Assembly: GCA_964537135.1 (NCBI GenBank)
Contig: CAZHZC010000013.1
Coordinates: forward strand, 2,301 to 66,300
From: an uncultured Rikenella sp.
GTDB taxonomy: Bacteria; Bacteroidota; Bacteroidia; Bacteroidales; VadinHA17
Direction of reading: 5' to 3'
DNA length: 64,000 nucleotides
In this document: one piece after another, positions 1 to 64,000 of the stretch
Numbering within the stretch: position 1 is the first letter of the stretch
Layout: each line of letters begins with the position of its first letter
Program-made: the position numbers and the translations under genes
The notes under the pieces: model-generated
Seen by the model: only the letters and a program-made list of their open reading frames with translations
What the model was told of the DNA's origin: nothing
The model's database searches: none

Positions 1-25
1 TTTCTACAACTTTCATTAAATCCAT
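1..25 (-). CDS. 5' fragment of a gene running off the window edge, probably 50S ribosomal protein L19
   Basis: Minus strand reads ATG GAT TTA ATG AAA GTT GTA GAA (MDLMKVVE), resembling the Bacteroidales L19 N-terminus. TAnnTTTG box upstream. Only 8 codons visible. Confidence 0.4.
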
Positions 26-68
26 CACGCAAATCTATTTGTCTGATCTACTCGTTTTAAACAGGACG

Positions 69-76
69 CAAAGGTA
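69..76 (-). promoter_or_regulatory. Bacteroidota housekeeping -7 promoter box (TACCTTTG)
   Basis: Matches TAnnTTTG, 43 nt upstream of the ATG at 25. Confidence 0.6.
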
Positions 77-125
77 CAAATATTTTTATCGTATCTGCAA
101 ATAATTTATCGACTCATTTTGGGTG

Positions 126-1841
126 TCACTTCTCCTCCTGATCGGGTACTCTGAGCACGTCGCCATGGTCAACCACTATCCTCATCAGCCACTCCTGCGG
201 GTATCCCGGCCACTCTACCTTTGGCGAGATATACTTATACCCTTCGGGAACCGGTCTGACTGTCTTGGTATTTCCATCCATATATTTAACGAACAGGTAC
301 TTGTAAAGCTCCCTCCACTCTTTCACAGTATTATCGCCGGCATTGACTGAGTAGTTTGTAATCAGGTCTGTTGCCCTCTTTTCTGCTCCCCTGGCATTGC
401 TGCCAAGCAGTTCGGCAGCCTTTTCGTCTATCTCAACTGTCTCCCTGATATACTTCTGTTCAAGCTCTTTCTGTTTTGCCTGCAGGTCGGGGGTCATAAT
501 GCTTGCCCTGGTATACACGTAGTTGGTCACCTCGTTAAAGACCCAGAATGCCGCATCATAGCTGTAGGTCATCAGATCGCCATTGCCCACCTGGAATGAA
601 CGGGGTACTGATGTCATTCCGCAGTACATTGGTGAGTAGACTGTGTAGTAGGTATCATCAACACCGAACCACAGTATGCCGCCCACCGGGTCAGGCAGCC
701 ATGAGCGCGACTGTGATACGAATGAGAATGCTGTCTGCTGTGTTGATGTTGCTCTCTCATGTACATACTGCTTACCATCCACCTCCCATGTCATCGGTCT
801 CCACCGTACGGTGTTGGCGTAGGGTCCTGCACCAATATCCTTTGACATGTCCAGCGGTGTGTTCTGGTAGTAGTCTCTCATCATATCAAATACATCTTCA
901 AGGCTGAGCTTGTTGTCAGGCTTGATCCAGAGCGGCATCCTGTTTGTCAGCTCATGTCCCATGGCATAGTTGAGATAGCCACCCATATTGCTGTTCACCC
1001 TGTTAAAGCCTGCCCATACGCGTGCCTCACAGAAGCGTGCGCCGCTGAAGTCGACCGGCGCATAGACATCACTGAAGCTGAAGTCAGCATCATTGCCGCT
1101 GAACCATCCGCGGTTGCGGGCCACCTCCATCACGTCGGATGAATAGATTGTCTCAACCTCAGGGTTGTGTATCTTGCCCATCTCTGCGGAGGTGACAGAG
1201 CTTGTTCCGTTGGCCAGCGGGAAGGTCTGTATACGTGCCTGGTTGGCGTGACCTGAGATATATCCGTCAGGAATACGGCGTGCCACAAAGAGCATCCCTT
1301 TCTCTCCCGCCCCCTTGCCAATAACCTCCATGATCCATACCTCATGGGCGTCAGCAATGGAGAATGACTCACCTCCGCTGCAATATCCGTACCGCTCAGT
1401 GAGCGAAATCATTGTCTCTATCGCCTCACGTGCATTTTTTGCTCTCTGTAGTGTCAGGTAGATAAGGCTTCCGTAGTCAATAATACCGTCGGGGTTCATC
1501 AGCTCCCGCCGTCCCCCGTAGGTTGTCTCTCCTATAGCCAGCTGGTGCTGGTTCATATTGCCTACCACAGAGTAGGTCTCTGCTGCCTGCTCAATGGCGC
1601 CCTTGAATTTACCTGAGTCCCACTCATAGACATCAACAACAGTTCCTGCCTTGTACTTCATGGCGGGCCAGTAGTAGAGCTCTCCATAGAGCCCGTGTGA
1701 GTCAGCTGAATAGGTGATCATGGTAGAGCCATCCTTGCTGGCTCCCTTGGTGACCAGGAAGTTGGTACATCCATGGCTCTTCTCAGTGGCTGCAAACAGC
1801 ACGAGAAGAAAGCTCAAAATGAGTGAAGTGCTTCTTTTCAT
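126..1841 (-). CDS. C69 family dipeptidase (Ntn hydrolase), secreted
   Basis: Signal peptide followed by the N-terminal nucleophile motif CTNFLV; GNMNQHQLAIGETTYGGR and YISGHANQARI motifs. Confidence 0.9.
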   Translation of the reverse strand: MKRSTSLILSFLLVLFAATEKSHGCTNFLVTKGASKDGSTMITYSADSHGLYGELYYWPAMKYKAGTVVDVYEWDSGKFKGAIEQAAETYSVVGNMNQHQLAIGETTYGGRRELMNPDGIIDYGSLIYLTLQRAKNAREAIETMISLTERYGYCSGGESFSIADAHEVWIMEVIGKGAGEKGMLFVARRIPDGYISGHANQARIQTFPLANGTSSVTSAEMGKIHNPEVETIYSSDVMEVARNRGWFSGNDADFSFSDVYAPVDFSGARFCEARVWAGFNRVNSNMGGYLNYAMGHELTNRMPLWIKPDNKLSLEDVFDMMRDYYQNTPLDMSKDIGAGPYANTVRWRPMTWEVDGKQYVHERATSTQQTAFSFVSQSRSWLPDPVGGILWFGVDDTYYTVYSPMYCGMTSVPRSFQVGNGDLMTYSYDAAFWVFNEVTNYVYTRASIMTPDLQAKQKELEQKYIRETVEIDEKAAELLGSNARGAEKRATDLITNYSVNAGDNTVKEWRELYKYLFVKYMDGNTKTVRPVPEGYKYISPKVEWPGYPQEWLMRIVVDHGDVLRVPDQEEK

Positions 1842-1963
1842 CTTTAATGTAGGTTTTTAAGTTACTCTATTGTTAATATTTATCTCTCTTATTGTGTCTG
1901 TGCTACCCTGTCTTTACTGCTTATTCTCTCTTATTTTTTCTGTACTACTCTATTGTTACTGAT

Positions 1964-2716
1964 CTACAATACTACTCCACGCAGTATCTCAATTATTTCA
2001 GCGATACGCTCCTGGTCGGCACTCTTGAGGAGGTACTCTGACTGCAGCCTGGGATCTCCCATAAATATACCTTTTCTTCGGAATGTCATCATACTCTCCC
2101 TCTCCCGTCGTCCGGAGAGGTGGTACTCATGTGCCCCCGTGCTCACTGCCAGTGGGGCGGCATTATATTCATCGATACCGCCTCCGGGCATGATGATGAG
2201 TCTGCCGGCAGTGGCTGCGATCGCTGTTTTTATCAGCGCTGCGCCGGTCATCGCTGTCTTTGCCTGCCCTGATGTCAGGAGCCTCGCTGCTCCGGCAGCA
2301 ATGACATCCTCAAGCCCCTTTGTGGGGTTACGGCAGAGGTCGAATGCACGATGGAATGTGAGTGACATGGGTGCTGCATACTCAGCCAGCAGTGCTGTAC
2401 GGCCAACATCGATGGTACCGTCACTCAGCAGCATCCCGGTAACTATTCCGTCAGCGCCCGCCTCGCCTGCCAGCTCTATGTCGCGTCTCATGACGCTGAG
2501 CTCATTGTCATTGTAGAGGAAGTCGCCACGCCTCGGTCTTATGAGCACATGCATGGCTATACCGATGTTACGTCTCACCGACTCAATAAGTCCGGCACTG
2601 GGAGTGACACCCCCTTCGGCCAGGGCCGAGCAGAGCTCTACCCGTCCGGCGCCCGCAGCCTCTGCCACAACAGCTGACTCAACCGAATCAACGCATATTT
2701 CAACTACCAGCGACAA
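1964..2716 (-). CDS. cutC: Copper homeostasis protein CutC
   Basis: EICVDS, RVELCSAL.EGGVTPS, LIRPRRGDF, TFHRAFD and LLTSG motifs. Confidence 0.95.
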   Translation of the reverse strand: MSLVVEICVDSVESAVVAEAAGAGRVELCSALAEGGVTPSAGLIESVRRNIGIAMHVLIRPRRGDFLYNDNELSVMRRDIELAGEAGADGIVTGMLLSDGTIDVGRTALLAEYAAPMSLTFHRAFDLCRNPTKGLEDVIAAGAARLLTSGQAKTAMTGAALIKTAIAATAGRLIIMPGGGIDEYNAAPLAVSTGAHEYHLSGRRERESMMTFRRKGIFMGDPRLQSEYLLKSADQERIAEIIEILRGVVL

Positions 2717-2785
2717 TTCTTTTTATTGAGGCTTTGAAAGTAGATATTATTTAGATAATATTGCGTGACACAAAACATAAATCGA

Positions 2786-3685
2786 ATGAAACCTACACTA
2801 ATGGTACTGGCTGCCGGCATGGGCAGCAGATATGGCGGCAACAAGCAGCTTGACCAGGTTGGACCCTCAGGAGAGACAATCATTGACTACTCAATCTACG
2901 ATGCCAAGAGGGCCGGTTTTGGAAAGGTGGTCTTTGTTATCAGGCGTGATATTGAGGAGCAGTTCAGGGAGACCTTTGTGGAGAGACTGAAGGATGTGAT
3001 AGAGATCGATTATGTCTTCCAGGAGCTGGGCAACCTGCCTGCCGGGTACACACTGCCAGAGGGACGTACCAAGCCGTGGGGCACCAGCCATGCCATTCTT
3101 GTCACCGAGCCCAAGATAGCTGAGCCGTTCGGCGTCATCAATGCTGATGACTATTACGGCTATGACGCCTTTAAGGTGCTCTACCGGTTTCTGACAGAAG
3201 ACAGCAATGATACCAACTACTGTATCATAGGTTACCGTCTGGGCAACACCCTCTCAGACCATGGCAACGTCAACCGTGGTATCTGCCGGGTGAGTGAGAG
3301 CGGCTACCTTGAGCATATGGTTGAGACACGCGGCATAGGTAAGAGCGGGAAGGGGATCTTTGCACCTGACGCTGACGGTAAGGTGAACCAATATACCGGT
3401 GATGAGGTGGTCTCAATGAACCTGTTTGGATTCAAGCCCTCGGTCTACAGATACCTCAACCTGGAGTTCAGTAATTTTCTCAGGGAGCGCATCAGCGACC
3501 CCAAGGCTGAGCTTGACATACCCACCTCACTGGACAAGTTTGTGAAGAAGGGTGAGATAACCATACAGGTGCTGAGGAGTGAGAGCCGGTGGTTTGGTGT
3601 TACCTACCGTGAAGACAGGCCATTTGTTGTTGAGAGCATAAGGAAGATGGTTGATCAGGGTCTCTACCCTGAGAAACTTTTCTAG
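2786..3685 (+). CDS. Sugar-phosphate nucleotidyltransferase family protein
   Basis: LAAGMGSRYGG, KPWGTSHA and INADDYYG motifs. Start moved to ATG 2786 (MKPTLMVL). Confidence 0.85.
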   Translation: MKPTLMVLAAGMGSRYGGNKQLDQVGPSGETIIDYSIYDAKRAGFGKVVFVIRRDIEEQFRETFVERLKDVIEIDYVFQELGNLPAGYTLPEGRTKPWGTSHAILVTEPKIAEPFGVINADDYYGYDAFKVLYRFLTEDSNDTNYCIIGYRLGNTLSDHGNVNRGICRVSESGYLEHMVETRGIGKSGKGIFAPDADGKVNQYTGDEVVSMNLFGFKPSVYRYLNLEFSNFLRERISDPKAELDIPTSLDKFVKKGEITIQVLRSESRWFGVTYREDRPFVVESIRKMVDQGLYPEKLF

Positions 3686-3789
3686 AAAGCTATTCTGAGA
3701 AGAAATTCCGGGAAGCAATTCCAAAAAGATATAGTGAGAAGCGGTTCCGGGCAGCTATTCCAGAAGCTGGTCTGAGAAGTAATCTTTCC
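3674..3789. repeat. Degenerate 13-nt tandem repeat, about 9 units (consensus ~AAGCWATTCYGRG)
   Basis: Units at 3674, 3687, 3700, 3713, 3726, 3739, 3752 (12 nt), 3764, 3777, e.g. aagctattctgag / aagaaattccggg / aagcggttccggg / aagctggtctgag. Confidence 0.7.
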
Positions 3790-3795
3790 GTCACT

Positions 3796-5511
3796 TCACC
3801 ACCTGAAGGTGCTTCGTACGATGGTCAGGTTATCAGCGTTGTCACTTACCCTCAGCTCAATCTCATGCAGCCTGTTGTCACTGATATAATTTTTGTCAGG
3901 CCGGTATATCAGCAGGTTGTTTTTTGAGTCGTACTCAGCCAGGGCCCACTGGCCATCGATATAGATATCGTAACTCTTTATTCCGGAGAAATCATCACGT
4001 ATGGTTGCGGTCAGCAATGACCTGCCAGACAGGTCAGCCCCACCGGCAAATGAGAAGCTGGCAGTGGGAGGGATGGTATCAATGGCAACGGTATAGTCGC
4101 CCAGGCTGCCTATCTGTCCGGTCACATACCCATCCTTGTAGGTTCCGCCCGCATAGATAAGGGTTCCCTTTCTGTTTATGCGTGCCAGTGACAGTTTACC
4201 TTCCATACCGGTGATGATGGTGTCAGGTCTTACTGAGAGTGTAGGCCGGGCATGGAGAGCCACCCTCTCATCATGTACCGAGTGTATGGGTGCCAGGTGT
4301 CGTGATGTTCCCCTCCGGGTGCTGTACCTGAGCCAGAGGGTGTCATAGAGGGCTCCTGCAGGGAAGTTAACCCTTAGCCCCTCTGCGGTGAAGCTGTCAG
4401 CCCTGCCCCAGGGTATCATCCGTGTATAGTCCGGCATGAAGGGAGGCAGTGGCGGTTCGGTCTGTGCCTTCACCCTGAAGGCTACTGTCGAGATGTTGTT
4501 ATGGGCATCACTGACCACAACCTTTATCTCATGCTCACTGTTGTCATTAAACCGCAGCACCCCGCGCCACAGGTGTCCGTCATACATCGAGAGCCTGTCT
4601 CCTGGCTGAATATAAAGTCTCTGGATATTCTCACCGGTAGTGGCCTTTGCCTCATAGTCGATATGTGCGTTGATATAACGTGTCTCACCGTATGAGAAGC
4701 GGTCTGCCCTCCAGCCAAAGACCCTCATGCCATCAGCATAGAGATCAATAGTATATGCACCACACCTGTTGTTGCTGTTGTCGAAGGTATCCCAGCACTT
4801 GATCCCAATACCTGTCTCACCATAAATCACTGGTACGGCATCAGCTGCCAGGCGGTATGAACCGTCACCCGGCGCCGTGCGGAGCGTCAGCTTCTGGTGG
4901 CTGTTGTTGACTGCTGATGAGCGGGAAATGGGGTAGATAACCACCTTCTCTATGACCGGCTTCCTGGTATCCTTAACCTCAAAGCCGAGGGTGAGCGGAT
5001 TTACCGGCTCCTCCGTGGCTGAGTCGCGTATCTCAAAGTGCAGGTGTGGCCCTGTGGAGCTTCCGCTGTTGCCTGACCACGCTATCACCTCACTGCGGCT
5101 GACAGTAAACTGATTCTTCCCGGGAAAAAGTGACACTGTGAAGCTTTTGCTACGATACTGATTCTCTTTGACATACTCCTCAATATCAGGACGAAAGCTG
5201 CGCAGGTGTGCATAGACCGAGGTGTAACCCGACGGGTGTCTTACATAGAGCGCCTTGCCGAACCCTCCGGGGCTGACCCCCACCCGGTATACATAGCCTT
5301 CATCAACGGCCAGCACCTCCCTTCCCTGTACACCACCGGTACGGTAATCGAGCCCTGAATGAAAATGATCAGACCTCAGTTCGGCAAAACTGGCAGAGAG
5401 AGACGGGATGCCACTCAGTGGGCTGACAAATGAAACCTCTCCCGATGATTGGGGGTATAGCAGTATGGAACATGACACTGCAATAACGAATAGTGTGATT
5501 CTTCCGGACAT
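3796..5511 (-). CDS. M23 family metallopeptidase with C-terminal extension
   Basis: Signal peptide; HFHSGLD (HxxxD) and GPHLHFE (HxH) zinc motifs. Confidence 0.9.
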   Translation of the reverse strand: MSGRITLFVIAVSCSILLYPQSSGEVSFVSPLSGIPSLSASFAELRSDHFHSGLDYRTGGVQGREVLAVDEGYVYRVGVSPGGFGKALYVRHPSGYTSVYAHLRSFRPDIEEYVKENQYRSKSFTVSLFPGKNQFTVSRSEVIAWSGNSGSSTGPHLHFEIRDSATEEPVNPLTLGFEVKDTRKPVIEKVVIYPISRSSAVNNSHQKLTLRTAPGDGSYRLAADAVPVIYGETGIGIKCWDTFDNSNNRCGAYTIDLYADGMRVFGWRADRFSYGETRYINAHIDYEAKATTGENIQRLYIQPGDRLSMYDGHLWRGVLRFNDNSEHEIKVVVSDAHNNISTVAFRVKAQTEPPLPPFMPDYTRMIPWGRADSFTAEGLRVNFPAGALYDTLWLRYSTRRGTSRHLAPIHSVHDERVALHARPTLSVRPDTIITGMEGKLSLARINRKGTLIYAGGTYKDGYVTGQIGSLGDYTVAIDTIPPTASFSFAGGADLSGRSLLTATIRDDFSGIKSYDIYIDGQWALAEYDSKNNLLIYRPDKNYISDNRLHEIELRVSDNADNLTIVRSTFRW

Positions 5512-5527
5512 GGCATTATAAGAACTG

Positions 5528-5535
5528 CAAATCTA
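5528..5535 (-). promoter_or_regulatory. -7 promoter box (TAGATTTG) for the M23 gene
   Basis: TAnnTTTG, 16 nt upstream of the ATG. Confidence 0.6.
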
Positions 5536-5598
5536 AGTTTCTGTTGTCAAAGGACAAACTTAGCAGCCGCAATCTTTGAATAAAATGAAAAGAAATAT

Positions 5599-5606
5599 TA
5601 CTTTTG
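5599..5606 (+). promoter_or_regulatory. -7 promoter box (TACTTTTG) for the zapB-like/zapA operon
   Basis: TAnnTTTG, 17 nt upstream of ATG 5624. Confidence 0.6.
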
Positions 5607-5623
5607 CAATATAGTTGTCAGCC

Positions 5624-5917
5624 ATGAACGCGAAGAGATATGAAGAGTATCTTCAGCTCAGGAGATTGACGCAAGAGCTGATCTCCGCGTATGAGAAGCT
5701 GGAGAAGGAGACAGCCGGGTTGAGGGATAACCTGGCAGAGGTGAGGTGGCAGCTGGAGATAAAAAACGAAGAAGTAAAGGTACTTCAGACAAAATATGAA
5801 AGAGCTAAGTTCTCTGGATCGATTCTCGGTAGTGGGGAGGATGCCGTTACGGCCAGGAAGAGAGTGAGTGAACTTGTGCGGGAGATTGATAAATGTATTG
5901 CTCTTTTGGACAGATAA
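5624..5917 (+). CDS. Coiled-coil protein upstream of zapA (ZapB-like, conserved Bacteroidota hypothetical)
   Basis: Heptad-rich sequence, C-terminal RVSELVREIDKCIALL, position directly before zapA. Confidence 0.75.
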   Translation: MNAKRYEEYLQLRRLTQELISAYEKLEKETAGLRDNLAEVRWQLEIKNEEVKVLQTKYERAKFSGSILGSGEDAVTARKRVSELVREIDKCIALLDR

Positions 5918-5927
5918 TTATATAGCA

Positions 5928-6218
5928 ATGGATGATAAGCTATCGATCAGGGTAAACGTGGCCGACAGGTATTATCCGTTAAAAGTGGAGATTGAAAATG
6001 AGGAACGTATCCGCAAGGCAGCCAGAATGATTAACGAAAAGGTGCTGCAATATAAGCAGCGCTATGTTGACAAAGACACCCAGGACTTCCTGGCGATGGC
6101 AGCACTGCAGTACGTGATAAGACTCATTGAGATGGAGGAGAGGGATGATGATCCGTCACTTGAGGAGGGGTTGAGGGAGTTGGCCGGAATGATCGGATCT
6201 GCTCTGTCAAAAAGATAG
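5928..6218 (+). CDS. zapA: Cell division protein ZapA
   Basis: IRVNVADRYYPL..EEERIRKAA..IN..Y....D.QD.LAMAAL pattern. Start set to ATG 5928. Confidence 0.9.
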   Translation: MDDKLSIRVNVADRYYPLKVEIENEERIRKAARMINEKVLQYKQRYVDKDTQDFLAMAALQYVIRLIEMEERDDDPSLEEGLRELAGMIGSALSKR

Positions 6219-6244
6219 ATACACGTTCTTTAAAATAGCAGGAT

Positions 6245-6447
6245 ACTACCCGCATTGTTTCTTCATTCGTTTTTGGAAACTCAACAATTTGTACTTTGAA
6301 GCAAATCTTGCTCTGGATAGGACAGGCTGCAGCCCGGCTCGCCGGGATCCCGCTTGCGGGACAGCAGAAGCCCGAAACAGAACGGAAGCTTCAGCCATGT
6401 AGATATGGGGTTTTTTAAAAGCTGGAGAAACTCTGCGGGTTTTTTTT
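6245..6447 (+). ncRNA. ssrS: Probable 6S RNA (Bacteroidota type)
   Basis: Lies between zapA and rny, the known 6S position in this phylum. Ends pair: CCCGCA 6249-6254 with TGCGGG 6434-6439, extending to GTTTCT/GGAGAAAC. 3' U-tract at 6440-6447. Boundaries approximate. Confidence 0.7.
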
Positions 6448-6465
6448 AATAATAACAATAATACC

Positions 6466-8022
6466 ATGATCATAGCACAGATACCATTATGGGCCAGCGT
6501 TGCCATTGGTGCAACTGCCTTTATCGCAGGATTAGGATTGTCATTCTTCTTTTGGCAGCTGATCCTGCGTAACCGTAAGAAACGGATTCTAGCTGAGGCT
6601 GAGGCTGAGGCTGAAGTGATAAGAAAGGAGAAAATATTACAGGCAAAGGAGCGGTTCCTGCAGCTTAAGGCTGAACATGAAAAGGTCATCAATGAGCGCA
6701 ATAACCGGATAGGGCAGGCTGAGAACAAGATAAAACAGAGGGAGCTGACCCTCTCACAGAGGCTCGAAGAGGCACAGCGCCGTAAGAATGAGGCTGATGC
6801 CATACGTGAGAACCTGACCCAGCAGATGGGGCTGCTCGATAAACGTTCAGAGGAGGTGTCACGCCTCCACCGCCAGCAGGTGGAGCAGCTGGAAGCTCTC
6901 TCAGGCCTCTCTGCCGATGAGGCGAAAAACCAGCTGATGGAGTCACTCAAGGAGGAGGCTCACTCCAATGCCATCTCATATATCAATGAGATCATTGATG
7001 ATGCCAAGATGACTGCCAGCAAGGAGGCCAAGCGGGTGGTGCTGATGGCTATACAGCGTGTTGCTGCTGAGACCGCCATAGAGAATGCCGTTACCGTTTT
7101 TCATATTGAGAGTGATGATATAAAAGGACGTATCATAGGGCGTGAGGGACGTAATATCAGGGCGCTGGAGGCTGCTACCGGTATTGAGATCATCGTTGAT
7201 GACACACCGGAGGCGATCGTCCTCTCCGGGTTTGATCCGGTACGGCGCGAGGTAGCCAGGCTGGCACTGCATCAGCTGGTCACCGATGGGCGTATCCATC
7301 CGGCACGCATAGAAGAGGTGGTTGACAAGGTACGTAAACAGGTTGAGGAGGAGATTATTGAAACCGGAAAACGGACCGCCATTGACCTTGGCATCATGGG
7401 TCTCCATCCTGAGCTTATCAGGCTGGTGGGCAAGATGAAATACCGCTCATCATACGGACAGAACCTGCTTCAGCACTCACGTGAGGTGGCCAACCTGGCA
7501 TCGGTGATGGCAGCTGAGCTGGGACTCAACCCCAAGCTGGCCAAGAGGGCAGGACTGCTGCACGACATAGGCAAGGTGCCTGATGATGAGCCTGAGATGC
7601 CACACGCCCTGCTGGGGATGAAGCTGGCTGAGAGGTACAAGGAGAAGCCTGAGGTGGTCAATGCTATCGGGTCACACCATGATGAGACGGAGATGACCTC
7701 ACTGCTGGCACCCATAGTGCAGGTGTGTGATGCCATCTCGGGTGCACGCCCCGGAGCACGTCGTGAGGTGGTGGAGTCATATATCAAGCGGCTCAATGAG
7801 CTAGAGTCGGTGGCACTCTCATACCCCGGGGTGACCAAGACCTATGCCATACAGGCCGGCAGGGAGCTGAGGGTGATAGTGGGTGCAGACAAGGTGAGTG
7901 ACCAGGAGACCGAGAAACTTTCATTTGATATAGCACGTAAGATACAGAACGAGATGACCTACCCAGGCCAGATAAAGATCACTGTCATAAGAGAGACCAG
8001 GGCGGTTAATTATGCAAAATAA
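6466..8022 (+). CDS. rny: Ribonuclease Y
   Basis: N-terminal TM, coiled coil, KH domain ([13 protein letters not shown]), HD domain (LLHDIGK). Confidence 0.97.
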
Positions 8023-8101
8023 TAGAGGGTGGGAGTGAACCGTTATCCAGTGAGAGGGTGTGACATTTTCGGAACGTTCCGGAGGAGAGAGGAGGAGGGA
8101 A

Positions 8102-8142
8102 GAGGTAGGTGAGACCCCGGAGGAGGTAGGTGAGACCCCGGA
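8102..8142. repeat. Perfect 20-nt direct repeat, period 21 (GAGGTAGGTGAGACCCCGGA x2), in a purine-rich spacer
   Basis: Copies at 8102-8121 and 8123-8142. Confidence 0.9.
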
Positions 8143-8201
8143 CCGGGTACGTGAGGGAGAGAAAGCCGAAGGAGAGGTAGCTGACATATACCATGATATA
8201 G

Positions 8202-9362
8202 ATGGATAAGCTTAAGATCTTTAATATTGTTGGTGCCAGGCCTCAGATCATCAAGGCCTCAGCCATCAGCCGTGCTATTGCGGGACACTTTTCCGACCAG
8301 ATCACCGAGGTGGTGATACATACCGGCCAGCATTATGACCGTGAGCTGTCGGCGGTATTTTTCGATGAGCTGGAGATCAGGAGTCCAGACTATAACCTTC
8401 AGGTGGGCTCTGGCAGGCATGGCAGGCAGACCGGCCTGATCATGGAGCGTATGGAGGAGGTGATGCTCAAGGAGCGTCCCGACTGTGTCATCATTTACGG
8501 TGACACCAACTCAACACTGGCAGCTGCCCTGGCTGCCTCAAAGCAGCACTTCCCGGTGGTACATATAGAGGCTGGCATGAGGTCATTCAACAAGACGATG
8601 CCGGAGGAGCTGAACCGTATCATGGCTGACCACGCCTCAACGCTTCTGGTAGCTCCCACCAATACCGCTTTCAAAAACCTGATGACAGAAGGGTTTCATC
8701 CGGAGAATATGGCACCCTACAGCATCAATAACCCCCGTATCTTTCTCACCGGTGACATAATGTATGACAATGCCCTCTTCTATGCCGATCTGGCAGAGAG
8801 GAAGAAGCAGCTCTTCCTGGAGAAGCTGGGTGTCGCCGGGGAGAAGTTTGTGCTGGCCACCATACACCGCGAATCAAACACTGATAATCCTGAACGGCTG
8901 GATGCAATATTCACAACCATCAGGGCCCTCTCGGAGGAGAACTCGGTGCCTGTGGTTATGCCTCTCCACCCGAGAACCATAATAGCTCTTCGCAATAATA
9001 TCCCTGAGCTCTTTGCAGCTATCACCGATCATCCGCTGCTGAAGATTATCCCTCCGGTCTCCTACCTCGAGATGATACTCCTAGAGAAGAGGGCCGTAAT
9101 GATCATGACCGACTCAGGTGGTGTGCAGAAGGAGAGTCACTTCTTTTCGCGCCCCTGCATTGTACTGCGCAGGGAGACTGAGTGGGTGGAGCTGGTACGT
9201 AACGGTACCGTCATGCTGGCAGGTGCTGATCCGCAGAAAATACGGGAGATGTGGGATTACTTTATGAACAGCGGTGAGAACCTTAAATACCCCGGATTCT
9301 ATGGTGACGGTAAGGCTGCAATCACAATCCTCAATGAGGTGCTGGCGGTTTTCAGGAGCTGA
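8202..9362 (+). CDS. wecB: UDP-N-acetylglucosamine 2-epimerase (non-hydrolysing)
   Basis: GARPQIIK, HTGQHYD, GDTNSTLA, HIEAGMR, TDSGGVQKE motifs. Confidence 0.93.
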   Translation: MDKLKIFNIVGARPQIIKASAISRAIAGHFSDQITEVVIHTGQHYDRELSAVFFDELEIRSPDYNLQVGSGRHGRQTGLIMERMEEVMLKERPDCVIIYGDTNSTLAAALAASKQHFPVVHIEAGMRSFNKTMPEELNRIMADHASTLLVAPTNTAFKNLMTEGFHPENMAPYSINNPRIFLTGDIMYDNALFYADLAERKKQLFLEKLGVAGEKFVLATIHRESNTDNPERLDAIFTTIRALSEENSVPVVMPLHPRTIIALRNNIPELFAAITDHPLLKIIPPVSYLEMILLEKRAVMIMTDSGGVQKESHFFSRPCIVLRRETEWVELVRNGTVMLAGADPQKIREMWDYFMNSGENLKYPGFYGDGKAAITILNEVLAVFRS

Positions 9363-10215
9363 GCCGGTCAAGGACCAGGCGTGCCAGGTTACGTACTGAC
9401 GGGTTGTAGTCGCTGAGAAACTGACCGGTAACCCTGTTGGCTATGATCACACAGATAGATAGTGCCTTATGCCCCATCAGCCTGGAAAGGCCATAGATGG
9501 CTGAGCTCTCCATCTCATAATTGGTTATGCGTCCTCCGCCGTAACGGAAGGAGGTGATATTATCATTCAGCTCACTGTCAAAAGGTTCAAGCCTGAGCCT
9601 ACGGCCCTGCGGTGCATAGAACCCCGGTGATGAGATGGTTATCCCCCTGGTGATCTCCTCAGCCACCCTCTCCAGAAGATCCTCATCAGCAACCACAGCA
9701 TAGGGGTATGGCAGCGGGTCGGGCCACTCAAGGTGTGAGGCGAGCGCATCAGCCAGACCATGGTCAACACACCACTCATACCCTTCATAGAAGTGTAGCA
9801 CCCCGTCAAAGCCCACAGCCCTGGCGGTGGCAACAAAAGAGCCGGGCTCAAGATCAGCCTGCAGGCCGCCCGCAGTACCAATCCTCACTATTGTGAGTGA
9901 CCGTGGCTCATCAGCTGCCACCCCGCTCTGCAGGTCAATATTTACAAGTGCATCGAGCTCATTGAGAACTATATCTATGTTGTCTGTACCTATACCTGAT
10001 GAGATAATGGTTATATCATGCCCGCGATAGCTTCCGGTTATAGTGGCAAACTCCCTGTTTGACCTGCGTACCCTCACGTCGTCAAGCATCTCACCGATCA
10101 GCTCAACACGGGCAGGGTCACCTACCACAATAACCTTATCAGCAACCTCGCCGGGAAGCAGATGAAGGTGATAGATAGAGCCGTCAGGGTTGGTTATCAA
10201 TTCTGTCTTTTTCAT
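9352..10215 (-). CDS. Nucleoside phosphorylase (uridine phosphorylase/PNP family)
   Basis: VGDPARV, SSGIGTDNIDI, RIGTAG, NYEMESS motifs. Start set to ATG 10215, with TACTTTTG box at 10235-10242. Confidence 0.9.
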   Translation of the reverse strand: MKKTELITNPDGSIYHLHLLPGEVADKVIVVGDPARVELIGEMLDDVRVRRSNREFATITGSYRGHDITIISSGIGTDNIDIVLNELDALVNIDLQSGVAADEPRSLTIVRIGTAGGLQADLEPGSFVATARAVGFDGVLHFYEGYEWCVDHGLADALASHLEWPDPLPYPYAVVADEDLLERVAEEITRGITISSPGFYAPQGRRLRLEPFDSELNDNITSFRYGGGRITNYEMESSAIYGLSRLMGHKALSICVIIANRVTGQFLSDYNPSVRNLARLVLDRLSS

Positions 10216-10373
10216 ATTTTGAGATGGTAAAGTGCAAAAGTACAAAAAAAGTGCTCGCCGTATACCTCATCTCAGAGGAGATAACTCTAGTTAATAATTG
10301 TTAATATGATATCTCTCTTATTGTCGTTCACCTCTTGCACATATATTTGTTCTATTACCTGTACCCTGTACTG

Positions 10374-12869
10374 ATGAACACTTCACAAAGTAACAAAGCA
10401 GTAGTCCGGGTGCTTCTGTCAGTGTTACTGTGTGCAATTTTCAAGACATCAGTCGCTTACGGGGTTACCCAGGAGAAGAAGAGGGCTGAGGCTCGGCGCA
10501 CCTCACATGCCATAACCATTGACGGGAGGCTCGATGAGCCCGCCTGGCAGGCAGCTGCCCCAGCAACGGACTTTATAATCTACAATCCGCGTAACGGTCT
10601 CCCCTCTGCATACCACACTGAGGTGAGGGTTCTCTTTGATGATGACGCCCTCTATATCGGAGCAGTGATGTTCGACAGTGCCCCTGACTCAATCTTCACC
10701 CACCTGGGTCAGCGCGATGATAACGGTATCAATGCAGACCATTTCTGGATTGAGATCTCTCCCTTCAATGATGGCCTCAATGGTGAGATGTTCAAGGTTA
10801 CTGCATCCAATGTGCAGATTGATAACAAGATGGCTACCATGGAGAGCTTTATGTTCAATGATACCTGGGATGCAGTCTGGGAGAGCCAGACGATGATCAC
10901 TGACGAGGGGTGGATTGCCGAGATCAAAATACCCTATTCAGCGCTGCGCTTCCCAAGGTCAGAGTCGCAGTTGTGGGGTATCAACTTCTGGCGTGAGGTG
11001 AGGCGCGTGCGGGAGACCTCTTCATGGAACTTTGTGACAAAGGAGTTTGGCTCCTCGATAGCTCATCTGGGTGAGCTGTCAGGTATACGTGAGGTAAAGC
11101 CGCCACTACGGCTCTCGCTGGTGCCATATGTCTCAGGATATCTGGAGCACCAGTCCGGCGGCGGCGGAACGGGAACATCATATAACGGAGGGCTGGATCT
11201 CAAGCTGGGTCTCTCAGAGAGCTTCACCCTCGATGCTACCCTTATACCTGACTTCGGACAGGTGCAGTCTGATGACCATGTGCTCAACCTGTCGCCCTAT
11301 GAGGTGCAGTACAATGAGAAGAGACCATTTTTCATGGAGGGTACTGAGCTGTTTGAGAGAGGTAATATATTCTATTCGCGACGAATAGGAGGGACACCAC
11401 GGCTGGCACATATGGCACATACCATGGCCGGCGAGAATGAGGTGGTGACACGTAACCCGATAGAGGTGAGCCTCCTGAATGCCACAAAAATATCGGGCCG
11501 TACCAGGGGCGGACTGGGAATTGGAATCTTCAATGCCCTGACAAACAACACCTGGGCTACCGTTGAAAACCCGGTGACAGGTGAGAGAAGGGAGATTATG
11601 ACTGAGCCTCTTACCAACTATAATATGGTTGTGCTTGACCAGACCCTGAAGAATGACTCATATGTCAGTATAATGAATACCAGCGTCATACGCGCAGGAA
11701 AGCGCGATGAGTATTTCTATACGGCCAATGTGAGCGGGTTTGAGACACTGATCAAGAGCGCAAACAGGCGCTGGTCAGCATCTGCCGGGGCAGTACTAAG
11801 TCAGAAGTACTACTCAGATGACCCGACAGCCCTGGGTCACTCACTCAATCTCATGGCAGGCAAGACAGGAGGAAAATTCAGAACCGGATACAGCCTCTCA
11901 GTGATGAGTGACACCTATGACCCTACCGATATGGGCTACCTGAGGCGCAATAATGAGATAGAGCATCACCTCAACTTCTCATACAACACCTTTGAGCCGA
12001 TGGGCAATATCATGTCAACCTCCTCTACCATCGACTTCAGCTACATGCAGCTCTTCAATCCGAGAGCCTTCACCGGGGCCGGCATCATGTTCAACCATAT
12101 GATGATGCTGATGAACTACTGGACCTTCTTCGTAAATATGGAGCTGAACCCGTGGGGTGAGGATGACTATTTTGAGCCACGTACCCTTGACATGTCTATG
12201 TTCTATCACCGGCCACCATCAATGATGGCAGGGGTGAGGGGTGACACTGACAGGAGCAGGCGGCTCTACCTCGACTGGAACCTGTTTATCTCACGGTCAT
12301 GGTCAGACTATAACCAGTATGGCTTCATGTGGTCAGTGGGGCCTGAGATAAAGATAGGAAGGCGATTCTCATTGAAGTACAGCGTTGGTGCCGAGAAGAT
12401 GCGGAATGATATCGGTTTTGTCTATGAGAGCCCGACAGAGGGTATCACATTCGGGAAACGTGATGTGACCACCATCACCAACACCCTCTCAGGAGCATTC
12501 ATCTTCACAGCCAACTCATACCTCACCCTCAGGGGGAGGCACTACTGGTCACGGGCCGACTATGATGGTGACTACTACATATTACAGGATGACGGTTCGT
12601 TGTTTGACAGACCCTACTCAACCATTGTGGAAAACAGTGACGTCAATACCAATTTCTTCAATGTGGATATGGTCTATACCTGGCGCTTTGCTCCCGGAAG
12701 TGAGCTCTCGCTGGTATGGAAGAATTCAGTCACAGCCTTCGGCAGTGTGATAATCAATAACGGTATCGAAAACTTCAGGGAGATGTTCTCAATGCCACAG
12801 ACCAACAGTATATCTTTGAAAGTTTTATACTACCTTGACTACCAGAATTTCAGAAAGTTGTTTAGGTAA
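10374..12869 (+). CDS. DUF5916-type outer-membrane protein with N-terminal CBM9-like sugar-binding domain
   Basis: Signal peptide; ITIDGRLDEPAW and WIAEIKIPYSALRF motifs; PDFGQVQSDD and EKRPFFMEG; beta-barrel-like C-terminus. TATATTTG box at 10342-10349. Confidence 0.75.
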   Translation: MNTSQSNKAVVRVLLSVLLCAIFKTSVAYGVTQEKKRAEARRTSHAITIDGRLDEPAWQAAAPATDFIIYNPRNGLPSAYHTEVRVLFDDDALYIGAVMFDSAPDSIFTHLGQRDDNGINADHFWIEISPFNDGLNGEMFKVTASNVQIDNKMATMESFMFNDTWDAVWESQTMITDEGWIAEIKIPYSALRFPRSESQLWGINFWREVRRVRETSSWNFVTKEFGSSIAHLGELSGIREVKPPLRLSLVPYVSGYLEHQSGGGGTGTSYNGGLDLKLGLSESFTLDATLIPDFGQVQSDDHVLNLSPYEVQYNEKRPFFMEGTELFERGNIFYSRRIGGTPRLAHMAHTMAGENEVVTRNPIEVSLLNATKISGRTRGGLGIGIFNALTNNTWATVENPVTGERREIMTEPLTNYNMVVLDQTLKNDSYVSIMNTSVIRAGKRDEYFYTANVSGFETLIKSANRRWSASAGAVLSQKYYSDDPTALGHSLNLMAGKTGGKFRTGYSLSVMSDTYDPTDMGYLRRNNEIEHHLNFSYNTFEPMGNIMSTSSTIDFSYMQLFNPRAFTGAGIMFNHMMMLMNYWTFFVNMELNPWGEDDYFEPRTLDMSMFYHRPPSMMAGVRGDTDRSRRLYLDWNLFISRSWSDYNQYGFMWSVGPEIKIGRRFSLKYSVGAEKMRNDIGFVYESPTEGITFGKRDVTTITNTLSGAFIFTANSYLTLRGRHYWSRADYDGDYYILQDDGSLFDRPYSTIVENSDVNTNFFNVDMVYTWRFAPGSELSLVWKNSVTAFGSVIINNGIENFREMFSMPQTNSISLKVLYYLDYQNFRKLFR

Positions 12870-12887
12870 AAACTGTTACTATTCAAT

Positions 12888-13340
12888 ATGATACAGAGGA
12901 TACAGACTCTTTTTCTGCTGCTGGTGCTGTTGCTTTCTGCCCTCCTCCTCAGGGGTGAGCTGCTTGGTCTGAGTACCGGCAGCAGCATGCTCACTATCGG
13001 GTTTCCTGGTGTGAGTGACTCTGGTGGTATGATCCTGCAGCAGTTGTGGCCGTTGCGTATTATCATGGCGCTGGTCCCCCTGCTCACCCTTGTCGCTATT
13101 CTACTCTACAGGCGTCGTACGACACAGATGAGGGTGGTGATGATGGTGTTGCTGCTCTCCCTGGGCATCATTATACTGGGTAGCTTCTATGTGCTGATGC
13201 TCTCACGGAAGATTGAGTTTACCGTGGTCTGGAGGGTCAGGGCCATCTTTCCGCTGCTGATGGCCATACTCTCATGGCTCGCCTACCGTGCCATACTGAA
13301 GGATGAGCTGCTTGTCAAATCGTATGACCGCCTCAGATAA
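12888..13340 (+). CDS. DUF4293 family membrane protein
   Basis: MIQRIQTLFL start and AI.KDE.LVKSYDRLR end; four hydrophobic helices. Confidence 0.9.
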   Translation: MIQRIQTLFLLLVLLLSALLLRGELLGLSTGSSMLTIGFPGVSDSGGMILQQLWPLRIIMALVPLLTLVAILLYRRRTTQMRVVMMVLLLSLGIIILGSFYVLMLSRKIEFTVVWRVRAIFPLLMAILSWLAYRAILKDELLVKSYDRLR

Positions 13341-13410
13341 TCTCAATTCTCCTGTGGTTTATCTGTCCCGTTGCAGGTAAGGAGAAGTTGCTCACCAGTT
13401 TGCCACCATC

Positions 13411-13878
13411 TCAGATAATCTCCATACTCTCCTGGTCGGTAATCTTCTCACAGTAGTGACACTTCAGGGCTACCGGCTTTTTTGAGACCACCCTGAAGCG
13501 GGTGATCACCTTCTCAAAGTTGGTGATACACTTGGGGTTCATGCATCTGGCTATACCCGTTATTGTATCTGGTACCTCCACTACACGCTTCTCCACCACC
13601 TTGTACTCCTTTATGATGTTCAGCTTTGCCCTGGGGGCCACCAGCGCTATGCGGTTGACATCATCATCCTGAAAAAACTTGCCGGCAATCTTTATGATAG
13701 CCTTTTTACCATCAGCCTTACTGTCAAGGTTTGTTCCGAAGGTTATCTGGCTCTTGTACCTCTCTAGCCCCAGTATCTTTATCACCTTGAAGAGGGTGCT
13801 GGCAGGGATATGGTCGATAACAGTACCGCTCTCGATGGCTGAGACCAGCAGCTGCTTTGATTCATTGATATTCTTCAT
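13411..13878 (-). CDS. pyrI: Aspartate carbamoyltransferase regulatory chain
   Basis: GTVIDHIP; zinc ligands CMNPKC and CHYC. Confidence 0.97.
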   Translation of the reverse strand: MKNINESKQLLVSAIESGTVIDHIPASTLFKVIKILGLERYKSQITFGTNLDSKADGKKAIIKIAGKFFQDDDVNRIALVAPRAKLNIIKEYKVVEKRVVEVPDTITGIARCMNPKCITNFEKVITRFRVVSKKPVALKCHYCEKITDQESMEII

Positions 13879-13884
13879 GGCTTC

Positions 13885-14793
13885 CTATTTTAATCCCAGA
13901 AATGCGGTGATGATTGCCTGACGGGCATAGACCCCGTTGAGTGCCTGCTCAAAGTAGTACGCCTTACTGTTTGAATCTACATCAGTGCTGATCTCATTTA
14001 CCCTGGGTAACGGGTGTAGGATGCGCATATTCTGGCGTGTTTCGGCAAGCATGTACTCATGGAGAACATAGGCATTTTTTACCTTCTCATACTCCATCGG
14101 GTCGGAGAATCGTTCACGCTGTACTCTTGTGACATACACGATATCAGCCATGCTGATCACCTCGTTGATGTCAGTTGTCTCATGGTATTCAAGCCCCAGG
14201 TTACGCAGGTAGAGCTTGTACTCCTCAGGCATCCTGAGTTCCTCGGGTGAGACGAAGTTGAAGGAGCTCTTCCAGCGTGACATAGCCATCACCAGTGAGT
14301 GTACCGTACGGCCATACTTGAGGTCTCCTACCAGGCAGATATTGAGCTTCTCAAGAGTACCCTGCGTCTTTTGTATCGAATAGAGGTCCAGCAGGGTCTG
14401 GGTAGGGTGCTGATTGGCACCATCACCGGCATTGATAACCGGTACTGTGGCTATCTCACTGGCAAAGCGTGCACTGCCCTCAATCGGGTGACGCATCACA
14501 ATCATGTCAACATAGTTGTTTACCGTTCTGATAGTGTCATTCAGTGACTCGCCCTTTGTGACGCTGGAGCTGGAGGAGTCAGTGAAGCCTATCACCCTGC
14601 CTCCCAGCTTATTGATAGCGCTTTCGAAGCTAAGGCGGGTACGTGTTGAAGGTTCGAAAAAGAGTGTTGCCACCACCTTGCCGCGAAGAATATCCTGGTC
14701 AGGATTTTTCTCAAATTCGGCGGCAAGCCCAAGAATCTTCATGATCTCACCGGTGGTCAGGTCATCAATTGAGACTAAACTTCTGGACTGCAT
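13885..14793 (-). CDS. pyrB: Aspartate carbamoyltransferase catalytic chain
   Basis: [16 protein letters not shown] motifs. TACATTTG box at 14824-14831. Confidence 0.98.
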
Positions 14794-14954
14794 AGGATCT
14801 TCTTTAAAATTGCCTTACTGTTACAAATGTAGCACAACTACGGAGCTCGCAAAGAGATGTTAAAAACTATCTGAAAAATTGACGGCTGCTCCGGTGATTC
14901 ACCCATACGCCCAATCTGACAGCCGTTCACCCCTATGCCCTCTACCCCGGTGAT

Positions 14955-15572
14955 TCACTCCTCCTCCGGCTTTTCCACCTCCACGCCGGTGATCATTCCG
15001 AGTCTCTCAATAATAGTCTCTGCAACCGATGATCTGAAGTCTATATTGATTGAGACATCGTTTCCGCTGTAGCGATGTTCAGACTGGGTGCACTCCTCCT
15101 CTTTCAGTACCTTCATCACCTCATTCATGGCAGGGTAGGGGAAGGTGATACGCCATCTCTCTGTCAGGTGTCTCACCACTATTTTACCATTGTCTATTGC
15201 ATCAGCTGCAGCACTGCGGTAAGCATTAATCAGTCCGCCGGTGCCGAGAAGTGTTCCCCCGAAATACCTTATGACAACAATCAGAATATCTGTCAGCTCA
15301 TTTGAGTTTATCTGGCCCAGGATGGGGCGCCCGGCAGTGCCGGAGGGCTCACCGTCATCATTGGCCCGCCAGTCACTTCTGTGGTGCCCGAGCACCCACG
15401 CAAAGCAGTGATGCCTCGCATCGTGATACTCTTTCCGTAGCCTCTCCAGGTGGACCTTTATCTCATCCTGTGTGGTTACCGGCAGGGCGATGGCTATGAA
15501 ACGGCTGCCACGGTCTTTGAAGAGCCCTCTCGACTCATCTTCAATGGTTTTATATTTAAAATCTGACGCCAT
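14955..15572 (-). CDS. yigZ: YigZ/IMPACT family protein
   Basis: SRFIA, ARHHCFA, DDGEPSGTAGRP, RYFGGTLLGTGGL motifs. Confidence 0.93.
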   Translation of the reverse strand: MASDFKYKTIEDESRGLFKDRGSRFIAIALPVTTQDEIKVHLERLRKEYHDARHHCFAWVLGHHRSDWRANDDGEPSGTAGRPILGQINSNELTDILIVVIRYFGGTLLGTGGLINAYRSAAADAIDNGKIVVRHLTERWRITFPYPAMNEVMKVLKEEECTQSEHRYSGNDVSINIDFRSSVAETIIERLGMITGVEVEKPEEE

Positions 15573-15593
15573 GATACGCGAAGGGGTCTACTA

Positions 15594-16343
15594 TCAAAAT
15601 CCAAAGAGCGACTTCGCACCCTTTGCCAGGGTTAACAGACCCATTATCACCAGCACAATATATATAATAGTTGTAAAGGTCTTCTGGCTGATCTTTGATA
15701 CCAGCCTGTCACCCGTCCAGAGTCCGGCCAGCAATGCAGGCACCGAGGTGAGGGCCAGCAGTGGCGGATCACGCGTTATCAGTCCGGAGATCATGTAGAA
15801 GAGCAGTGCATAGGATACTGCAAAGAGTATGAAGACAGAGATTATTGCATTGAATTTCTCTTTTGGTGTCTTCATTGATGAGAGGATTATTGCCACCGGC
15901 GGGCCGGTGATTCCTGTTGCACCGGCCAGCGCTCCTCCGAACAGTCCGCTCAGGGTCATGGCAGCGGCATCACTCCGTATGGGGAAGCTGAATCCCCTGG
16001 TCAGTGAGATCACTATCACTATCAGCAGCACGCCCCAGGTGAGCTGAATGTATGCCGGGTTGACATATTTCAGTACCATTGCTCCGGCGGCCACCCCTAT
16101 ACCTGTCCATAGTGCCATACGTCCGAGTGGCTGCCCTTTGGCTATCTCTTTAGAGCGACGGTAGTATAACACTGAGAATATGAGGTTTATCATTGCAATA
16201 AATACAGCGGTATCTGTTACCGGCATGATAAACTGTATCAGTGGCACTGCCACCAGTGCCAGCCCGAAGCCGGTAAAGCCTCTTACCACCGAAGCAATAA
16301 AGACTATTAGTGAGAGCAGTACAATATTTACCGGGGTGAACAT
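15594..16343 (-). CDS. TauE/SafE family membrane transporter
   Basis: GFTGFGLALVAVP and GITGPP motifs; about 8 TM helices. Confidence 0.85.
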   Translation of the reverse strand: MFTPVNIVLLSLIVFIASVVRGFTGFGLALVAVPLIQFIMPVTDTAVFIAMINLIFSVLYYRRSKEIAKGQPLGRMALWTGIGVAAGAMVLKYVNPAYIQLTWGVLLIVIVISLTRGFSFPIRSDAAAMTLSGLFGGALAGATGITGPPVAIILSSMKTPKEKFNAIISVFILFAVSYALLFYMISGLITRDPPLLALTSVPALLAGLWTGDRLVSKISQKTFTTIIYIVLVIMGLLTLAKGAKSLFGF

Positions 16344-16344
16344 T

Positions 16345-17523
16345 CTACTCGTCGTAGAGTGCCATCTGGCTGAACTCTTTCATGAACGGCTCTCTCTGCT
16401 CTTCCCACCGTGCTATCTCGTCACTGAGTGATAGTCTGCGGCTCAGCACCTCACGCATCCGGCTGTCGCCCGACAGTATATCGAATGGCATCAGGTCATA
16501 TTCATACTCATAGGGTGGGGGGAGGAACTCCAGTGCCCCCTCCGGGGATGTCTCTATGATAGCATCAAACAGGTGCAGTGCTGTGATGACCGGCCTGTAG
16601 ACTGACGGGTCGGTGACATGTATCTGTATGCCCTGGCAGTACTCACCTGCATACTTGTTAAAGGTAGGTATAAAGTCATGCCAGCGAAACCGGCACCCGG
16701 GCAGGTTACGGCTCCTCATCTCATTAAGCAGCCGTTGTCCGTTTACCCAGGGGGCGCCTGTAAGCTCAAACGGTATGGTGGTTCCGCGTGCTTCGGAGAG
16801 GTTGAGTGCCTCAACCAGCACCGTGCCAGGGTATACCACTGCCGTCTGCAGTGTCGGCATATTTGGTGACGGGAGCACCCATGGGAGTCCAGTCTCATTG
16901 TAGAGCATGCTTCGTCTCCACCCTTCAGCCCTTATTATTTTCAGGTCACACCCCTGCACATATCTCTCTCTGATCCAGAGGGCCATCTCACCCAGTGTCA
17001 TACGGTGGCACAGAGGTATTGATGCTCCTCCGACGAAGGTGAAATACTCCTCCTGCAGCAGTGGTCCGTCAGCCTGTATCTTTCCTATCGGGTTGGGTCT
17101 GTCAAGTATCCATACCGGTATTCCTGCCTCTGCACACGCCTCCATACAGAGCTTGACCGTCCAGATATAGGTGTAGAGTCGCGCCCCTACATCCTGCAGG
17201 TCAATGACAAACTGCTCAACCCCTTCGAGCATGGCGGGTGTTGGCTTGCGGTGTTCACCGTAGAGGCTGTAGACGGGAAGGCCCAGCTGCGGGTCATCAC
17301 CCCCTTCCCACTCAATCATGTTGTCCTGTGTCTGGCCAAAGAGGCCGTGCTGTGGACCGAAGAGCGCTGCCAGCTCCCACCGGGAGCCGTTGCCAAACAG
17401 TTCGGTGATATGCCTGTAGTCTGAGGTTATGCTTGATGCATGGCACAAGAGGCCGGTCCGCTTGTCCCGCAGGCCGGCGGGCTGGTCACGGAGAGCTACA
17501 TCAAGTCCTGAGTATACTTTCAT
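16345..17523 (-). CDS. DUF1343/NamZ-like exo-beta-N-acetylmuramidase family protein
   Basis: LFGPQHG, YSLYGEHRKP, DLQDVGARLYTY, LDRPNP, PSPNMP motifs. Start set to ATG 17523. Confidence 0.9.
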   Translation of the reverse strand: MKVYSGLDVALRDQPAGLRDKRTGLLCHASSITSDYRHITELFGNGSRWELAALFGPQHGLFGQTQDNMIEWEGGDDPQLGLPVYSLYGEHRKPTPAMLEGVEQFVIDLQDVGARLYTYIWTVKLCMEACAEAGIPVWILDRPNPIGKIQADGPLLQEEYFTFVGGASIPLCHRMTLGEMALWIRERYVQGCDLKIIRAEGWRRSMLYNETGLPWVLPSPNMPTLQTAVVYPGTVLVEALNLSEARGTTIPFELTGAPWVNGQRLLNEMRSRNLPGCRFRWHDFIPTFNKYAGEYCQGIQIHVTDPSVYRPVITALHLFDAIIETSPEGALEFLPPPYEYEYDLMPFDILSGDSRMREVLSRRLSLSDEIARWEEQREPFMKEFSQMALYDE

Positions 17524-17707
17524 GCATACAAAAATAGCGAAAAGTGGCAGCGCCACAAGAGAGTCCGCTAATGCGACAAGGAAATAATCAATATATTTGC
17601 AGTCAACCCTGTTGATGGCCGGCCAGGCGCGATTGAAGCACGTCATATGGCGGGGTGTTGCGTGTGCCGGCCACGGCTATATTGGGTAATAGCTGATTAG
17701 AGAAGAG

Positions 17708-19576
17708 ATGAGAGTGACAAGATATTTTCTGGCGGCAGTAATTGCGGCAATCACAGCAACGGTGTTGGCATTCTCATGCAGCTCCGGTGCAGGGAAGCTC
17801 GAGATATATGCCACCACTGATATCCACGGTTTGCTGCTGCCATTTGACAATATAGAGGGAAGGGCTACCGACAGGTCACTTGCCAACCTGGCATCGGTTA
17901 TAGAATCATCTGACAAAGAGAATATTATACTGCTGGATAATGGAGATATTCTGCAGGGTGACCCGCTGGTCTATTACTATAACTACATTGATACCACCCC
18001 AACCCATATTGTAGCTGATATCCTGAATCATCTGGGGTATGATGCTGCTACAGCCGGTAATCATGACATTGAGGCTGGTCATGCTGTCTATGACCGTGTC
18101 AGGGCGCAGTACAACTTTCCGCTCCTGGCAGCCAATGCCGTTGACAAGGCTACCGGAGAGCCTTATTTCACTCCCTACACCGTGATCGACAGGGGAGGGG
18201 TCAGGGTAGTGGTCTTTGGTCTTATCACCCCGTCAGTACCCAGGTGGCTTCCTGAGGAGCTCTACAGCGGTATCATCTTCAATGATATGGTCTCCACAGC
18301 ACGTCAATGGATGCCCCGTATGCTCGATGAGAAGCCCGACCTGGTGATAGGTCTCTTTCATTCGGGGATGGGTGACGAGCCGGACAGTGACCCGACCGGG
18401 GGCGACAAAGCCGGAAGCAATAAGCCCGGAGGAGATAATTCTGATGGTGAACGGCATGAAAACAGTACTACCGCTGTGGCCAGGAGTGTTCCCGGATTTG
18501 ACATTATCTTTTGTGGCCACGATCACCGGCAGGATATGAGGGAGGTGATCAACACAGAGGGTGGCCGGGTGTTGATACTGGATGGCGGCAGCAGGTCAGA
18601 CGTAGTGATGAATGTCACTGTCACCTTTGAGCGTCAGGCCGACGGCTCACGGAGACCGTTGCTGAGCGGCCGGCTTATTCCCATGAATACCCTTCCTCTT
18701 TCGAAGACCTTCCTCAAAAGATTTGCTGGTGTAACAGAGAGTATCAGGAGCTACACCAGCGAGGTGATAGGATTTTCAGACGCATCGGCTACCACGCGTG
18801 ACGCCTTTTTCGGTCCGTCAGCCTTTGTCGATCTGATACACCGTATGCAGCTCGATTACACAGGTGCAGAGATATCACTGGCTGCCCCTCTCTCGTTTGA
18901 CCAGTCCATCGAAAGGGGTGAGCTGCGCGTAAGTGATATGTTCCGCCTCTACAGGTTTGAGAACTTCCTATATACAGTGCGGATGACAGGCAGAGAGATA
19001 GAGCGTCACCTGGAGCATGCTGCCGGCCAGTGGTTCAACACCATGAAGAGCAGCAGTGACCTTATGATGAATTACCGGCTCACCAGTGACGGCACACCGG
19101 TGATGGTCAATGGTACCGCCCGCCTGCGTTTTCCCTCTTACAACTTTGAGTCTGCCAAAGGTATACGCTATACCATTGATGTGAGTAAACCACAGGGATC
19201 AAGGGTGACAGTCACCTCCATGAGTGATGGTACCCCATTTGACCCGTCACGCAGCTATACAGTGGCTGTCAACTCATATAGGGCCAATGGTGGCGGTGGT
19301 CACTTTGCAGCAGCAGGGATAACCGGCAGTGAGCTGGAGAAGAGGATGATCTCTGCTACCACCCGAGACCTGAGATATTACCTGGCAGAATGGATCAGGG
19401 AGCAGGGGACGATCAGTCCTGCACCATCAGCCCAATGGAGCATAATACCGGCCGGATGGGCCAGGGAGGCTGAAGAGCGTGAACGCAAGTTACTGTTTGG
19501 AAACAGACAGAGTCAGTATCAGCCGGATAGTGTAAGAAACAACCAGAAGCAGTTAGATACAGTTAGAACCCATTGA
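17708..19576 (+). CDS. Bifunctional metallophosphatase/5'-nucleotidase (CpdB-like)
   Basis: TTDIHG, LDNGDILQG, GNHD, GHDH metallophosphoesterase motifs plus 5'-nucleotidase C-terminal domain; lipoprotein-like N-terminus (FSC). Confidence 0.9.
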   Translation: MRVTRYFLAAVIAAITATVLAFSCSSGAGKLEIYATTDIHGLLLPFDNIEGRATDRSLANLASVIESSDKENIILLDNGDILQGDPLVYYYNYIDTTPTHIVADILNHLGYDAATAGNHDIEAGHAVYDRVRAQYNFPLLAANAVDKATGEPYFTPYTVIDRGGVRVVVFGLITPSVPRWLPEELYSGIIFNDMVSTARQWMPRMLDEKPDLVIGLFHSGMGDEPDSDPTGGDKAGSNKPGGDNSDGERHENSTTAVARSVPGFDIIFCGHDHRQDMREVINTEGGRVLILDGGSRSDVVMNVTVTFERQADGSRRPLLSGRLIPMNTLPLSKTFLKRFAGVTESIRSYTSEVIGFSDASATTRDAFFGPSAFVDLIHRMQLDYTGAEISLAAPLSFDQSIERGELRVSDMFRLYRFENFLYTVRMTGREIERHLEHAAGQWFNTMKSSSDLMMNYRLTSDGTPVMVNGTARLRFPSYNFESAKGIRYTIDVSKPQGSRVTVTSMSDGTPFDPSRSYTVAVNSYRANGGGGHFAAAGITGSELEKRMISATTRDLRYYLAEWIREQGTISPAPSAQWSIIPAGWAREAEERERKLLFGNRQSQYQPDSVRNNQKQLDTVRTH

Positions 19577-19600
19577 GAACAATTGAAAACCTTTATAAAA

Positions 19601-20701
19601 ATGAAACGTTTATTTAAACCAACAACCTTAATTGCAGCACTGGCACTCATCATTGCCGGCTGCAAGAGTGAGAAGCCGCAAAATCTGATCTATATTATTG
19701 GTGACGGGATGGGTGTGGCGCAGTTCTATTCCGGTCTGACTGTTGCCGATGGGCCTATGGCGCTGGCTGCCTTCCCGGTAACCGGGTTCAGCCAAACCCA
19801 TTCGGCAGACAACTATATCACTGACTCAGCTGCCGGCGGCACCGCCCTCTCTACGGGAGAGAAGACCAACAACAGGATGATTGCCATGCGTCCTGACAGC
19901 ACTCATATGGTGACACTGCTTGAGCATGCCAGGGGTGCAGGCCTCTCCACAGGGGTGGTCTGTACCAGCTCACTCTCAGATGCCACCCCCGCCTCATTTG
20001 TGGCACACGTACCATCACGTTATGAGTACCGTGAGATATCACGTCAGTATCTCAACGGGGCAGCCGATATCTTCATCGGCGGAGGGAGGAACTATTTTGA
20101 GCCGGAGGTTGACTCGGCAGGAAATGTTATCAGCGGCAGTACCGTTGATGAGCTGATAGCACTCGGATATGATGTCACCTATGACCTTGAGTCGTTTGAG
20201 GCCTCTGAGTCAGACCGTATTGCCGGGCTGATGTCAAACGGACATATCCCTACCATCCTTGACGGCAGGGATCCCGGTTACCTGGCCAGGGCCACCGAGA
20301 AAGCGCTCAGGGTGCTCTCAAAAAATCGAAAGGGATTTGTGCTGATGATCGAAGGATCGGAGATAGACCACCAGGCACATAAGAATAACAGTGAGGGGGT
20401 CACCACAGAGATGCTCGATATGGACCGGGCAGTGGCAGTGGCCCGCAAGTTTGCAGAGGCAGACGGTAACACGCTTATTGTAGTCACTGCTGACCATGAG
20501 ACGGGTGGTATGAGTATCGTCAGCGGTGATCCTGACAAGAGGGAGTTGAAGGCCCATTTCAGCGTTACCGGTCATACAGGAATAATGGTACCGGTATTTG
20601 CCTACGGCCCCGGAGCAATGGAGTTTACCGGTATTCAGGACAACACGGAGGTGTTTAAGAAGATAGTGAGGCTGCTCTCACTTGACACCTCCCGGCAGTA
20701 G
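19601..20701 (+). CDS. Alkaline phosphatase (lipoprotein)
   Basis: IGDGMG, ITDSAAGGTA (catalytic Ser), ATPA, EGSEIDHQAH, TADHETGG; lipobox IAGC. Confidence 0.93.
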   Translation: MKRLFKPTTLIAALALIIAGCKSEKPQNLIYIIGDGMGVAQFYSGLTVADGPMALAAFPVTGFSQTHSADNYITDSAAGGTALSTGEKTNNRMIAMRPDSTHMVTLLEHARGAGLSTGVVCTSSLSDATPASFVAHVPSRYEYREISRQYLNGAADIFIGGGRNYFEPEVDSAGNVISGSTVDELIALGYDVTYDLESFEASESDRIAGLMSNGHIPTILDGRDPGYLARATEKALRVLSKNRKGFVLMIEGSEIDHQAHKNNSEGVTTEMLDMDRAVAVARKFAEADGNTLIVVTADHETGGMSIVSGDPDKRELKAHFSVTGHTGIMVPVFAYGPGAMEFTGIQDNTEVFKKIVRLLSLDTSRQ

Positions 20702-20706
20702 CGTGT

Positions 20707-21327
20707 ATGACTCCTGATGACCACAACGGCCTGCTGCTCCCGCTGGTAGAGGAGTTTTACTCGGTACAGGGTGAAGGCGCCAATACCGGCAAGGCAGCCT
20801 ACTTTATCAGGGTGGGCGGATGTGATATCTGTTGCAACTGGTGTGACACAAAGTATTCGTGGAACGCTGAGCTACACCCCCTGGTCACTGTGGAGGAGAT
20901 CACTGACAATGTGGTCAGGTCGGGAGCCGTGGCAGCAGTAGTAACCGGCGGTGAGCCGCTCACATGGAATATGGGTCCGCTATGCCGCAGCCTTAAGAGG
21001 CACGGCATCACCACGTTCCTTGAGACCTCAGGGGCTTATCCGCTGACAGGCGAGTGGGACTGGATCACCCTCTCACCCAAGAGAAGTTCACCCCCGCTGC
21101 CTGATATAGTTAAGAGGGCTGATGAGCTGAAGGTGGTCATACAGGATAATTCCGATTTTGAGGAGGCGGAGAAGTACAGCAGGGAGGCAGGTGAGGCGTG
21201 TGTGCTCTATCTGCAGCCCGAATGGAGTCGTTACCGCGAGATGGTGGCAGCCATAACTGAGTATGTCAAAAGGAATACCAGATGGAGGGTGTCACTACAG
21301 GCACAGAAGTTTATGCATATCCCCTAG
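20707..21327 (+). CDS. queE: 7-carboxy-7-deazaguanine synthase (radical SAM)
   Basis: FYSVQGEG, CxxxCxxC (CDICCNWC) then DTKYSW, TGGEP, ETSG, LSPK, LQPEW motifs. Confidence 0.93.
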   Translation: MTPDDHNGLLLPLVEEFYSVQGEGANTGKAAYFIRVGGCDICCNWCDTKYSWNAELHPLVTVEEITDNVVRSGAVAAVVTGGEPLTWNMGPLCRSLKRHGITTFLETSGAYPLTGEWDWITLSPKRSSPPLPDIVKRADELKVVIQDNSDFEEAEKYSREAGEACVLYLQPEWSRYREMVAAITEYVKRNTRWRVSLQAQKFMHIP

Positions 21328-23283
21328 GTGGGCGGCAGAATATCAATAACAGCTATCCTGATCCTGACACTGTCACTGTTGCAGCTGTCGGGTCAGGAGC
21401 TGCATACCCGTTCCAACAGAGCCCTCAAATACTATGATCTCGGTAAGCGCGACTACGAGCTGCTCTATTACAGCAGGGCAGAGAGCAACCTGAAGCTGGC
21501 GGTCAGGGAAGACAGCCGCTTCTATGAGGCTCATATCCTGCTCGGTCAGCTCTATACCGATACAGGTGAGTGGGAGGATGCTGTGACCCATTACCGGGCA
21601 GCAATCACCATCGACTCGCTCTTCTATCCTCCTGCACTCTTCAGCCTTGGCAGGGCTGAGCTTCGTACTGGCGACTACTACTCAGCCTCAATACATCTTG
21701 ATGCATACCTCAAACGACAAGGTAGCAGTGCCAGGCTGAGGAGGGAGGCTGAGAAGATGCTTGCTGACTGCCGGTTTGCCCTCGCCTACCCGGAGAGTGC
21801 CTTTGGTGTTGAACCGGTCAATGCCGGTGACTCGGTAAACAGTGAGCTGGATGAGTACTGGCCCACCGTGACCGGTGACGGCCAGATGCTGATATTCACA
21901 CGTGAGGTGAAACGCTCATCAGGCTATGGCCGCTCATACGGGCATGACAGGCAGGAGGACTTCTATATCAGCAGGTGGAACAGCAACGGCTACTGGGGGC
22001 GTGCACGCAATGCAGGGCCACCACTGAACACTGCAGGAAATGAGGGGGCACAATCAATATCTGCCGATGGCAGGTATATGTACTTCACCGCCTGTGACAG
22101 GAGTGACGGTCATGGCAGCTGTGATATCTACCTCTCTAAATTTGATGGTGTAAGATGGTCGCCGGGAAAGAATATTGGGTCACAGGTGAACACTTCATAC
22201 TGGGAGTCACAACCATCAATCAGCCCAAACGGACGTATGCTCTTCTTTGTCAGCAACCGGCCGGGCGGGCTGGGAGGGATGGATCTGTGGTATTCAGTCA
22301 TGGGCAGTGATGGCACCTGGGGTAATCCGGTCAACCCCGGAAAGAATATCAATACGGCAGGTGATGAGATATCTCCGTTTATCTACTTCAACGGCCGAAC
22401 CCTTTACTTCTCATCCAACGGGCGCGACTCATTCGGCGGATATGATATCTACTACTCAACCATGAACCGCGACTCATCCTGGAGCGTACCTGTCAATCTC
22501 GGCCCGGCAGTGAACACCCCGGCTGATGAGATGGGGCTGGTGATAGAGTCGTCAGGCAGAAGAGCCTATTTCTCGTCGGTACGTGACAAGAGGAGGGGGA
22601 AGGATATCTTCTATATTGACCTGCCACAGGAGATACAGCCTGAACAGGTGCTCTACTTCAAGGGAAGGGTGACCGACAAGGCTTCCAGCCAGCCTATTAT
22701 GGCCAGGTATGAGCTCACTGACCTTACCAGCAGAACGGAGGTGATAACTGATGAAACCGACAGTAACGGTGAATTCTTTGTATGCCTGCCGGAGGGGAGC
22801 AGCTATGGCCTCAATGTGACTGCTGCAGGATATATGATCTTCTCCGAGAATTTTGATTTTGCCGGCGGGTACAGCTCGGCCGAACCCTATCAAAAGATAA
22901 TTGCACTGAACCGGGTACGCGAAGGTGAGTTTATGAGGATGTATAACGTCTTCTATGACCATGACTCATCGGAGCTGCTGGAGACATCAATCCCTGAGCT
23001 GGAGCTGCTGCTTGAGTTCCTCACCATTAACAATACGGTGGTGATAGAGGTGGGAGGCCATACCGACTCTGACGGTACGGATGAGTACAACCAGAGGCTC
23101 TCCGAGAGAAGGGCCGCCTCCGTCAGGGAGTACCTGGTCAAGAGAGGTATAGAGAGCAGGCGTATCTTCTCACACGGCTATGGCGAGTCAGAGCCGGTGG
23201 CTGACAATGTGACCGAGGCAGGCAAACGCCTCAACAGACGTACCGAAATCACCATACTGTCAGAAGGTACCACCAAAAAATAG
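21328..23283 (+). CDS. TPR + PD40 beta-propeller + OmpA-like peptidoglycan-binding protein (PorE-like architecture)
   Basis: N-terminal TPRs; repeated INT..DE..P / DIY.S PD40 units; GHTDSDG..YN..LS..RA OmpA motif. Confidence 0.9.
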   Translation: MGGRISITAILILTLSLLQLSGQELHTRSNRALKYYDLGKRDYELLYYSRAESNLKLAVREDSRFYEAHILLGQLYTDTGEWEDAVTHYRAAITIDSLFYPPALFSLGRAELRTGDYYSASIHLDAYLKRQGSSARLRREAEKMLADCRFALAYPESAFGVEPVNAGDSVNSELDEYWPTVTGDGQMLIFTREVKRSSGYGRSYGHDRQEDFYISRWNSNGYWGRARNAGPPLNTAGNEGAQSISADGRYMYFTACDRSDGHGSCDIYLSKFDGVRWSPGKNIGSQVNTSYWESQPSISPNGRMLFFVSNRPGGLGGMDLWYSVMGSDGTWGNPVNPGKNINTAGDEISPFIYFNGRTLYFSSNGRDSFGGYDIYYSTMNRDSSWSVPVNLGPAVNTPADEMGLVIESSGRRAYFSSVRDKRRGKDIFYIDLPQEIQPEQVLYFKGRVTDKASSQPIMARYELTDLTSRTEVITDETDSNGEFFVCLPEGSSYGLNVTAAGYMIFSENFDFAGGYSSAEPYQKIIALNRVREGEFMRMYNVFYDHDSSELLETSIPELELLLEFLTINNTVVIEVGGHTDSDGTDEYNQRLSERRAASVREYLVKRGIESRRIFSHGYGESEPVADNVTEAGKRLNRRTEITILSEGTTKK

Positions 23284-23355
23284 AGCTAGGGCTGACCCAT
23301 AAGATCAGCCCTAGACATTCTTTTAACAGACAGATAGATAACTATCTCAAAAAAA

Positions 23356-24177
23356 TCAAATTGCCACCCGATCCTCTGATGAGGTGCCGGACAGTATCTT
23401 ATACCCTGAACACTCCTTAACCGGTAGTGAGACAAACACTGATGTGGCCTTGCCATCATCTGACTCAACCCTGATGGTACCCTCCATAGTGGAGATAAGA
23501 TTTCTGGCCAGGATTAAATTCATAGCGGAATAGGTATCCTGACTGTCGGATTGTCGGATTTCAGGATTGTCGGAAAGCAGCAGGTCTCTGCTTTTTGAAT
23601 AACCCTGGCCAGAATCTTTTACATACATTGTAATTATCTCATCACCGTAGGTGCACCCAACCTTAATAAACCCTGAAAAAGTGTGGTTGAGCGCATTCCT
23701 GAACAGATTGCTGACAATACGTGTCAGCCGTGCCGGATCAAGCTTCAGTATCAGCTTCTCAGGCAGATTGTCCTCATGAATGAGAACGACACTGTCGTGT
23801 CCCTTTTTCCCCATGTAAACCCTGAAATCTGAGGTTAGTGACTCGAACAGTGATGTTATATCAGTCTCACGGAGTTTCTCGCCTCCTCCGTTAACTGTTT
23901 TCAGTATTGCAGTATCAAAGTAGTTTTCAAACAGCCCTATCAGTTGTTCACATGATCGTATGATATGGTCACTGAACTCTCTTCTCTCTGCGTCAGTGAA
24001 CCGTTCATTGCCAATCAGGTGTGAGAACGCCATTATTGAGTTCATCTGGGTTCTGATCTCATGTGATACCCCAGCTATTATCTCCGGGTTGTTAATCATT
24101 CTGTCAAGCTTTTTACGCCCGGCTCTCCCTGCCTCACCTGTCTCCTTCATGAGGGCATTGCGAAGGATCTCGAACAT
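23356..24177 (-). CDS. Sensorless HisKA/HATPase histidine-kinase-like protein with degenerate G2 box
   Basis: H-box VSHEIRT, N-box SNLFRNA, G1 DSGQG; expected GLGL replaced by AMNL; no TM or sensor domain. Confidence 0.8.
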   Translation of the reverse strand: MFEILRNALMKETGEAGRAGRKKLDRMINNPEIIAGVSHEIRTQMNSIMAFSHLIGNERFTDAERREFSDHIIRSCEQLIGLFENYFDTAILKTVNGGGEKLRETDITSLFESLTSDFRVYMGKKGHDSVVLIHEDNLPEKLILKLDPARLTRIVSNLFRNALNHTFSGFIKVGCTYGDEIITMYVKDSGQGYSKSRDLLLSDNPEIRQSDSQDTYSAMNLILARNLISTMEGTIRVESDDGKATSVFVSLPVKECSGYKILSGTSSEDRVAI

Positions 24178-24289
24178 ATGATTACCTGTTTAATTACACT
24201 TTCTTCTTCAGCCTGCAGCTTACTCAGCTTACTCTTGCCAAACTCTGCGCTTCGTTGAGCTCTGTTTTGTACTACATTATAGCTCTGAC

Positions 24290-25039
24290 CTACCTCATCC
24301 TGCGGGCCAGCCGTGCCGCCTTTTTTGCGTAGCGGCTTCCCGAGGCAGCTATCGCTTCGAACTGGGTGACAGCCTTCTCCCTGTTATCGGTCATCATATA
24401 GCAGAGTCCCAGATACCATGAAGCATCTTCGAGGTAGAGGTTATCATTGTGATCAATCACACTACGGAATGATCCGCTGGCCTGCTGGTAATTCTTTATC
24501 TCCATATTGGCCATCCCGTGCATGAACACCGGTTCCATCTCCTTCTGCCCCTTGTCTATCAGCTGCTCCAGGCAGACTATTGCCTTCTCATACTCCCTGG
24601 CATTGTAGGAGGCCATGGCATCCTGCATCAGTGTATTGTCAGTGGTCTCTGCCGATCTCACTGCTCCCTGCAGCTCATACCGTGCATAGTTGGCCAGCAG
24701 CAGCTCTTCCGGTGATGAGCCGGGCCTCATAATAAGGTACAGGGCTGCCGTCACCAGCGCTGCGACAGCTACTGCCGCCGCATACCTGCCGGCGCGCACG
24801 AGGCCCCGCCGTACTCTCTCTGCCGAGCGTTTTTTACTGTCAAGGTGTATAAGCTTCCTGCGCAGCTCAAGCAGACCGCTGTCTGCCAGTATCTCATCAC
24901 TCTTCTGCCTCAGGGCAGCCTCACGTTCAGCCGACAACGAATCATTTGTCAAATCAGTGAGCCATGAGTTAACCGCCCTGCCGGGTTTACCTGCAAGGTG
25001 CTGGTAGTCCGGGTTGTTTGCGTTATTCCTTTTCATCAT
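24290..25039 (-). CDS. Single-pass membrane TPR protein, putative anti-sigma factor
   Basis: About 85-aa basic N-terminus, TM helix RYAAAVAVAALVTAALYLIM, C-terminal TPR-like repeats (Y...EYEKAI..L, A.WYLGLCY); close to CHAT and ECF sigma genes. Confidence 0.7.
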   Translation of the reverse strand: MMKRNNANNPDYQHLAGKPGRAVNSWLTDLTNDSLSAEREAALRQKSDEILADSGLLELRRKLIHLDSKKRSAERVRRGLVRAGRYAAAVAVAALVTAALYLIMRPGSSPEELLLANYARYELQGAVRSAETTDNTLMQDAMASYNAREYEKAIVCLEQLIDKGQKEMEPVFMHGMANMEIKNYQQASGSFRSVIDHNDNLYLEDASWYLGLCYMMTDNREKAVTQFEAIAASGSRYAKKAARLARRMR

Positions 25040-25133
25040 ATTGTGTTTTACACAGTTAATATCCGTTCAACTCTCTGTTGTGTGCCACCTGGTGGAGAGA
25101 GCCGGCAACAATGCCCCTCTCCCTGCCAGCAGC

Positions 25134-25196
25134 TCAATATATCACTCTTCCCCAGCCCAATATCACTCCCCCCGGCCCAATATCACTCCCCGCTGC
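25134..25196. repeat. 20-nt tandem repeat, 2 near-perfect plus 1 degenerate copy (CCCAATATCACTCCCC)
   Basis: Identical 16-mers at 25156-25171 and 25176-25191; degenerate copy at 25134-25153. Confidence 0.85.
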
Positions 25197-25512
25197 TCTG
25201 CGTCATTTTCCTCTGTCACCGGACCATGCACCAGTAAAATTCTGGTAACATGCCAGTTCCTTCCACCTGCCGGTTTTTCCGTAGCTCAGCCACCACACCC
25301 TTTGCCGGTATCACTGCGTACCGCACCTCTCCGGGAGTATGGCCCCGGCTCTCTCTTCCGGGCCCTTCACCCGCTATGGGTTATGGCGTGGCTCTCTCTA
25401 CTGCCACTCTTCCCCCGTTTCCCGGATCACCCGGTAAGGCCTGTGCAGCCCTTTACCACCGGGTATAGCTTAAGACTGGCCCAGCCAGCCTTCGCTATGA
25501 ACAGATATCAGA

Positions 25513-25659
25513 TCAGATCTCAATAATTATCGGAGGCAGGGTCGGACCTATAGGGCCACCCGGGATTGGCTTGGTACCGCCACGAAGGTTAATCATCTCT
25601 TCATTTGAAAGAACAAACTCAGCAAGCTTTTCAATTTTCAGGGTTTCCATCTTTTTCAT
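25513..25659 (-). CDS. 48-aa double-glycine-leader peptide precursor, MKKMETLKIEKLAEFVLSNEEMINLRGG|TKPIPGGPIGPTLPPIIIEI (not in the ORF track)
   Basis: Hand-translated ATG 25659 to TGA 25513-25515. Leader fits L(-12)S-x-x-E-hydrophobic(-7)-x-x-hydrophobic(-4)-x-GG. AT-rich upstream region; C39 exporter 4 kb away. Confidence 0.85.
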   Translation of the reverse strand: MKKMETLKIEKLAEFVLSNEEMINLRGGTKPIPGGPIGPTLPPIIIEI

Positions 25660-25697
25660 AATTAATTAATAAATCAGGGTTTAATTGCGTTTACATC

Positions 25698-25730
25698 AAT
25701 ACGTACCCAAAAGGGGCGTTTTGTGACACA
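25698..25730 (-). promoter_or_regulatory. Candidate ECF-type promoter for the peptide gene (TGTGTCACA-N18-CGTATT)
   Basis: Bipartite motif resembling ECF -35/-10 elements, ending 38 nt upstream of the ATG; no TAnnTTTG box seen close to the start. Confidence 0.45.
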
Positions 25731-25824
25731 AAAAAACGAACTATTTTTAATTTAATTTATATTATGCTCATTAACTGCTACATACAATTACTCTTTTGTG
25801 ACTGTTTAAGAGTCTGATCTTTTA

Positions 25825-25832
25825 TATTTTTG
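25825..25832 (+). promoter_or_regulatory. -7 promoter box (TATTTTTG) for the CHAT gene
   Basis: TAnnTTTG, 27 nt upstream of ATG 25860. Confidence 0.55.
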
Positions 25833-25859
25833 CAGTCTGAAGCTAGAAGAACCACTTTG

Positions 25860-28800
25860 ATGAGTCAGAAGAGAGCCATACTGACCCTGATTTTTATTGT
25901 CTGCTGCCAATTTGTTGTCATGACGGAAGCGCCGGCGAAGGGAGCTGTTGACGGTCAGGTTACGGACCTTATAAGACTGCGTCAGCTGACCGACACCCTC
26001 TCAGGTATCCTTGAAGGGGGCAGAACCGAAAGTGACCCGGCGGCCTGTGTGACCGAGATCGAAAGAATATTGTTGACGGGTACCGTTACCGATACACTGG
26101 CCCTATCGGACGCTTTCTACTATACCGGCATTCACCATTTTCAGTCCAACAGATTCTCCAGTGCCTCCAAATCCTTCGCCCGATCGCTACGGTTCCGTGA
26201 AGCTCTCAGTCTGACAGACCGCCGCTATTCAACCGGCTACAGCAATCTGGCGGCATCACTGGCCAGGGAGGGCGACTATGAAGCTGCCCGTCAGGCAGGA
26301 ATCAGGGCGCTGGAGGTGAGGAGGCTCACCTCCGGATCCGACTCATCGGGTCTGGCTAATACCTATCTCAACCTGGCCAGTATATCGTCACAGCTGAATG
26401 ATAATGAACAGGCGATTGTGATGGCTGAGGCCGGACTGGAAATTGCACGTCTCTTCCCGCGAAAGGTCAGTGAGAAGGTGGTTGCCGACCTGTACCATGT
26501 AATAGGTCTGAGTCTGTATAATATAAATGAATACAACAAGTCACTTGCCTACTGCCGGCAGGCCCTCACCATTTACGATCGTCAGCAGGATGCCGGCATC
26601 GATTCGCGGATACTGATTCACAACACCATAGCCCTGATCTACCAGGCTGTGGGTCAGCCCGGTGAGAGTGAACACTATCTGCGTCGCGGGCTGGCCATAG
26701 AGGATGGGGCTGAAACACAGGACAAGTACCTTCTCTATCTGAATTATGCACGACTGCTTGAGGAGATGGGGAGGGTTGATGAGGGTGAGAGGCTTCTTGA
26801 GAGAGGGGTTGAGCAGGCGAGCCGCAGCTTTGGGGGAGCCAGCCGGCAATACTTCACAATGCTTGTAGGCCTGGCAGCCTTTGTTGATCAGAGCCTGCAT
26901 GACCATGTACGCTCACTGGCTCTCTATGACAGCTGCTTCTCATATGTACGCCATAACCCGTGGGACCATATAATGCGAAAGTTTGTCACGGCAGCCTATG
27001 CCACCGCACTCTACTCAGCCGGCAGGTATAAGGAGCTGCTGGAGGTGACTGAGGAGGAGGCTGCACTGCCACAGGCATCATACGAGTGGAGATACAACAG
27101 GACAGCAGACAGTAGAGCTACAGACAGAAGTGTTGCAGATGGCAGGGCTACAGATGGGAGAGTTGCAGATGGCAGAGCTGCGGACAGAAGAGTTGCAGAT
27201 GGCAGGGCTACTGATGAATGGGTTACAGACGGCATGACAGGCGAAAATGGCAGGATCTCAGCCAGTGACCTGGCAATACTGAACCTGAGATATGCCTCGC
27301 TCAATGCTCTGTCAGCCAGCAGCAGTGACACCCTGCTCATCAGGAAGGCCATCGCCACAGGCCGTCAGCTCACCTCAATCTATGATCGTCGCAGGCTGGA
27401 GATGACTGATGATGAGAGTCGTACCAATCTGAGCTCCTCATCAAGGGATGTCTATACCGGCCTGGTAGGCAACTATGCCGCCCTTTACAATGAGGGTGCT
27501 GCCCCGGGGCTGGTCAGTGCCTTTTTTGAGTTCACAGAGAGAAGCAAGATGGCGGGATTTCTCTCTTCCATACGTGAGGTTAATGCTGCCCGCTTCTCAC
27601 TGCCAGTGGAGCTGGTCACGCTCGACGCCACCATACGCAGCCAGACAGGGCTCTATCGTGAGCTGATAGCGAGGGAAGAGATCAGGGCAGCACCCGACAC
27701 ACAACGGCTGGCTACATGGGAAGGACTGATATTCAGGCTGGTCAGGTCTCGTGACTCACTGATACGTCTCTTTGAGGAGGAGTATCCGGCCTACTACAAC
27801 CTGAAATACAGAAGTGAGGTGACCCCCTCTACAAACATAACGAGGGTGATAGGGCGCCACTCAAACCTACTCAGCTATGTGCTGACCGAGACGAAGCTCT
27901 ACACCTTTGTGGCCAACCAGAGACACCAGGAGATCATCACCCATGATATTGACAGCTCCTTTATAGCATCACTCTACCGGTTTCGTGAGCTGCTAACCAC
28001 CATGCCACGTACCAGTGATACCCGTGCCCCCTTCAATGAATATATGGATCTGGCCTACAGCCTTTACCGTGTGCTCCTTGAGCCGGCCCTGCCTTATCTC
28101 AGGGGTGACAAGATTGTTATCTCTCCTGACAATATTCTCTCATATATCCCTTTTGAGGCGCTGGTTACCGAGGAGTTTCGCAGCCAGGAGATGCTCTACC
28201 GTGATGCGCCCTTCGCACTGAAGAGATTCCGCTTCTCATATATCTATAGCGTTACCCTCTCATCGGAGACGATGGAGAGGAGCAGGAGGTTCAATAACCG
28301 GGTAGCTGCATTCGCACCCTCATATTCAGCGATGGAGATTGCTGACTCACTGCTGGTATCATGGCCCACCCTGCGGAGCAATATAAGAGAGCTGCCCTAC
28401 GCCCTGCTGGAGGCAGAAGATGTGGTGAGGCAGTGTGGCGGCACAGCCTTCCTGGGAGAGGAGGCGGGTGAAGAGAGATTCAAGCGGGAGGCGGCAGGCT
28501 ACAAAATAATACACCTGGCAACCCATGCCCTGGTTGATGACCGGCAGCCGGCATTCTCAAAGATACTGTTTGCCGGAGGTGACAAGAGCGAAGATGGTAT
28601 GCTCAATACCTATGAGATATACAGCATGCACCTCAATGCCATGCTGGTGGTACTCAGCTCATGCAATACCGGTGTGGGGAGGCTGGTCAGTGGTGAGGGG
28701 ATACTGAGCCTCGCCCGCGGATTCCTCTATGCCGGCAGCCGCTCGGTGGTGATGTCAATGTGGGAGGTGGAGGATGTGTCTGCCTCGTTGGTAACACACT

Positions 28801-29042
28801 CATTTTACAGGAATATGAGGGCGGGGCAGACCAAGAGTGCGGCACTGCGCAGTGCCAGGCTACGCTTCCTGCGGGAGGCAGACCAGACCCGGTCACACCC
28901 CTACTACTGGGCAACACTGGTAATCTATGGTGATGACACACCACTGTGGTATAACCATATCACTCTTTACCTGTCACTGCTGGGGGTGCTGGCTGCCGGC
29001 ACGGTACTTATGGCTCTCTATTACAGAGGGCCAAGGTCATGA
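25860..29042 (+). CDS. TPR-CHAT (caspase-like, peptidase C14 clan) protease with signal peptide and C-terminal TM anchor
   Basis: N-terminal hydrophobic signal; TPR repeats; ISPDNILSYIPFEAL; catalytic His in IIHLATHA and Cys in VVLSSCNT; SMWEVED and HPYYWA motifs; C-terminal LYLSLLGVLAAGTVLMALYY. Confidence 0.93.
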   Translation: MSQKRAILTLIFIVCCQFVVMTEAPAKGAVDGQVTDLIRLRQLTDTLSGILEGGRTESDPAACVTEIERILLTGTVTDTLALSDAFYYTGIHHFQSNRFSSASKSFARSLRFREALSLTDRRYSTGYSNLAASLAREGDYEAARQAGIRALEVRRLTSGSDSSGLANTYLNLASISSQLNDNEQAIVMAEAGLEIARLFPRKVSEKVVADLYHVIGLSLYNINEYNKSLAYCRQALTIYDRQQDAGIDSRILIHNTIALIYQAVGQPGESEHYLRRGLAIEDGAETQDKYLLYLNYARLLEEMGRVDEGERLLERGVEQASRSFGGASRQYFTMLVGLAAFVDQSLHDHVRSLALYDSCFSYVRHNPWDHIMRKFVTAAYATALYSAGRYKELLEVTEEEAALPQASYEWRYNRTADSRATDRSVADGRATDGRVADGRAADRRVADGRATDEWVTDGMTGENGRISASDLAILNLRYASLNALSASSSDTLLIRKAIATGRQLTSIYDRRRLEMTDDESRTNLSSSSRDVYTGLVGNYAALYNEGAAPGLVSAFFEFTERSKMAGFLSSIREVNAARFSLPVELVTLDATIRSQTGLYRELIAREEIRAAPDTQRLATWEGLIFRLVRSRDSLIRLFEEEYPAYYNLKYRSEVTPSTNITRVIGRHSNLLSYVLTETKLYTFVANQRHQEIITHDIDSSFIASLYRFRELLTTMPRTSDTRAPFNEYMDLAYSLYRVLLEPALPYLRGDKIVISPDNILSYIPFEALVTEEFRSQEMLYRDAPFALKRFRFSYIYSVTLSSETMERSRRFNNRVAAFAPSYSAMEIADSLLVSWPTLRSNIRELPYALLEAEDVVRQCGGTAFLGEEAGEERFKREAAGYKIIHLATHALVDDRQPAFSKILFAGGDKSEDGMLNTYEIYSMHLNAMLVVLSSCNTGVGRLVSGEGILSLARGFLYAGSRSVVMSMWEVEDVSASLVTHSFYRNMRAGQTKSAALRSARLRFLREADQTRSHPYYWATLVIYGDDTPLWYNHITLYLSLLGVLAAGTVLMALYYRGPRS
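27105..27254 (+). repeat. In-frame 30-nt (10-aa) tandem repeat inside the CHAT gene
   Basis: Units start at 27105, 27135, 27165, 27195, 27225: ADSRATDRSV / ADGRATDGRV / ADGRAADRRV / ADGRATDEWV / TDGMTGENGR. Confidence 0.9.
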
Positions 29043-29587
29043 TATTCGGGATCTGTCCTGATGATCTCCATCAGAGCCTCCTTGCACAGATATTTTTTAC
29101 GGCGGGCATAAGCCTCACTGCCGAGATTCATGCGGCGGGCAATCTCTTCGTAGGTGTGTCCTTCACTGAACAGGTTTAGAATCATCTGGCAGTCAGCCTT
29201 CAACAGCGCAAATGAACGCATCACTATGCGCTCCATGATAGCCTGGCTGATAAGGTCATCATCACGTGAGTCGACCGGCTCAGAGATGATCGGTTCAAGC
29301 TTCGAACGGTGTTGAAGCAGCTTGGTCCAGACAATACGTGCCATACCAAAGAAGTAACCTTTAAGGTCACCGGCTACCTGCAGTCTTCCGCCGGTCACCT
29401 TACGGTAGAAAAATACAATCGTCTCCTGAAACACCTCATGCACATCATCATCTGTGGCACCATTTTTCAGGAGATAGTCACGTACCATACCGAACCAGTT
29501 ATCATAGAGGTATGAAAGGATGCGGTTGTCCTGCCTCCTTATCCCATCAATGATGTCAGAATCCGAATACTTTCTGAATAAGCCCAA
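29021..29587 (-). CDS. ECF (sigma-70 group 4) RNA polymerase sigma factor
   Basis: Region 2 (DDVHEVFQETIV, GYFFGMARIVW) and region 4 (CQMILNLF.EGHTYEEIA..M); TTG start; TATATTTG box at 29605-29612; overlaps the CHAT 3' end by 22 nt (convergent). Confidence 0.9.
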   Translation of the reverse strand: MGLFRKYSDSDIIDGIRRQDNRILSYLYDNWFGMVRDYLLKNGATDDDVHEVFQETIVFFYRKVTGGRLQVAGDLKGYFFGMARIVWTKLLQHRSKLEPIISEPVDSRDDDLISQAIMERIVMRSFALLKADCQMILNLFSEGHTYEEIARRMNLGSEAYARRKKYLCKEALMEIIRTDPEYHDLGPL

Positions 29588-29726
29588 ACCGGCGATTTAA
29601 TTGACAAATATACAATTTCCGCAATCGATTTCTGAAAAGTGCGCTTCAGTAGCTCTTTCTTGCCCCATGGAAGTGTGTCACATTTATTTTGGATATATTT
29701 GCAACGGTTCATCTCCTCACAATTAT

Positions 29727-31910
29727 ATGGCGTACCCCTTTGTCAGACAACATGATGCAATGGACTGCGGGCCTGCCTGCATCAGTATGGTGGCACAGTG
29801 GCACGGCAAGCACTTCTCACTGGAGACTATCAGACAGAAGGCCTGGATCACCCGGCAGGGTGTCTCAATGATGGGTCTCAGCCAGGCTGCCGTGAGCATG
29901 GGGTTGACTGCTGTAGGGGTGAAGATACCTTTCAGCAGGCTGCGGAGTGATGCTCCCCTGCCAGCAGTGGCACACTGGCAGCAGAATCACTTTATTGTTG
30001 TCAACAGGATCAGTGACAGGATGGTATGGGTCAGTGACCCGGCCATCGGTCGTATCAGGATGAGCCATGATGAGTTTCTTAGGGGCTGGAGTACGGGCGA
30101 GAGAGAGGGTGAGAGGGAGGGTATGGCACTGCTGCTCACCCCGGGGCCCGGCTTCACCGATCAGCCTGATGACCCGCCTGCACGTAGCAGCTTTCGCTTC
30201 CTGCTGCCCTACCTGAAGTCCTATCGCAGACAGATCATATGGCTGTTTGCCGGACTGATAGCCTCAAGCGCCATACAGCTGGTCTTTCCCTTCCTCACCC
30301 AGGCAATAATAGACAGGGGGATAGCAGCACGTGACATACGTCTTATCTGGCTGATACTGGCCGGGCAGCTGGCACTGACGGCCGGCAGGATGGCTGTGGA
30401 GTTCAGTCGCGGCTGGCTGCTGCTTCACCTCGGCACACGGCTTAACATCAGGATAGTCTCTGACTTCCTGGCAAGGCTGATGGGGCTCCCCATCGCCTAC
30501 TTCGACACCAAGCTTAACGGTGATATCCTGCAGCGTATAGATGACAACAGCAGGGTAGAGGAGTATCTGACCTCCTCGAGCCTTACCATACTCTTCTCGC
30601 TCTTTAATTTTGTCATATTTGGTATTGTGCTGGGCATATATAGTATACCGGTACTGCTAGTATTTGTCTCCGGCACAGCACTCTATATCCTCTATGTCAC
30701 CCTCTTCATGCCTGCCCGTGAGCGGCTGGACAACAGGCGTTTTATGCAGATGGCTGAGGCGGGCAACAGGATCATCAACATTGTCAACGGGATGCAGGAG
30801 ATAAAGCTGGCAGGTAATGAGGCAGCCAACAGGCTTGAGTGGGAGAAGCATCAGAGAGAGGTTTACTCAACCCGGATCAGGGGGATGCGGATAATGCAAT
30901 TCCAGACAGCCGGCGGAACACTTATCCATGAGTCGGTAAACGTGATTATCACAATCATATCTGCCACACTGGTAATTGGCGGCTCAATGACCCTGGGGAT
31001 GATGCTGGCGGTACAGTTTATCACCGGCCAGCTGAATGGTCCGGTATCACAGATAGTGAGCCTGATGAGAGCGACACAGGATGCACGTATAAGCCTTGAA
31101 CGTATCAGTGAGGTGCATGAGATGACCTCCGAGACTGAAGATGATCAGCAGAAGGCAGCTATGCCTGCTGACGCGCCGGTGACCATCAGGGAGCTCTCAT
31201 TCAGGTATGAGGGGCCCGGCTCGCCATGGGTGCTGCATCGCCTCAACCTCAACATACCGGCCGGACGTATCACTGCTGTGGTGGGCGAGAGCGGGTCAGG
31301 AAAGAGTACCCTTCTTAAGATGCTTCTGGGCTATTACCGACCCGTTGAAGGAGAGATACTGATAGGGGGGAGGAGGCTGGAGGAGATATCTGTCTCATCA
31401 CTGAGAGAGAATACCGGTGTGGTGATGCAGGAGGGGTATATCTTCCCCGATACCATTCTGGGTAATATTGCCCCCGGTGAAGATGAGCCTGTGATGGAGA
31501 GGGTTGAGAGAGCCATTATGACTGCCAACCTCACACCACTGATAGAGATACTCCCGGCAGGCCTCAATACGATGGTGGGGCAGGGCGGTCACGGACTGAG
31601 CCAGGGACAGAAACAGCGGATACTGATAGCACGGGTGGTCTACAAGGAGCCGTCACTGCTGCTGCTTGATGAGGCTACCAGTGCCCTTGATGCCTCCAAT
31701 GAGAGAGTGATTGTTGAGAACCTGGCACAGTTTTATGCAGGACGAACGGTGGTGGTGGTGGCTCACCGGCTGAGCACGGTACGCCATGCTGACAACATAG
31801 TGGTGCTTGATCAGGGAAGGGTGACCGAGGAGGGTACCCACGATCAGCTCACCGCCCTCAGAGGTACATACTACAGGCTCATAAGAGACCAGCTGGAGCT
31901 GGGAGCCTGA
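29727..31910 (+). CDS. Peptidase-containing ABC transporter (C39 peptidase + TMD + NBD), double-glycine peptide exporter
   Basis: QHDAMDCG (Cys), NHFIVV (His), SDPA (Asp); Walker A GESGSGKST, signature LSQGQ, Walker B LLLLDE. Start set to ATG 29727, with TATATTTG at 29694-29701. Confidence 0.95.
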   Translation: MAYPFVRQHDAMDCGPACISMVAQWHGKHFSLETIRQKAWITRQGVSMMGLSQAAVSMGLTAVGVKIPFSRLRSDAPLPAVAHWQQNHFIVVNRISDRMVWVSDPAIGRIRMSHDEFLRGWSTGEREGEREGMALLLTPGPGFTDQPDDPPARSSFRFLLPYLKSYRRQIIWLFAGLIASSAIQLVFPFLTQAIIDRGIAARDIRLIWLILAGQLALTAGRMAVEFSRGWLLLHLGTRLNIRIVSDFLARLMGLPIAYFDTKLNGDILQRIDDNSRVEEYLTSSSLTILFSLFNFVIFGIVLGIYSIPVLLVFVSGTALYILYVTLFMPARERLDNRRFMQMAEAGNRIINIVNGMQEIKLAGNEAANRLEWEKHQREVYSTRIRGMRIMQFQTAGGTLIHESVNVIITIISATLVIGGSMTLGMMLAVQFITGQLNGPVSQIVSLMRATQDARISLERISEVHEMTSETEDDQQKAAMPADAPVTIRELSFRYEGPGSPWVLHRLNLNIPAGRITAVVGESGSGKSTLLKMLLGYYRPVEGEILIGGRRLEEISVSSLRENTGVVMQEGYIFPDTILGNIAPGEDEPVMERVERAIMTANLTPLIEILPAGLNTMVGQGGHGLSQGQKQRILIARVVYKEPSLLLLDEATSALDASNERVIVENLAQFYAGRTVVVVAHRLSTVRHADNIVVLDQGRVTEEGTHDQLTALRGTYYRLIRDQLELGA

Positions 31911-31922
31911 CAGGTGGCGGTG

Positions 31923-32117
31923 TCACTCCTTATCAGGATCTTTTCCGGAATATGGCTCATAGTCATCAGGCTTCTCCCGTGGACTCTCCTTCCTCTTTTC
32001 CCCTCCGGTGACATTACCATCGCTGCCAGACCTTCTCTTTTTTTGCATATTTCTATATGCCAGATAACCGGCCAGAGCAGTAAGCAACAGGATAAGAATG
32101 AACTGCATGGTTTCCAT
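31923..32117 (-). CDS. Small single-pass membrane protein (64 aa), unknown function
   Basis: N-terminal TM, basic stop-transfer, charged tail; own TAAATTTG box at 32144-32151. Confidence 0.65.
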   Translation of the reverse strand: METMQFILILLLTALAGYLAYRNMQKKRRSGSDGNVTGGEKRKESPREKPDDYEPYSGKDPDKE

Positions 32118-32302
32118 AAATTCAGAATATCAAACCCGATTGACAAATTTAAACTTTTTGACAATCAGAAGCTATTCATTCCCATTTAATTCAGGTATAG
32201 GTTTGACTTTTGCTAATATTCCATTATTTTCGTGGTTTGAAAAAAGGAGGTGAGCTGCACGCCTCCCGCCATTGGCGAAGCACTGAAGAAAAGGGATTTG
32301 AA

Positions 32303-34597
32303 ATGACAACAAAAGATCCGGAAAACTCTGTTCATAATGAACAATTCAATGACCCTGACAGGAACATTGAATCTATGGAGAATAACGATATACCGGTAAC
32401 TGCTCCGGAAGATACTGCTGAAGAGAGAGTTGCTCCACCGGCAGAGGAGAGCGGGGGCGGTGAGCCAAAGACAGCCGCTGAAGAGGAAAAACACCGGGAG
32501 GAGCAGAATGAGCCCGGAGAGAAGGAGGAGAATGAGACTGAGGAAAAGAAGGCGGAGGCTGTAGATCAGGTCGAAGGTGACGCTGAGGAGAAGAAGGCGG
32601 AGGCTGTAGATCAGGCTGAAGAGAAGGATACTGTCGATCAGGCTGAAGAGGAGAAAAAGGGTGATACTGATGAGAAGACTGTCGATCAGGTCGAAGGTGA
32701 AGCTGAAGGGAAGGTTGTAGATCAGACTGAAGAGAAGGATACTGTAGATCAGGCTGAAGAGGAGGAAAAGGATGATACTGATGAGAAGACTGTAGATCAG
32801 GTCGAAGGTGAGGCTGAAGAGAAGGAAGAGGAGGAGGAGGAGCTCAATTACGATGAGATAGAGCTGCCACCGGTAGATTATAGCGGCTTCTCAAGAAAGG
32901 AGCTGGTAGAGACCCTCGCCCTCATAGTGGAGAACAGGCCGCCAGCGGAGATCATTGATGATGTCAGCCGTATCAAGGAGCTCTTCTACAAAAAGAGCAA
33001 GGCTGAATTCAACGAGCGCAGGCTCGAATTTGCCAAGGAGGGTGGTAATATTGAAGATTACAGGCCTGAGCCTGATGAGCTGGAGGGTGAGATAAATACC
33101 ATTCTGCAGACCTACCGCAGTCGCAGAAGTGACTTCATTAAGGTTCAGGAGAGCGAGAAGCAGGAGAACCTGAAAAAGAAGCTGGATATCATTGAGCAGA
33201 TTAAGGATCTGGTAAACCGTGAGGAGGCAATAAACAAGACCTTCCAGGAGTTCAGGAACCTGCAGAATGCCTGGCATGCCATAGGCATCGTGCCACAGCC
33301 GGCAGTGAAAGATCTGTGGGAGAACTATCATCACAGCGTAGAGATATTCTATGACTATATAAAGATAAACCGTGAGCTGAGAGACCTGGACTTGCGTAAA
33401 AATCTCGAAGTCAAGGTATTACTATGTGAGAAGGCTGAGGAGCTGCTTCTTGAGCCCAATGCTGTGGCAGCCTTCAAGCAGCTGCAGGAGTACCACAACC
33501 AGTGGCGTGAGGTGGGTCCGGTACCGCATGAGCACAAGAATGAGATTTGGGAGCGGTTCCGTGAGGCTACCTCAAAAGTAAACAAGAGGCACCATGAGTT
33601 CTTTGAGAAGCAGAAGGATGAGCAGAAGCGTAACCTGGAGGCCAAGACCGAGCTGTGTAAGAGGGTTGAGGAGATAGCTGCCGGCGAGATACTCACTTTT
33701 GCCGATTTCAGGGAGAAGTCAGAGGCGATCCTGGAGGCTCAGAAGCTGTGGAAAACGATCGGGTTTGCTCCCAGGAAACATAATAACAAGATTTATCAGC
33801 GTTTCAGGGCAGCATGTGACACCTTCTTCGAAAAGAAGCGCACCTTTTTTGCCGAGAACAAGGAGACACAGGTGAGAAACCTGCAGCTCAAGACAGAGCT
33901 CTGTCTCAAGGCTGAGGCGCTGCAGGAGGGTACCGACTGGAAGGAGACCTCTGACATGCTGATAAGGCTTCAGAAAGAGTGGAAAGAGATCGGACCGGTA
34001 CCTAAAAAATATTCAGACAAGATATGGAAGCGGTTCCGAAGGGCATGCGACACCTTCTTTACCCGTAAGTCTGAATACTTCACCGGCCGTGACTCATCAT
34101 ACGAAGATAATCTCAATGCCAAACTGGCCATACTGGATGAGCTTGACCAGTTTGACCCGGGGGAGGATCTCAGGGCCGGGTTTGAACAGCTGAAGGATAT
34201 ACAGAAGCGATGGACTGATATAGGTTTTGTGCCATACAACAGGAAAGAGGAGATAGCACGGCGATACAAAGAGGCGCTGAACAGGCAGTTTGACAGGCTG
34301 AAACTTGATGATGAGGACAAAAATATTCTCAGATATCGTAGCAAGATTGACAGTGCCAGGTCAAACCCGCGCACCGCAAGGAAGGTGAGAGGTGAACGTG
34401 AGAAGTTCTACAGCAAAATCAGACAGCTGGAGAGTGATATTGTCCTTTGGGAGAACAATATAGGCTTCTTTGCAAAGTCGGCCAACGCTGACAGTATGAT
34501 AAAAGAGGTCGAAGAGAAGATAGCCAGCGCCAAAAGAGAGATAAAGATGCTCGAAGAGAAGGTGAGGCTGATTGATAACTCTATGTATGAGGAGTAG
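32303..34597 (+). CDS. DUF349 domain-containing protein with acidic repetitive N-terminus
   Basis: Repeated W..IG.VP......IW.RFR.A.D.FF units. Start set to ATG 32303. Confidence 0.88.
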   Translation: MTTKDPENSVHNEQFNDPDRNIESMENNDIPVTAPEDTAEERVAPPAEESGGGEPKTAAEEEKHREEQNEPGEKEENETEEKKAEAVDQVEGDAEEKKAEAVDQAEEKDTVDQAEEEKKGDTDEKTVDQVEGEAEGKVVDQTEEKDTVDQAEEEEKDDTDEKTVDQVEGEAEEKEEEEEELNYDEIELPPVDYSGFSRKELVETLALIVENRPPAEIIDDVSRIKELFYKKSKAEFNERRLEFAKEGGNIEDYRPEPDELEGEINTILQTYRSRRSDFIKVQESEKQENLKKKLDIIEQIKDLVNREEAINKTFQEFRNLQNAWHAIGIVPQPAVKDLWENYHHSVEIFYDYIKINRELRDLDLRKNLEVKVLLCEKAEELLLEPNAVAAFKQLQEYHNQWREVGPVPHEHKNEIWERFREATSKVNKRHHEFFEKQKDEQKRNLEAKTELCKRVEEIAAGEILTFADFREKSEAILEAQKLWKTIGFAPRKHNNKIYQRFRAACDTFFEKKRTFFAENKETQVRNLQLKTELCLKAEALQEGTDWKETSDMLIRLQKEWKEIGPVPKKYSDKIWKRFRRACDTFFTRKSEYFTGRDSSYEDNLNAKLAILDELDQFDPGEDLRAGFEQLKDIQKRWTDIGFVPYNRKEEIARRYKEALNRQFDRLKLDDEDKNILRYRSKIDSARSNPRTARKVRGEREKFYSKIRQLESDIVLWENNIGFFAKSANADSMIKEVEEKIASAKREIKMLEEKVRLIDNSMYEE
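32540..32825 (+). repeat. In-frame nested repeats (45-nt and 111-nt periods) encoding acidic VDQ(A/V)EE units
   Basis: GTAGATCAG anchors at 32561, 32606 (+45) and 32717 (+111); the 37-aa unit is nearly identical in both copies. Confidence 0.9.
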
Positions 34598-34703
34598 GTG
34601 ACTTCTCAGTACATATCAGTAGATAAGGCGGGGGCGGCTGAAGCAGATCACAAAAAAATCAACATCAACAATCTGAAGTTTATTAACCGGGAATCTTAAA
34701 ATA

Positions 34704-36677
34704 ATGGATAGGAACACTGTAACCGGCATCATCCTGATCTTCCTGATCTTCGTGGGGTTCAGCATGTATAACAATAACCGGATGAACAAGTTCTTCACTG
34801 CCGAGAAGGAGTATGCTGACTCACTCTATACTGCCGGTGACTATGACAATGCGCGTGATTCATATATAAGGGCTCTCAACTATAAGCCAAAGGATCAGCC
34901 TACCATTGACAGGGTCTATGAGCTTAACAACCGGCTGGGCCTCGGTACCGGTGAACAGAAGGGTACCTCTGATGAGTCGCCTCTCTCACCGCTCAACGCT
35001 GATGATAACCTGTTTTCCCACCCCGCTGACTCAGCCGCCCACTCTCAGTTTGGTGTCAGTGCCAGTGACAGTGCGAAGTTCTATACTATTGAGAATGACC
35101 TGATGACCATGAAGATTGCTGCCAATGGCGGTAAGCCCTATTCGGTCACCCTAAAGAACTATTCGGCCCATGACGGCACACCTATCGTTCTGTTTGACGG
35201 CGACTCAACAATCTTCGGATTTAAATTTTTTACTACCGACAATAAGCTTGTTGCTACCGATGAGCTGTGGTTTGAGCCTGTGGGATATGATGGTCCGGTA
35301 CTTGCCGACAAACGGCCCGCAAGCCTGACAATGAGGATGACAGCCGCCGGAGGAGCATCAATAGAGTATATCTACACCATGGAGCCTGACGACTATATGG
35401 TGAGCTTCGAGTCACGGTTCAGCTCGCTGGCTGCAGTGATACCCGCAAACACAACCTCAATAGCGCTCGACTGGAAGATGTATATCCCTCAGCAGGAGAA
35501 GGGAAGGCAGAACGAGGATATGTATACCGGTATCAAGTACAAGGTCTATCAGGAGAGTGTTGAAAACCTGGGAGGACAGCGGCAGCGGCAGAAAAAGAGC
35601 GTGCTGTCAGAGAACCTGATGAGGACCGACTGGATAGCCTACAAGGATCAGTTCTTCTCATCAGTGATCATTGCAGACGACTTTTTCCTCAATGCCTCTA
35701 TCAGCTCATCAAATACCGACCCCACATCACGTTACCTACGTTATTTTGAGTCGGAGATAGGGGTTCCCTTTGCTCATGGTGACAATACCGGAATGAAGAT
35801 GAGGTTCTATTTCGGACCCAACAGCTACACCATACTGAAAAAGTATGACCTCAAGCTGGAGGGACTGGTATTCCTGGGTAACAATATCATCAAAGGGATC
35901 AACCAGTTTGTCATAATACCGATCTTCAACCTTCTCAACAACCATATCGCAAACTATGGCATCATAATATTGATACTGACGCTGCTGATCAAGCTGGTTC
36001 TGGCACCCCTGACCCACAAGTCGTTTATCAGCCAGGCAAAGATGAGGGTGATGAAGCCAATGGTAGATGAGATCGCCAAGAAGTTTCCCAAGCAGGAGGA
36101 TGCCATGAAGAAGCAGCAGGCGACGATGGATCTCTACAAAAAGGCAGGAGTCAGTCCAATGGGAGGGTGCCTGCCCATGATGCTTCAGATGCCTATCCTG
36201 TTTGCAATGTTCCGTTTCTTTCCCACCTCAATAGAGCTGAGACAGCAGCCATTTCTATGGGCCAAGGACCTCTCAACCTATGACAGTATTCTTGACCTCC
36301 CCTTTACCATTCCCATGTATGGAGACCATGTGAGCCTCTTCACCCTGCTGATGACAGCCTCCACAATCATCTCAACCAGGCTGAGCAACCCGTCAGGAGG
36401 GCAGGAGCAGATGCCGGGAATGAAGTCTATGATGTACCTCATGCCGGTGATGTTCATGCTTATCCTAAACAACTTCTCGGCAGGACTAACCTATTACTAT
36501 TTCCTTGCAAACCTCATCTCGATAATACAGACACAGGTATCAAGACGGTTTGTCAGTGAGTCAGAGATACTGAAAAAGATCGAGGAGAACAGGAAGAAAC
36601 CGGTCAAGAAATCCAAATGGCAGCAGCGGCTGGAGGTGGCGGCAAAACAGAGCGGACGCCCTCTGCCTAAAAAATAG
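34704..36677 (+). CDS. yidC: Membrane protein insertase YidC
   Basis: N-terminal TM, periplasmic domain, NYGIIILILTLLIK, GGCLPMMLQMP, W..DLS..D motifs. Confidence 0.97.
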   Translation: MDRNTVTGIILIFLIFVGFSMYNNNRMNKFFTAEKEYADSLYTAGDYDNARDSYIRALNYKPKDQPTIDRVYELNNRLGLGTGEQKGTSDESPLSPLNADDNLFSHPADSAAHSQFGVSASDSAKFYTIENDLMTMKIAANGGKPYSVTLKNYSAHDGTPIVLFDGDSTIFGFKFFTTDNKLVATDELWFEPVGYDGPVLADKRPASLTMRMTAAGGASIEYIYTMEPDDYMVSFESRFSSLAAVIPANTTSIALDWKMYIPQQEKGRQNEDMYTGIKYKVYQESVENLGGQRQRQKKSVLSENLMRTDWIAYKDQFFSSVIIADDFFLNASISSSNTDPTSRYLRYFESEIGVPFAHGDNTGMKMRFYFGPNSYTILKKYDLKLEGLVFLGNNIIKGINQFVIIPIFNLLNNHIANYGIIILILTLLIKLVLAPLTHKSFISQAKMRVMKPMVDEIAKKFPKQEDAMKKQQATMDLYKKAGVSPMGGCLPMMLQMPILFAMFRFFPTSIELRQQPFLWAKDLSTYDSILDLPFTIPMYGDHVSLFTLLMTASTIISTRLSNPSGGQEQMPGMKSMMYLMPVMFMLILNNFSAGLTYYYFLANLISIIQTQVSRRFVSESEILKKIEENRKKPVKKSKWQQRLEVAAKQSGRPLPKK

Positions 36678-36777
36678 CGGTAAAAGGTGCTATAAGGCAC
36701 ATTTTTAATTTTTTCAACGCTAAATCTTACCGGCAAACGGGAAAATAAATTAATTTCGTGGAAGAAATCTAAATGAA

Positions 36778-37818
36778 ATGGGGAAAAAAGTTAAAAACAA
36801 AGACATTGCAGCGAGACTAGGTCTCTCCGGCACATTGGTATCACTGGTTCTAAACAACAAGGCTGACCAGCATGGTATAAAAAAAGAGACACAGGAGAGG
36901 GTGCTCGCCGTGGCGAGACAGATGGGCTACTTCGATACGGTGAGTGAGAAAGAGGAACCGGCAGCGACAGAGGAGAAGCCTGGTATTATCGGTATGGTGG
37001 TACCCTCTATGAATGACCCGTTTATCTATGAGATAACCCCCTACCTGCAGAAGGCATTCGCAAGTATAGGGCTGGGCTTCTCGGTCTTCACCAGAGACCC
37101 TGATGACCTTCGGTTTAACAGACTTATCAACTCACTGAAAAAATTCTTCAGCGGTATGATTGTGGTCGGTAATGCTGCCGAAGACAATATGGTCCGTGCG
37201 CTTAACCGTGACTCATACCCTTTGGTTCTGCTGGAGAAGAGCATCAAGCGTACCAGGCTCAATACTGTCACCTCTGACCGTGTTGCCGGTGTGGCCGTTA
37301 TGACACAGCACCTTGACCGTATGGGATTCAGAAACCTGCTGGTTCTCTCCGGTGAGGATAGTGCCAACTATGATAAGGAGATGCTCGAAGAGCTGAAGAA
37401 CAATACTAAAAAGTCAAAGGTATTCGATTCGGTGAACTTCACTGTCGCTTCCCTCCCTAAGGCGGGTGAGACCTTTGACTTCCAGGTGATAGAGAGCTTC
37501 CTCAGACCCCCACACCGGTGTGATGTGGTTATCACCCTCAACTCCGGGCTGGTCTTTCCGCTCTACCAGGCCCTGAATGAGAAGAATATCAGGGTGCCAC
37601 AAGACCTTGCAGTGGTCTCGATGGAGGACGGGATAGGGTTTGACCTTCTAAATACACCGGTCACCCGTCTGCGCAGGCCCCTGCCCGCCATGTCTCTTAA
37701 GGTGGCCAATATCATTTGGTCTGAAGTGAGAAACCAAGGTAAGAGCAAGTACAAGCGTCAGGTTAACCTGGCACCTGAGCTGCTGATCAGAAGCAGCTGC
37801 GGCTCTTACCAGAAATAG
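36778..37818 (+). CDS. LacI family transcriptional regulator
   Basis: N-terminal HTH (KDIA.RLGLS..LVSLVLN) and periplasmic-binding-like effector domain. Confidence 0.9.
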   Translation: MGKKVKNKDIAARLGLSGTLVSLVLNNKADQHGIKKETQERVLAVARQMGYFDTVSEKEEPAATEEKPGIIGMVVPSMNDPFIYEITPYLQKAFASIGLGFSVFTRDPDDLRFNRLINSLKKFFSGMIVVGNAAEDNMVRALNRDSYPLVLLEKSIKRTRLNTVTSDRVAGVAVMTQHLDRMGFRNLLVLSGEDSANYDKEMLEELKNNTKKSKVFDSVNFTVASLPKAGETFDFQVIESFLRPPHRCDVVITLNSGLVFPLYQALNEKNIRVPQDLAVVSMEDGIGFDLLNTPVTRLRRPLPAMSLKVANIIWSEVRNQGKSKYKRQVNLAPELLIRSSCGSYQK

Positions 37819-37824
37819 TTGCCT

Positions 37825-40473
37825 ATGATCACTCCCTACAGATTAATTCTCCCGCTCCTGCTGGCACTGCTAATATCAGGATGCGGTGAGCGACACCTTA
37901 TCAAAGAGAGGAAGCTGCGTCAGAATATCGAAGAGGAGTTCAGCGCCCGGGCTGCCATGTATGGTGACAAGACGGGCAACCTCTTTGCCCTGGCTGCCGG
38001 CAGTGATAGTATAGAGGTACGTGAGGCCGCCACTTTTCTTCTGGCCTATATGCCTATGAGTGATCTGGCTCACTATGACCGCAACCAGCTACTGTCAACC
38101 ATTACCAGTGCACTCACTGCCCGGGAGGCCACCCCCTGGGGCAGGAAGATTCCCTCATCACTGTTCCTGAATTTTGTGCTGCCCCCACGGGTGAACAATG
38201 AGAATCCTGATGAGTTCAGGGAGACCTGCCGTGATGAGCTGCTTGACCGTGTCAGCGGGCTTACGGCCGTGGAGGCTGCCCTGGAGGTGAACCGCTGGTG
38301 CCAGGAGAAGGTAGCCTACCAGGCGGCCGACTCCCGCACCTCATCACCCCTGGCCACAATACTATCGGCACGCGGACGATGTGGAGAGGAGTCAACCCTG
38401 ACAGTGTCTGCTCTGCGGGCGGTCTCTATACCGGCACGTCAGGTATACACACCCCGCTGGGCACATACTGATGATAACCATGCCTGGGTAGAGTTCTGGG
38501 CTGACGGCAGATGGCACTATCTGGGTGCATGTGAGCCTGAACCGGTACCTGACAGGGGGTGGTTCACCGAGCCGGCACGCAGAGCGATGATGGTACATAC
38601 AAAGAGCTTCGGCTTATATGAGGGCAACGAGAAGGTGATCAGGCGGGAGAGGTTCTTTACCGAGCTGAATACCCTGGAGCGGTATGCAGTGACGAAAGAA
38701 CTGAAGGTGAGGGTCACTGACCCGTCAGGGGAGCCCGTGCCCGGAGCTACCACTGGGTACATGATATATAATTATGCCGAATTCTATCCGCTGGCACAGC
38801 TGACAAGCGACGATCAGGGTGAGAGCAGCCTCACTACCGGGCTGGGCACCCTGCTGATATGGGCTGATGATGGTGAGAGGTACGGCTTCTCACCCGCACT
38901 GCCTGACCAGAGAGAGGTCACAGTGGTCATCTCACCACGACTCCCGGAAGAGACTACTGAGATTGATGTGATGGTGCCGGTGGTACCAACACCCTTCCCG
39001 GAGATAGACCCGCTGCTCGTAGAGGAGAATAACAGGGTGATAGTGAGGGGTGACAGCATCAGGAACCAATATATCGCCTCCTGGATGAGAGGTATCAATA
39101 TTGCTGACCTCGCAGAGGAGACAGGTATTGAGGTTGATCTGCTGGAAGATCTTCTCAGGCGGTCAATGGGCAACTGGCGTGATATCACCGGCTTCCTTAT
39201 GCATGCCGGCGGTAAGGGTGACCTGGCATTACGGCTTCTCAGGAATGTCAGCAGTAAGGATCTTCGTGATACGCCTGCTGATATTCTTGCCGATCATCTG
39301 GACAATGCTCCCGAGCCTCTGCCTGGCAGTGACCCAGCTCTCTATGACCCCTATGTGCTCTCACCCCGTATCTCCAATGAGATGCTCACACCCTTCCGCA
39401 GTCTGTTGCTGGCAGCCCTGCCTGAGGGGTTTGTCGTACGATTCAGGGATAATCCGGCGGCAGCGGCAGCATGGGTCGATAAGACAATAAGAGTCAATAA
39501 TGATGAGAACCATTACCGGGTCCCCATCGTGCCGGGCGGTGTGCTGAAGCTGATGATGGCTGACAGCCACAGCCGGGAGATCTTTCTGGTAGCCCTGCTG
39601 AGGAGCGCCGGTGTGCCCTCACGGCTGGCACCAGGCACAGGCAGGCCACAGTATCATTATGACGGGGTATGGAACGATGTCTGGTTCTCCGATGAGACAG
39701 GAGCATCAGGCAGTCCCGGCTTTATCACTTTTGTCAACGGCAGTGACGGTGAAGAGCCGGAGTATCACGTTCATTTCTCACTGGCACGTCTTGAAGGGGG
39801 TCGTTACACCACCCTGGACTATGGCTACGAGGTGAGGCTCAGTGCACTGCCCAAACATATTGCCCTTGACCCCGGATCCTATATGCTTACCACGGGAAAC
39901 AGGGATGAGAATGGAAATGTGATGGCGTCACTCTCATTCTTTGAGCTGACGGCCGGCCAGGAGCTCTCACTGACAATATCACCACGCATCCTGGTGGCTG
40001 GCACACCGGCCTCAGGAGCCACAACCTCAGGCAGCCTGACGGGGGGCAGCGCCGACCTCTCCGAGGTGGTGGCTGTCGCCGGGGGCGAGGGGCTCACTCT
40101 CAGCTCACTGGCCACAGAGGGTCTGGTAATGATATGGATCGAGCCTGAGCGTGAACCAACCCGTCACCTGCTCAATGACCTGCCCGGCCTCAAGGGTGAG
40201 CTTGACCGGTGGAACGGAAGGTTTATAGTACTTACTGACCCGGCGGTGACCCCGGTAGGGTTCGACCCCTCCGCCATCGATGGTATGCCTGAAAATACAC
40301 TCTTTGCCACTGACCGTGGTCTCAGGCTGCTGGAGGAGCTCTCCGGCGGAGCGCCGGCACGTAGTATGCTGCCGGTGGTGCTCTATACCGCCAGTGACGG
40401 CACAATACTGTTTTCGTCGGAAGGGTACCGTATAGGCACCGGGAGGCAGCTGCTCAGCAAGCTGACTAATTAG
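37825..40473 (+). CDS. Transglutaminase-like domain lipoprotein (one intact Cys-His core, second degenerate domain)
   Basis: Lipobox ISGC; RGRCGEES (Cys), DNHAWVE (His), WHYLGACE. Confidence 0.85.
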   Translation: MITPYRLILPLLLALLISGCGERHLIKERKLRQNIEEEFSARAAMYGDKTGNLFALAAGSDSIEVREAATFLLAYMPMSDLAHYDRNQLLSTITSALTAREATPWGRKIPSSLFLNFVLPPRVNNENPDEFRETCRDELLDRVSGLTAVEAALEVNRWCQEKVAYQAADSRTSSPLATILSARGRCGEESTLTVSALRAVSIPARQVYTPRWAHTDDNHAWVEFWADGRWHYLGACEPEPVPDRGWFTEPARRAMMVHTKSFGLYEGNEKVIRRERFFTELNTLERYAVTKELKVRVTDPSGEPVPGATTGYMIYNYAEFYPLAQLTSDDQGESSLTTGLGTLLIWADDGERYGFSPALPDQREVTVVISPRLPEETTEIDVMVPVVPTPFPEIDPLLVEENNRVIVRGDSIRNQYIASWMRGINIADLAEETGIEVDLLEDLLRRSMGNWRDITGFLMHAGGKGDLALRLLRNVSSKDLRDTPADILADHLDNAPEPLPGSDPALYDPYVLSPRISNEMLTPFRSLLLAALPEGFVVRFRDNPAAAAAWVDKTIRVNNDENHYRVPIVPGGVLKLMMADSHSREIFLVALLRSAGVPSRLAPGTGRPQYHYDGVWNDVWFSDETGASGSPGFITFVNGSDGEEPEYHVHFSLARLEGGRYTTLDYGYEVRLSALPKHIALDPGSYMLTTGNRDENGNVMASLSFFELTAGQELSLTISPRILVAGTPASGATTSGSLTGGSADLSEVVAVAGGEGLTLSSLATEGLVMIWIEPEREPTRHLLNDLPGLKGELDRWNGRFIVLTDPAVTPVGFDPSAIDGMPENTLFATDRGLRLLEELSGGAPARSMLPVVLYTASDGTILFSSEGYRIGTGRQLLSKLTN

Positions 40474-40479
40474 CCGGCA

Positions 40480-42672
40480 ATGAAAGGCCTTCTCCGGGCA
40501 GCTGTATGCATGGTAGTGCTCATGGTCTCATGCCATGCTCCGCTGACGCGTGACCTCACCGCCTTTGTCGATCCGTTTATTGGTACTGACGGTCATGGTC
40601 ATCTCTTCCCCGGAGCCACCACCCCATTCGGTATGGTACAGCTCAGTCCGGACAATGGCACCTCCGGATGGGACTGGTGTTCAGGCTACCACTACTCTGA
40701 CTCTCTCATTGCCGGTTTCAGCCACACCCACCTCAGCGGCACCGGCATAGGTGATCTGTGTGACATACTCTTCCTCCCCTCGATGCAACCTTTCAGCCGT
40801 GCACTGCCTGACCCTGACGCCTCACTGGCCAGGCTGAACAGGGTATGGTTCTCGCATGATGCCGAGCAGGCGCGCCCCGGATACTATGCCGTAGCACTCT
40901 CGTCAGGTGTTGATGTGGAGCTCACCGCCACACCCAGGTGCGGCATACAGAGATATACAGCTGTTGAGGAGGGTACCATGCACGTACTCCTCGATCTGGG
41001 CTTCGCCATCAACTGGGATCGTCCTGCTGACTGTATGATCTCATGGGATGGCACTATGCTTACCGGCCGGCGTATCTCTGCCGGCTGGGCCGAGAAGCAG
41101 TACCTCTTCTTTGCCACCCGCTTCTCACGTGAGCCGGCAGCAGTGGAGATGATCAATTCAGGCACCACAGAGGGCACTACCCTGACAGAGGGGACAAACA
41201 TCTCATGTCTGCTCACCTTCAGTATGGGCAGGCAGGAGGAGCTGATCATCAAGACCGGTATCTCGGCAGTGGATATTGACGGTGCAGCTGACGCCCTGAC
41301 GGCCGAGGTGCCGGGGTGGGACTTCACGGGCAGTGCAGCAGCAGCACGTCAGGCGTGGCAGAAGAGGCTGGAGGTGATAGAGGCAGGGTCATCAGACACC
41401 TCACAGCTGAAGGTGTTCTACACCGCGCTCTATCACTCCATGATCGCTCCTAACCTCTATACGGATGTTGACGGCAGGTACCGGGGAACAGATGGTGAGA
41501 TACACCGTGCTGACGGGTTTGTAAACTATACCCTCTTCTCATTGTGGGATACCTATCGTGCTGCCCATCCGCTCTTCACCATCACCGCACCTGAGATGGT
41601 ACCCCACTTTATAAATACCATGCTCACCATCAGGGAGGAGCAGGGCAAGCTGCCTGTCTGGTCACTCGCAGGAAATGAGACAAACTGCATGATAGGTTAC
41701 CATGCCGTGCCGGTGCTTGCTGATGCCATACAGAAGCGGTTCACCGGCTTTGACTATGAGGCAGCACTGGAGGCTGCCATCCACTCGGCATCACTTGACT
41801 TCAGAGGCCTTGACCACTACCGCCAATATGGTTATATACCCTCTGATCTCGAGAACGAATCGGTCTCCAAGACGATGGAGTATGCCATTGATGACTGGTG
41901 TATATACCAGATGGCTAACCACCTGGGTAAGAGTGATATTGCAGAGGAGTATCTTAAGCGTTCCTACAGCTACCGTAACCTGTTCGACACCACAATGCTC
42001 TTTGTCAGGGGGCGGATGAGTGATGGCAGCTGGCGTCAGGACTATGACCCTCTCTATTCACACCATACCGACTCTGACTTCACGGAAGGCAACGGGTGGC
42101 AGTATACCTGGCTGGCACCACATGATGTTGACGGACTGATCTCGCTCTTTGGTGGCAGGGAGAGATTCCTGCAGCGCCTTGACTCACTCTTCATTGTTAC
42201 CGACCAGGTGAAGGGTGACCACGCATCACCTGACATAAGCGGGCTAATCGGACAGTATGCGCATGGCAATGAGCCCTCGCACCATGTGGCCTACCTCTTC
42301 ACCATGGCCGGGGCGCCGGAGAGGAGCGAGGTGATGGTGAGAAGGATTATTTCAGAGATGTACAGCGACAGGCCCGACGGAGTGTGCGGGAATGAGGACT
42401 GCGGCCAGCTCTCGGCATGGTACATCTTCTCCGCCATGGGGTTCTATCCGGTCAATCCTGCCGATGGCAGGTTCATACTGGGCAGCCCCGCCCTGGAGAG
42501 CGCACAGATCACCCTTCCCGGTGGAGGGAGGTTCACCATGGTGGCTGAAGGCAACGCACCCGGCAGGGTGAATGTTGAATCGTGCTACCTCAACGGTATG
42601 CTGCTTGACCGTAACTATATCACCTATGACGAGATAATGGCTGGCGGCGAGCTTAGATTTATTATGAGATAG
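40480..42672 (+). CDS. GH92 family alpha-mannosidase (lipoprotein)
   Basis: VDPFIGT, PGAT.PFGMVQLSPD, FSHTHLSGTG, FSLWDTYRA, SKTMEYA, FTEGNGWQY, GNEDCGQLSAW. Confidence 0.95.
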   Translation: MKGLLRAAVCMVVLMVSCHAPLTRDLTAFVDPFIGTDGHGHLFPGATTPFGMVQLSPDNGTSGWDWCSGYHYSDSLIAGFSHTHLSGTGIGDLCDILFLPSMQPFSRALPDPDASLARLNRVWFSHDAEQARPGYYAVALSSGVDVELTATPRCGIQRYTAVEEGTMHVLLDLGFAINWDRPADCMISWDGTMLTGRRISAGWAEKQYLFFATRFSREPAAVEMINSGTTEGTTLTEGTNISCLLTFSMGRQEELIIKTGISAVDIDGAADALTAEVPGWDFTGSAAAARQAWQKRLEVIEAGSSDTSQLKVFYTALYHSMIAPNLYTDVDGRYRGTDGEIHRADGFVNYTLFSLWDTYRAAHPLFTITAPEMVPHFINTMLTIREEQGKLPVWSLAGNETNCMIGYHAVPVLADAIQKRFTGFDYEAALEAAIHSASLDFRGLDHYRQYGYIPSDLENESVSKTMEYAIDDWCIYQMANHLGKSDIAEEYLKRSYSYRNLFDTTMLFVRGRMSDGSWRQDYDPLYSHHTDSDFTEGNGWQYTWLAPHDVDGLISLFGGRERFLQRLDSLFIVTDQVKGDHASPDISGLIGQYAHGNEPSHHVAYLFTMAGAPERSEVMVRRIISEMYSDRPDGVCGNEDCGQLSAWYIFSAMGFYPVNPADGRFILGSPALESAQITLPGGGRFTMVAEGNAPGRVNVESCYLNGMLLDRNYITYDEIMAGGELRFIMR

Positions 42673-42678
42673 AGAGGT

Positions 42679-44961
42679 ATGCCCCGAGGGCAGCTCGCTG
42701 TGCTGCCTTTACTGTGCTACTCTGTTCAGATTCTATTCACAGTGGCAGGGTTAACCACTTTTTACTTACTTTTAGGCCCAAATGGTGTGCCATTGCAAAG
42801 AGGTCCCTTCATAGCATTGCTGTTTCTGGTCATGCCCCTTGCTCTCTCAGGGCAGGGTGAGTATGCGGTTGGAAAACCGCTCTTTCCCGCTATAGATCAG
42901 TGGCATGAGGTAACTATCGACCAGGAGGCGCTGACCCTCATGCGTTCACTTGACCAGCCCAAGGACCAGCCATGGCAGTTTGCCATCCCTGTCGGTGTAT
43001 CGCTCACGCCTTTTAACTCAGGCTTTACTGTCAGCCGTGGGGGAGAGACCGTCTGGGTGCTGCCACTCTCCTCCAAGGGAGCCCTCTCGCTCAACCTGAT
43101 CCTCACCCCCTATGAGCTGCCGGATGGTGCTTATATATATCTGTATGATAATGACCGTACTGTTGTGAGGGGTGCCTTTACTGCCGGCAGTGGGAGCCAC
43201 ACTCTCCCCATCCTTCCTGTGCCCGGTGACCTGATGGTGCTTGAGTGTCATTTCCCCGGTGGTCTCATACCTCCTGATGCAATAGGTGTCAGCCAGGTGG
43301 CTCATGACTTTGCGGGCTTCTTCGCCCCGCCTGACACCAAGGATGCCTATTATGGCAGGTCTGGTGAGTGCGAGGTTGATCTCCTCTGTTCATCAGACAC
43401 CACCCACCATAGGGTTGCAGGCTCGGTGGTGAGGCTGCTGGTAGCAGGTATAGAGCTCTGTACCGGCGTCATGGTCAACACCACCGGCAACGCCAATAAA
43501 CCCTATCTGCTTACTGCCAACCACTGTATCAGCAATGACAAGGAGGCGGCAAATACCATATTTGTATTTAACTACCGCAGTCCGGTATGCGGGGGACCAG
43601 ACATAAGCAACATGCATTCGCTCACCGGCTCGTTCCTGCGTGCTACCGGTACTGAGACCGATTTCTCACTGGTTGAGCTGCATCAGTTTCCCCCTATACA
43701 CTTCAAGCCTTACCTGGCAGGCTGGGATATCAGCGGGACAGCGCCCTCATCAGCCTTCACGCTTCATCATCCTGAAGGTGATATGATGAAGGTGAGCCTT
43801 ACCGGCAGGGCGCCGGTTGTCAATTCCTATCCGGTACCGGGGTTTGCTGCGTCGGCCTTCTGGAGGGTCATGTTGTGGGATAGTGGCTCTACCGAGCCCG
43901 GCTCATCGGGCGCACCCCTCTTTGACCCTGCCGGCCTGATAAGGGGCACCCTCACCGGTGGCTCAGCCACCTGTGCCAATCCCCGTAACGACTATTTTGC
44001 CAGGGTAAGCATGATGTTTGACCATGGCGACAGTGAATCGTCGCGCCTGCGACCCTGGCTTGACCCTCTCTCAATAGGCGCCACCCGCACCGGAGGCCGG
44101 AATCCATACCAGGCAAACCTGTCACAGTCAGATACGTTAGGAGGTATAACTACCGGTGAGGGCGGTATGATGAGTTCATACCTGCTGCCCGGCTGGGGGC
44201 TCTCTACCGGACACAACTCAGACAGCCTGGTCAGCTATGCTGAATATATTCCCTTCGCAGGTAGCGGCGAGCTTATATGGCTAAGAGTCAGGGTAGCTGC
44301 AGCTGCTCCCCTCTCTCATGCCGACTCAATACGATTCTACCTGTGGCATGATAGTGACACTCCGGGTAATGTTATTACCAGCAGGAGGCTGAGGGTCAGT
44401 GAGGTTATCAGCGGTCATGAGACGGAGCTTGACTTTGGCGGTCCGGTAGCTCTCTCCGGACCTTTCTATGCCGGTTACCGCATCTATTATCGTGAGAGCC
44501 TTCATCAGCACCAGCCACTCTTTGGCGTAACCCACTCGGCACCATATCTCTATCCACCACTCAACAGCGCCTTCTTCAGTGACGGTACCAGCTGGAAGCC
44601 CTTTACCAGCCACCCGTCATACCCCATGTCGGTATCACTAGGGATAAGGGCTGTCATGGTAAAAAACTCACTCCTCAGGGTGCCAGACACTATCCGTCCG
44701 CCTCAGGCAGGGGTGCAGGTATTCCCAAACCCCTTTGTCTCTTACATCACCTTCAGGATAGTTGATGGCGTGGCTGATGAGCTGTCACTGCTGATCTATG
44801 ACAACGCCGGCCTGGTGGTTCATGCAGGCCACTACAGCATCACCGCCCCCGGTGAGCTCACCGTTGAGCTGCCCCCCCTGTTACCCGGGGTGTACCATTA
44901 CAGCCTGACAGCAGGCAGGCAACAATACTCAGGCACCGTGATTAAATCTGTAATCAGATGA
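42679..44961 (+). CDS. Trypsin-like (lysyl endopeptidase-type) serine protease with T9SS C-terminal sorting domain
   Basis: Triad LTANHC / TDFSLVEL / GSSGAP; C-terminal VFPNPF..G.Y......K pattern. True start may be GTG ~42787. Confidence 0.85.
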   Translation: MPRGQLAVLPLLCYSVQILFTVAGLTTFYLLLGPNGVPLQRGPFIALLFLVMPLALSGQGEYAVGKPLFPAIDQWHEVTIDQEALTLMRSLDQPKDQPWQFAIPVGVSLTPFNSGFTVSRGGETVWVLPLSSKGALSLNLILTPYELPDGAYIYLYDNDRTVVRGAFTAGSGSHTLPILPVPGDLMVLECHFPGGLIPPDAIGVSQVAHDFAGFFAPPDTKDAYYGRSGECEVDLLCSSDTTHHRVAGSVVRLLVAGIELCTGVMVNTTGNANKPYLLTANHCISNDKEAANTIFVFNYRSPVCGGPDISNMHSLTGSFLRATGTETDFSLVELHQFPPIHFKPYLAGWDISGTAPSSAFTLHHPEGDMMKVSLTGRAPVVNSYPVPGFAASAFWRVMLWDSGSTEPGSSGAPLFDPAGLIRGTLTGGSATCANPRNDYFARVSMMFDHGDSESSRLRPWLDPLSIGATRTGGRNPYQANLSQSDTLGGITTGEGGMMSSYLLPGWGLSTGHNSDSLVSYAEYIPFAGSGELIWLRVRVAAAAPLSHADSIRFYLWHDSDTPGNVITSRRLRVSEVISGHETELDFGGPVALSGPFYAGYRIYYRESLHQHQPLFGVTHSAPYLYPPLNSAFFSDGTSWKPFTSHPSYPMSVSLGIRAVMVKNSLLRVPDTIRPPQAGVQVFPNPFVSYITFRIVDGVADELSLLIYDNAGLVVHAGHYSITAPGELTVELPPLLPGVYHYSLTAGRQQYSGTVIKSVIR

Positions 44962-46241
44962 GTAGCAGCAATATGACTACCGATTCTCTCGCAGGCCGTC
45001 CACCGCTGCAGCCACCAGCCGCCACAGAGGTCACTGCCAGTCCTGTTGCAGCTTTCCCCCCGCGGGCACCTCATCATGGAGGTACCCCGGTAACAATGCT
45101 GGCCATAACACTTGTGGTCTCCCTGATCATCCTGGCAGCCGGCTGTCGTCACCGTAGCGATCCTTCCCCTTCAGGTCACCCTTCAGGTCCCTCATCGGCC
45201 ACCGGCGAGGCTACCGGTCTCAGGATAGAGAGGGAGGGAGATGTTGTCAGGGTGACAGTGACCACCCCATGGCAGAAGAGTGGTGGTGCCGGACATATCT
45301 GGTACCTGGTGCCGCATGGCAGGGTGCTGCCCGTAGGGGTGAATGAGGGAGAGGTCATAAGGGTTCCCATCAGCAGGATAGTATGTATGTCAACAACACA
45401 CATAGCCATGCTTCGCGCCCTTGAGGCCGAGAACCTGATAGTCGGCATCTCCGGCACAACGCTGGTGTATGACTCTCTTATACGAAAGGCGATAAGCCGG
45501 GGAGAGATAGCAGATGTCGGTTATGAGGCCAGCCTCGACAAGGAGCTGATCATCTCACTCGCTCCTGACCTGGTGATGGCCTACGGCATCACCGGACCGG
45601 TCACCGGAAGCATGGCACGACTGTCGGAGACAGGTGTAAAGGTCTTTTACAATGCTGAGCACCTTGAGAGTCATCCGCTGGCACGCAGTGAGTGGATCAG
45701 GCTCTTCGGGCTGCTGGCAGGCAAGGAGGCGATGGCTGACTCTATCGTAGTTGCTGTTACTGCCAGCTACCATGAGCTGACAATGATGGTTGACAGCCTC
45801 GTCACCCGCCGGCCCCTGGTGCTGCTGGGGGCGCCCTGGGAAGATGTGTGGTACATCTCACCGTCAGACTCATACACCGGCCGCCTGATCAATGATGCCG
45901 GTGGTGAGTACCTCTACAGTGAGCTGCGGGGCGCCAACCCCTTCCCCATGTCGGTGGAGTCGGTCTTCCGCAAGGCTGCCGGGGCTGAGATATGGATCAA
46001 CCCGGGTGAGGCTGCCTCGCTGCAGGCGATCGCTGCTGCTGACCGCCGGCTGGCAGCACTGCCCCTCTTCAGTGGGGGAAGGGTTTGGAACAACCGCCTG
46101 AGAACCACAGCTACCGGGGGTAACGACTATTGGGAGAGTGCCGTGGTACGTCCTGACAGGCTTCTCAGTGATTTTATAGCGATTATCCATCCGGAGCTGA
46201 TGCCCGGCTATGAATATTATTATTACAGGAGAGTGGAGTGA
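44958..46241 (+). CDS. ABC transporter substrate-binding lipoprotein (cobalamin/Fe-chelate, BtuF-like)
   Basis: RIVCMSTTH, E.HPLARSEWI, NDYWESAVVRPD motifs; lipobox AAGC; ATGA overlap. Confidence 0.85.
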   Translation: MSSSNMTTDSLAGRPPLQPPAATEVTASPVAAFPPRAPHHGGTPVTMLAITLVVSLIILAAGCRHRSDPSPSGHPSGPSSATGEATGLRIEREGDVVRVTVTTPWQKSGGAGHIWYLVPHGRVLPVGVNEGEVIRVPISRIVCMSTTHIAMLRALEAENLIVGISGTTLVYDSLIRKAISRGEIADVGYEASLDKELIISLAPDLVMAYGITGPVTGSMARLSETGVKVFYNAEHLESHPLARSEWIRLFGLLAGKEAMADSIVVAVTASYHELTMMVDSLVTRRPLVLLGAPWEDVWYISPSDSYTGRLINDAGGEYLYSELRGANPFPMSVESVFRKAAGAEIWINPGEAASLQAIAAADRRLAALPLFSGGRVWNNRLRTTATGGNDYWESAVVRPDRLLSDFIAIIHPELMPGYEYYYYRRVE

Positions 46242-47272
46242 AGAGAGGATTTGCAAGGCCGCTGATGGTGATGGCAGCCCTCATCGTGCTGATGGTGCTG
46301 CTCTTCATAGCTGATATCTTCCTCGGAAGTACACGTATCGATGTCTCTGCTGTGCTGCAGGCTCTCCTGGGCAACGGCCCCCCGGGTGACACCATTATCA
46401 TTATGCAGTTCAGGCTGCCCAAGGCACTCACTGCCGTGATTGCCGGTGCAGCCATGTCTGTCAGCGGACTGCTGATGCAGACCCTCTTCCGTAACCCTCT
46501 CGCCGGTCCTGATGTGCTGGGGGTGAGCTCCGGCGCCGGGCTGGGTGTGGCTCTCACCCTGCTGACGCTCTTCCCGCTGATCACTATCCCTGACGGGAGC
46601 CTCATGGCAGGGTGGGGGGTGGTGCTGGCAGCATGGGCCGGCGCTGGTGCAGTGATGATGGTCATCATGGCTGTCTCAGCACGTATGCATGACATTATGA
46701 CTGTCCTGATCACCGGCCTGCTGCTTGCCAGCGCTATCTCAGCCGTAGTGAGCCTCCTGCAATATTTCAGCAACGAGGCGATGCTCAAGACCTATGTCAT
46801 ATGGACCATGGGTAATCTGGGTAATCTATCATACCTACAGGTGAGGGTGCTGGCTATCGCCACAGCCATAGGCCTGGCAGTAGCCGGCGTCATGGTCAAG
46901 CCACTCAATGCGATGCTGATGGGAGAGACCTTTTCACAGACGGTGGGTGTGCGGCTGCAGGTGACACGGCTGCTGCTGCTGGCATCGGCAAGCATACTGG
47001 CCGGCAGCGTGACAGCTTTCTGTGGGCCCCTGGCATTCATCGGCATTGCGGTACCACATATAGGGAGGCTCCTCTTTAACACCACCGATCATCGTATACT
47101 GATGCCGGGGGTGATCATCACCGGTGCAGTGGTACTGCTCTTCAGTGACATCGTCTCCACAATGCCGGGTGGCGGGCATATCATACCGGTAAACTCAGTG
47201 ACCTCACTGATAGGTATACCTGTGGTACTCTGGATAATTCTCGGAAAGAAGGGGATGGGGAGGAGGTTCTGA
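46238..47272 (+). CDS. FecCD/BtuC family ABC permease
   Basis: RLPKA, QTLFRNPLAGP..LGVSSGA, GPLAFIGIAVPH motifs. Confidence 0.93.
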   Translation: MKRGFARPLMVMAALIVLMVLLFIADIFLGSTRIDVSAVLQALLGNGPPGDTIIIMQFRLPKALTAVIAGAAMSVSGLLMQTLFRNPLAGPDVLGVSSGAGLGVALTLLTLFPLITIPDGSLMAGWGVVLAAWAGAGAVMMVIMAVSARMHDIMTVLITGLLLASAISAVVSLLQYFSNEAMLKTYVIWTMGNLGNLSYLQVRVLAIATAIGLAVAGVMVKPLNAMLMGETFSQTVGVRLQVTRLLLLASASILAGSVTAFCGPLAFIGIAVPHIGRLLFNTTDHRILMPGVIITGAVVLLFSDIVSTMPGGGHIIPVNSVTSLIGIPVVLWIILGKKGMGRRF

Positions 47273-48402
47273 TGGATAGGATAATGGTCAGCACAAGTGA
47301 GCTACAGATAGGGTACCAGGTACGGAGGAGGAGTATCATGGTGATGGAGAACCTCTCTGTCACGGCACGACGCGGTGAGCTGGTGGCACTGATAGGCCGT
47401 AACGGTACCGGTAAGAGCACCCTGCTGAAGACCATCACCGGCCTGCTGCCACCACTGGAAGGCACCGTCATGATCGACGGCAGAAGCCTCAGGGAGAGAG
47501 GAGCCCCACAGCTGCCCAGGGTGGTGAGCTATGTCTCCACCGAGCCACTGATGGTACGTAACATCAGGGTGCGGGAGGTGGTGGCACTGGGTCGCTTCCC
47601 CTATACCAACTGGGTGGGCACACTGACAGAGGCTGACCAGGAGGCGGTGGCAGCAGCGATGAAGGCCACCGGCATAACACCTCTCGCTGATCGTATCATA
47701 GACAGCCTCTCCGACGGTGAGAGGCAGCGAACCCTCATAGCACGTTCACTGGCACAGGATACCGGACTGATGGCTATGGATGAGCCTACCGCCTTTCTGG
47801 ACCTGCCCTCACGATATAGCATTGTCAGCCTGCTCAGGCAGCTGACACGTGAGGCGGATAAGTGTGTGGTATACTCAACCCATGACCTCGATACCGCTAT
47901 CAGCGAGGCAGACAAGATATGGCTCATGAGTGACGGTGCCATCTATGAGGGTGCCCCTGAAGACCTTCTGCTGCAAGGGACGCTGGCAAAAGCTTTTGAG
48001 AGCCCCATGCTCACCTTCAGCCAGAAAGACGGGCGGGTGAGCCTGCTGAGAGAGGGGAGGGGAATGGTGGCCCTCAGCGGCAGCGGACCGGCAGCCGGAC
48101 TGACGGAAAAGGCACTGTCCAGATGTGGATTTGTTGCTGATGAGAAGGCTGAGACACGGGTAACCATGATAGAAGATACGGAAGGGGTACGGTGGAGAGT
48201 GAGAGAGGGGAAGGTTGCAGGAGAAGAGAGAGAAGTAGCAATGGCAGGAGCATCGGCAGAAACCGGGTCAGGAGCAGAGTCAGGAGCATCGGCAGGTATC
48301 GTTGTAAGCACAGGGTCAGGAGGGAGTGTGGAATATACCTTCACTTCACTCTATGACCTGCTGAGATACCTGCAGGGTGGTCGCCGGGATGGGCAGCCTT
48401 AA
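47272..48402 (+). CDS. ABC transporter ATP-binding protein (FecE/BtuD-like)
   Basis: GRNGTGKST, LSDGERQR, MDEPTAFLD, STHD motifs. Confidence 0.93.
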   Translation: MDRIMVSTSELQIGYQVRRRSIMVMENLSVTARRGELVALIGRNGTGKSTLLKTITGLLPPLEGTVMIDGRSLRERGAPQLPRVVSYVSTEPLMVRNIRVREVVALGRFPYTNWVGTLTEADQEAVAAAMKATGITPLADRIIDSLSDGERQRTLIARSLAQDTGLMAMDEPTAFLDLPSRYSIVSLLRQLTREADKCVVYSTHDLDTAISEADKIWLMSDGAIYEGAPEDLLLQGTLAKAFESPMLTFSQKDGRVSLLREGRGMVALSGSGPAAGLTEKALSRCGFVADEKAETRVTMIEDTEGVRWRVREGKVAGEEREVAMAGASAETGSGAESGASAGIVVSTGSGGSVEYTFTSLYDLLRYLQGGRRDGQP

Positions 48403-48490
48403 CCGATAGAGGCCTGCCGGGCTAGAAATGGGGCATGACTCTCACCCGGCAAACGTTACTGCTCTAGCAGCAGCATAGTCACAAAAATGG

Positions 48491-49951
48491 TCAGTGCTGC
48501 ATATATTGCCTGTAGCTCTCAATGAATGACGGAATATCATCTATGGAGAGTCGTTTCGCAATGATCCTTTTATCCTTGTCAAGTATATAGAAGAGAGGTG
48601 TTGATTCCACATTGTAAAGAGTGTCAAACCGGCTCATCCGCTGAGGGTCCCATCCGTTGATCCATGTGAGTCCGTGCCCCGCTATGTACTCCTGCCAATC
48701 ACTCTTCTCATGGCGGGTATTCACAGCAAAGACCTCAACACCTGACAACCGGCTACTGTCATAATACTCTTTCAGCTTCGGGGTAGACACCTTACAGTGT
48801 CCGCAGTCAGGCTCCCAGAAGTAGAGGATTGTAAACTCTGCCTTTATGTCATAGAGTGATACCCAGTGACCGGTGAACGACTCCAGGAGCAGGTCGGGTG
48901 CCTTCTCTCCGATAAGGTTAGGCCGCAGTCGCTCCACACGCTTCTCAAGCTCTGAGAGATACTGTTCGCTGGCCCAGGGAGCCCTGCCGGCAAGGTACAC
49001 CTTGTCTGCCAGGTGTACCACCACCGCATCGTGTCCCATGATCTCACTGGCCGCATACCTGTTCATCAGCCAGATAGCCACAAACTGAAACATTTCATCA
49101 TTGACCGAGCTACTGGCCAGTACCCTGTCAGCCTCCCGGTTGATTGAATCAGGAGCCTGTATCACCACCTGCCCAAAAAACTGTTGTAGCCGGCCGTTGA
49201 TGACAGGACTACGTATCAGTCCGGGCTCTGTGAAATCTATATTGTCAAAAAAGTGCTCCTTGTGATAGAGGTATGAGAGAAGTCTTCCCACTGAGTCGGG
49301 TTTATCTGTCCCCGGCGGTATCACCGGTTGCGGTACCTCAACCGGTATTACGGAGCGTGCGATGGCACCAAGGAGTGAGCCGCTGTTTGCCTCAGCTGTC
49401 TCACTCAGGAATCTCTTCATGGCAGCTTCATGACCGGTCAGCTCCCTCCTGGCTTGCGTCGCCTCCTGGCTGCCGGGCTGAAGTTCATTAAGTCTCTCAC
49501 TCAGCCTCATCGCCTCCTCCTGCAGGTTCTTCCATCCTCTCTGATAAGCAATAAACCGACTGTTCTCCTCCGAGTCGGTAAACTGAAGTGTTGAGGCCGG
49601 ATCATCAAGTAAAAAGCTGATACCAAAATGTTGGTTATCACCTACCAGGAACTCAAAAAAGGTGTTTCCGGGGGTAACGATCATATAAACGCCCTCGGGG
49701 AGCCTCTCATCACCGGCAAACTGTGCCATACCATTCAGGTCGGTGACCAGGCTGTCACGCACATACTGCTGATTTCCCACATGGTAGGCCAGTCTGATCT
49801 GTGTCTCGGGAGCATCACTGACGGTCAGGCTGAAAGAGTAGCCCTGCCTGGCCCCGAGATGAGGTGACACTGCCTGGAGAATTCCTGTCAGTAACAGTAC
49901 TGTTAATCTGCCATTCATCTTAATAACTGATTTTGCAAAGATTCCTATCAA
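48491..49951 (-). CDS. TlpA/AhpC-TSA thioredoxin-like protein with N-terminal DUF5106-like domains
   Basis: Signal peptide; C-terminal FWEPDCGHC (CxxC) thioredoxin fold. Confidence 0.85.
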   Translation of the reverse strand: MIGIFAKSVIKMNGRLTVLLLTGILQAVSPHLGARQGYSFSLTVSDAPETQIRLAYHVGNQQYVRDSLVTDLNGMAQFAGDERLPEGVYMIVTPGNTFFEFLVGDNQHFGISFLLDDPASTLQFTDSEENSRFIAYQRGWKNLQEEAMRLSERLNELQPGSQEATQARRELTGHEAAMKRFLSETAEANSGSLLGAIARSVIPVEVPQPVIPPGTDKPDSVGRLLSYLYHKEHFFDNIDFTEPGLIRSPVINGRLQQFFGQVVIQAPDSINREADRVLASSSVNDEMFQFVAIWLMNRYAASEIMGHDAVVVHLADKVYLAGRAPWASEQYLSELEKRVERLRPNLIGEKAPDLLLESFTGHWVSLYDIKAEFTILYFWEPDCGHCKVSTPKLKEYYDSSRLSGVEVFAVNTRHEKSDWQEYIAGHGLTWINGWDPQRMSRFDTLYNVESTPLFYILDKDKRIIAKRLSIDDIPSFIESYRQYMQH

Positions 49952-50039
49952 TTATCCTGCCAGCCCATTTTGACTGTACCCATCCTTTCAACACGACTCA
50001 ATGATCCATCTACTCAGCTCCATAATCCATGTACACTGT

Positions 50040-50741
50040 TCAGTGATCCATATTGAGCCTCATTATCTCGGCATATCCACCCGGTTTGATCAGGGCCCGC
50101 AAGACAAAATTGAACCGGTTGATATCGGTACATAGAAAGAAGTCTGTTGGCGGACTGAACGTCAGGTTGGCAGGATCAAAAAACCGGCTGCCTGCCCCGT
50201 TACGCAGTGATGCTGCCTCTCCTGAGATATCGGGGTCATTGCCCTTCAGCAGCTCCCTGATATACCTGGCACAGAGCAGGTCTTCATCAGCAGAGATGGC
50301 TGCACGGTACCCCATTGCCACCAGGGTGACCACTTCAGGCTTTGTCATCAGTATATATGATGCCACAGCGCCAGCATTAACCAGTCCGGCAGCCAGCACC
50401 TCGGTTGCTCCGGCAGCACTCATAATACCCCTGGTGCCGGCGGTGGTGCAGTGTATCATTTTCTTGCCTGCAACATTGCCGGTAAGCATCTCGGTAGGAC
50501 TATTACTGAAATCAAAACCGTCAGGCTTCACCTCGTTCTGCTCGCCTGCAATAATCACATCATTTCCAAGTTTCTCTTTTAGAGCGAATGCTTCAGCCGG
50601 GGTGGCTACGTCAAGAAGGCGGCTAATACCGTTATCAAAGGCGTAGCAGGCGGTGCTGAATGCGCGGAAAACATCAATGACAACTGCCACGCCCTTAGCA
50701 GACTGTGCCCCACTGATAAATTCGGTAATAATGATCTCCAT
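50040..50741 (-). CDS. 2-phosphosulfolactate phosphatase (ComB) family protein
   Basis: VVIDVFRAFST, GE......GFDFSNSP, TTAGT, EDLLCA motifs. Start set to ATG 50741. Confidence 0.88.
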   Translation of the reverse strand: MEIIITEFISGAQSAKGVAVVIDVFRAFSTACYAFDNGISRLLDVATPAEAFALKEKLGNDVIIAGEQNEVKPDGFDFSNSPTEMLTGNVAGKKMIHCTTAGTRGIMSAAGATEVLAAGLVNAGAVASYILMTKPEVVTLVAMGYRAAISADEDLLCARYIRELLKGNDPDISGEAASLRNGAGSRFFDPANLTFSPPTDFFLCTDINRFNFVLRALIKPGGYAEIMRLNMDH

Positions 50742-50827
50742 CTTCTGCCTTTCAAAGTGTGAAGATAACAATAGTGTTTGAAGATCATTTCTTAAATTTG
50801 CGTTCCGCCATTTTCAGCAATAATCTG

Positions 50828-52165
50828 ATGAGACCAGTGACAACCATAAGCCGTAAGATAGCCGAGAGTGCAGGGCAGAGTGTCAGAAAAGCGAGAGAGC
50901 GACTGAAGAGGTCACTCCCATGGTGGGTTCGTCAACAGCGTATCACATACCTTCTCTATAAGGGTATAAAGCGTGACAACATCTATATCAAGGCGTCAGC
51001 ACTTACTTTTTTCACCATCCTCTCCCTCATACCGATGATGGCCCTGGCTTTTGGCATAGCCAAGGGCTTTGGACTGCATGAGGAGCTCAGAGCACAGATA
51101 ATCATGCAGTTTCATAACCAGGAGCAGGTGATGAACTGGATACTGGACTTTGCCAATAAAACCCTTGAGCAGACCAGCGGTGGATGGGTGGCAGGCATAG
51201 GGGTAGCCTTTCTCTTCTCAGCGGTGATACAGCTGCTTCGCTATGTTGAGAATGTCTTCAACTCAATCTGGAAGGTTGAGGAGACAAGGGTGTGGTACCG
51301 CCAGATAACCGATTACCTGGCAATGATCATTCTGGTACCTGCCCTGCTGATAGCCTCCAGCAGTGTGACCCTGCTGGCCAATACACGACTCAATGAGGTG
51401 CTCAGCAGCCATTCAGGTGTGCTGGAGACCTTAAGGCCGGCGGTAGCTGTCATTGTAAAGCTGATACCCTATATCCTCCTCTGGACCCTCTCCACGGCTG
51501 CCTACCTGGCAATACCCAATACCAGGGTCAGGTTTAGGGCTGCCCTCCTTGCCGGGCTGGCTGCCGGGGTGGCGCTACAGGTGCTGCAGGTGGTCTATGT
51601 GGTCACACAGGTGGGTATCACCAGGCTGGGAACCCTCTATGGCAGCTTTGCAGCCATACCGCTGCTGATGGTGTGGATACAGATGAGCTGGGTGGCGATG
51701 CTGATGGGGGCACAGCTCTCATATTACCTGCAGAATATTACGAGGCATGAGTTTGAATTTGATGTGCAGAGGGTCTCTCCCAGGCAGAAAAAAAGATTGT
51801 CACTGCTTGTCATGCACTCACTGGTGATCGATTTTATCAAAGGTACCAGGCCCAGGGCACCTGAAGAGATCTCACAGGCACTGAGCCTGCCGGTACGTAC
51901 CGTGCATGAGTGCCTTGACCAGCTGCGTGAAGCATCAATGGTGACTGAGGTGTGGAGTGATGAGACAGAGAGTTACCTCTACCAGCCTGCTACCGACATC
52001 AACAAAATGACTCTGGCATATCTGCTTGAGCAGCTGGACGCTTCGGGCTCTACGCACAAGGTGGTCATCAGGAATTCTGATTACAAAAAGATTGATGCTG
52101 CCCTTACACGGTTTGAGGAGATGGTAGCCTCCTCAGATGGGAATATTCTTTTGAGAGATCTATAG
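50828..52165 (+). CDS. YihY/virulence factor BrkB family membrane protein with C-terminal HTH-like extension
   Basis: ASALTFFTILSLIP, YGSFAAIPLLMVWIQMSW; C-terminal helix-turn-helix-like segment. Confidence 0.88.
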   Translation: MRPVTTISRKIAESAGQSVRKARERLKRSLPWWVRQQRITYLLYKGIKRDNIYIKASALTFFTILSLIPMMALAFGIAKGFGLHEELRAQIIMQFHNQEQVMNWILDFANKTLEQTSGGWVAGIGVAFLFSAVIQLLRYVENVFNSIWKVEETRVWYRQITDYLAMIILVPALLIASSSVTLLANTRLNEVLSSHSGVLETLRPAVAVIVKLIPYILLWTLSTAAYLAIPNTRVRFRAALLAGLAAGVALQVLQVVYVVTQVGITRLGTLYGSFAAIPLLMVWIQMSWVAMLMGAQLSYYLQNITRHEFEFDVQRVSPRQKKRLSLLVMHSLVIDFIKGTRPRAPEEISQALSLPVRTVHECLDQLREASMVTEVWSDETESYLYQPATDINKMTLAYLLEQLDASGSTHKVVIRNSDYKKIDAALTRFEEMVASSDGNILLRDL

Positions 52166-52288
52166 ATCCCCTCTGTTCCTCTATAAGCCTGTTTGCAGAC
52201 CTCTGCCCCGGACTGCTGACCACTTAGGCTGTTTGTTGACTCCTGATCCAAACCATCAATCACAGACCCTGTCTGTTTATCTCAGAAC

Positions 52289-52990
52289 TTATTTATTGCG
52301 GAAGGGAGAGAGCCGGAATCGTCTGACATATCTGACCATCTCATCCAGTGAATTCCAGTTGTCAAACAGGTAGTGTGGGGCGTCGACGATAATCTGCCTG
52401 GTCTCAGGGTGCATTGACCAGTAGCTGATCAGGTTTGAGGCCCTGAATATGCGGTCTTCAGAGCCTATCAGGCTGTAGTCCCATACAAACCCGGTATCCA
52501 CCGGCTCCATCATACGGTTGTAGAGCCACCTCAGCTCATCATGCAGTGACTTAATGGTGCGGGTAGGTATGAATGCACGGTTCATCTCAAACCGGCTCTT
52601 GGTGCCGAAGAGTCTCAGGTAGAACTTCGCCATGCTGTAGTTGGAGATATTGTCAAGGGTAGCCTCAAAAATTTTGAGAGGGATGCCATACTTGTCATCG
52701 GCAGCCACCGGTGTGCCGTTAATTGCTATGGTGAGGTCAGGCGTGAGGCCCAGCTTACTGCTGTAGTACTCGGCAGCCCACACCCCCAGTGACCAGCCTA
52801 TGACAGTGACCCGCCGGTAGGTCTTCATCTCAGGCAGTATCAGCGGCTCATCAGCTGAAAAGTTGTAGAAGAGAATAAAATCAAAGTTGTCAGTACACAG
52901 GTTGGAAAAGGATTTCTCGTCAATTCCCCAGGTGCCGAAAAGAATTATAAGATCTCTGTTGTTCTCAAACCTTCTGAGGAACGTTTTCAT
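52289..52990 (-). CDS. DUF452/BioG-type pimeloyl-ACP methyl ester esterase
   Basis: LILFGTWG, nucleophile GWSLG, AINGT, DDKYGIP..IF..T, C-terminal PHY. Confidence 0.8.
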   Translation of the reverse strand: MKTFLRRFENNRDLIILFGTWGIDEKSFSNLCTDNFDFILFYNFSADEPLILPEMKTYRRVTVIGWSLGVWAAEYYSSKLGLTPDLTIAINGTPVAADDKYGIPLKIFEATLDNISNYSMAKFYLRLFGTKSRFEMNRAFIPTRTIKSLHDELRWLYNRMMEPVDTGFVWDYSLIGSEDRIFRASNLISYWSMHPETRQIIVDAPHYLFDNWNSLDEMVRYVRRFRLSPFRNK

Positions 52991-52996
52991 CGGCCA

Positions 52997-53193
52997 TAAT
53001 AAAAGGAAAAAGAGGAGAGGGTTTCTTGTGAGACATTAAGGAACGGGCTTATGAGATAATCCCGGAATCTACTGTCTGATAAAAGGAAGTAACCTATGGT
53101 AGTCAGCCTTAGGTTCATGTGAAAGTCAATGTCTGCAATACAATCCTATTGAATCTCACAAGTAACCCTAACTCTCCTCTTTTATTTCATCGT
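52997..53193 (-). ncRNA. Candidate structured RNA or 5' leader upstream of the bioG-like gene
   Basis: About 26-bp closing stem (53008-53033 with 53154-53183), three internal hairpins plus an inner stem, TATATTTG box at 53199-53206, 3' U-rich tract. Confidence 0.5.
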
Positions 53194-53341
53194 TTCTACA
53201 AATATATTATATAGGACGATACTTTACAAATATTTCAGAGAAATTATACTCTTATTTTTTACGGTTGTTTATTAAATTCTGATTAGCTATTTTTAACCAG
53301 ATTATCACCGTATTTATAATCCTGACATTAACCTGTTTACT

Positions 53342-54190
53342 ATGATTCCCGAGATTATCACCATGAAGCGTGATGATGGATCAGGCTTCCGGGTCTCCTG
53401 GATGGACAGTGAGAGCAGTTTCCTGCATCTTCATCCTGAGTTTGAGATAGTGCTTAACATCACCGGTAATGGTACCCGTGTAGCGGGCACCTCTGTGGAG
53501 TTGTTTGACCGCTATGACCTTGTTATTTTTGGTCCTGAGCTGATGCATTTCTGGAACTTTTACAGGAACAGTGCCTCGGAGAGTGCCTCCCACGCAATAA
53601 TGGTTCATTTCCGGCGCGACTCACTCGGTGATGATCTGCTCTCCCAGTTTGAGTTTACTGCTCTTAACCAGCTGTTTGAGGATGCCTCCAGGGGGATAGC
53701 CTTCCCGTCGGAGACCGGCAGGGCGGCTGAGGAGCCTATGCGACGGCTGCTGGTAGAGAGGGGGATGAGAAAGATGGTCAGTCTCTTCACCCTGCTCGAG
53801 ATCCTCAGTGCGGCACCGGCACGAAAGATATTGTCTGATGCCAACCCCGAAGGGATGAGTACCCTGGCTGACAGCCGGCTGACAGAGGTATGTGCCTATG
53901 TGAGAGAGAATTTTTATCGCCCACTGACAGTCAAGGAGATGGCAGGAGTAGCCAATATGAGTCCGCACTCATTCAGCCGCTACTTCTCACGTAGCACCGG
54001 AAGCGGATTTGTTGACTACGTGAATCAGGTGCGAACCAACAAGGCGTGTTATCTTCTTCGCGAGACAAATAACCAGATCAATGATATAGCTTTTCAGTGC
54101 GGATTTGCCACCGTCTCTAACTTCAACAAGCAGTTCAGGAAACATGCCGGCATGTCTGCACGTGACTACAGGGCACAATACCGCAACTGA
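53342..54190 (+). CDS. AraC family transcriptional regulator
   Basis: Cupin HLHPEFEI; C-terminal double HTH (MSPHSFSRYF, IAFQCGF.TVSNFNKQFRK). Confidence 0.93.
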   Translation: MIPEIITMKRDDGSGFRVSWMDSESSFLHLHPEFEIVLNITGNGTRVAGTSVELFDRYDLVIFGPELMHFWNFYRNSASESASHAIMVHFRRDSLGDDLLSQFEFTALNQLFEDASRGIAFPSETGRAAEEPMRRLLVERGMRKMVSLFTLLEILSAAPARKILSDANPEGMSTLADSRLTEVCAYVRENFYRPLTVKEMAGVANMSPHSFSRYFSRSTGSGFVDYVNQVRTNKACYLLRETNNQINDIAFQCGFATVSNFNKQFRKHAGMSARDYRAQYRN

Positions 54191-54366
54191 CCCGCAGGTA
54201 ACGTAGTGCAACTGACCTTTAGCCACAGAGGCCTGATGCTACCTTTGCGGTTACTCACGCCTCCGGAAAAGAGCCCTTCCGGGCGTCGCTGCCACACCGG
54301 TAAAAGCCTTTCAAAAAATTGTTATGATGTATGATATATATGGTGGCAGGGAATGATTTGTATTGC

Positions 54367-54374
54367 TAAATTTG
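54367..54374 (+). promoter_or_regulatory. -7 promoter box (TAAATTTG) for the hydro-lyase pair
   Basis: TAnnTTTG, 28 nt upstream of ATG 54403. Confidence 0.55.
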
Positions 54375-54402
54375 TCATTTAACAAAATAAAATATATCTG
54401 CC

Positions 54403-56220
54403 ATGGGAATGACCATTACCGAGAAAATCATTGCTTCACACTCGAAATATGACAGTGTAAAGCCGGGTGACATAGTTGATATATCCATTGATGCCAGGGT
54501 TGCCAGGGATTTTGGCGGTGCCAATGTCGTCAAAAACCTGAGGGATTTCGGGCTGTCCGTTGATGATCCTGAGAAGACCCTCTTCACCTTCGACTGCAAT
54601 CCTACCGGATCAGACCAGAAGTATGCCGTCAACCAGCATATCTGCCGGCAGTTTGCGCGCAGCCATGGTATCCGTCTATATGATATCAATGCCGGGATCG
54701 GAACCCACCTGCTGATTGAAGAGGGGTATATATGGCCCGGGGCCACCGGCGTCTCTACCGACTCACATGCCAATGTGCTGGGTGCTGTGGGCGCCTTTGG
54801 GCAGGGTATGGGTGATATGGATATAGCTGCTGCATGGAACAGTGGCAGGGTATGGTTCAAGGTACCCCATTCGGTCAGGCTCACCTTCACCGGAGAGATG
54901 CCCTCTAATGTCAATGCCAAGGATGTTATTCTCAACCTGCTGCAGATATATGGCGCCAACACGCTACTTGGCTACAGCATAGAGCTCTATGGTGATGCCG
55001 TTGATCGTATGACGCTGGATGAGCGTATCACCATCGCCTCCATGGCTACCGAGATGGGTGCAATAATTATACTGTTCCCTCCCAGCAAGGAGGTAGTTGA
55101 CTACTGCCGGGCACGTGCACGTGAACCCTTTGAACCGGTATATGCTGATAAGGATGCCAGCTATAAGCTCACCGCAGAGATAGATGTGACCAGATTCGTT
55201 CCTATGGTTGCACGTCCCGGTGAACCACATGATACGGTAGGGGTGAAGGAGCTTACCCGGACCAGAATCGATTCAGCATTCATAGGGAGCTGTACCAACG
55301 GACGGATAGAGGATATGCGTACTGCCGCGGAGATACTGAGAGAGAGGAAGGTGGCGCCGGGGGTGGTGCTCAAGATTGTGCCCTCTACCGATGCGGTATG
55401 GATGCAGTGCCTTGAAGAGGGGCTGATAGATATCTTCAAGCAGGCCGGAGCGCTGGTCTCCAATGCCGGGTGTGCAGGATGCGCTGCCGGACAGGTGGGG
55501 CAGAATGGCCTGGGAGAGGTAACAGTCAGTACCGGCAACCGTAACTTTCCGGGCAAGCAGGGTAAGGGAGAGGTCTTCCTGGCCTCACCGGCAGTGGTGG
55601 CAGCATCAGCCCTGGCCGGATATATCACCACACCTGATGCCATACCGGCAACACCGCCGGAGGTACTGTTTGAGACAGCCGTAACGGAGAGTGCGGCAGC
55701 ACCCAAAGAGGTGAAGGCAGAGAAGAAGCCTGTGGTGATAAGAGGAAGGGTATGGCTGATCGAAAGGGACAATATCGATACCGACATGATATTCCATAAC
55801 CGCTATCTGGCAATAACTGACATCAACGAGATGGGACAGTACACCTTTGACAACCTGAAAGGTTATGAAGATTTTGCCAGGAGGGCCAAACCGGGTGACA
55901 TCATAGTAACAGGTAAGAACTTCGGGAGCGGCAGCTCACGCCAGCAGGCAGTAGACTGCTTTGTGGCACTTGGAGTACAGGCTGTTATAGCACAGTCTTT
56001 TGGAGCCATTTATGAACGTAATGCAATCAATGCTGCCTTCCCGGTGATGACCTACAACGCGCTGGCGGGCATAGAGCTTAAGGACCAGGACATAATCTCC
56101 GTCAATCTGCTTACCGGTGAGGTGACCAATGAGCGTAACGGACTAACCACTTCAATTAATCCGTTCTATGACGCTCAGTATGACATCTATAACAGGGGCG
56201 GACTGCTGGGAAGAATCTAA
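54403..56220 (+). CDS. Aconitase-family [4Fe-4S] hydro-lyase, LeuC-like large subunit fused to LeuD-like swivel domain, with atypical motifs
   Basis: GSCTNGR and GCAGC cluster ligands; NIDTD and NFGSGSSRQQA swivel motifs; DH replaced by DC. Confidence 0.88.
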   Translation: MGMTITEKIIASHSKYDSVKPGDIVDISIDARVARDFGGANVVKNLRDFGLSVDDPEKTLFTFDCNPTGSDQKYAVNQHICRQFARSHGIRLYDINAGIGTHLLIEEGYIWPGATGVSTDSHANVLGAVGAFGQGMGDMDIAAAWNSGRVWFKVPHSVRLTFTGEMPSNVNAKDVILNLLQIYGANTLLGYSIELYGDAVDRMTLDERITIASMATEMGAIIILFPPSKEVVDYCRARAREPFEPVYADKDASYKLTAEIDVTRFVPMVARPGEPHDTVGVKELTRTRIDSAFIGSCTNGRIEDMRTAAEILRERKVAPGVVLKIVPSTDAVWMQCLEEGLIDIFKQAGALVSNAGCAGCAAGQVGQNGLGEVTVSTGNRNFPGKQGKGEVFLASPAVVAASALAGYITTPDAIPATPPEVLFETAVTESAAAPKEVKAEKKPVVIRGRVWLIERDNIDTDMIFHNRYLAITDINEMGQYTFDNLKGYEDFARRAKPGDIIVTGKNFGSGSSRQQAVDCFVALGVQAVIAQSFGAIYERNAINAAFPVMTYNALAGIELKDQDIISVNLLTGEVTNERNGLTTSINPFYDAQYDIYNRGGLLGRI

Positions 56221-56236
56221 ATAACCGATACCGGAT

Positions 56237-58012
56237 ATGAAACCAAGAACATTTGTTGAAAAGATACTGGGAGCCCCTGAGGGGGCGGTAGTCTTCAGGA
56301 AGCCTGACCTGATACTGACGCATGACAACACTGCAAGCATCTTCCAGACCTTCCGCAAGATGGGAGGCGAAAAGGTGGCTGATCCCGGCCAGATGGTGAT
56401 AGTGCTTGATCACAATGCCCCGCCTACAGATGCCAAGATTGCCTCTCAGTACCAGGATATCAGGAACATAGTAACCAATCAGGGTATTGACAAGTTTTAC
56501 GACTCCGGCACCGGCATCTGTCATCAGATGATGGCCGGTCACGCCAGGCCGGGAATGGTTATTGTCGGTTCAGACAGCCACACCTGTACTGCCGGCGCCT
56601 TCAATGCGCTGGCTGCAGGTATAGACCGTACTGAGGCAGCAGGTATCTGGAAGAGGGGAGAGACCTGGTTCCTGGTACCACCCTCAATGCGCATTGACCT
56701 TACCGGCAGCCTGCGTCCCGGTGTCAGCGCCAAGGATCTCTCACTATGGATTATAGGTATCCTGGGGTCAGACGGTGCCAACTACATGTCAATTGAGTTT
56801 CATGGTGACGGCGTCAGTTCACTCAATATCAGTGACCGCATGACGGTGGCCAACCTCGCCTCCGAGATGGGAGCCAAGAATGCTGTCTTCCCCGCTGACC
56901 AGGTGCTCTTTAACTATCTGGGTGAAGAGATACCCGGTATATGGGCTGATGAGGAGGCTGAGTATGCCTGCCGCATCTCCATCAACCTGAATGATGTCTT
57001 TCCCCTGGTGGCGGCACCACACCATGTTGACAATATCAGATCGGTAGCCTCGGTAGCGGGCACAGCCGTTCAGGAGGGTCTTATCGGCACCTGTACCAAC
57101 GGACGCATAGAAGATCTCAGGGCTGCCGCAGAGGTGTTGATCGGCAAAAAGGTGAAGGAGGGCTTTCAGCTACATATTATCCCCGCATCGCGGGAGATCT
57201 ACCTGCAGGCTATCAGGGAAGGTATCATTACCGGGCTGATAGAGTCAGGAGCCAACATACTCAGTCCGAGCTGCGGCCCCTGCCTCGGCACCGGGCAGGG
57301 GATACCTGCCAGCGGCCATACGGTTATCTCCACCGCCAACCGCAACTTCCTGGGCAGGATGGGTAACAAGGAGGCCTCCATATACCTGGCCTCACCGGCT
57401 ACGGTGGCCGCCTCAGCCCTCAGCGGGGTGATCACTGACCCGAGGCAGGAGGGAGGCAGTGAGCAGTTTCCCTTCCGGCGACCGCAGAGCAAGACCAGCC
57501 TCATCGGAGAGGGTGAGCAGAGAAGGATCGGCAATGTATGGAACTATGCTGATGTGGATAATCTCAATACTGACCAGATGTTTGCAGGCAAGCACACCTA
57601 CAGCGTGCTCAGCTCTGACGCCGCAGCAATCATTCCGCTGCTCTTCAGCGACTTCGATCCGGCCTTCAGCACCACCGCCCACGAGGGAGATATTATCATG
57701 GCAGGTGATAACTTCGGATGTGGCAGCTCACGTGAGCACCCTGCGGTGGGACTGGCACACCTGGGTATCAGGGCAGTGATAATCAAATCTGTGAACCGCA
57801 TATTCTACCGGTCGGCAATCAACCAGGGGCTTCCGCTGATCGTTCACCGTGAGGCGGTAGAGGCATGGCAGCCGGGAGAGAGCGTAGAGGTTAACTTTGA
57901 TAAGGGCTCCTTAAAGGTGGGGGAGAGAAGGTTTGAGTTTGAACCTCTTCCCGCACAGCTGAAAGAGATAATCGAGAAGAGAGGGCTGGTCAACTGGATG
58001 AAGAGTGTGTGA
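56237..58012 (+). CDS. Aconitase-family [4Fe-4S] hydro-lyase, LeuC-LeuD fusion (3-isopropylmalate dehydratase/homoaconitase-like)
   Basis: THDNT, LDHNAP, GICHQ, SDSHT, GTCTNGR, SCGPC, STANRNF; NLNTD and NFGCGSSREH. Confidence 0.9.
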   Translation: MKPRTFVEKILGAPEGAVVFRKPDLILTHDNTASIFQTFRKMGGEKVADPGQMVIVLDHNAPPTDAKIASQYQDIRNIVTNQGIDKFYDSGTGICHQMMAGHARPGMVIVGSDSHTCTAGAFNALAAGIDRTEAAGIWKRGETWFLVPPSMRIDLTGSLRPGVSAKDLSLWIIGILGSDGANYMSIEFHGDGVSSLNISDRMTVANLASEMGAKNAVFPADQVLFNYLGEEIPGIWADEEAEYACRISINLNDVFPLVAAPHHVDNIRSVASVAGTAVQEGLIGTCTNGRIEDLRAAAEVLIGKKVKEGFQLHIIPASREIYLQAIREGIITGLIESGANILSPSCGPCLGTGQGIPASGHTVISTANRNFLGRMGNKEASIYLASPATVAASALSGVITDPRQEGGSEQFPFRRPQSKTSLIGEGEQRRIGNVWNYADVDNLNTDQMFAGKHTYSVLSSDAAAIIPLLFSDFDPAFSTTAHEGDIIMAGDNFGCGSSREHPAVGLAHLGIRAVIIKSVNRIFYRSAINQGLPLIVHREAVEAWQPGESVEVNFDKGSLKVGERRFEFEPLPAQLKEIIEKRGLVNWMKSV

Positions 58013-58094
58013 CACCCTTATATAATGCATTACAAGAGCGGCCATCAACAAAAAAACTGATTATCTTTGCGGCGGCATTTTTTTAGTGCCGTTC

Positions 58095-58171
58095 GGTTCC
58101 GTAGCTCAGTTGGATAGAGCAACAGCCTTCTAAGCTGTGGGTCGAGCGTTCGAGTCGCTCCGGAATCACCA
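58095..58171 (+). tRNA. tRNA-Arg (anticodon TCT)
   Basis: Acceptor stem GGTTCCG/CGGAATC, anticodon arm ACAGC-CTTCTAA-GCTGT, GTTCGA T-loop, encoded CCA; TATCTTTG box at 58062-58069. Confidence 0.97.
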
Positions 58172-58278
58172 CCGGCCGGTATCATTGTCACCGGTCCTAT
58201 TTTGTCAGGTGTCATGAAAGCTATCAGTATCAGTGCATTATTTGAAAGCAGTGTGACCACCATTTTACCGGGGCCATC

Positions 58279-59724
58279 ATGAGCACCATCAATTTCAGGG
58301 TACTGCTCAGGATCATAGGAGTGATACTGCTTATCACCTCAGCCTCATTCCTGCTATGCATTCCGGTAGCCCTTATCTATTCAGAACCGGCAACCCCTTT
58401 TCTTCTCTCCTCAGTGACTACGCTCATCCCCGGGATGCTGGCAATTATTCCGGGTCGCAGTAACCCTACAGAGAGGATGGGCAACAGGGAGGGTTATCTC
58501 AGTGTCACCCTGGGATGGGTGATACTGGCTCTGGCCGGCACCCTGCCCTTCCTCTTCAGCCATGAGCTAAACGGATTTGTTAACATGCTCTTTGAAAGCA
58601 TGTCAGGATTTACCACCACCGGCGCAACGATCCTCGCCGACGTTGAGAGCCTGTCACGGTCGGTACTCTTCTGGCGCAGCCTCATGCACTGGATCGGCGG
58701 CATCGGTATAATACTACTGGTAATAATTGTATTCCCCTCTCTTAAGGTGGGCGGCTATTCACTCTTTGCACTTGAGTCATCAATGAAGGAGAAGATACTG
58801 CCCCGCACCAGGTCGGTAGCCGGAGCAGTACTTATCATCTACCTGATACTGACAGTGGTACTCACCGGGTTGCTCACTGCCGGAGGGATGAGCCTCTATG
58901 ACAGTATCTGCCATGCCTTTGGTACTATTGCCACTGCGGGCTTCTCAACCCACAACAACAGTATTGCCGGCTACTCCAGTTATATACAGTATCTCCTGGG
59001 ATTCTTTATGCTGCTCTCAGCAACCAGCTTTGTCATCCTTTATCACCTCTACAAGAGGAACTTTGCAAAGGTGAAGGGTAATGAGGAGCTCTGGTTCTAC
59101 CTTATCGTCACTCTCACGGCGGTAATAGTGGTTACACTGATACTCTATAGCGATAGCAACCGTACTCTCGAGGAGGCTTTCCGGCACGCCTTTTTTCAGG
59201 TTACCGCCACCATCTCTACCACTGGCTATGCCACCTCTGACTATATGAGCTGGCCACAGACCGCGGTGGTGATCATCTTTCTGCTGATGTTTGCCGGCGG
59301 CTGTACAGGGTCAACCACCGGTGGCATCAAGATGGCGCGTCATCTGATCGTGGTCAGGAACCTGCGTAATGTTACCATTAGGCTTCAGCACCCCAGTGCA
59401 GTGATACCTGTCAGGCTGAATGGCAGGGTGGTACCAGACAACCTCAACATCCAGATGCTGCTCTTTGTGTTCCTCTTTTTTCTGATCTTCATAGCAGGCA
59501 CCCTTATCCTGCTGCTCACCGGTATCCCCTCCCTTGAGGCTGCCGGCGCCTCCGTGGCTGCTCTCTCATGTGTGGGGCCCGGCCTCGGCTCAGCTGCCAA
59601 TATGGGTAACTTCGCCCATTTCAATGATGTTGCCAAGCTGACGATGGTGTTGCTGATGATTATAGGCCGGCTGGAGCTCTTCACCTTCATCGCTCTCTTT
59701 ACCCGCGCCTTCTGGAAGAAGTGA
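58279..59724 (+). CDS. trkH: TrkH family potassium uptake protein
   Basis: FESMSGFTTTGAT, ATAGFS, STTGY, GSTTGGIK, VGPGLG, GRLE pore motifs. Confidence 0.95.
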   Translation: MSTINFRVLLRIIGVILLITSASFLLCIPVALIYSEPATPFLLSSVTTLIPGMLAIIPGRSNPTERMGNREGYLSVTLGWVILALAGTLPFLFSHELNGFVNMLFESMSGFTTTGATILADVESLSRSVLFWRSLMHWIGGIGIILLVIIVFPSLKVGGYSLFALESSMKEKILPRTRSVAGAVLIIYLILTVVLTGLLTAGGMSLYDSICHAFGTIATAGFSTHNNSIAGYSSYIQYLLGFFMLLSATSFVILYHLYKRNFAKVKGNEELWFYLIVTLTAVIVVTLILYSDSNRTLEEAFRHAFFQVTATISTTGYATSDYMSWPQTAVVIIFLLMFAGGCTGSTTGGIKMARHLIVVRNLRNVTIRLQHPSAVIPVRLNGRVVPDNLNIQMLLFVFLFFLIFIAGTLILLLTGIPSLEAAGASVAALSCVGPGLGSAANMGNFAHFNDVAKLTMVLLMIIGRLELFTFIALFTRAFWKK

Positions 59725-59841
59725 CAGTGGCAGCTGACATGCTGCGTGCACAATGTGGTGCTACGAAACTACGGTTTGAGGTTATGCATCGCCGTGCTCA
59801 ACTTCGCTTAGTCACGCATCACGGCTTATCAGTACAAATCA

Positions 59842-60489
59842 TCACCCTTCTCTCTTCTCACAACCGAGCAGTCCAAACCGCCTCTCGGCAACATTGCATA
59901 TCAGTCTGACTGTCTCATCTATACCCAGCAGTGATGAGTTGATACATAGGTGGTATGACCCTGCTGCTCCCCAATCCTTGCCGGTGAAATAGTTGTAATA
60001 GTTTGATCGCCCACGGTCGGTACGCTCTATCAGCTCCTTCGCCTTACTCTCTGTAAGACTCCTGCTACGGGCGATACGCCTTATACGGTCGTCAAGGTCT
60101 GCATTGATAAAGAGGTTAAGGCTCTCTCTCTCTTCCTTCATCACATAGTCGGCACAGCGTCCTACAAAGATAGATGCACCTTCGGCGGCGAGCTTCCTCA
60201 TAACATCACTCTGTATCTTGAAGAGTGACTCACTGCTGAGGTAGTAATTGGAAAAGAGGTCATCGGTAAGCGAAGGCCGCATACCCAGCATCCCGGGAAA
60301 GAGGCTGAAATGTTTCTGCTCGTCAACCCTCTCAAAAAACTCCTCCTTCAGTCCGCTCTGCCGGGAAGCTATCTGTATCAGCTCTTTGTCGTAAAAGGCA
60401 ATACCCAGCCTCGACGACAGTTTCTGACCTATCTCACGGCCGCCGCTACCCAGCTGTCTGCCTATTGTTATTATATAGTGAGCCGCCAT
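59842..60489 (-). CDS. Cytidylate kinase-like family protein
   Basis: ITIGRQLGSGG P-loop, YDKEL, VGRCADY, YHLCINSS. Confidence 0.88.
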   Translation of the reverse strand: MAAHYIITIGRQLGSGGREIGQKLSSRLGIAFYDKELIQIASRQSGLKEEFFERVDEQKHFSLFPGMLGMRPSLTDDLFSNYYLSSESLFKIQSDVMRKLAAEGASIFVGRCADYVMKEERESLNLFINADLDDRIRRIARSRSLTESKAKELIERTDRGRSNYYNYFTGKDWGAAGSYHLCINSSLLGIDETVRLICNVAERRFGLLGCEKREG

Positions 60490-60650
60490 ATGCCTGAATG
60501 GTTACCAACACTCAAATTTACTGTAAAATTTCATTCTATGCCGTGAACAGCTGTAAAATGCGTGCCGGCAGCACTGTTTCATGGTAGCCTGATAAATCAA
60601 AAAGTAGTACTTTAGATGCGATGTAACAAAATCTCTGTGTCGGCCTCCTC

Positions 60651-62153
60651 ATGAAGCAGCGCTATATTCTCTCACTTGATCAGGGCACTACCAGTTCAAG
60701 GGCAATACTGTTCGACCGGAACGGACGGGTGGTTACCTCGGCACGCCGCGAGTATACCCAGATCTACCCGAAGCCGGGGTGGGTTGAGCATGACCCGGAG
60801 GAGATATGGTCTTCACAGGCCTCAGTAGCTGTTGAGGCAATCACAATGGCCGGTATTGCCGGCAGTGAGATAGCTGCCGTCGGTATAGCCAACCAGCGTG
60901 AGACCACCATCTTGTGGGACAGGAGGAGTGGCAGGGCACTCTATAATGCCATTGTCTGGCAGGACAGGCGCACTGCCGGATACTGTGACCGGTTGATGGC
61001 TGAAGGTTATGGCGGGATGGTAGCTTCACGTACCGGGCTGATCATTGATGCCTACTTCTCTGCCACCAAAATACGCTGGATACTCGATCATGTGGAGGGT
61101 GCTGCCGCGCTGGCTGCCAGCGGCCACCTGGCCTTTGGTACGGTTGACACATGGCTTCTCTGGAAGATGACCGGTGGTGAGCTGCATGTCACTGATGTTA
61201 CCAACGCATCACGCACCATGCTCTTCAATATAGAGACCATGTGCTGGGACAGTGACCTGCTGGAGCTGTTCAGCATACCGGCCTCCCTCATGCCTGAGGT
61301 ACGCTCATCCAGTGAGGTGTATGGTATGACCACAGGCATCTTCCCCTCACCGATACCTGTTGCTGCCATGGCCGGTGACCAGCAGGCGGCCCTGTTTGGT
61401 CAGATGTGTATTGAAGAGGGGATGGTAAAGAATACCTATGGCACCGGCTGTTTTATGATGATGAATACCGGCAGCAGACCTATCTTCTCAGATAACAGGC
61501 TGCTGACAACAGTAGCGTGGCAGAGGGGTGGTGAGACCGTCTATGCCCTTGAGGGAAGCATCTTTATAGGGGGAGCAGTGGTGCAGTGGCTCCATGAAGG
61601 GCTGGGCATAATAGAGAGCCCGGGTGAGGCTGAGGCGCTGGCACAACACTCCTCACGGAGCGATGGCATCTATTTTGTTCCTGCCTTTGCCGGCCTGGGT
61701 GCTCCCTGGTGGAACCCGCATGCCAGGGGGATGATAACCGGACTGACCCGGGGTAGTACGGCAGCGGCCATAGCACGTGCCGCCCTGGACAGCATAGCCT
61801 ACCAGACACTTGACGTCTTGCTGGCGATGGAGAGGGACGCGCAGCTGAAGATCACTGAGCTGAGGGCTGACGGTGGCGCAGCAGTCAATGATATGCTGAT
61901 GCAGTTCCAGGCAGACCTGCTTCAGGCAGAGGTGATCAGGCCGCTGGTGACCGAGACCACTGCCCTGGGGGCAGCTTTTCTGGCCGGGCTGGCAACAGGA
62001 TTCTGGGCGGGGGAAGATGAGCTGAAAGAGCTGTGGCAGGCTGATGCCCGTTTCACCCCGTCAATGGGACCCGGCATGAGGGAGAGGCTCATCAGGGGCT
62101 GGCACCGGTCTGTAAGAGCTGCAGAGGGATGGGCTGATGGAGATAACAGTTGA
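60651..62153 (+). CDS. glpK: Glycerol kinase
   Basis: [44 protein letters not shown] motifs. Confidence 0.97.
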
Positions 62154-62203
62154 ATATTAACAGTAGCTGCCACCGTGAAACACTCCTCTCCATAAAACAT
62201 TTA

Positions 62204-63361
62204 ATGATGAGAAAACTGGTTCTGACTGTCGCACTGATGACACTGGTGATGAGCTCCGGCATCGTTGCACAGGATATTGACAATGCCGAGGTATATATGC
62301 TCACATGTGCTCCCGGTAATGAGAGCTATTCAATCTATGGTCATACCGCAATTCGTATCACCTTCAGCGATACCGGATATGATATGGTATATAACTGGGG
62401 TATTTTTGACTTCTCAACTCCCAACTTCGTATACCGGTTTGCAAAGGGGAAGCTTGACTATCTGCTGGGTGCCTACAGCTATGAGCGGTTCCTGGCAGAG
62501 TATGTTTACGAGGGGAGGAGTGTATGGTCACAGAAGCTCAACCTGACCGTTGCCGACAAGGCGAGACTCTTCACTCTCATCAGCGAAAACCTCAGGCCGG
62601 AGAATATCAGTTACCGCTATGACTTCTTCCATGACAACTGTGCCTCCCGGGTACGTGACATAATCTTTGCTGCAACAGGTGACTCACTGGTTATGCCTGC
62701 ACAGAGCAGCGTCAAGAGCTTCCGGCAGCTGGTTGATCCCTACCAGAAGGTGCTGCCCTGGCTCGACCTGGGAGCTGATATGCTGCTGGGCCTGCCGGCT
62801 GACCGTAAAGCTTCAGTAACAGATGAGATGTTCCTTCCTATATACCTGAGAGACAATCTGGCAGAGATCTATCTCTATCGTGATGGCACCCTGCAGCCTA
62901 TGGCTGAGCCGGTCATAACCGTCGTGGAGATGCCCCCACCGCCCGCCGGCCAGCCGCCCTGGGTGCCACATGCTGTTCTGTGGCTCCTCTTCCTTGCAGT
63001 GGCTCTTATCACCCTCTTCATTACCAACAGGAGGGTACAGACCGTCACCGACATAATAATCTTCACCCTCTACTCAGCCATTGCCCTGCTGCTGCTCTTC
63101 ACCAACCTGATCTCTGACCATGCCGCCCTCCACTTTAACCTCTTCCTTTTGGGAATAAATATTCTGATACCTTTTGTGGCGGTTATGTTACTGGCAGGCA
63201 AGAGGATCACCGGCCTGTGCCGGCTCGCCGTCATTGTCTCAGCCTCCTGGCTGCCCGTCTCACTCATTGCCGGGCAGGGAATACATGCGGCATTGATTCC
63301 GGTTGTACTGATCATAATGGTGAGACTCTGCAGGCATTGCTCCTTCAGGAGAGCACTTTAA
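62204..63361 (+). CDS. DUF4105/Lnb-like lipoprotein N-acyltransferase
   Basis: LTCAPG, YGHTAIR, YNWGIFDF, YDFFHDNCASR; C-terminal TM helices. Start set to ATG 62204. Confidence 0.8.
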   Translation: MMRKLVLTVALMTLVMSSGIVAQDIDNAEVYMLTCAPGNESYSIYGHTAIRITFSDTGYDMVYNWGIFDFSTPNFVYRFAKGKLDYLLGAYSYERFLAEYVYEGRSVWSQKLNLTVADKARLFTLISENLRPENISYRYDFFHDNCASRVRDIIFAATGDSLVMPAQSSVKSFRQLVDPYQKVLPWLDLGADMLLGLPADRKASVTDEMFLPIYLRDNLAEIYLYRDGTLQPMAEPVITVVEMPPPPAGQPPWVPHAVLWLLFLAVALITLFITNRRVQTVTDIIIFTLYSAIALLLLFTNLISDHAALHFNLFLLGINILIPFVAVMLLAGKRITGLCRLAVIVSASWLPVSLIAGQGIHAALIPVVLIIMVRLCRHCSFRRAL

Positions 63362-63397
63362 CACTTATTTAACATCCTTTAACAAGGAATTTTAATA
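63357..63397 (+). promoter_or_regulatory. Phased TTTAACA direct repeats, candidate regulator sites upstream of moxR
   Basis: TTTAACA at 63357, 63368, 63378 and TTTAATA at 63391. Confidence 0.4.
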
Positions 63398-63514
63398 TCA
63401 GAAATGATCTTTGCGCCAGCGCCAGCCACTCTGTAAGCAACACCAGGGCACCGGCAGCCATGGGGCGGACAGTGTCTGGCTTTCTGCCAGATTGTCTATT
63501 ATAAAACAACATAT

Positions 63515-64000
63515 ATGGAACACACTACCGATATTCGGCAACTGAACGAAAAGATTGAACGGGAGAGCGCATTTGTAGATCTGATCAGACAGGAGACAGG
63601 CAAGGTTATCATAGGCCAGCGTCACCTCACCGACTCACTGCTTATCGGGCTGCTCTCCAACGGGCATATACTGCTCGAAGGTGTCCCCGGACTGGCAAAG
63701 ACACTGGCTATCAAGACACTGGCCTCCTCCATCGATACCCGCTTCAGCAGGATACAGTTCACTCCCGACCTGCTGCCTGCTGACCTGGTAGGTACAATGA
63801 TCTACAGCCAGAAGAGGGAGGAGTTTGTGGTACGTAAGGGACCTCTCTTCGCCAACTTCATACTTGCTGACGAGATAAACCGCTCACCGGCGAAGGTACA
63901 GAGTGCACTGCTCGAGGCGATGCAGGAGCGGCAGGTGACGATAGGCGACAACAGCTATCTGCTGGATGAGCCCTTCATGGTTCTGGCGACACAAAACCCG
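63515..64000 (+). CDS. moxR: MoxR family AAA+ ATPase, 5' part, truncated by the window edge
   Basis: Hand translation: [51 protein letters not shown]. Confidence 0.95.

Follow-up and report, generated by a model that had tools for sequence, protein, structure and literature searches.

A structured RNA element beside a bioG-family esterase gene in uncultured environmental Bacteroidales

What is the structured element housed in the divergent gap between a bioG-family esterase gene (minus strand) and a gene for an AraC-type regulator (plus strand) in the genome of an uncultured Rikenella sp.? The gap lies within a stretch of 64,000 nucleotides that was analysed at its full length and is called the window here. 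An earlier note, made from the letters of the window, had described the element as highly structured and had offered two readings, an independent sRNA or a cis-regulatory leader of the bioG-like gene. We set out below its fold, conservation, distribution and occurrence in RNA libraries, and weigh the two readings together with known RNA families and mobile repeats.

Promoter, fold and architecture of the element

The long inverted repeat reported for the element (53008-53033 with 53154-53183) is real. It consists of two pairs of arms, one of 16 nt with 94% identity (53018-53033/53154-53169) and one of 12 nt with 100% identity (53008-53019/53172-53183), and the 26-mer arm has a single site in the window when up to three mismatches are allowed, with none expected from 100 shuffles. 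Folding of the minus strand gives -60.6 kcal/mol (z -4.17, 0 of 200 shuffles equally good) and folding of the plus strand -58.7 kcal/mol (z -2.84, 2 of 200 shuffles equally good). The G-U pairs, G-U being the commonest pair at one position of the genus alignment, favour the minus strand as the RNA strand, in agreement with the initial assignment. The covariance-model match in the window spans 53003-53188 on this same strand (214 bits).

Bacteroidetes promoters follow the consensus TTTG / TAnnTTTG. According to a published study, a different primary sigma factor is in use in these bacteria (PMC7366714). The promoter box proposed just 5' of the element, TATATTTG, has the expected form and is kept throughout the aligned genus rows (Table 1); outside the genus, a perfect TAnnTTTG lies 10-28 nt before the start of the covariance-model match in 19 of 19 loci. 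From the promoter geometry, the 5' end of the RNA would fall near 53192, and the U5 run together with the end of one contig would place the 3' end near 53007. The U-rich tract that had been seen after the stem is likewise present, and a U-rich tail is found in 63 of 63 family sequences. The ATG of bioG, at 52990, follows 17 nt past the stem and 10-16 nt past the U tracts. The minimal AUG-AAA-UAA reading frame noticed at the 5' end does exist (53189..53181, minus strand) and is not conserved outside the genus.

Pairing in the closing stem and hairpins is preserved among relatives. In the genus alignment, 98.9% of the cells of the closing stem and two hairpins are paired and four pairs are changed on both sides; the compensatory changes in P1b are C-G/U-A, U-A/C-G and G-C/A-U. 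In the family alignment, which is model-fitted (93 sequences, 87 distinct) and leans towards the covariance model, 91.0% of cells are paired, versus 77.9% after shuffling and 44-57% with slid partners. Double changes are present in 33 of its 36 pairs, with the 'change' in the outermost helix being partly a register shift. RNAalifold applied to a MAFFT alignment of 63 sequences returned almost no structure, with the arms out of register, and the model-fitted alignment was used for this reason.

The helices vary and the strands that join them do not. The conserved part of Block 2 across 63 diverse sequences is UUAUCAGACAGUAGA with its flanks, surrounded by varying helices, and the motif CAGACAnUnGA is common to Block 1 and Block 2. 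P2 is longer in most other genera and carries a GCCA loop there. Among the 87 distinct sequences, each with both anchors, the middle domain forms one hairpin whose stem varies. Based on the conserved blocks, the varying helices, the middle-domain folds and the pair changes, the element has the architecture of a three-way junction whose two long joining strands are invariant. Blocks 1 and 2 are predicted to be single-stranded, their invariance removing the covariation signal; the first AGGA of Block 1 (53147..53144) is able to pair with UCCU at 53042..53039. The four inner hairpins that had been drawn from the letters are all present in this sequence, and two of them hold up in the alignments: the AACCTA/TAGGTT hairpin is backed by compensatory changes, and the CGGGATTAT/ATAAGCCCG hairpin is conserved and covaries at the family level. 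The two others do not. The T of the CAATA/TATTG hairpin is replaced by A, C or G without a matching change on the other side, and the CATTGA/TTAATG stem is peculiar to the window, most relatives having two mismatches in it.

Several further pairings and reading frames were considered and discarded. Relatives do not keep the pairing of an 8-bp stem, GACAUUGA/UUAAUGUC. By eye, a pairing of GGAUUGUAUUG (Block 1) with CAGUAGAUUCC (Block 2) loses its outer pairs uncompensated in the largest other genus, an alternative pairing of GUGAAA in the 5' arm with UUUCAC in Block 1 is missing in one genus, and a GUG-started frame through Block 1 is kept neither in length nor in presence. A 43-aa ORF (52987-53118, minus strand) runs across nucleotides that hardly vary, which speaks for constraint on the RNA rather than on a coding sequence.

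Table 1. Positions of the features discussed, with the evidence for each
Feature	Position	Strand	Evidence or remark
6S-like locus	~6250-6446	+	6S-Flavo 33.2 bits (E 0.006); Bacteroidales-1 19.5 bits; sub-threshold
bioG-family esterase gene	52289-52990	-	PF04301, Pfam 1.3e-32
U-rich tract U5-CC-U4, terminator-like	53001..53011	-	sequence; one RNA-library contig stops at 53007
Structured RNA, predicted extent	53007..53192	-	covariance-model match, RNA-library contigs, G-U pairs
Closing stem P1a/P1b, 3' strand	53008..53033	-	inverted repeat and genus/family pairing
P3 hairpin CGGGAUUAU-CUC-AUAAGCCCG	53044..53064	-	kept in genus; double changes (C-G/G-C, others) in family
Block 2 CCUUUUAUCAGACAGUAGAUU, invariant 3' junction strand	53066..53086	-	UUAUCAGACAGUA invariant in 63 sequences
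P2 hairpin, AACCUA/UAGGUU stem	53090..53116	-	compensatory changes in genus
Block 1 AGGAUUGUAUUGCAGACAUUGACUUUCACA, invariant 5' junction strand	53118..53147	-	invariant or almost so in 63 diverse family sequences
P1b, 5' strand	53154..53169	-	partner 53018-53033; compensatory changes in genus and family
P1a, 5' strand AAAAGAGGAGAG	53172..53183	-	partner 53008-53019; all 9 pairs invariant in genus
-7 box TATATTTG (TAnnTTTG)	53199..53206	-	kept as TA(T/C)ATTTG in 30/30 aligned genus rows
-33 box TTTG	53227..53230	-	sequence; 20 nt upstream of -7 box; GCAAA/CAAA column kept in genus relatives
AraC-type regulator gene	53342-54190	+	ORF adjoining the gap
Composite RNA-like units of relatives (L207, L210-L213, L215; genomes G317, G318)	~1900-2250 of ~4-kb loci		three sites in L210

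Some features of the surroundings are recorded here in their own right. A 10-nt direct repeat, ATAAAAGGAA, occurs at 52999-53008 and 53079-53088; read on the RNA strand as UUCCUUUUAU, it has one copy in Block 2 and one just before the bioG start. The repeat is not preserved letter for letter in relatives and is probably due to chance. Convergent with bioG lies a gene for a BrkB/YihY-family membrane protein (50759-52165, plus strand) with a C-terminal extension of about 140 aa, and a convergent ORF of about 445 aa follows bioG in most of the 19 other-genus loci, as judged from ORF sizes, Pfam having been run on the window's protein alone. On the other side, two tandem ORFs of about 600 aa (54403-56220 and 56237-58012, plus strand) are followed by a tRNA (58095-58168); in relatives, the equivalent gene codes for one protein that matches the large and small aconitase domains, fused together.

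Conservation, RNA-library contigs and shorter siblings

Searched at gathering scores against Rfam 15, the whole window yields the tRNA and nothing else. Within 52900-53400, a search at E <= 10 returns five weak, chance-level matches, the best at 20 bits versus a gathering score of 50, and at E <= 0.1 nothing is found in a full-length relative (L209) or in four loci with short elements. A literature search found no paper on the RNA, the term 'bioG' also catching 'biogas' and similar words. By these comparisons the RNA family appears to be absent from Rfam 15 and is, to that extent, uncatalogued, consistent with the initial impression that it resembles no recognised riboswitch. An Rfam match and a dispersed MITE-like repeat were among the outcomes that would have counted against the earlier note; both were looked for and neither occurred.

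The element is conserved far better than its neighbours. Using blastn, one syntenic copy is detected in 34 of 36 genus genomes and none in 24 genomes from 24 other families. Across the 29 genus loci fetched, identity is 89.5-96.8% for the element, 70.3-82.0% for bioG DNA and 66.3-74.3% for araC, and the 150-nt spacer beside the element has a detectable match in none of them. A covariance model built from the genus (R1) matches 99 of 150 family genomes, distributed over 9 of 20 genera, nearly always with one full-length match per genome and with 70-118 bits outside the genus. An order-wide draw of 150 other genomes gives a single match, in the same family, and 0 of 149 outside it. Between genera, BioG proteins are only 46-60% identical to that of the window, and Blocks 1 and 2 are unchanged. 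A 22-nt motif of the RNA has exact matches in more than 121 stretches of public genomes; among the matches listed, almost all carriers are uncultured environmental Bacteroidales MAGs, some of them labelled Rikenellaceae or Rikenella by the depositors. As far as genome comparison can tell, the RNA is accessory and specific to one clade.

Five runs labelled RNA (the label of one being a guess), from sludge and sediment, match part of a 1.9-kb stretch, and four of these were compared to the window. In one run (X2), the sole contig is 152 nt long and covers 53021-53172 with 0 differences to the window at a depth of 93. A run from another study (X4) has a 143-nt contig over 53007-53146 with 6 differences at a depth of 685. 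A third (X1) contains 38 short contigs within 53018-53179, one at a depth of 11,700, and its only bioG contig (371 nt, 52625-52995) has a depth of 4.09; such contig depths are a rough measure of level, from libraries that can contain DNA, and the contigs carry neither strand nor true ends. Adapter-joined contig ends fall at 53018-53020, 53043, 53060 and 53179. Contigs consisting of the element alone come from two studies, as would be expected of the discrete product that had been proposed. Positions 53185-54190 (in four runs) and most of bioG lack contig cover, which we count as no evidence. Contaminating DNA would be expected to cover the flanks of the same organism equally. We read the contig pattern as that of a discrete, apparently very abundant RNA.

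Block 1 also occurs outside the full-length element. Some relatives carry short RNAs of about 85-105 nt in which a GC-rich stem and a U-run enclose the Block 1 core, and the 22-nt core is identical in full-length and short forms. In one 5.1-Mb genome there are 10 copies of the core (up to 2 mismatches), namely the full-length element before bioG and nine others, most of which are composites of about 200 nt with a second stem-plus-U-run domain. In these composite units, the Block 1 core is flanked by the arms of the first stem, GGCGACAC/GUGUCGCC, and a U-run comes after this stem; the second conserved domain is closed by GAGGCGGUACU/AGUACCGCCUC and again followed by a U-run. The genes downstream of the short elements are diverse; among them are two for SusC-like receptors, one for a hemerythrin, one for a non-specific endonuclease and some unknowns. 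A viral contig (IMG/VR, 71.6 kb) has a short GC-rich hairpin (L220, 1465-1546, plus strand) whose loop contains the Block 1 core; on the same contig, a Block 2-like CAGACAGUA is fused directly to UUGCAGACAUUGACUUUCAC. The window's own genome has no short Block 1 element.

A stand-alone RNA, a leader of bioG, a 6S RNA or a mobile repeat

On balance, we lean towards a stand-alone sRNA gene of about 175-185 nt on the minus strand, folding into the three-way junction and acting in trans through its invariant strands. Transcription would start about 7 nt past the -33/-7 promoter (TTTG / TATATTTG) and end in the U-run after a closing stem of about 28 bp. The transcript is predicted to fold into the closing stem P1, the variable hairpin P2 and the small hairpin P3, with Block 1 (about 26-30 nt) and Block 2 (about 20 nt) as joining strands, both invariant across nine genera, and it would accumulate as a discrete, apparently very abundant species. 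Its exposed invariant strands may bind a conserved cellular partner, more likely a protein, with the RNA as decoy or scaffold, than an mRNA seed target. This preference comes from the length of the blocks and from a crude test in which no complementary targets were found: a duplex scan of 3,158 crude putative start regions gives no excess (for Block 1, 176 sites at or below -16 kcal/mol, with shuffles at 119-242), and the own genome contains no non-self 13-mer antisense match to Block 1. Block 1 may be a portable recognition module that is also displayed on shorter sibling RNAs, and read-through into bioG would be a by-product or a secondary cis role rather than the main function.

The main rival, which keeps a cis or functional link to bioG alive and which we judge unlikely, is a cis-acting leader (riboswitch, attenuator or antitermination) that sets read-through from a strong promoter into the bioG-family gene; the abundant RNA would then be the terminated leader. 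Gene order speaks for it. The RNA lies directly upstream of, and co-oriented with, the BioG-family gene in the whole genus, and this gene is the next co-oriented one in 19 of 19 other-genus loci. The upstream neighbours are of several kinds (AraC-type regulator 8, aconitase-like 4, peptidase C69 3, cyclophilin 1, no family 2; counted over 17 loci, with two candidate upstream ORFs from one). BioG was found in 104 of 150 family genomes, which belong to exactly the nine RNA-bearing genera, and in 0 of 41 genomes of the other 11 genera, where the RNA is also missing. Related genomes are not independent, so a cassette gained only once may account for this shared distribution. Two genomes (G274 and G217) have BioG without the RNA, which speaks against a leader. 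Some other BioG genes lie at contig edges, and one such case yielded a cut 3' half of the RNA.

The spacing between RNA and gene bears on both readings. In this genus only, the gap from U tract to ATG is 10-16 nt, too small for a promoter box, so any bioG mRNA must begin as read-through of the RNA and bioG would here be transcribed through it. In the other genera, however, 9 of 19 RNA-to-bioG spacers contain a perfect sense-strand TAnnTTTG of their own (antisense 0; shuffles mean 1.36, maximum 5), and 18 of 19 have a -7 box if one mismatch is allowed. A gene with no promoter between it and the RNA, as a riboswitch would call for, is found in the window and not in most of the other genera. Among the further Block 1 copies in loci taken from G317 and G318, nine have an ORF of 110 aa or more within the retrieved flank, and each of these nine is co-oriented with it, yet a perfect promoter box for the next gene follows five of nine short elements.

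The invariant junction core with its variable, covarying helices is riboswitch-like, but a closing stem of about 28 bp would be hard for a ligand to switch, and by eye no conserved alternative pairing is seen. BioG is the only linked gene, and searches of the own genome, which is 95.9% complete, found no BioB, bioD (TIGR00347) or BioY (PF02632). Its sole BATS-domain protein (489 aa; L206, G000:C9:61000-79000) has a TM1266-like hydrogenase regulator and an Fe-hydrogenase-like sensor kinase as neighbours. These are of the hydrogenase-maturation type, and the protein is therefore probably HydG, not BioB. The BioG-family esterase thus looks orphaned from biotin synthesis, and biotin sensing would have little to act on. 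With no biotin pathway found and with bioG having its own promoter in most other genera, a biotin riboswitch is disfavoured. Between the two readings offered at the outset, the sRNA is the better one, given the RNA's own promoter, the bioG promoters elsewhere and the biotin pathway not found.

In a reading that we consider very improbable, the RNA would be a second 6S-like RNA, peculiar to this lineage, which mimics an open promoter and thereby binds RNA polymerase holoenzyme. Like 6S RNA (RF00013, RF01685, RF01693), it is about 180 nt long, joins its 5' and 3' ends in a long stem, exists as one full-length copy per genome and reaches high depth in RNA libraries; its large conserved strands around a terminal hairpin are predicted to be unpaired. 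Covariation supports the closing stem and the hairpin, and the would-be bubble strands of 26 and about 20 nt, with an extra hairpin, are invariant and give no such signal. In E. coli, ssrS follows zapA and precedes ygfA; the position of the bioG-linked RNA just upstream of a co-oriented metabolic gene recalls that of ssrS before ygfA. A 6S RNA has been validated in Bacteroides thetaiotaomicron (PMC7366714). The Rfam 6S models miss this validated RNA in the control genome, and further 6S candidates were therefore sought. At our element, RF00013, RF01685 and RF01693 give no match even at E <= 10.

In the own genome, RF00013 and RF01685 have no match at E <= 1, and the sole match of RF01693 (Bacteroidales-1, annotated by Rfam as '6S-Bacteroidales suggested') is at 6256-6446 on the plus strand of the window. 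This locus, with its long closing stem and U8 tail, sits between zapA (5868-6218) and the RNase Y gene rny (6466-8022). By blastn it is present in 15 of 20 genera (124 of 150 family genomes), and in six of these 15 the bioG-linked RNA is missing. The sequence from 6250 to 6446 is likely to be the 6S RNA of the organism. The 6S slot would then be taken, leaving the bioG-linked RNA as a clade-specific accessory, and we reject the 6S identity of the latter in favour of the zapA-rny locus. Its distribution (9 of 20 genera, versus 15 of 20 for the zapA-linked locus) is not that of a housekeeping RNA, and, unlike in 6S RNA, its short paralogs contain just one of the two 'bubble' strands.

For the full-length element, the idea of a MITE or similar dispersed mobile repeat, with terminal inverted repeats that only look like an RNA stem, is virtually untenable: a long near-perfect terminal inverted repeat does surround about 120 nt, and short elements with Block 1 are multi-copy in some genomes and present on a viral contig, but the 210-nt stretch has one copy in its own 3.08-Mb genome (with no second Block 1 at up to 5 mismatches in 24 nt or Block 2 at up to 4 in 23 nt on either strand), lies at the same syntenic site in all of the 29 genus loci and all of the 19 loci from other genera, keeps its pairs by compensatory changes and has its own promoter, the single copy number and fixed synteny being what refutes the repeat.

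A possible RNA system of one Bacteroidales clade

Returning to the sRNA acting in trans, we tentatively put forward a broader reading, possible rather than probable, in which the element belongs to an undescribed RNA system of one environmental Bacteroidales clade. More specifically, an invariant module of about 24 nt, GUAUUGCAGACAUUGACUUUCAC, would be displayed in the hairpin loops or junctions of abundant RNAs and would serve to recruit or titrate a conserved factor, for example RNA polymerase, a nuclease or some other RNA-binding protein. One three-way-junction form would be fixed beside the orphan BioG-family esterase, with up to about nine short forms beside diverse genes and one more on a viral contig. 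RNA and esterase would be gained and lost together and work as a pair.

Known systems share parts of this picture. The raiA motif RNA is an ornate RNA of about 200 nt with its own promoter and terminator, a kept neighbour gene and high abundance. The bioG-linked RNA is alike in its ornate fold, its length of about 200 nt, its promoter and terminator, its neighbour gene and its abundance, and differs in its taxa (uncultured environmental Bacteroidales), in having no Rfam match and in the reuse of a junction strand in shorter RNAs. Vibrio Qrr1-5 are a sibling family of sRNAs with an invariant shared stretch; here too, a conserved stretch of about 25-30 nt is common to paralogs with differing scaffolds, at 1 to 10 copies per genome, whereas no complementary targets were found and the full-length form, folded as a three-way junction, has another invariant strand as well. 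We know of no chaperone context in Bacteroidetes for an RNA of this kind. Orphan riboswitch candidates (e.g., the nadA motif) share with our element an invariant core at the junction, helices that covary and a single gene family kept downstream; unlike them, it has a promoter between RNA and gene in most genera, a cofactor pathway that was not found, and a very long closing stem that is the terminator itself.

New here are the evidence from RNA libraries, the bioG promoters distinct from that of the RNA, the biotin pathway that was not found, the 6S-like locus elsewhere in the window and the short paralogs. They spare follow-up effort on the element as a biotin riboswitch, which is unlikely, as a 6S RNA or as a MITE, and they place the likely true 6S RNA of the lineage next to zapA. 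To our knowledge, Bacteroidetes are without Hfq, ProQ and CsrA, and what is known of RNA biology in them comes almost solely from gut Bacteroides. In the present clade, strands of 26-30 nt and about 20 nt are unchanged across nine genera in which the neighbouring proteins are only about half identical. The apparent abundance of the RNA, its unchanged strands and the reuse of one of them point to a strongly constrained, undescribed molecular contact.
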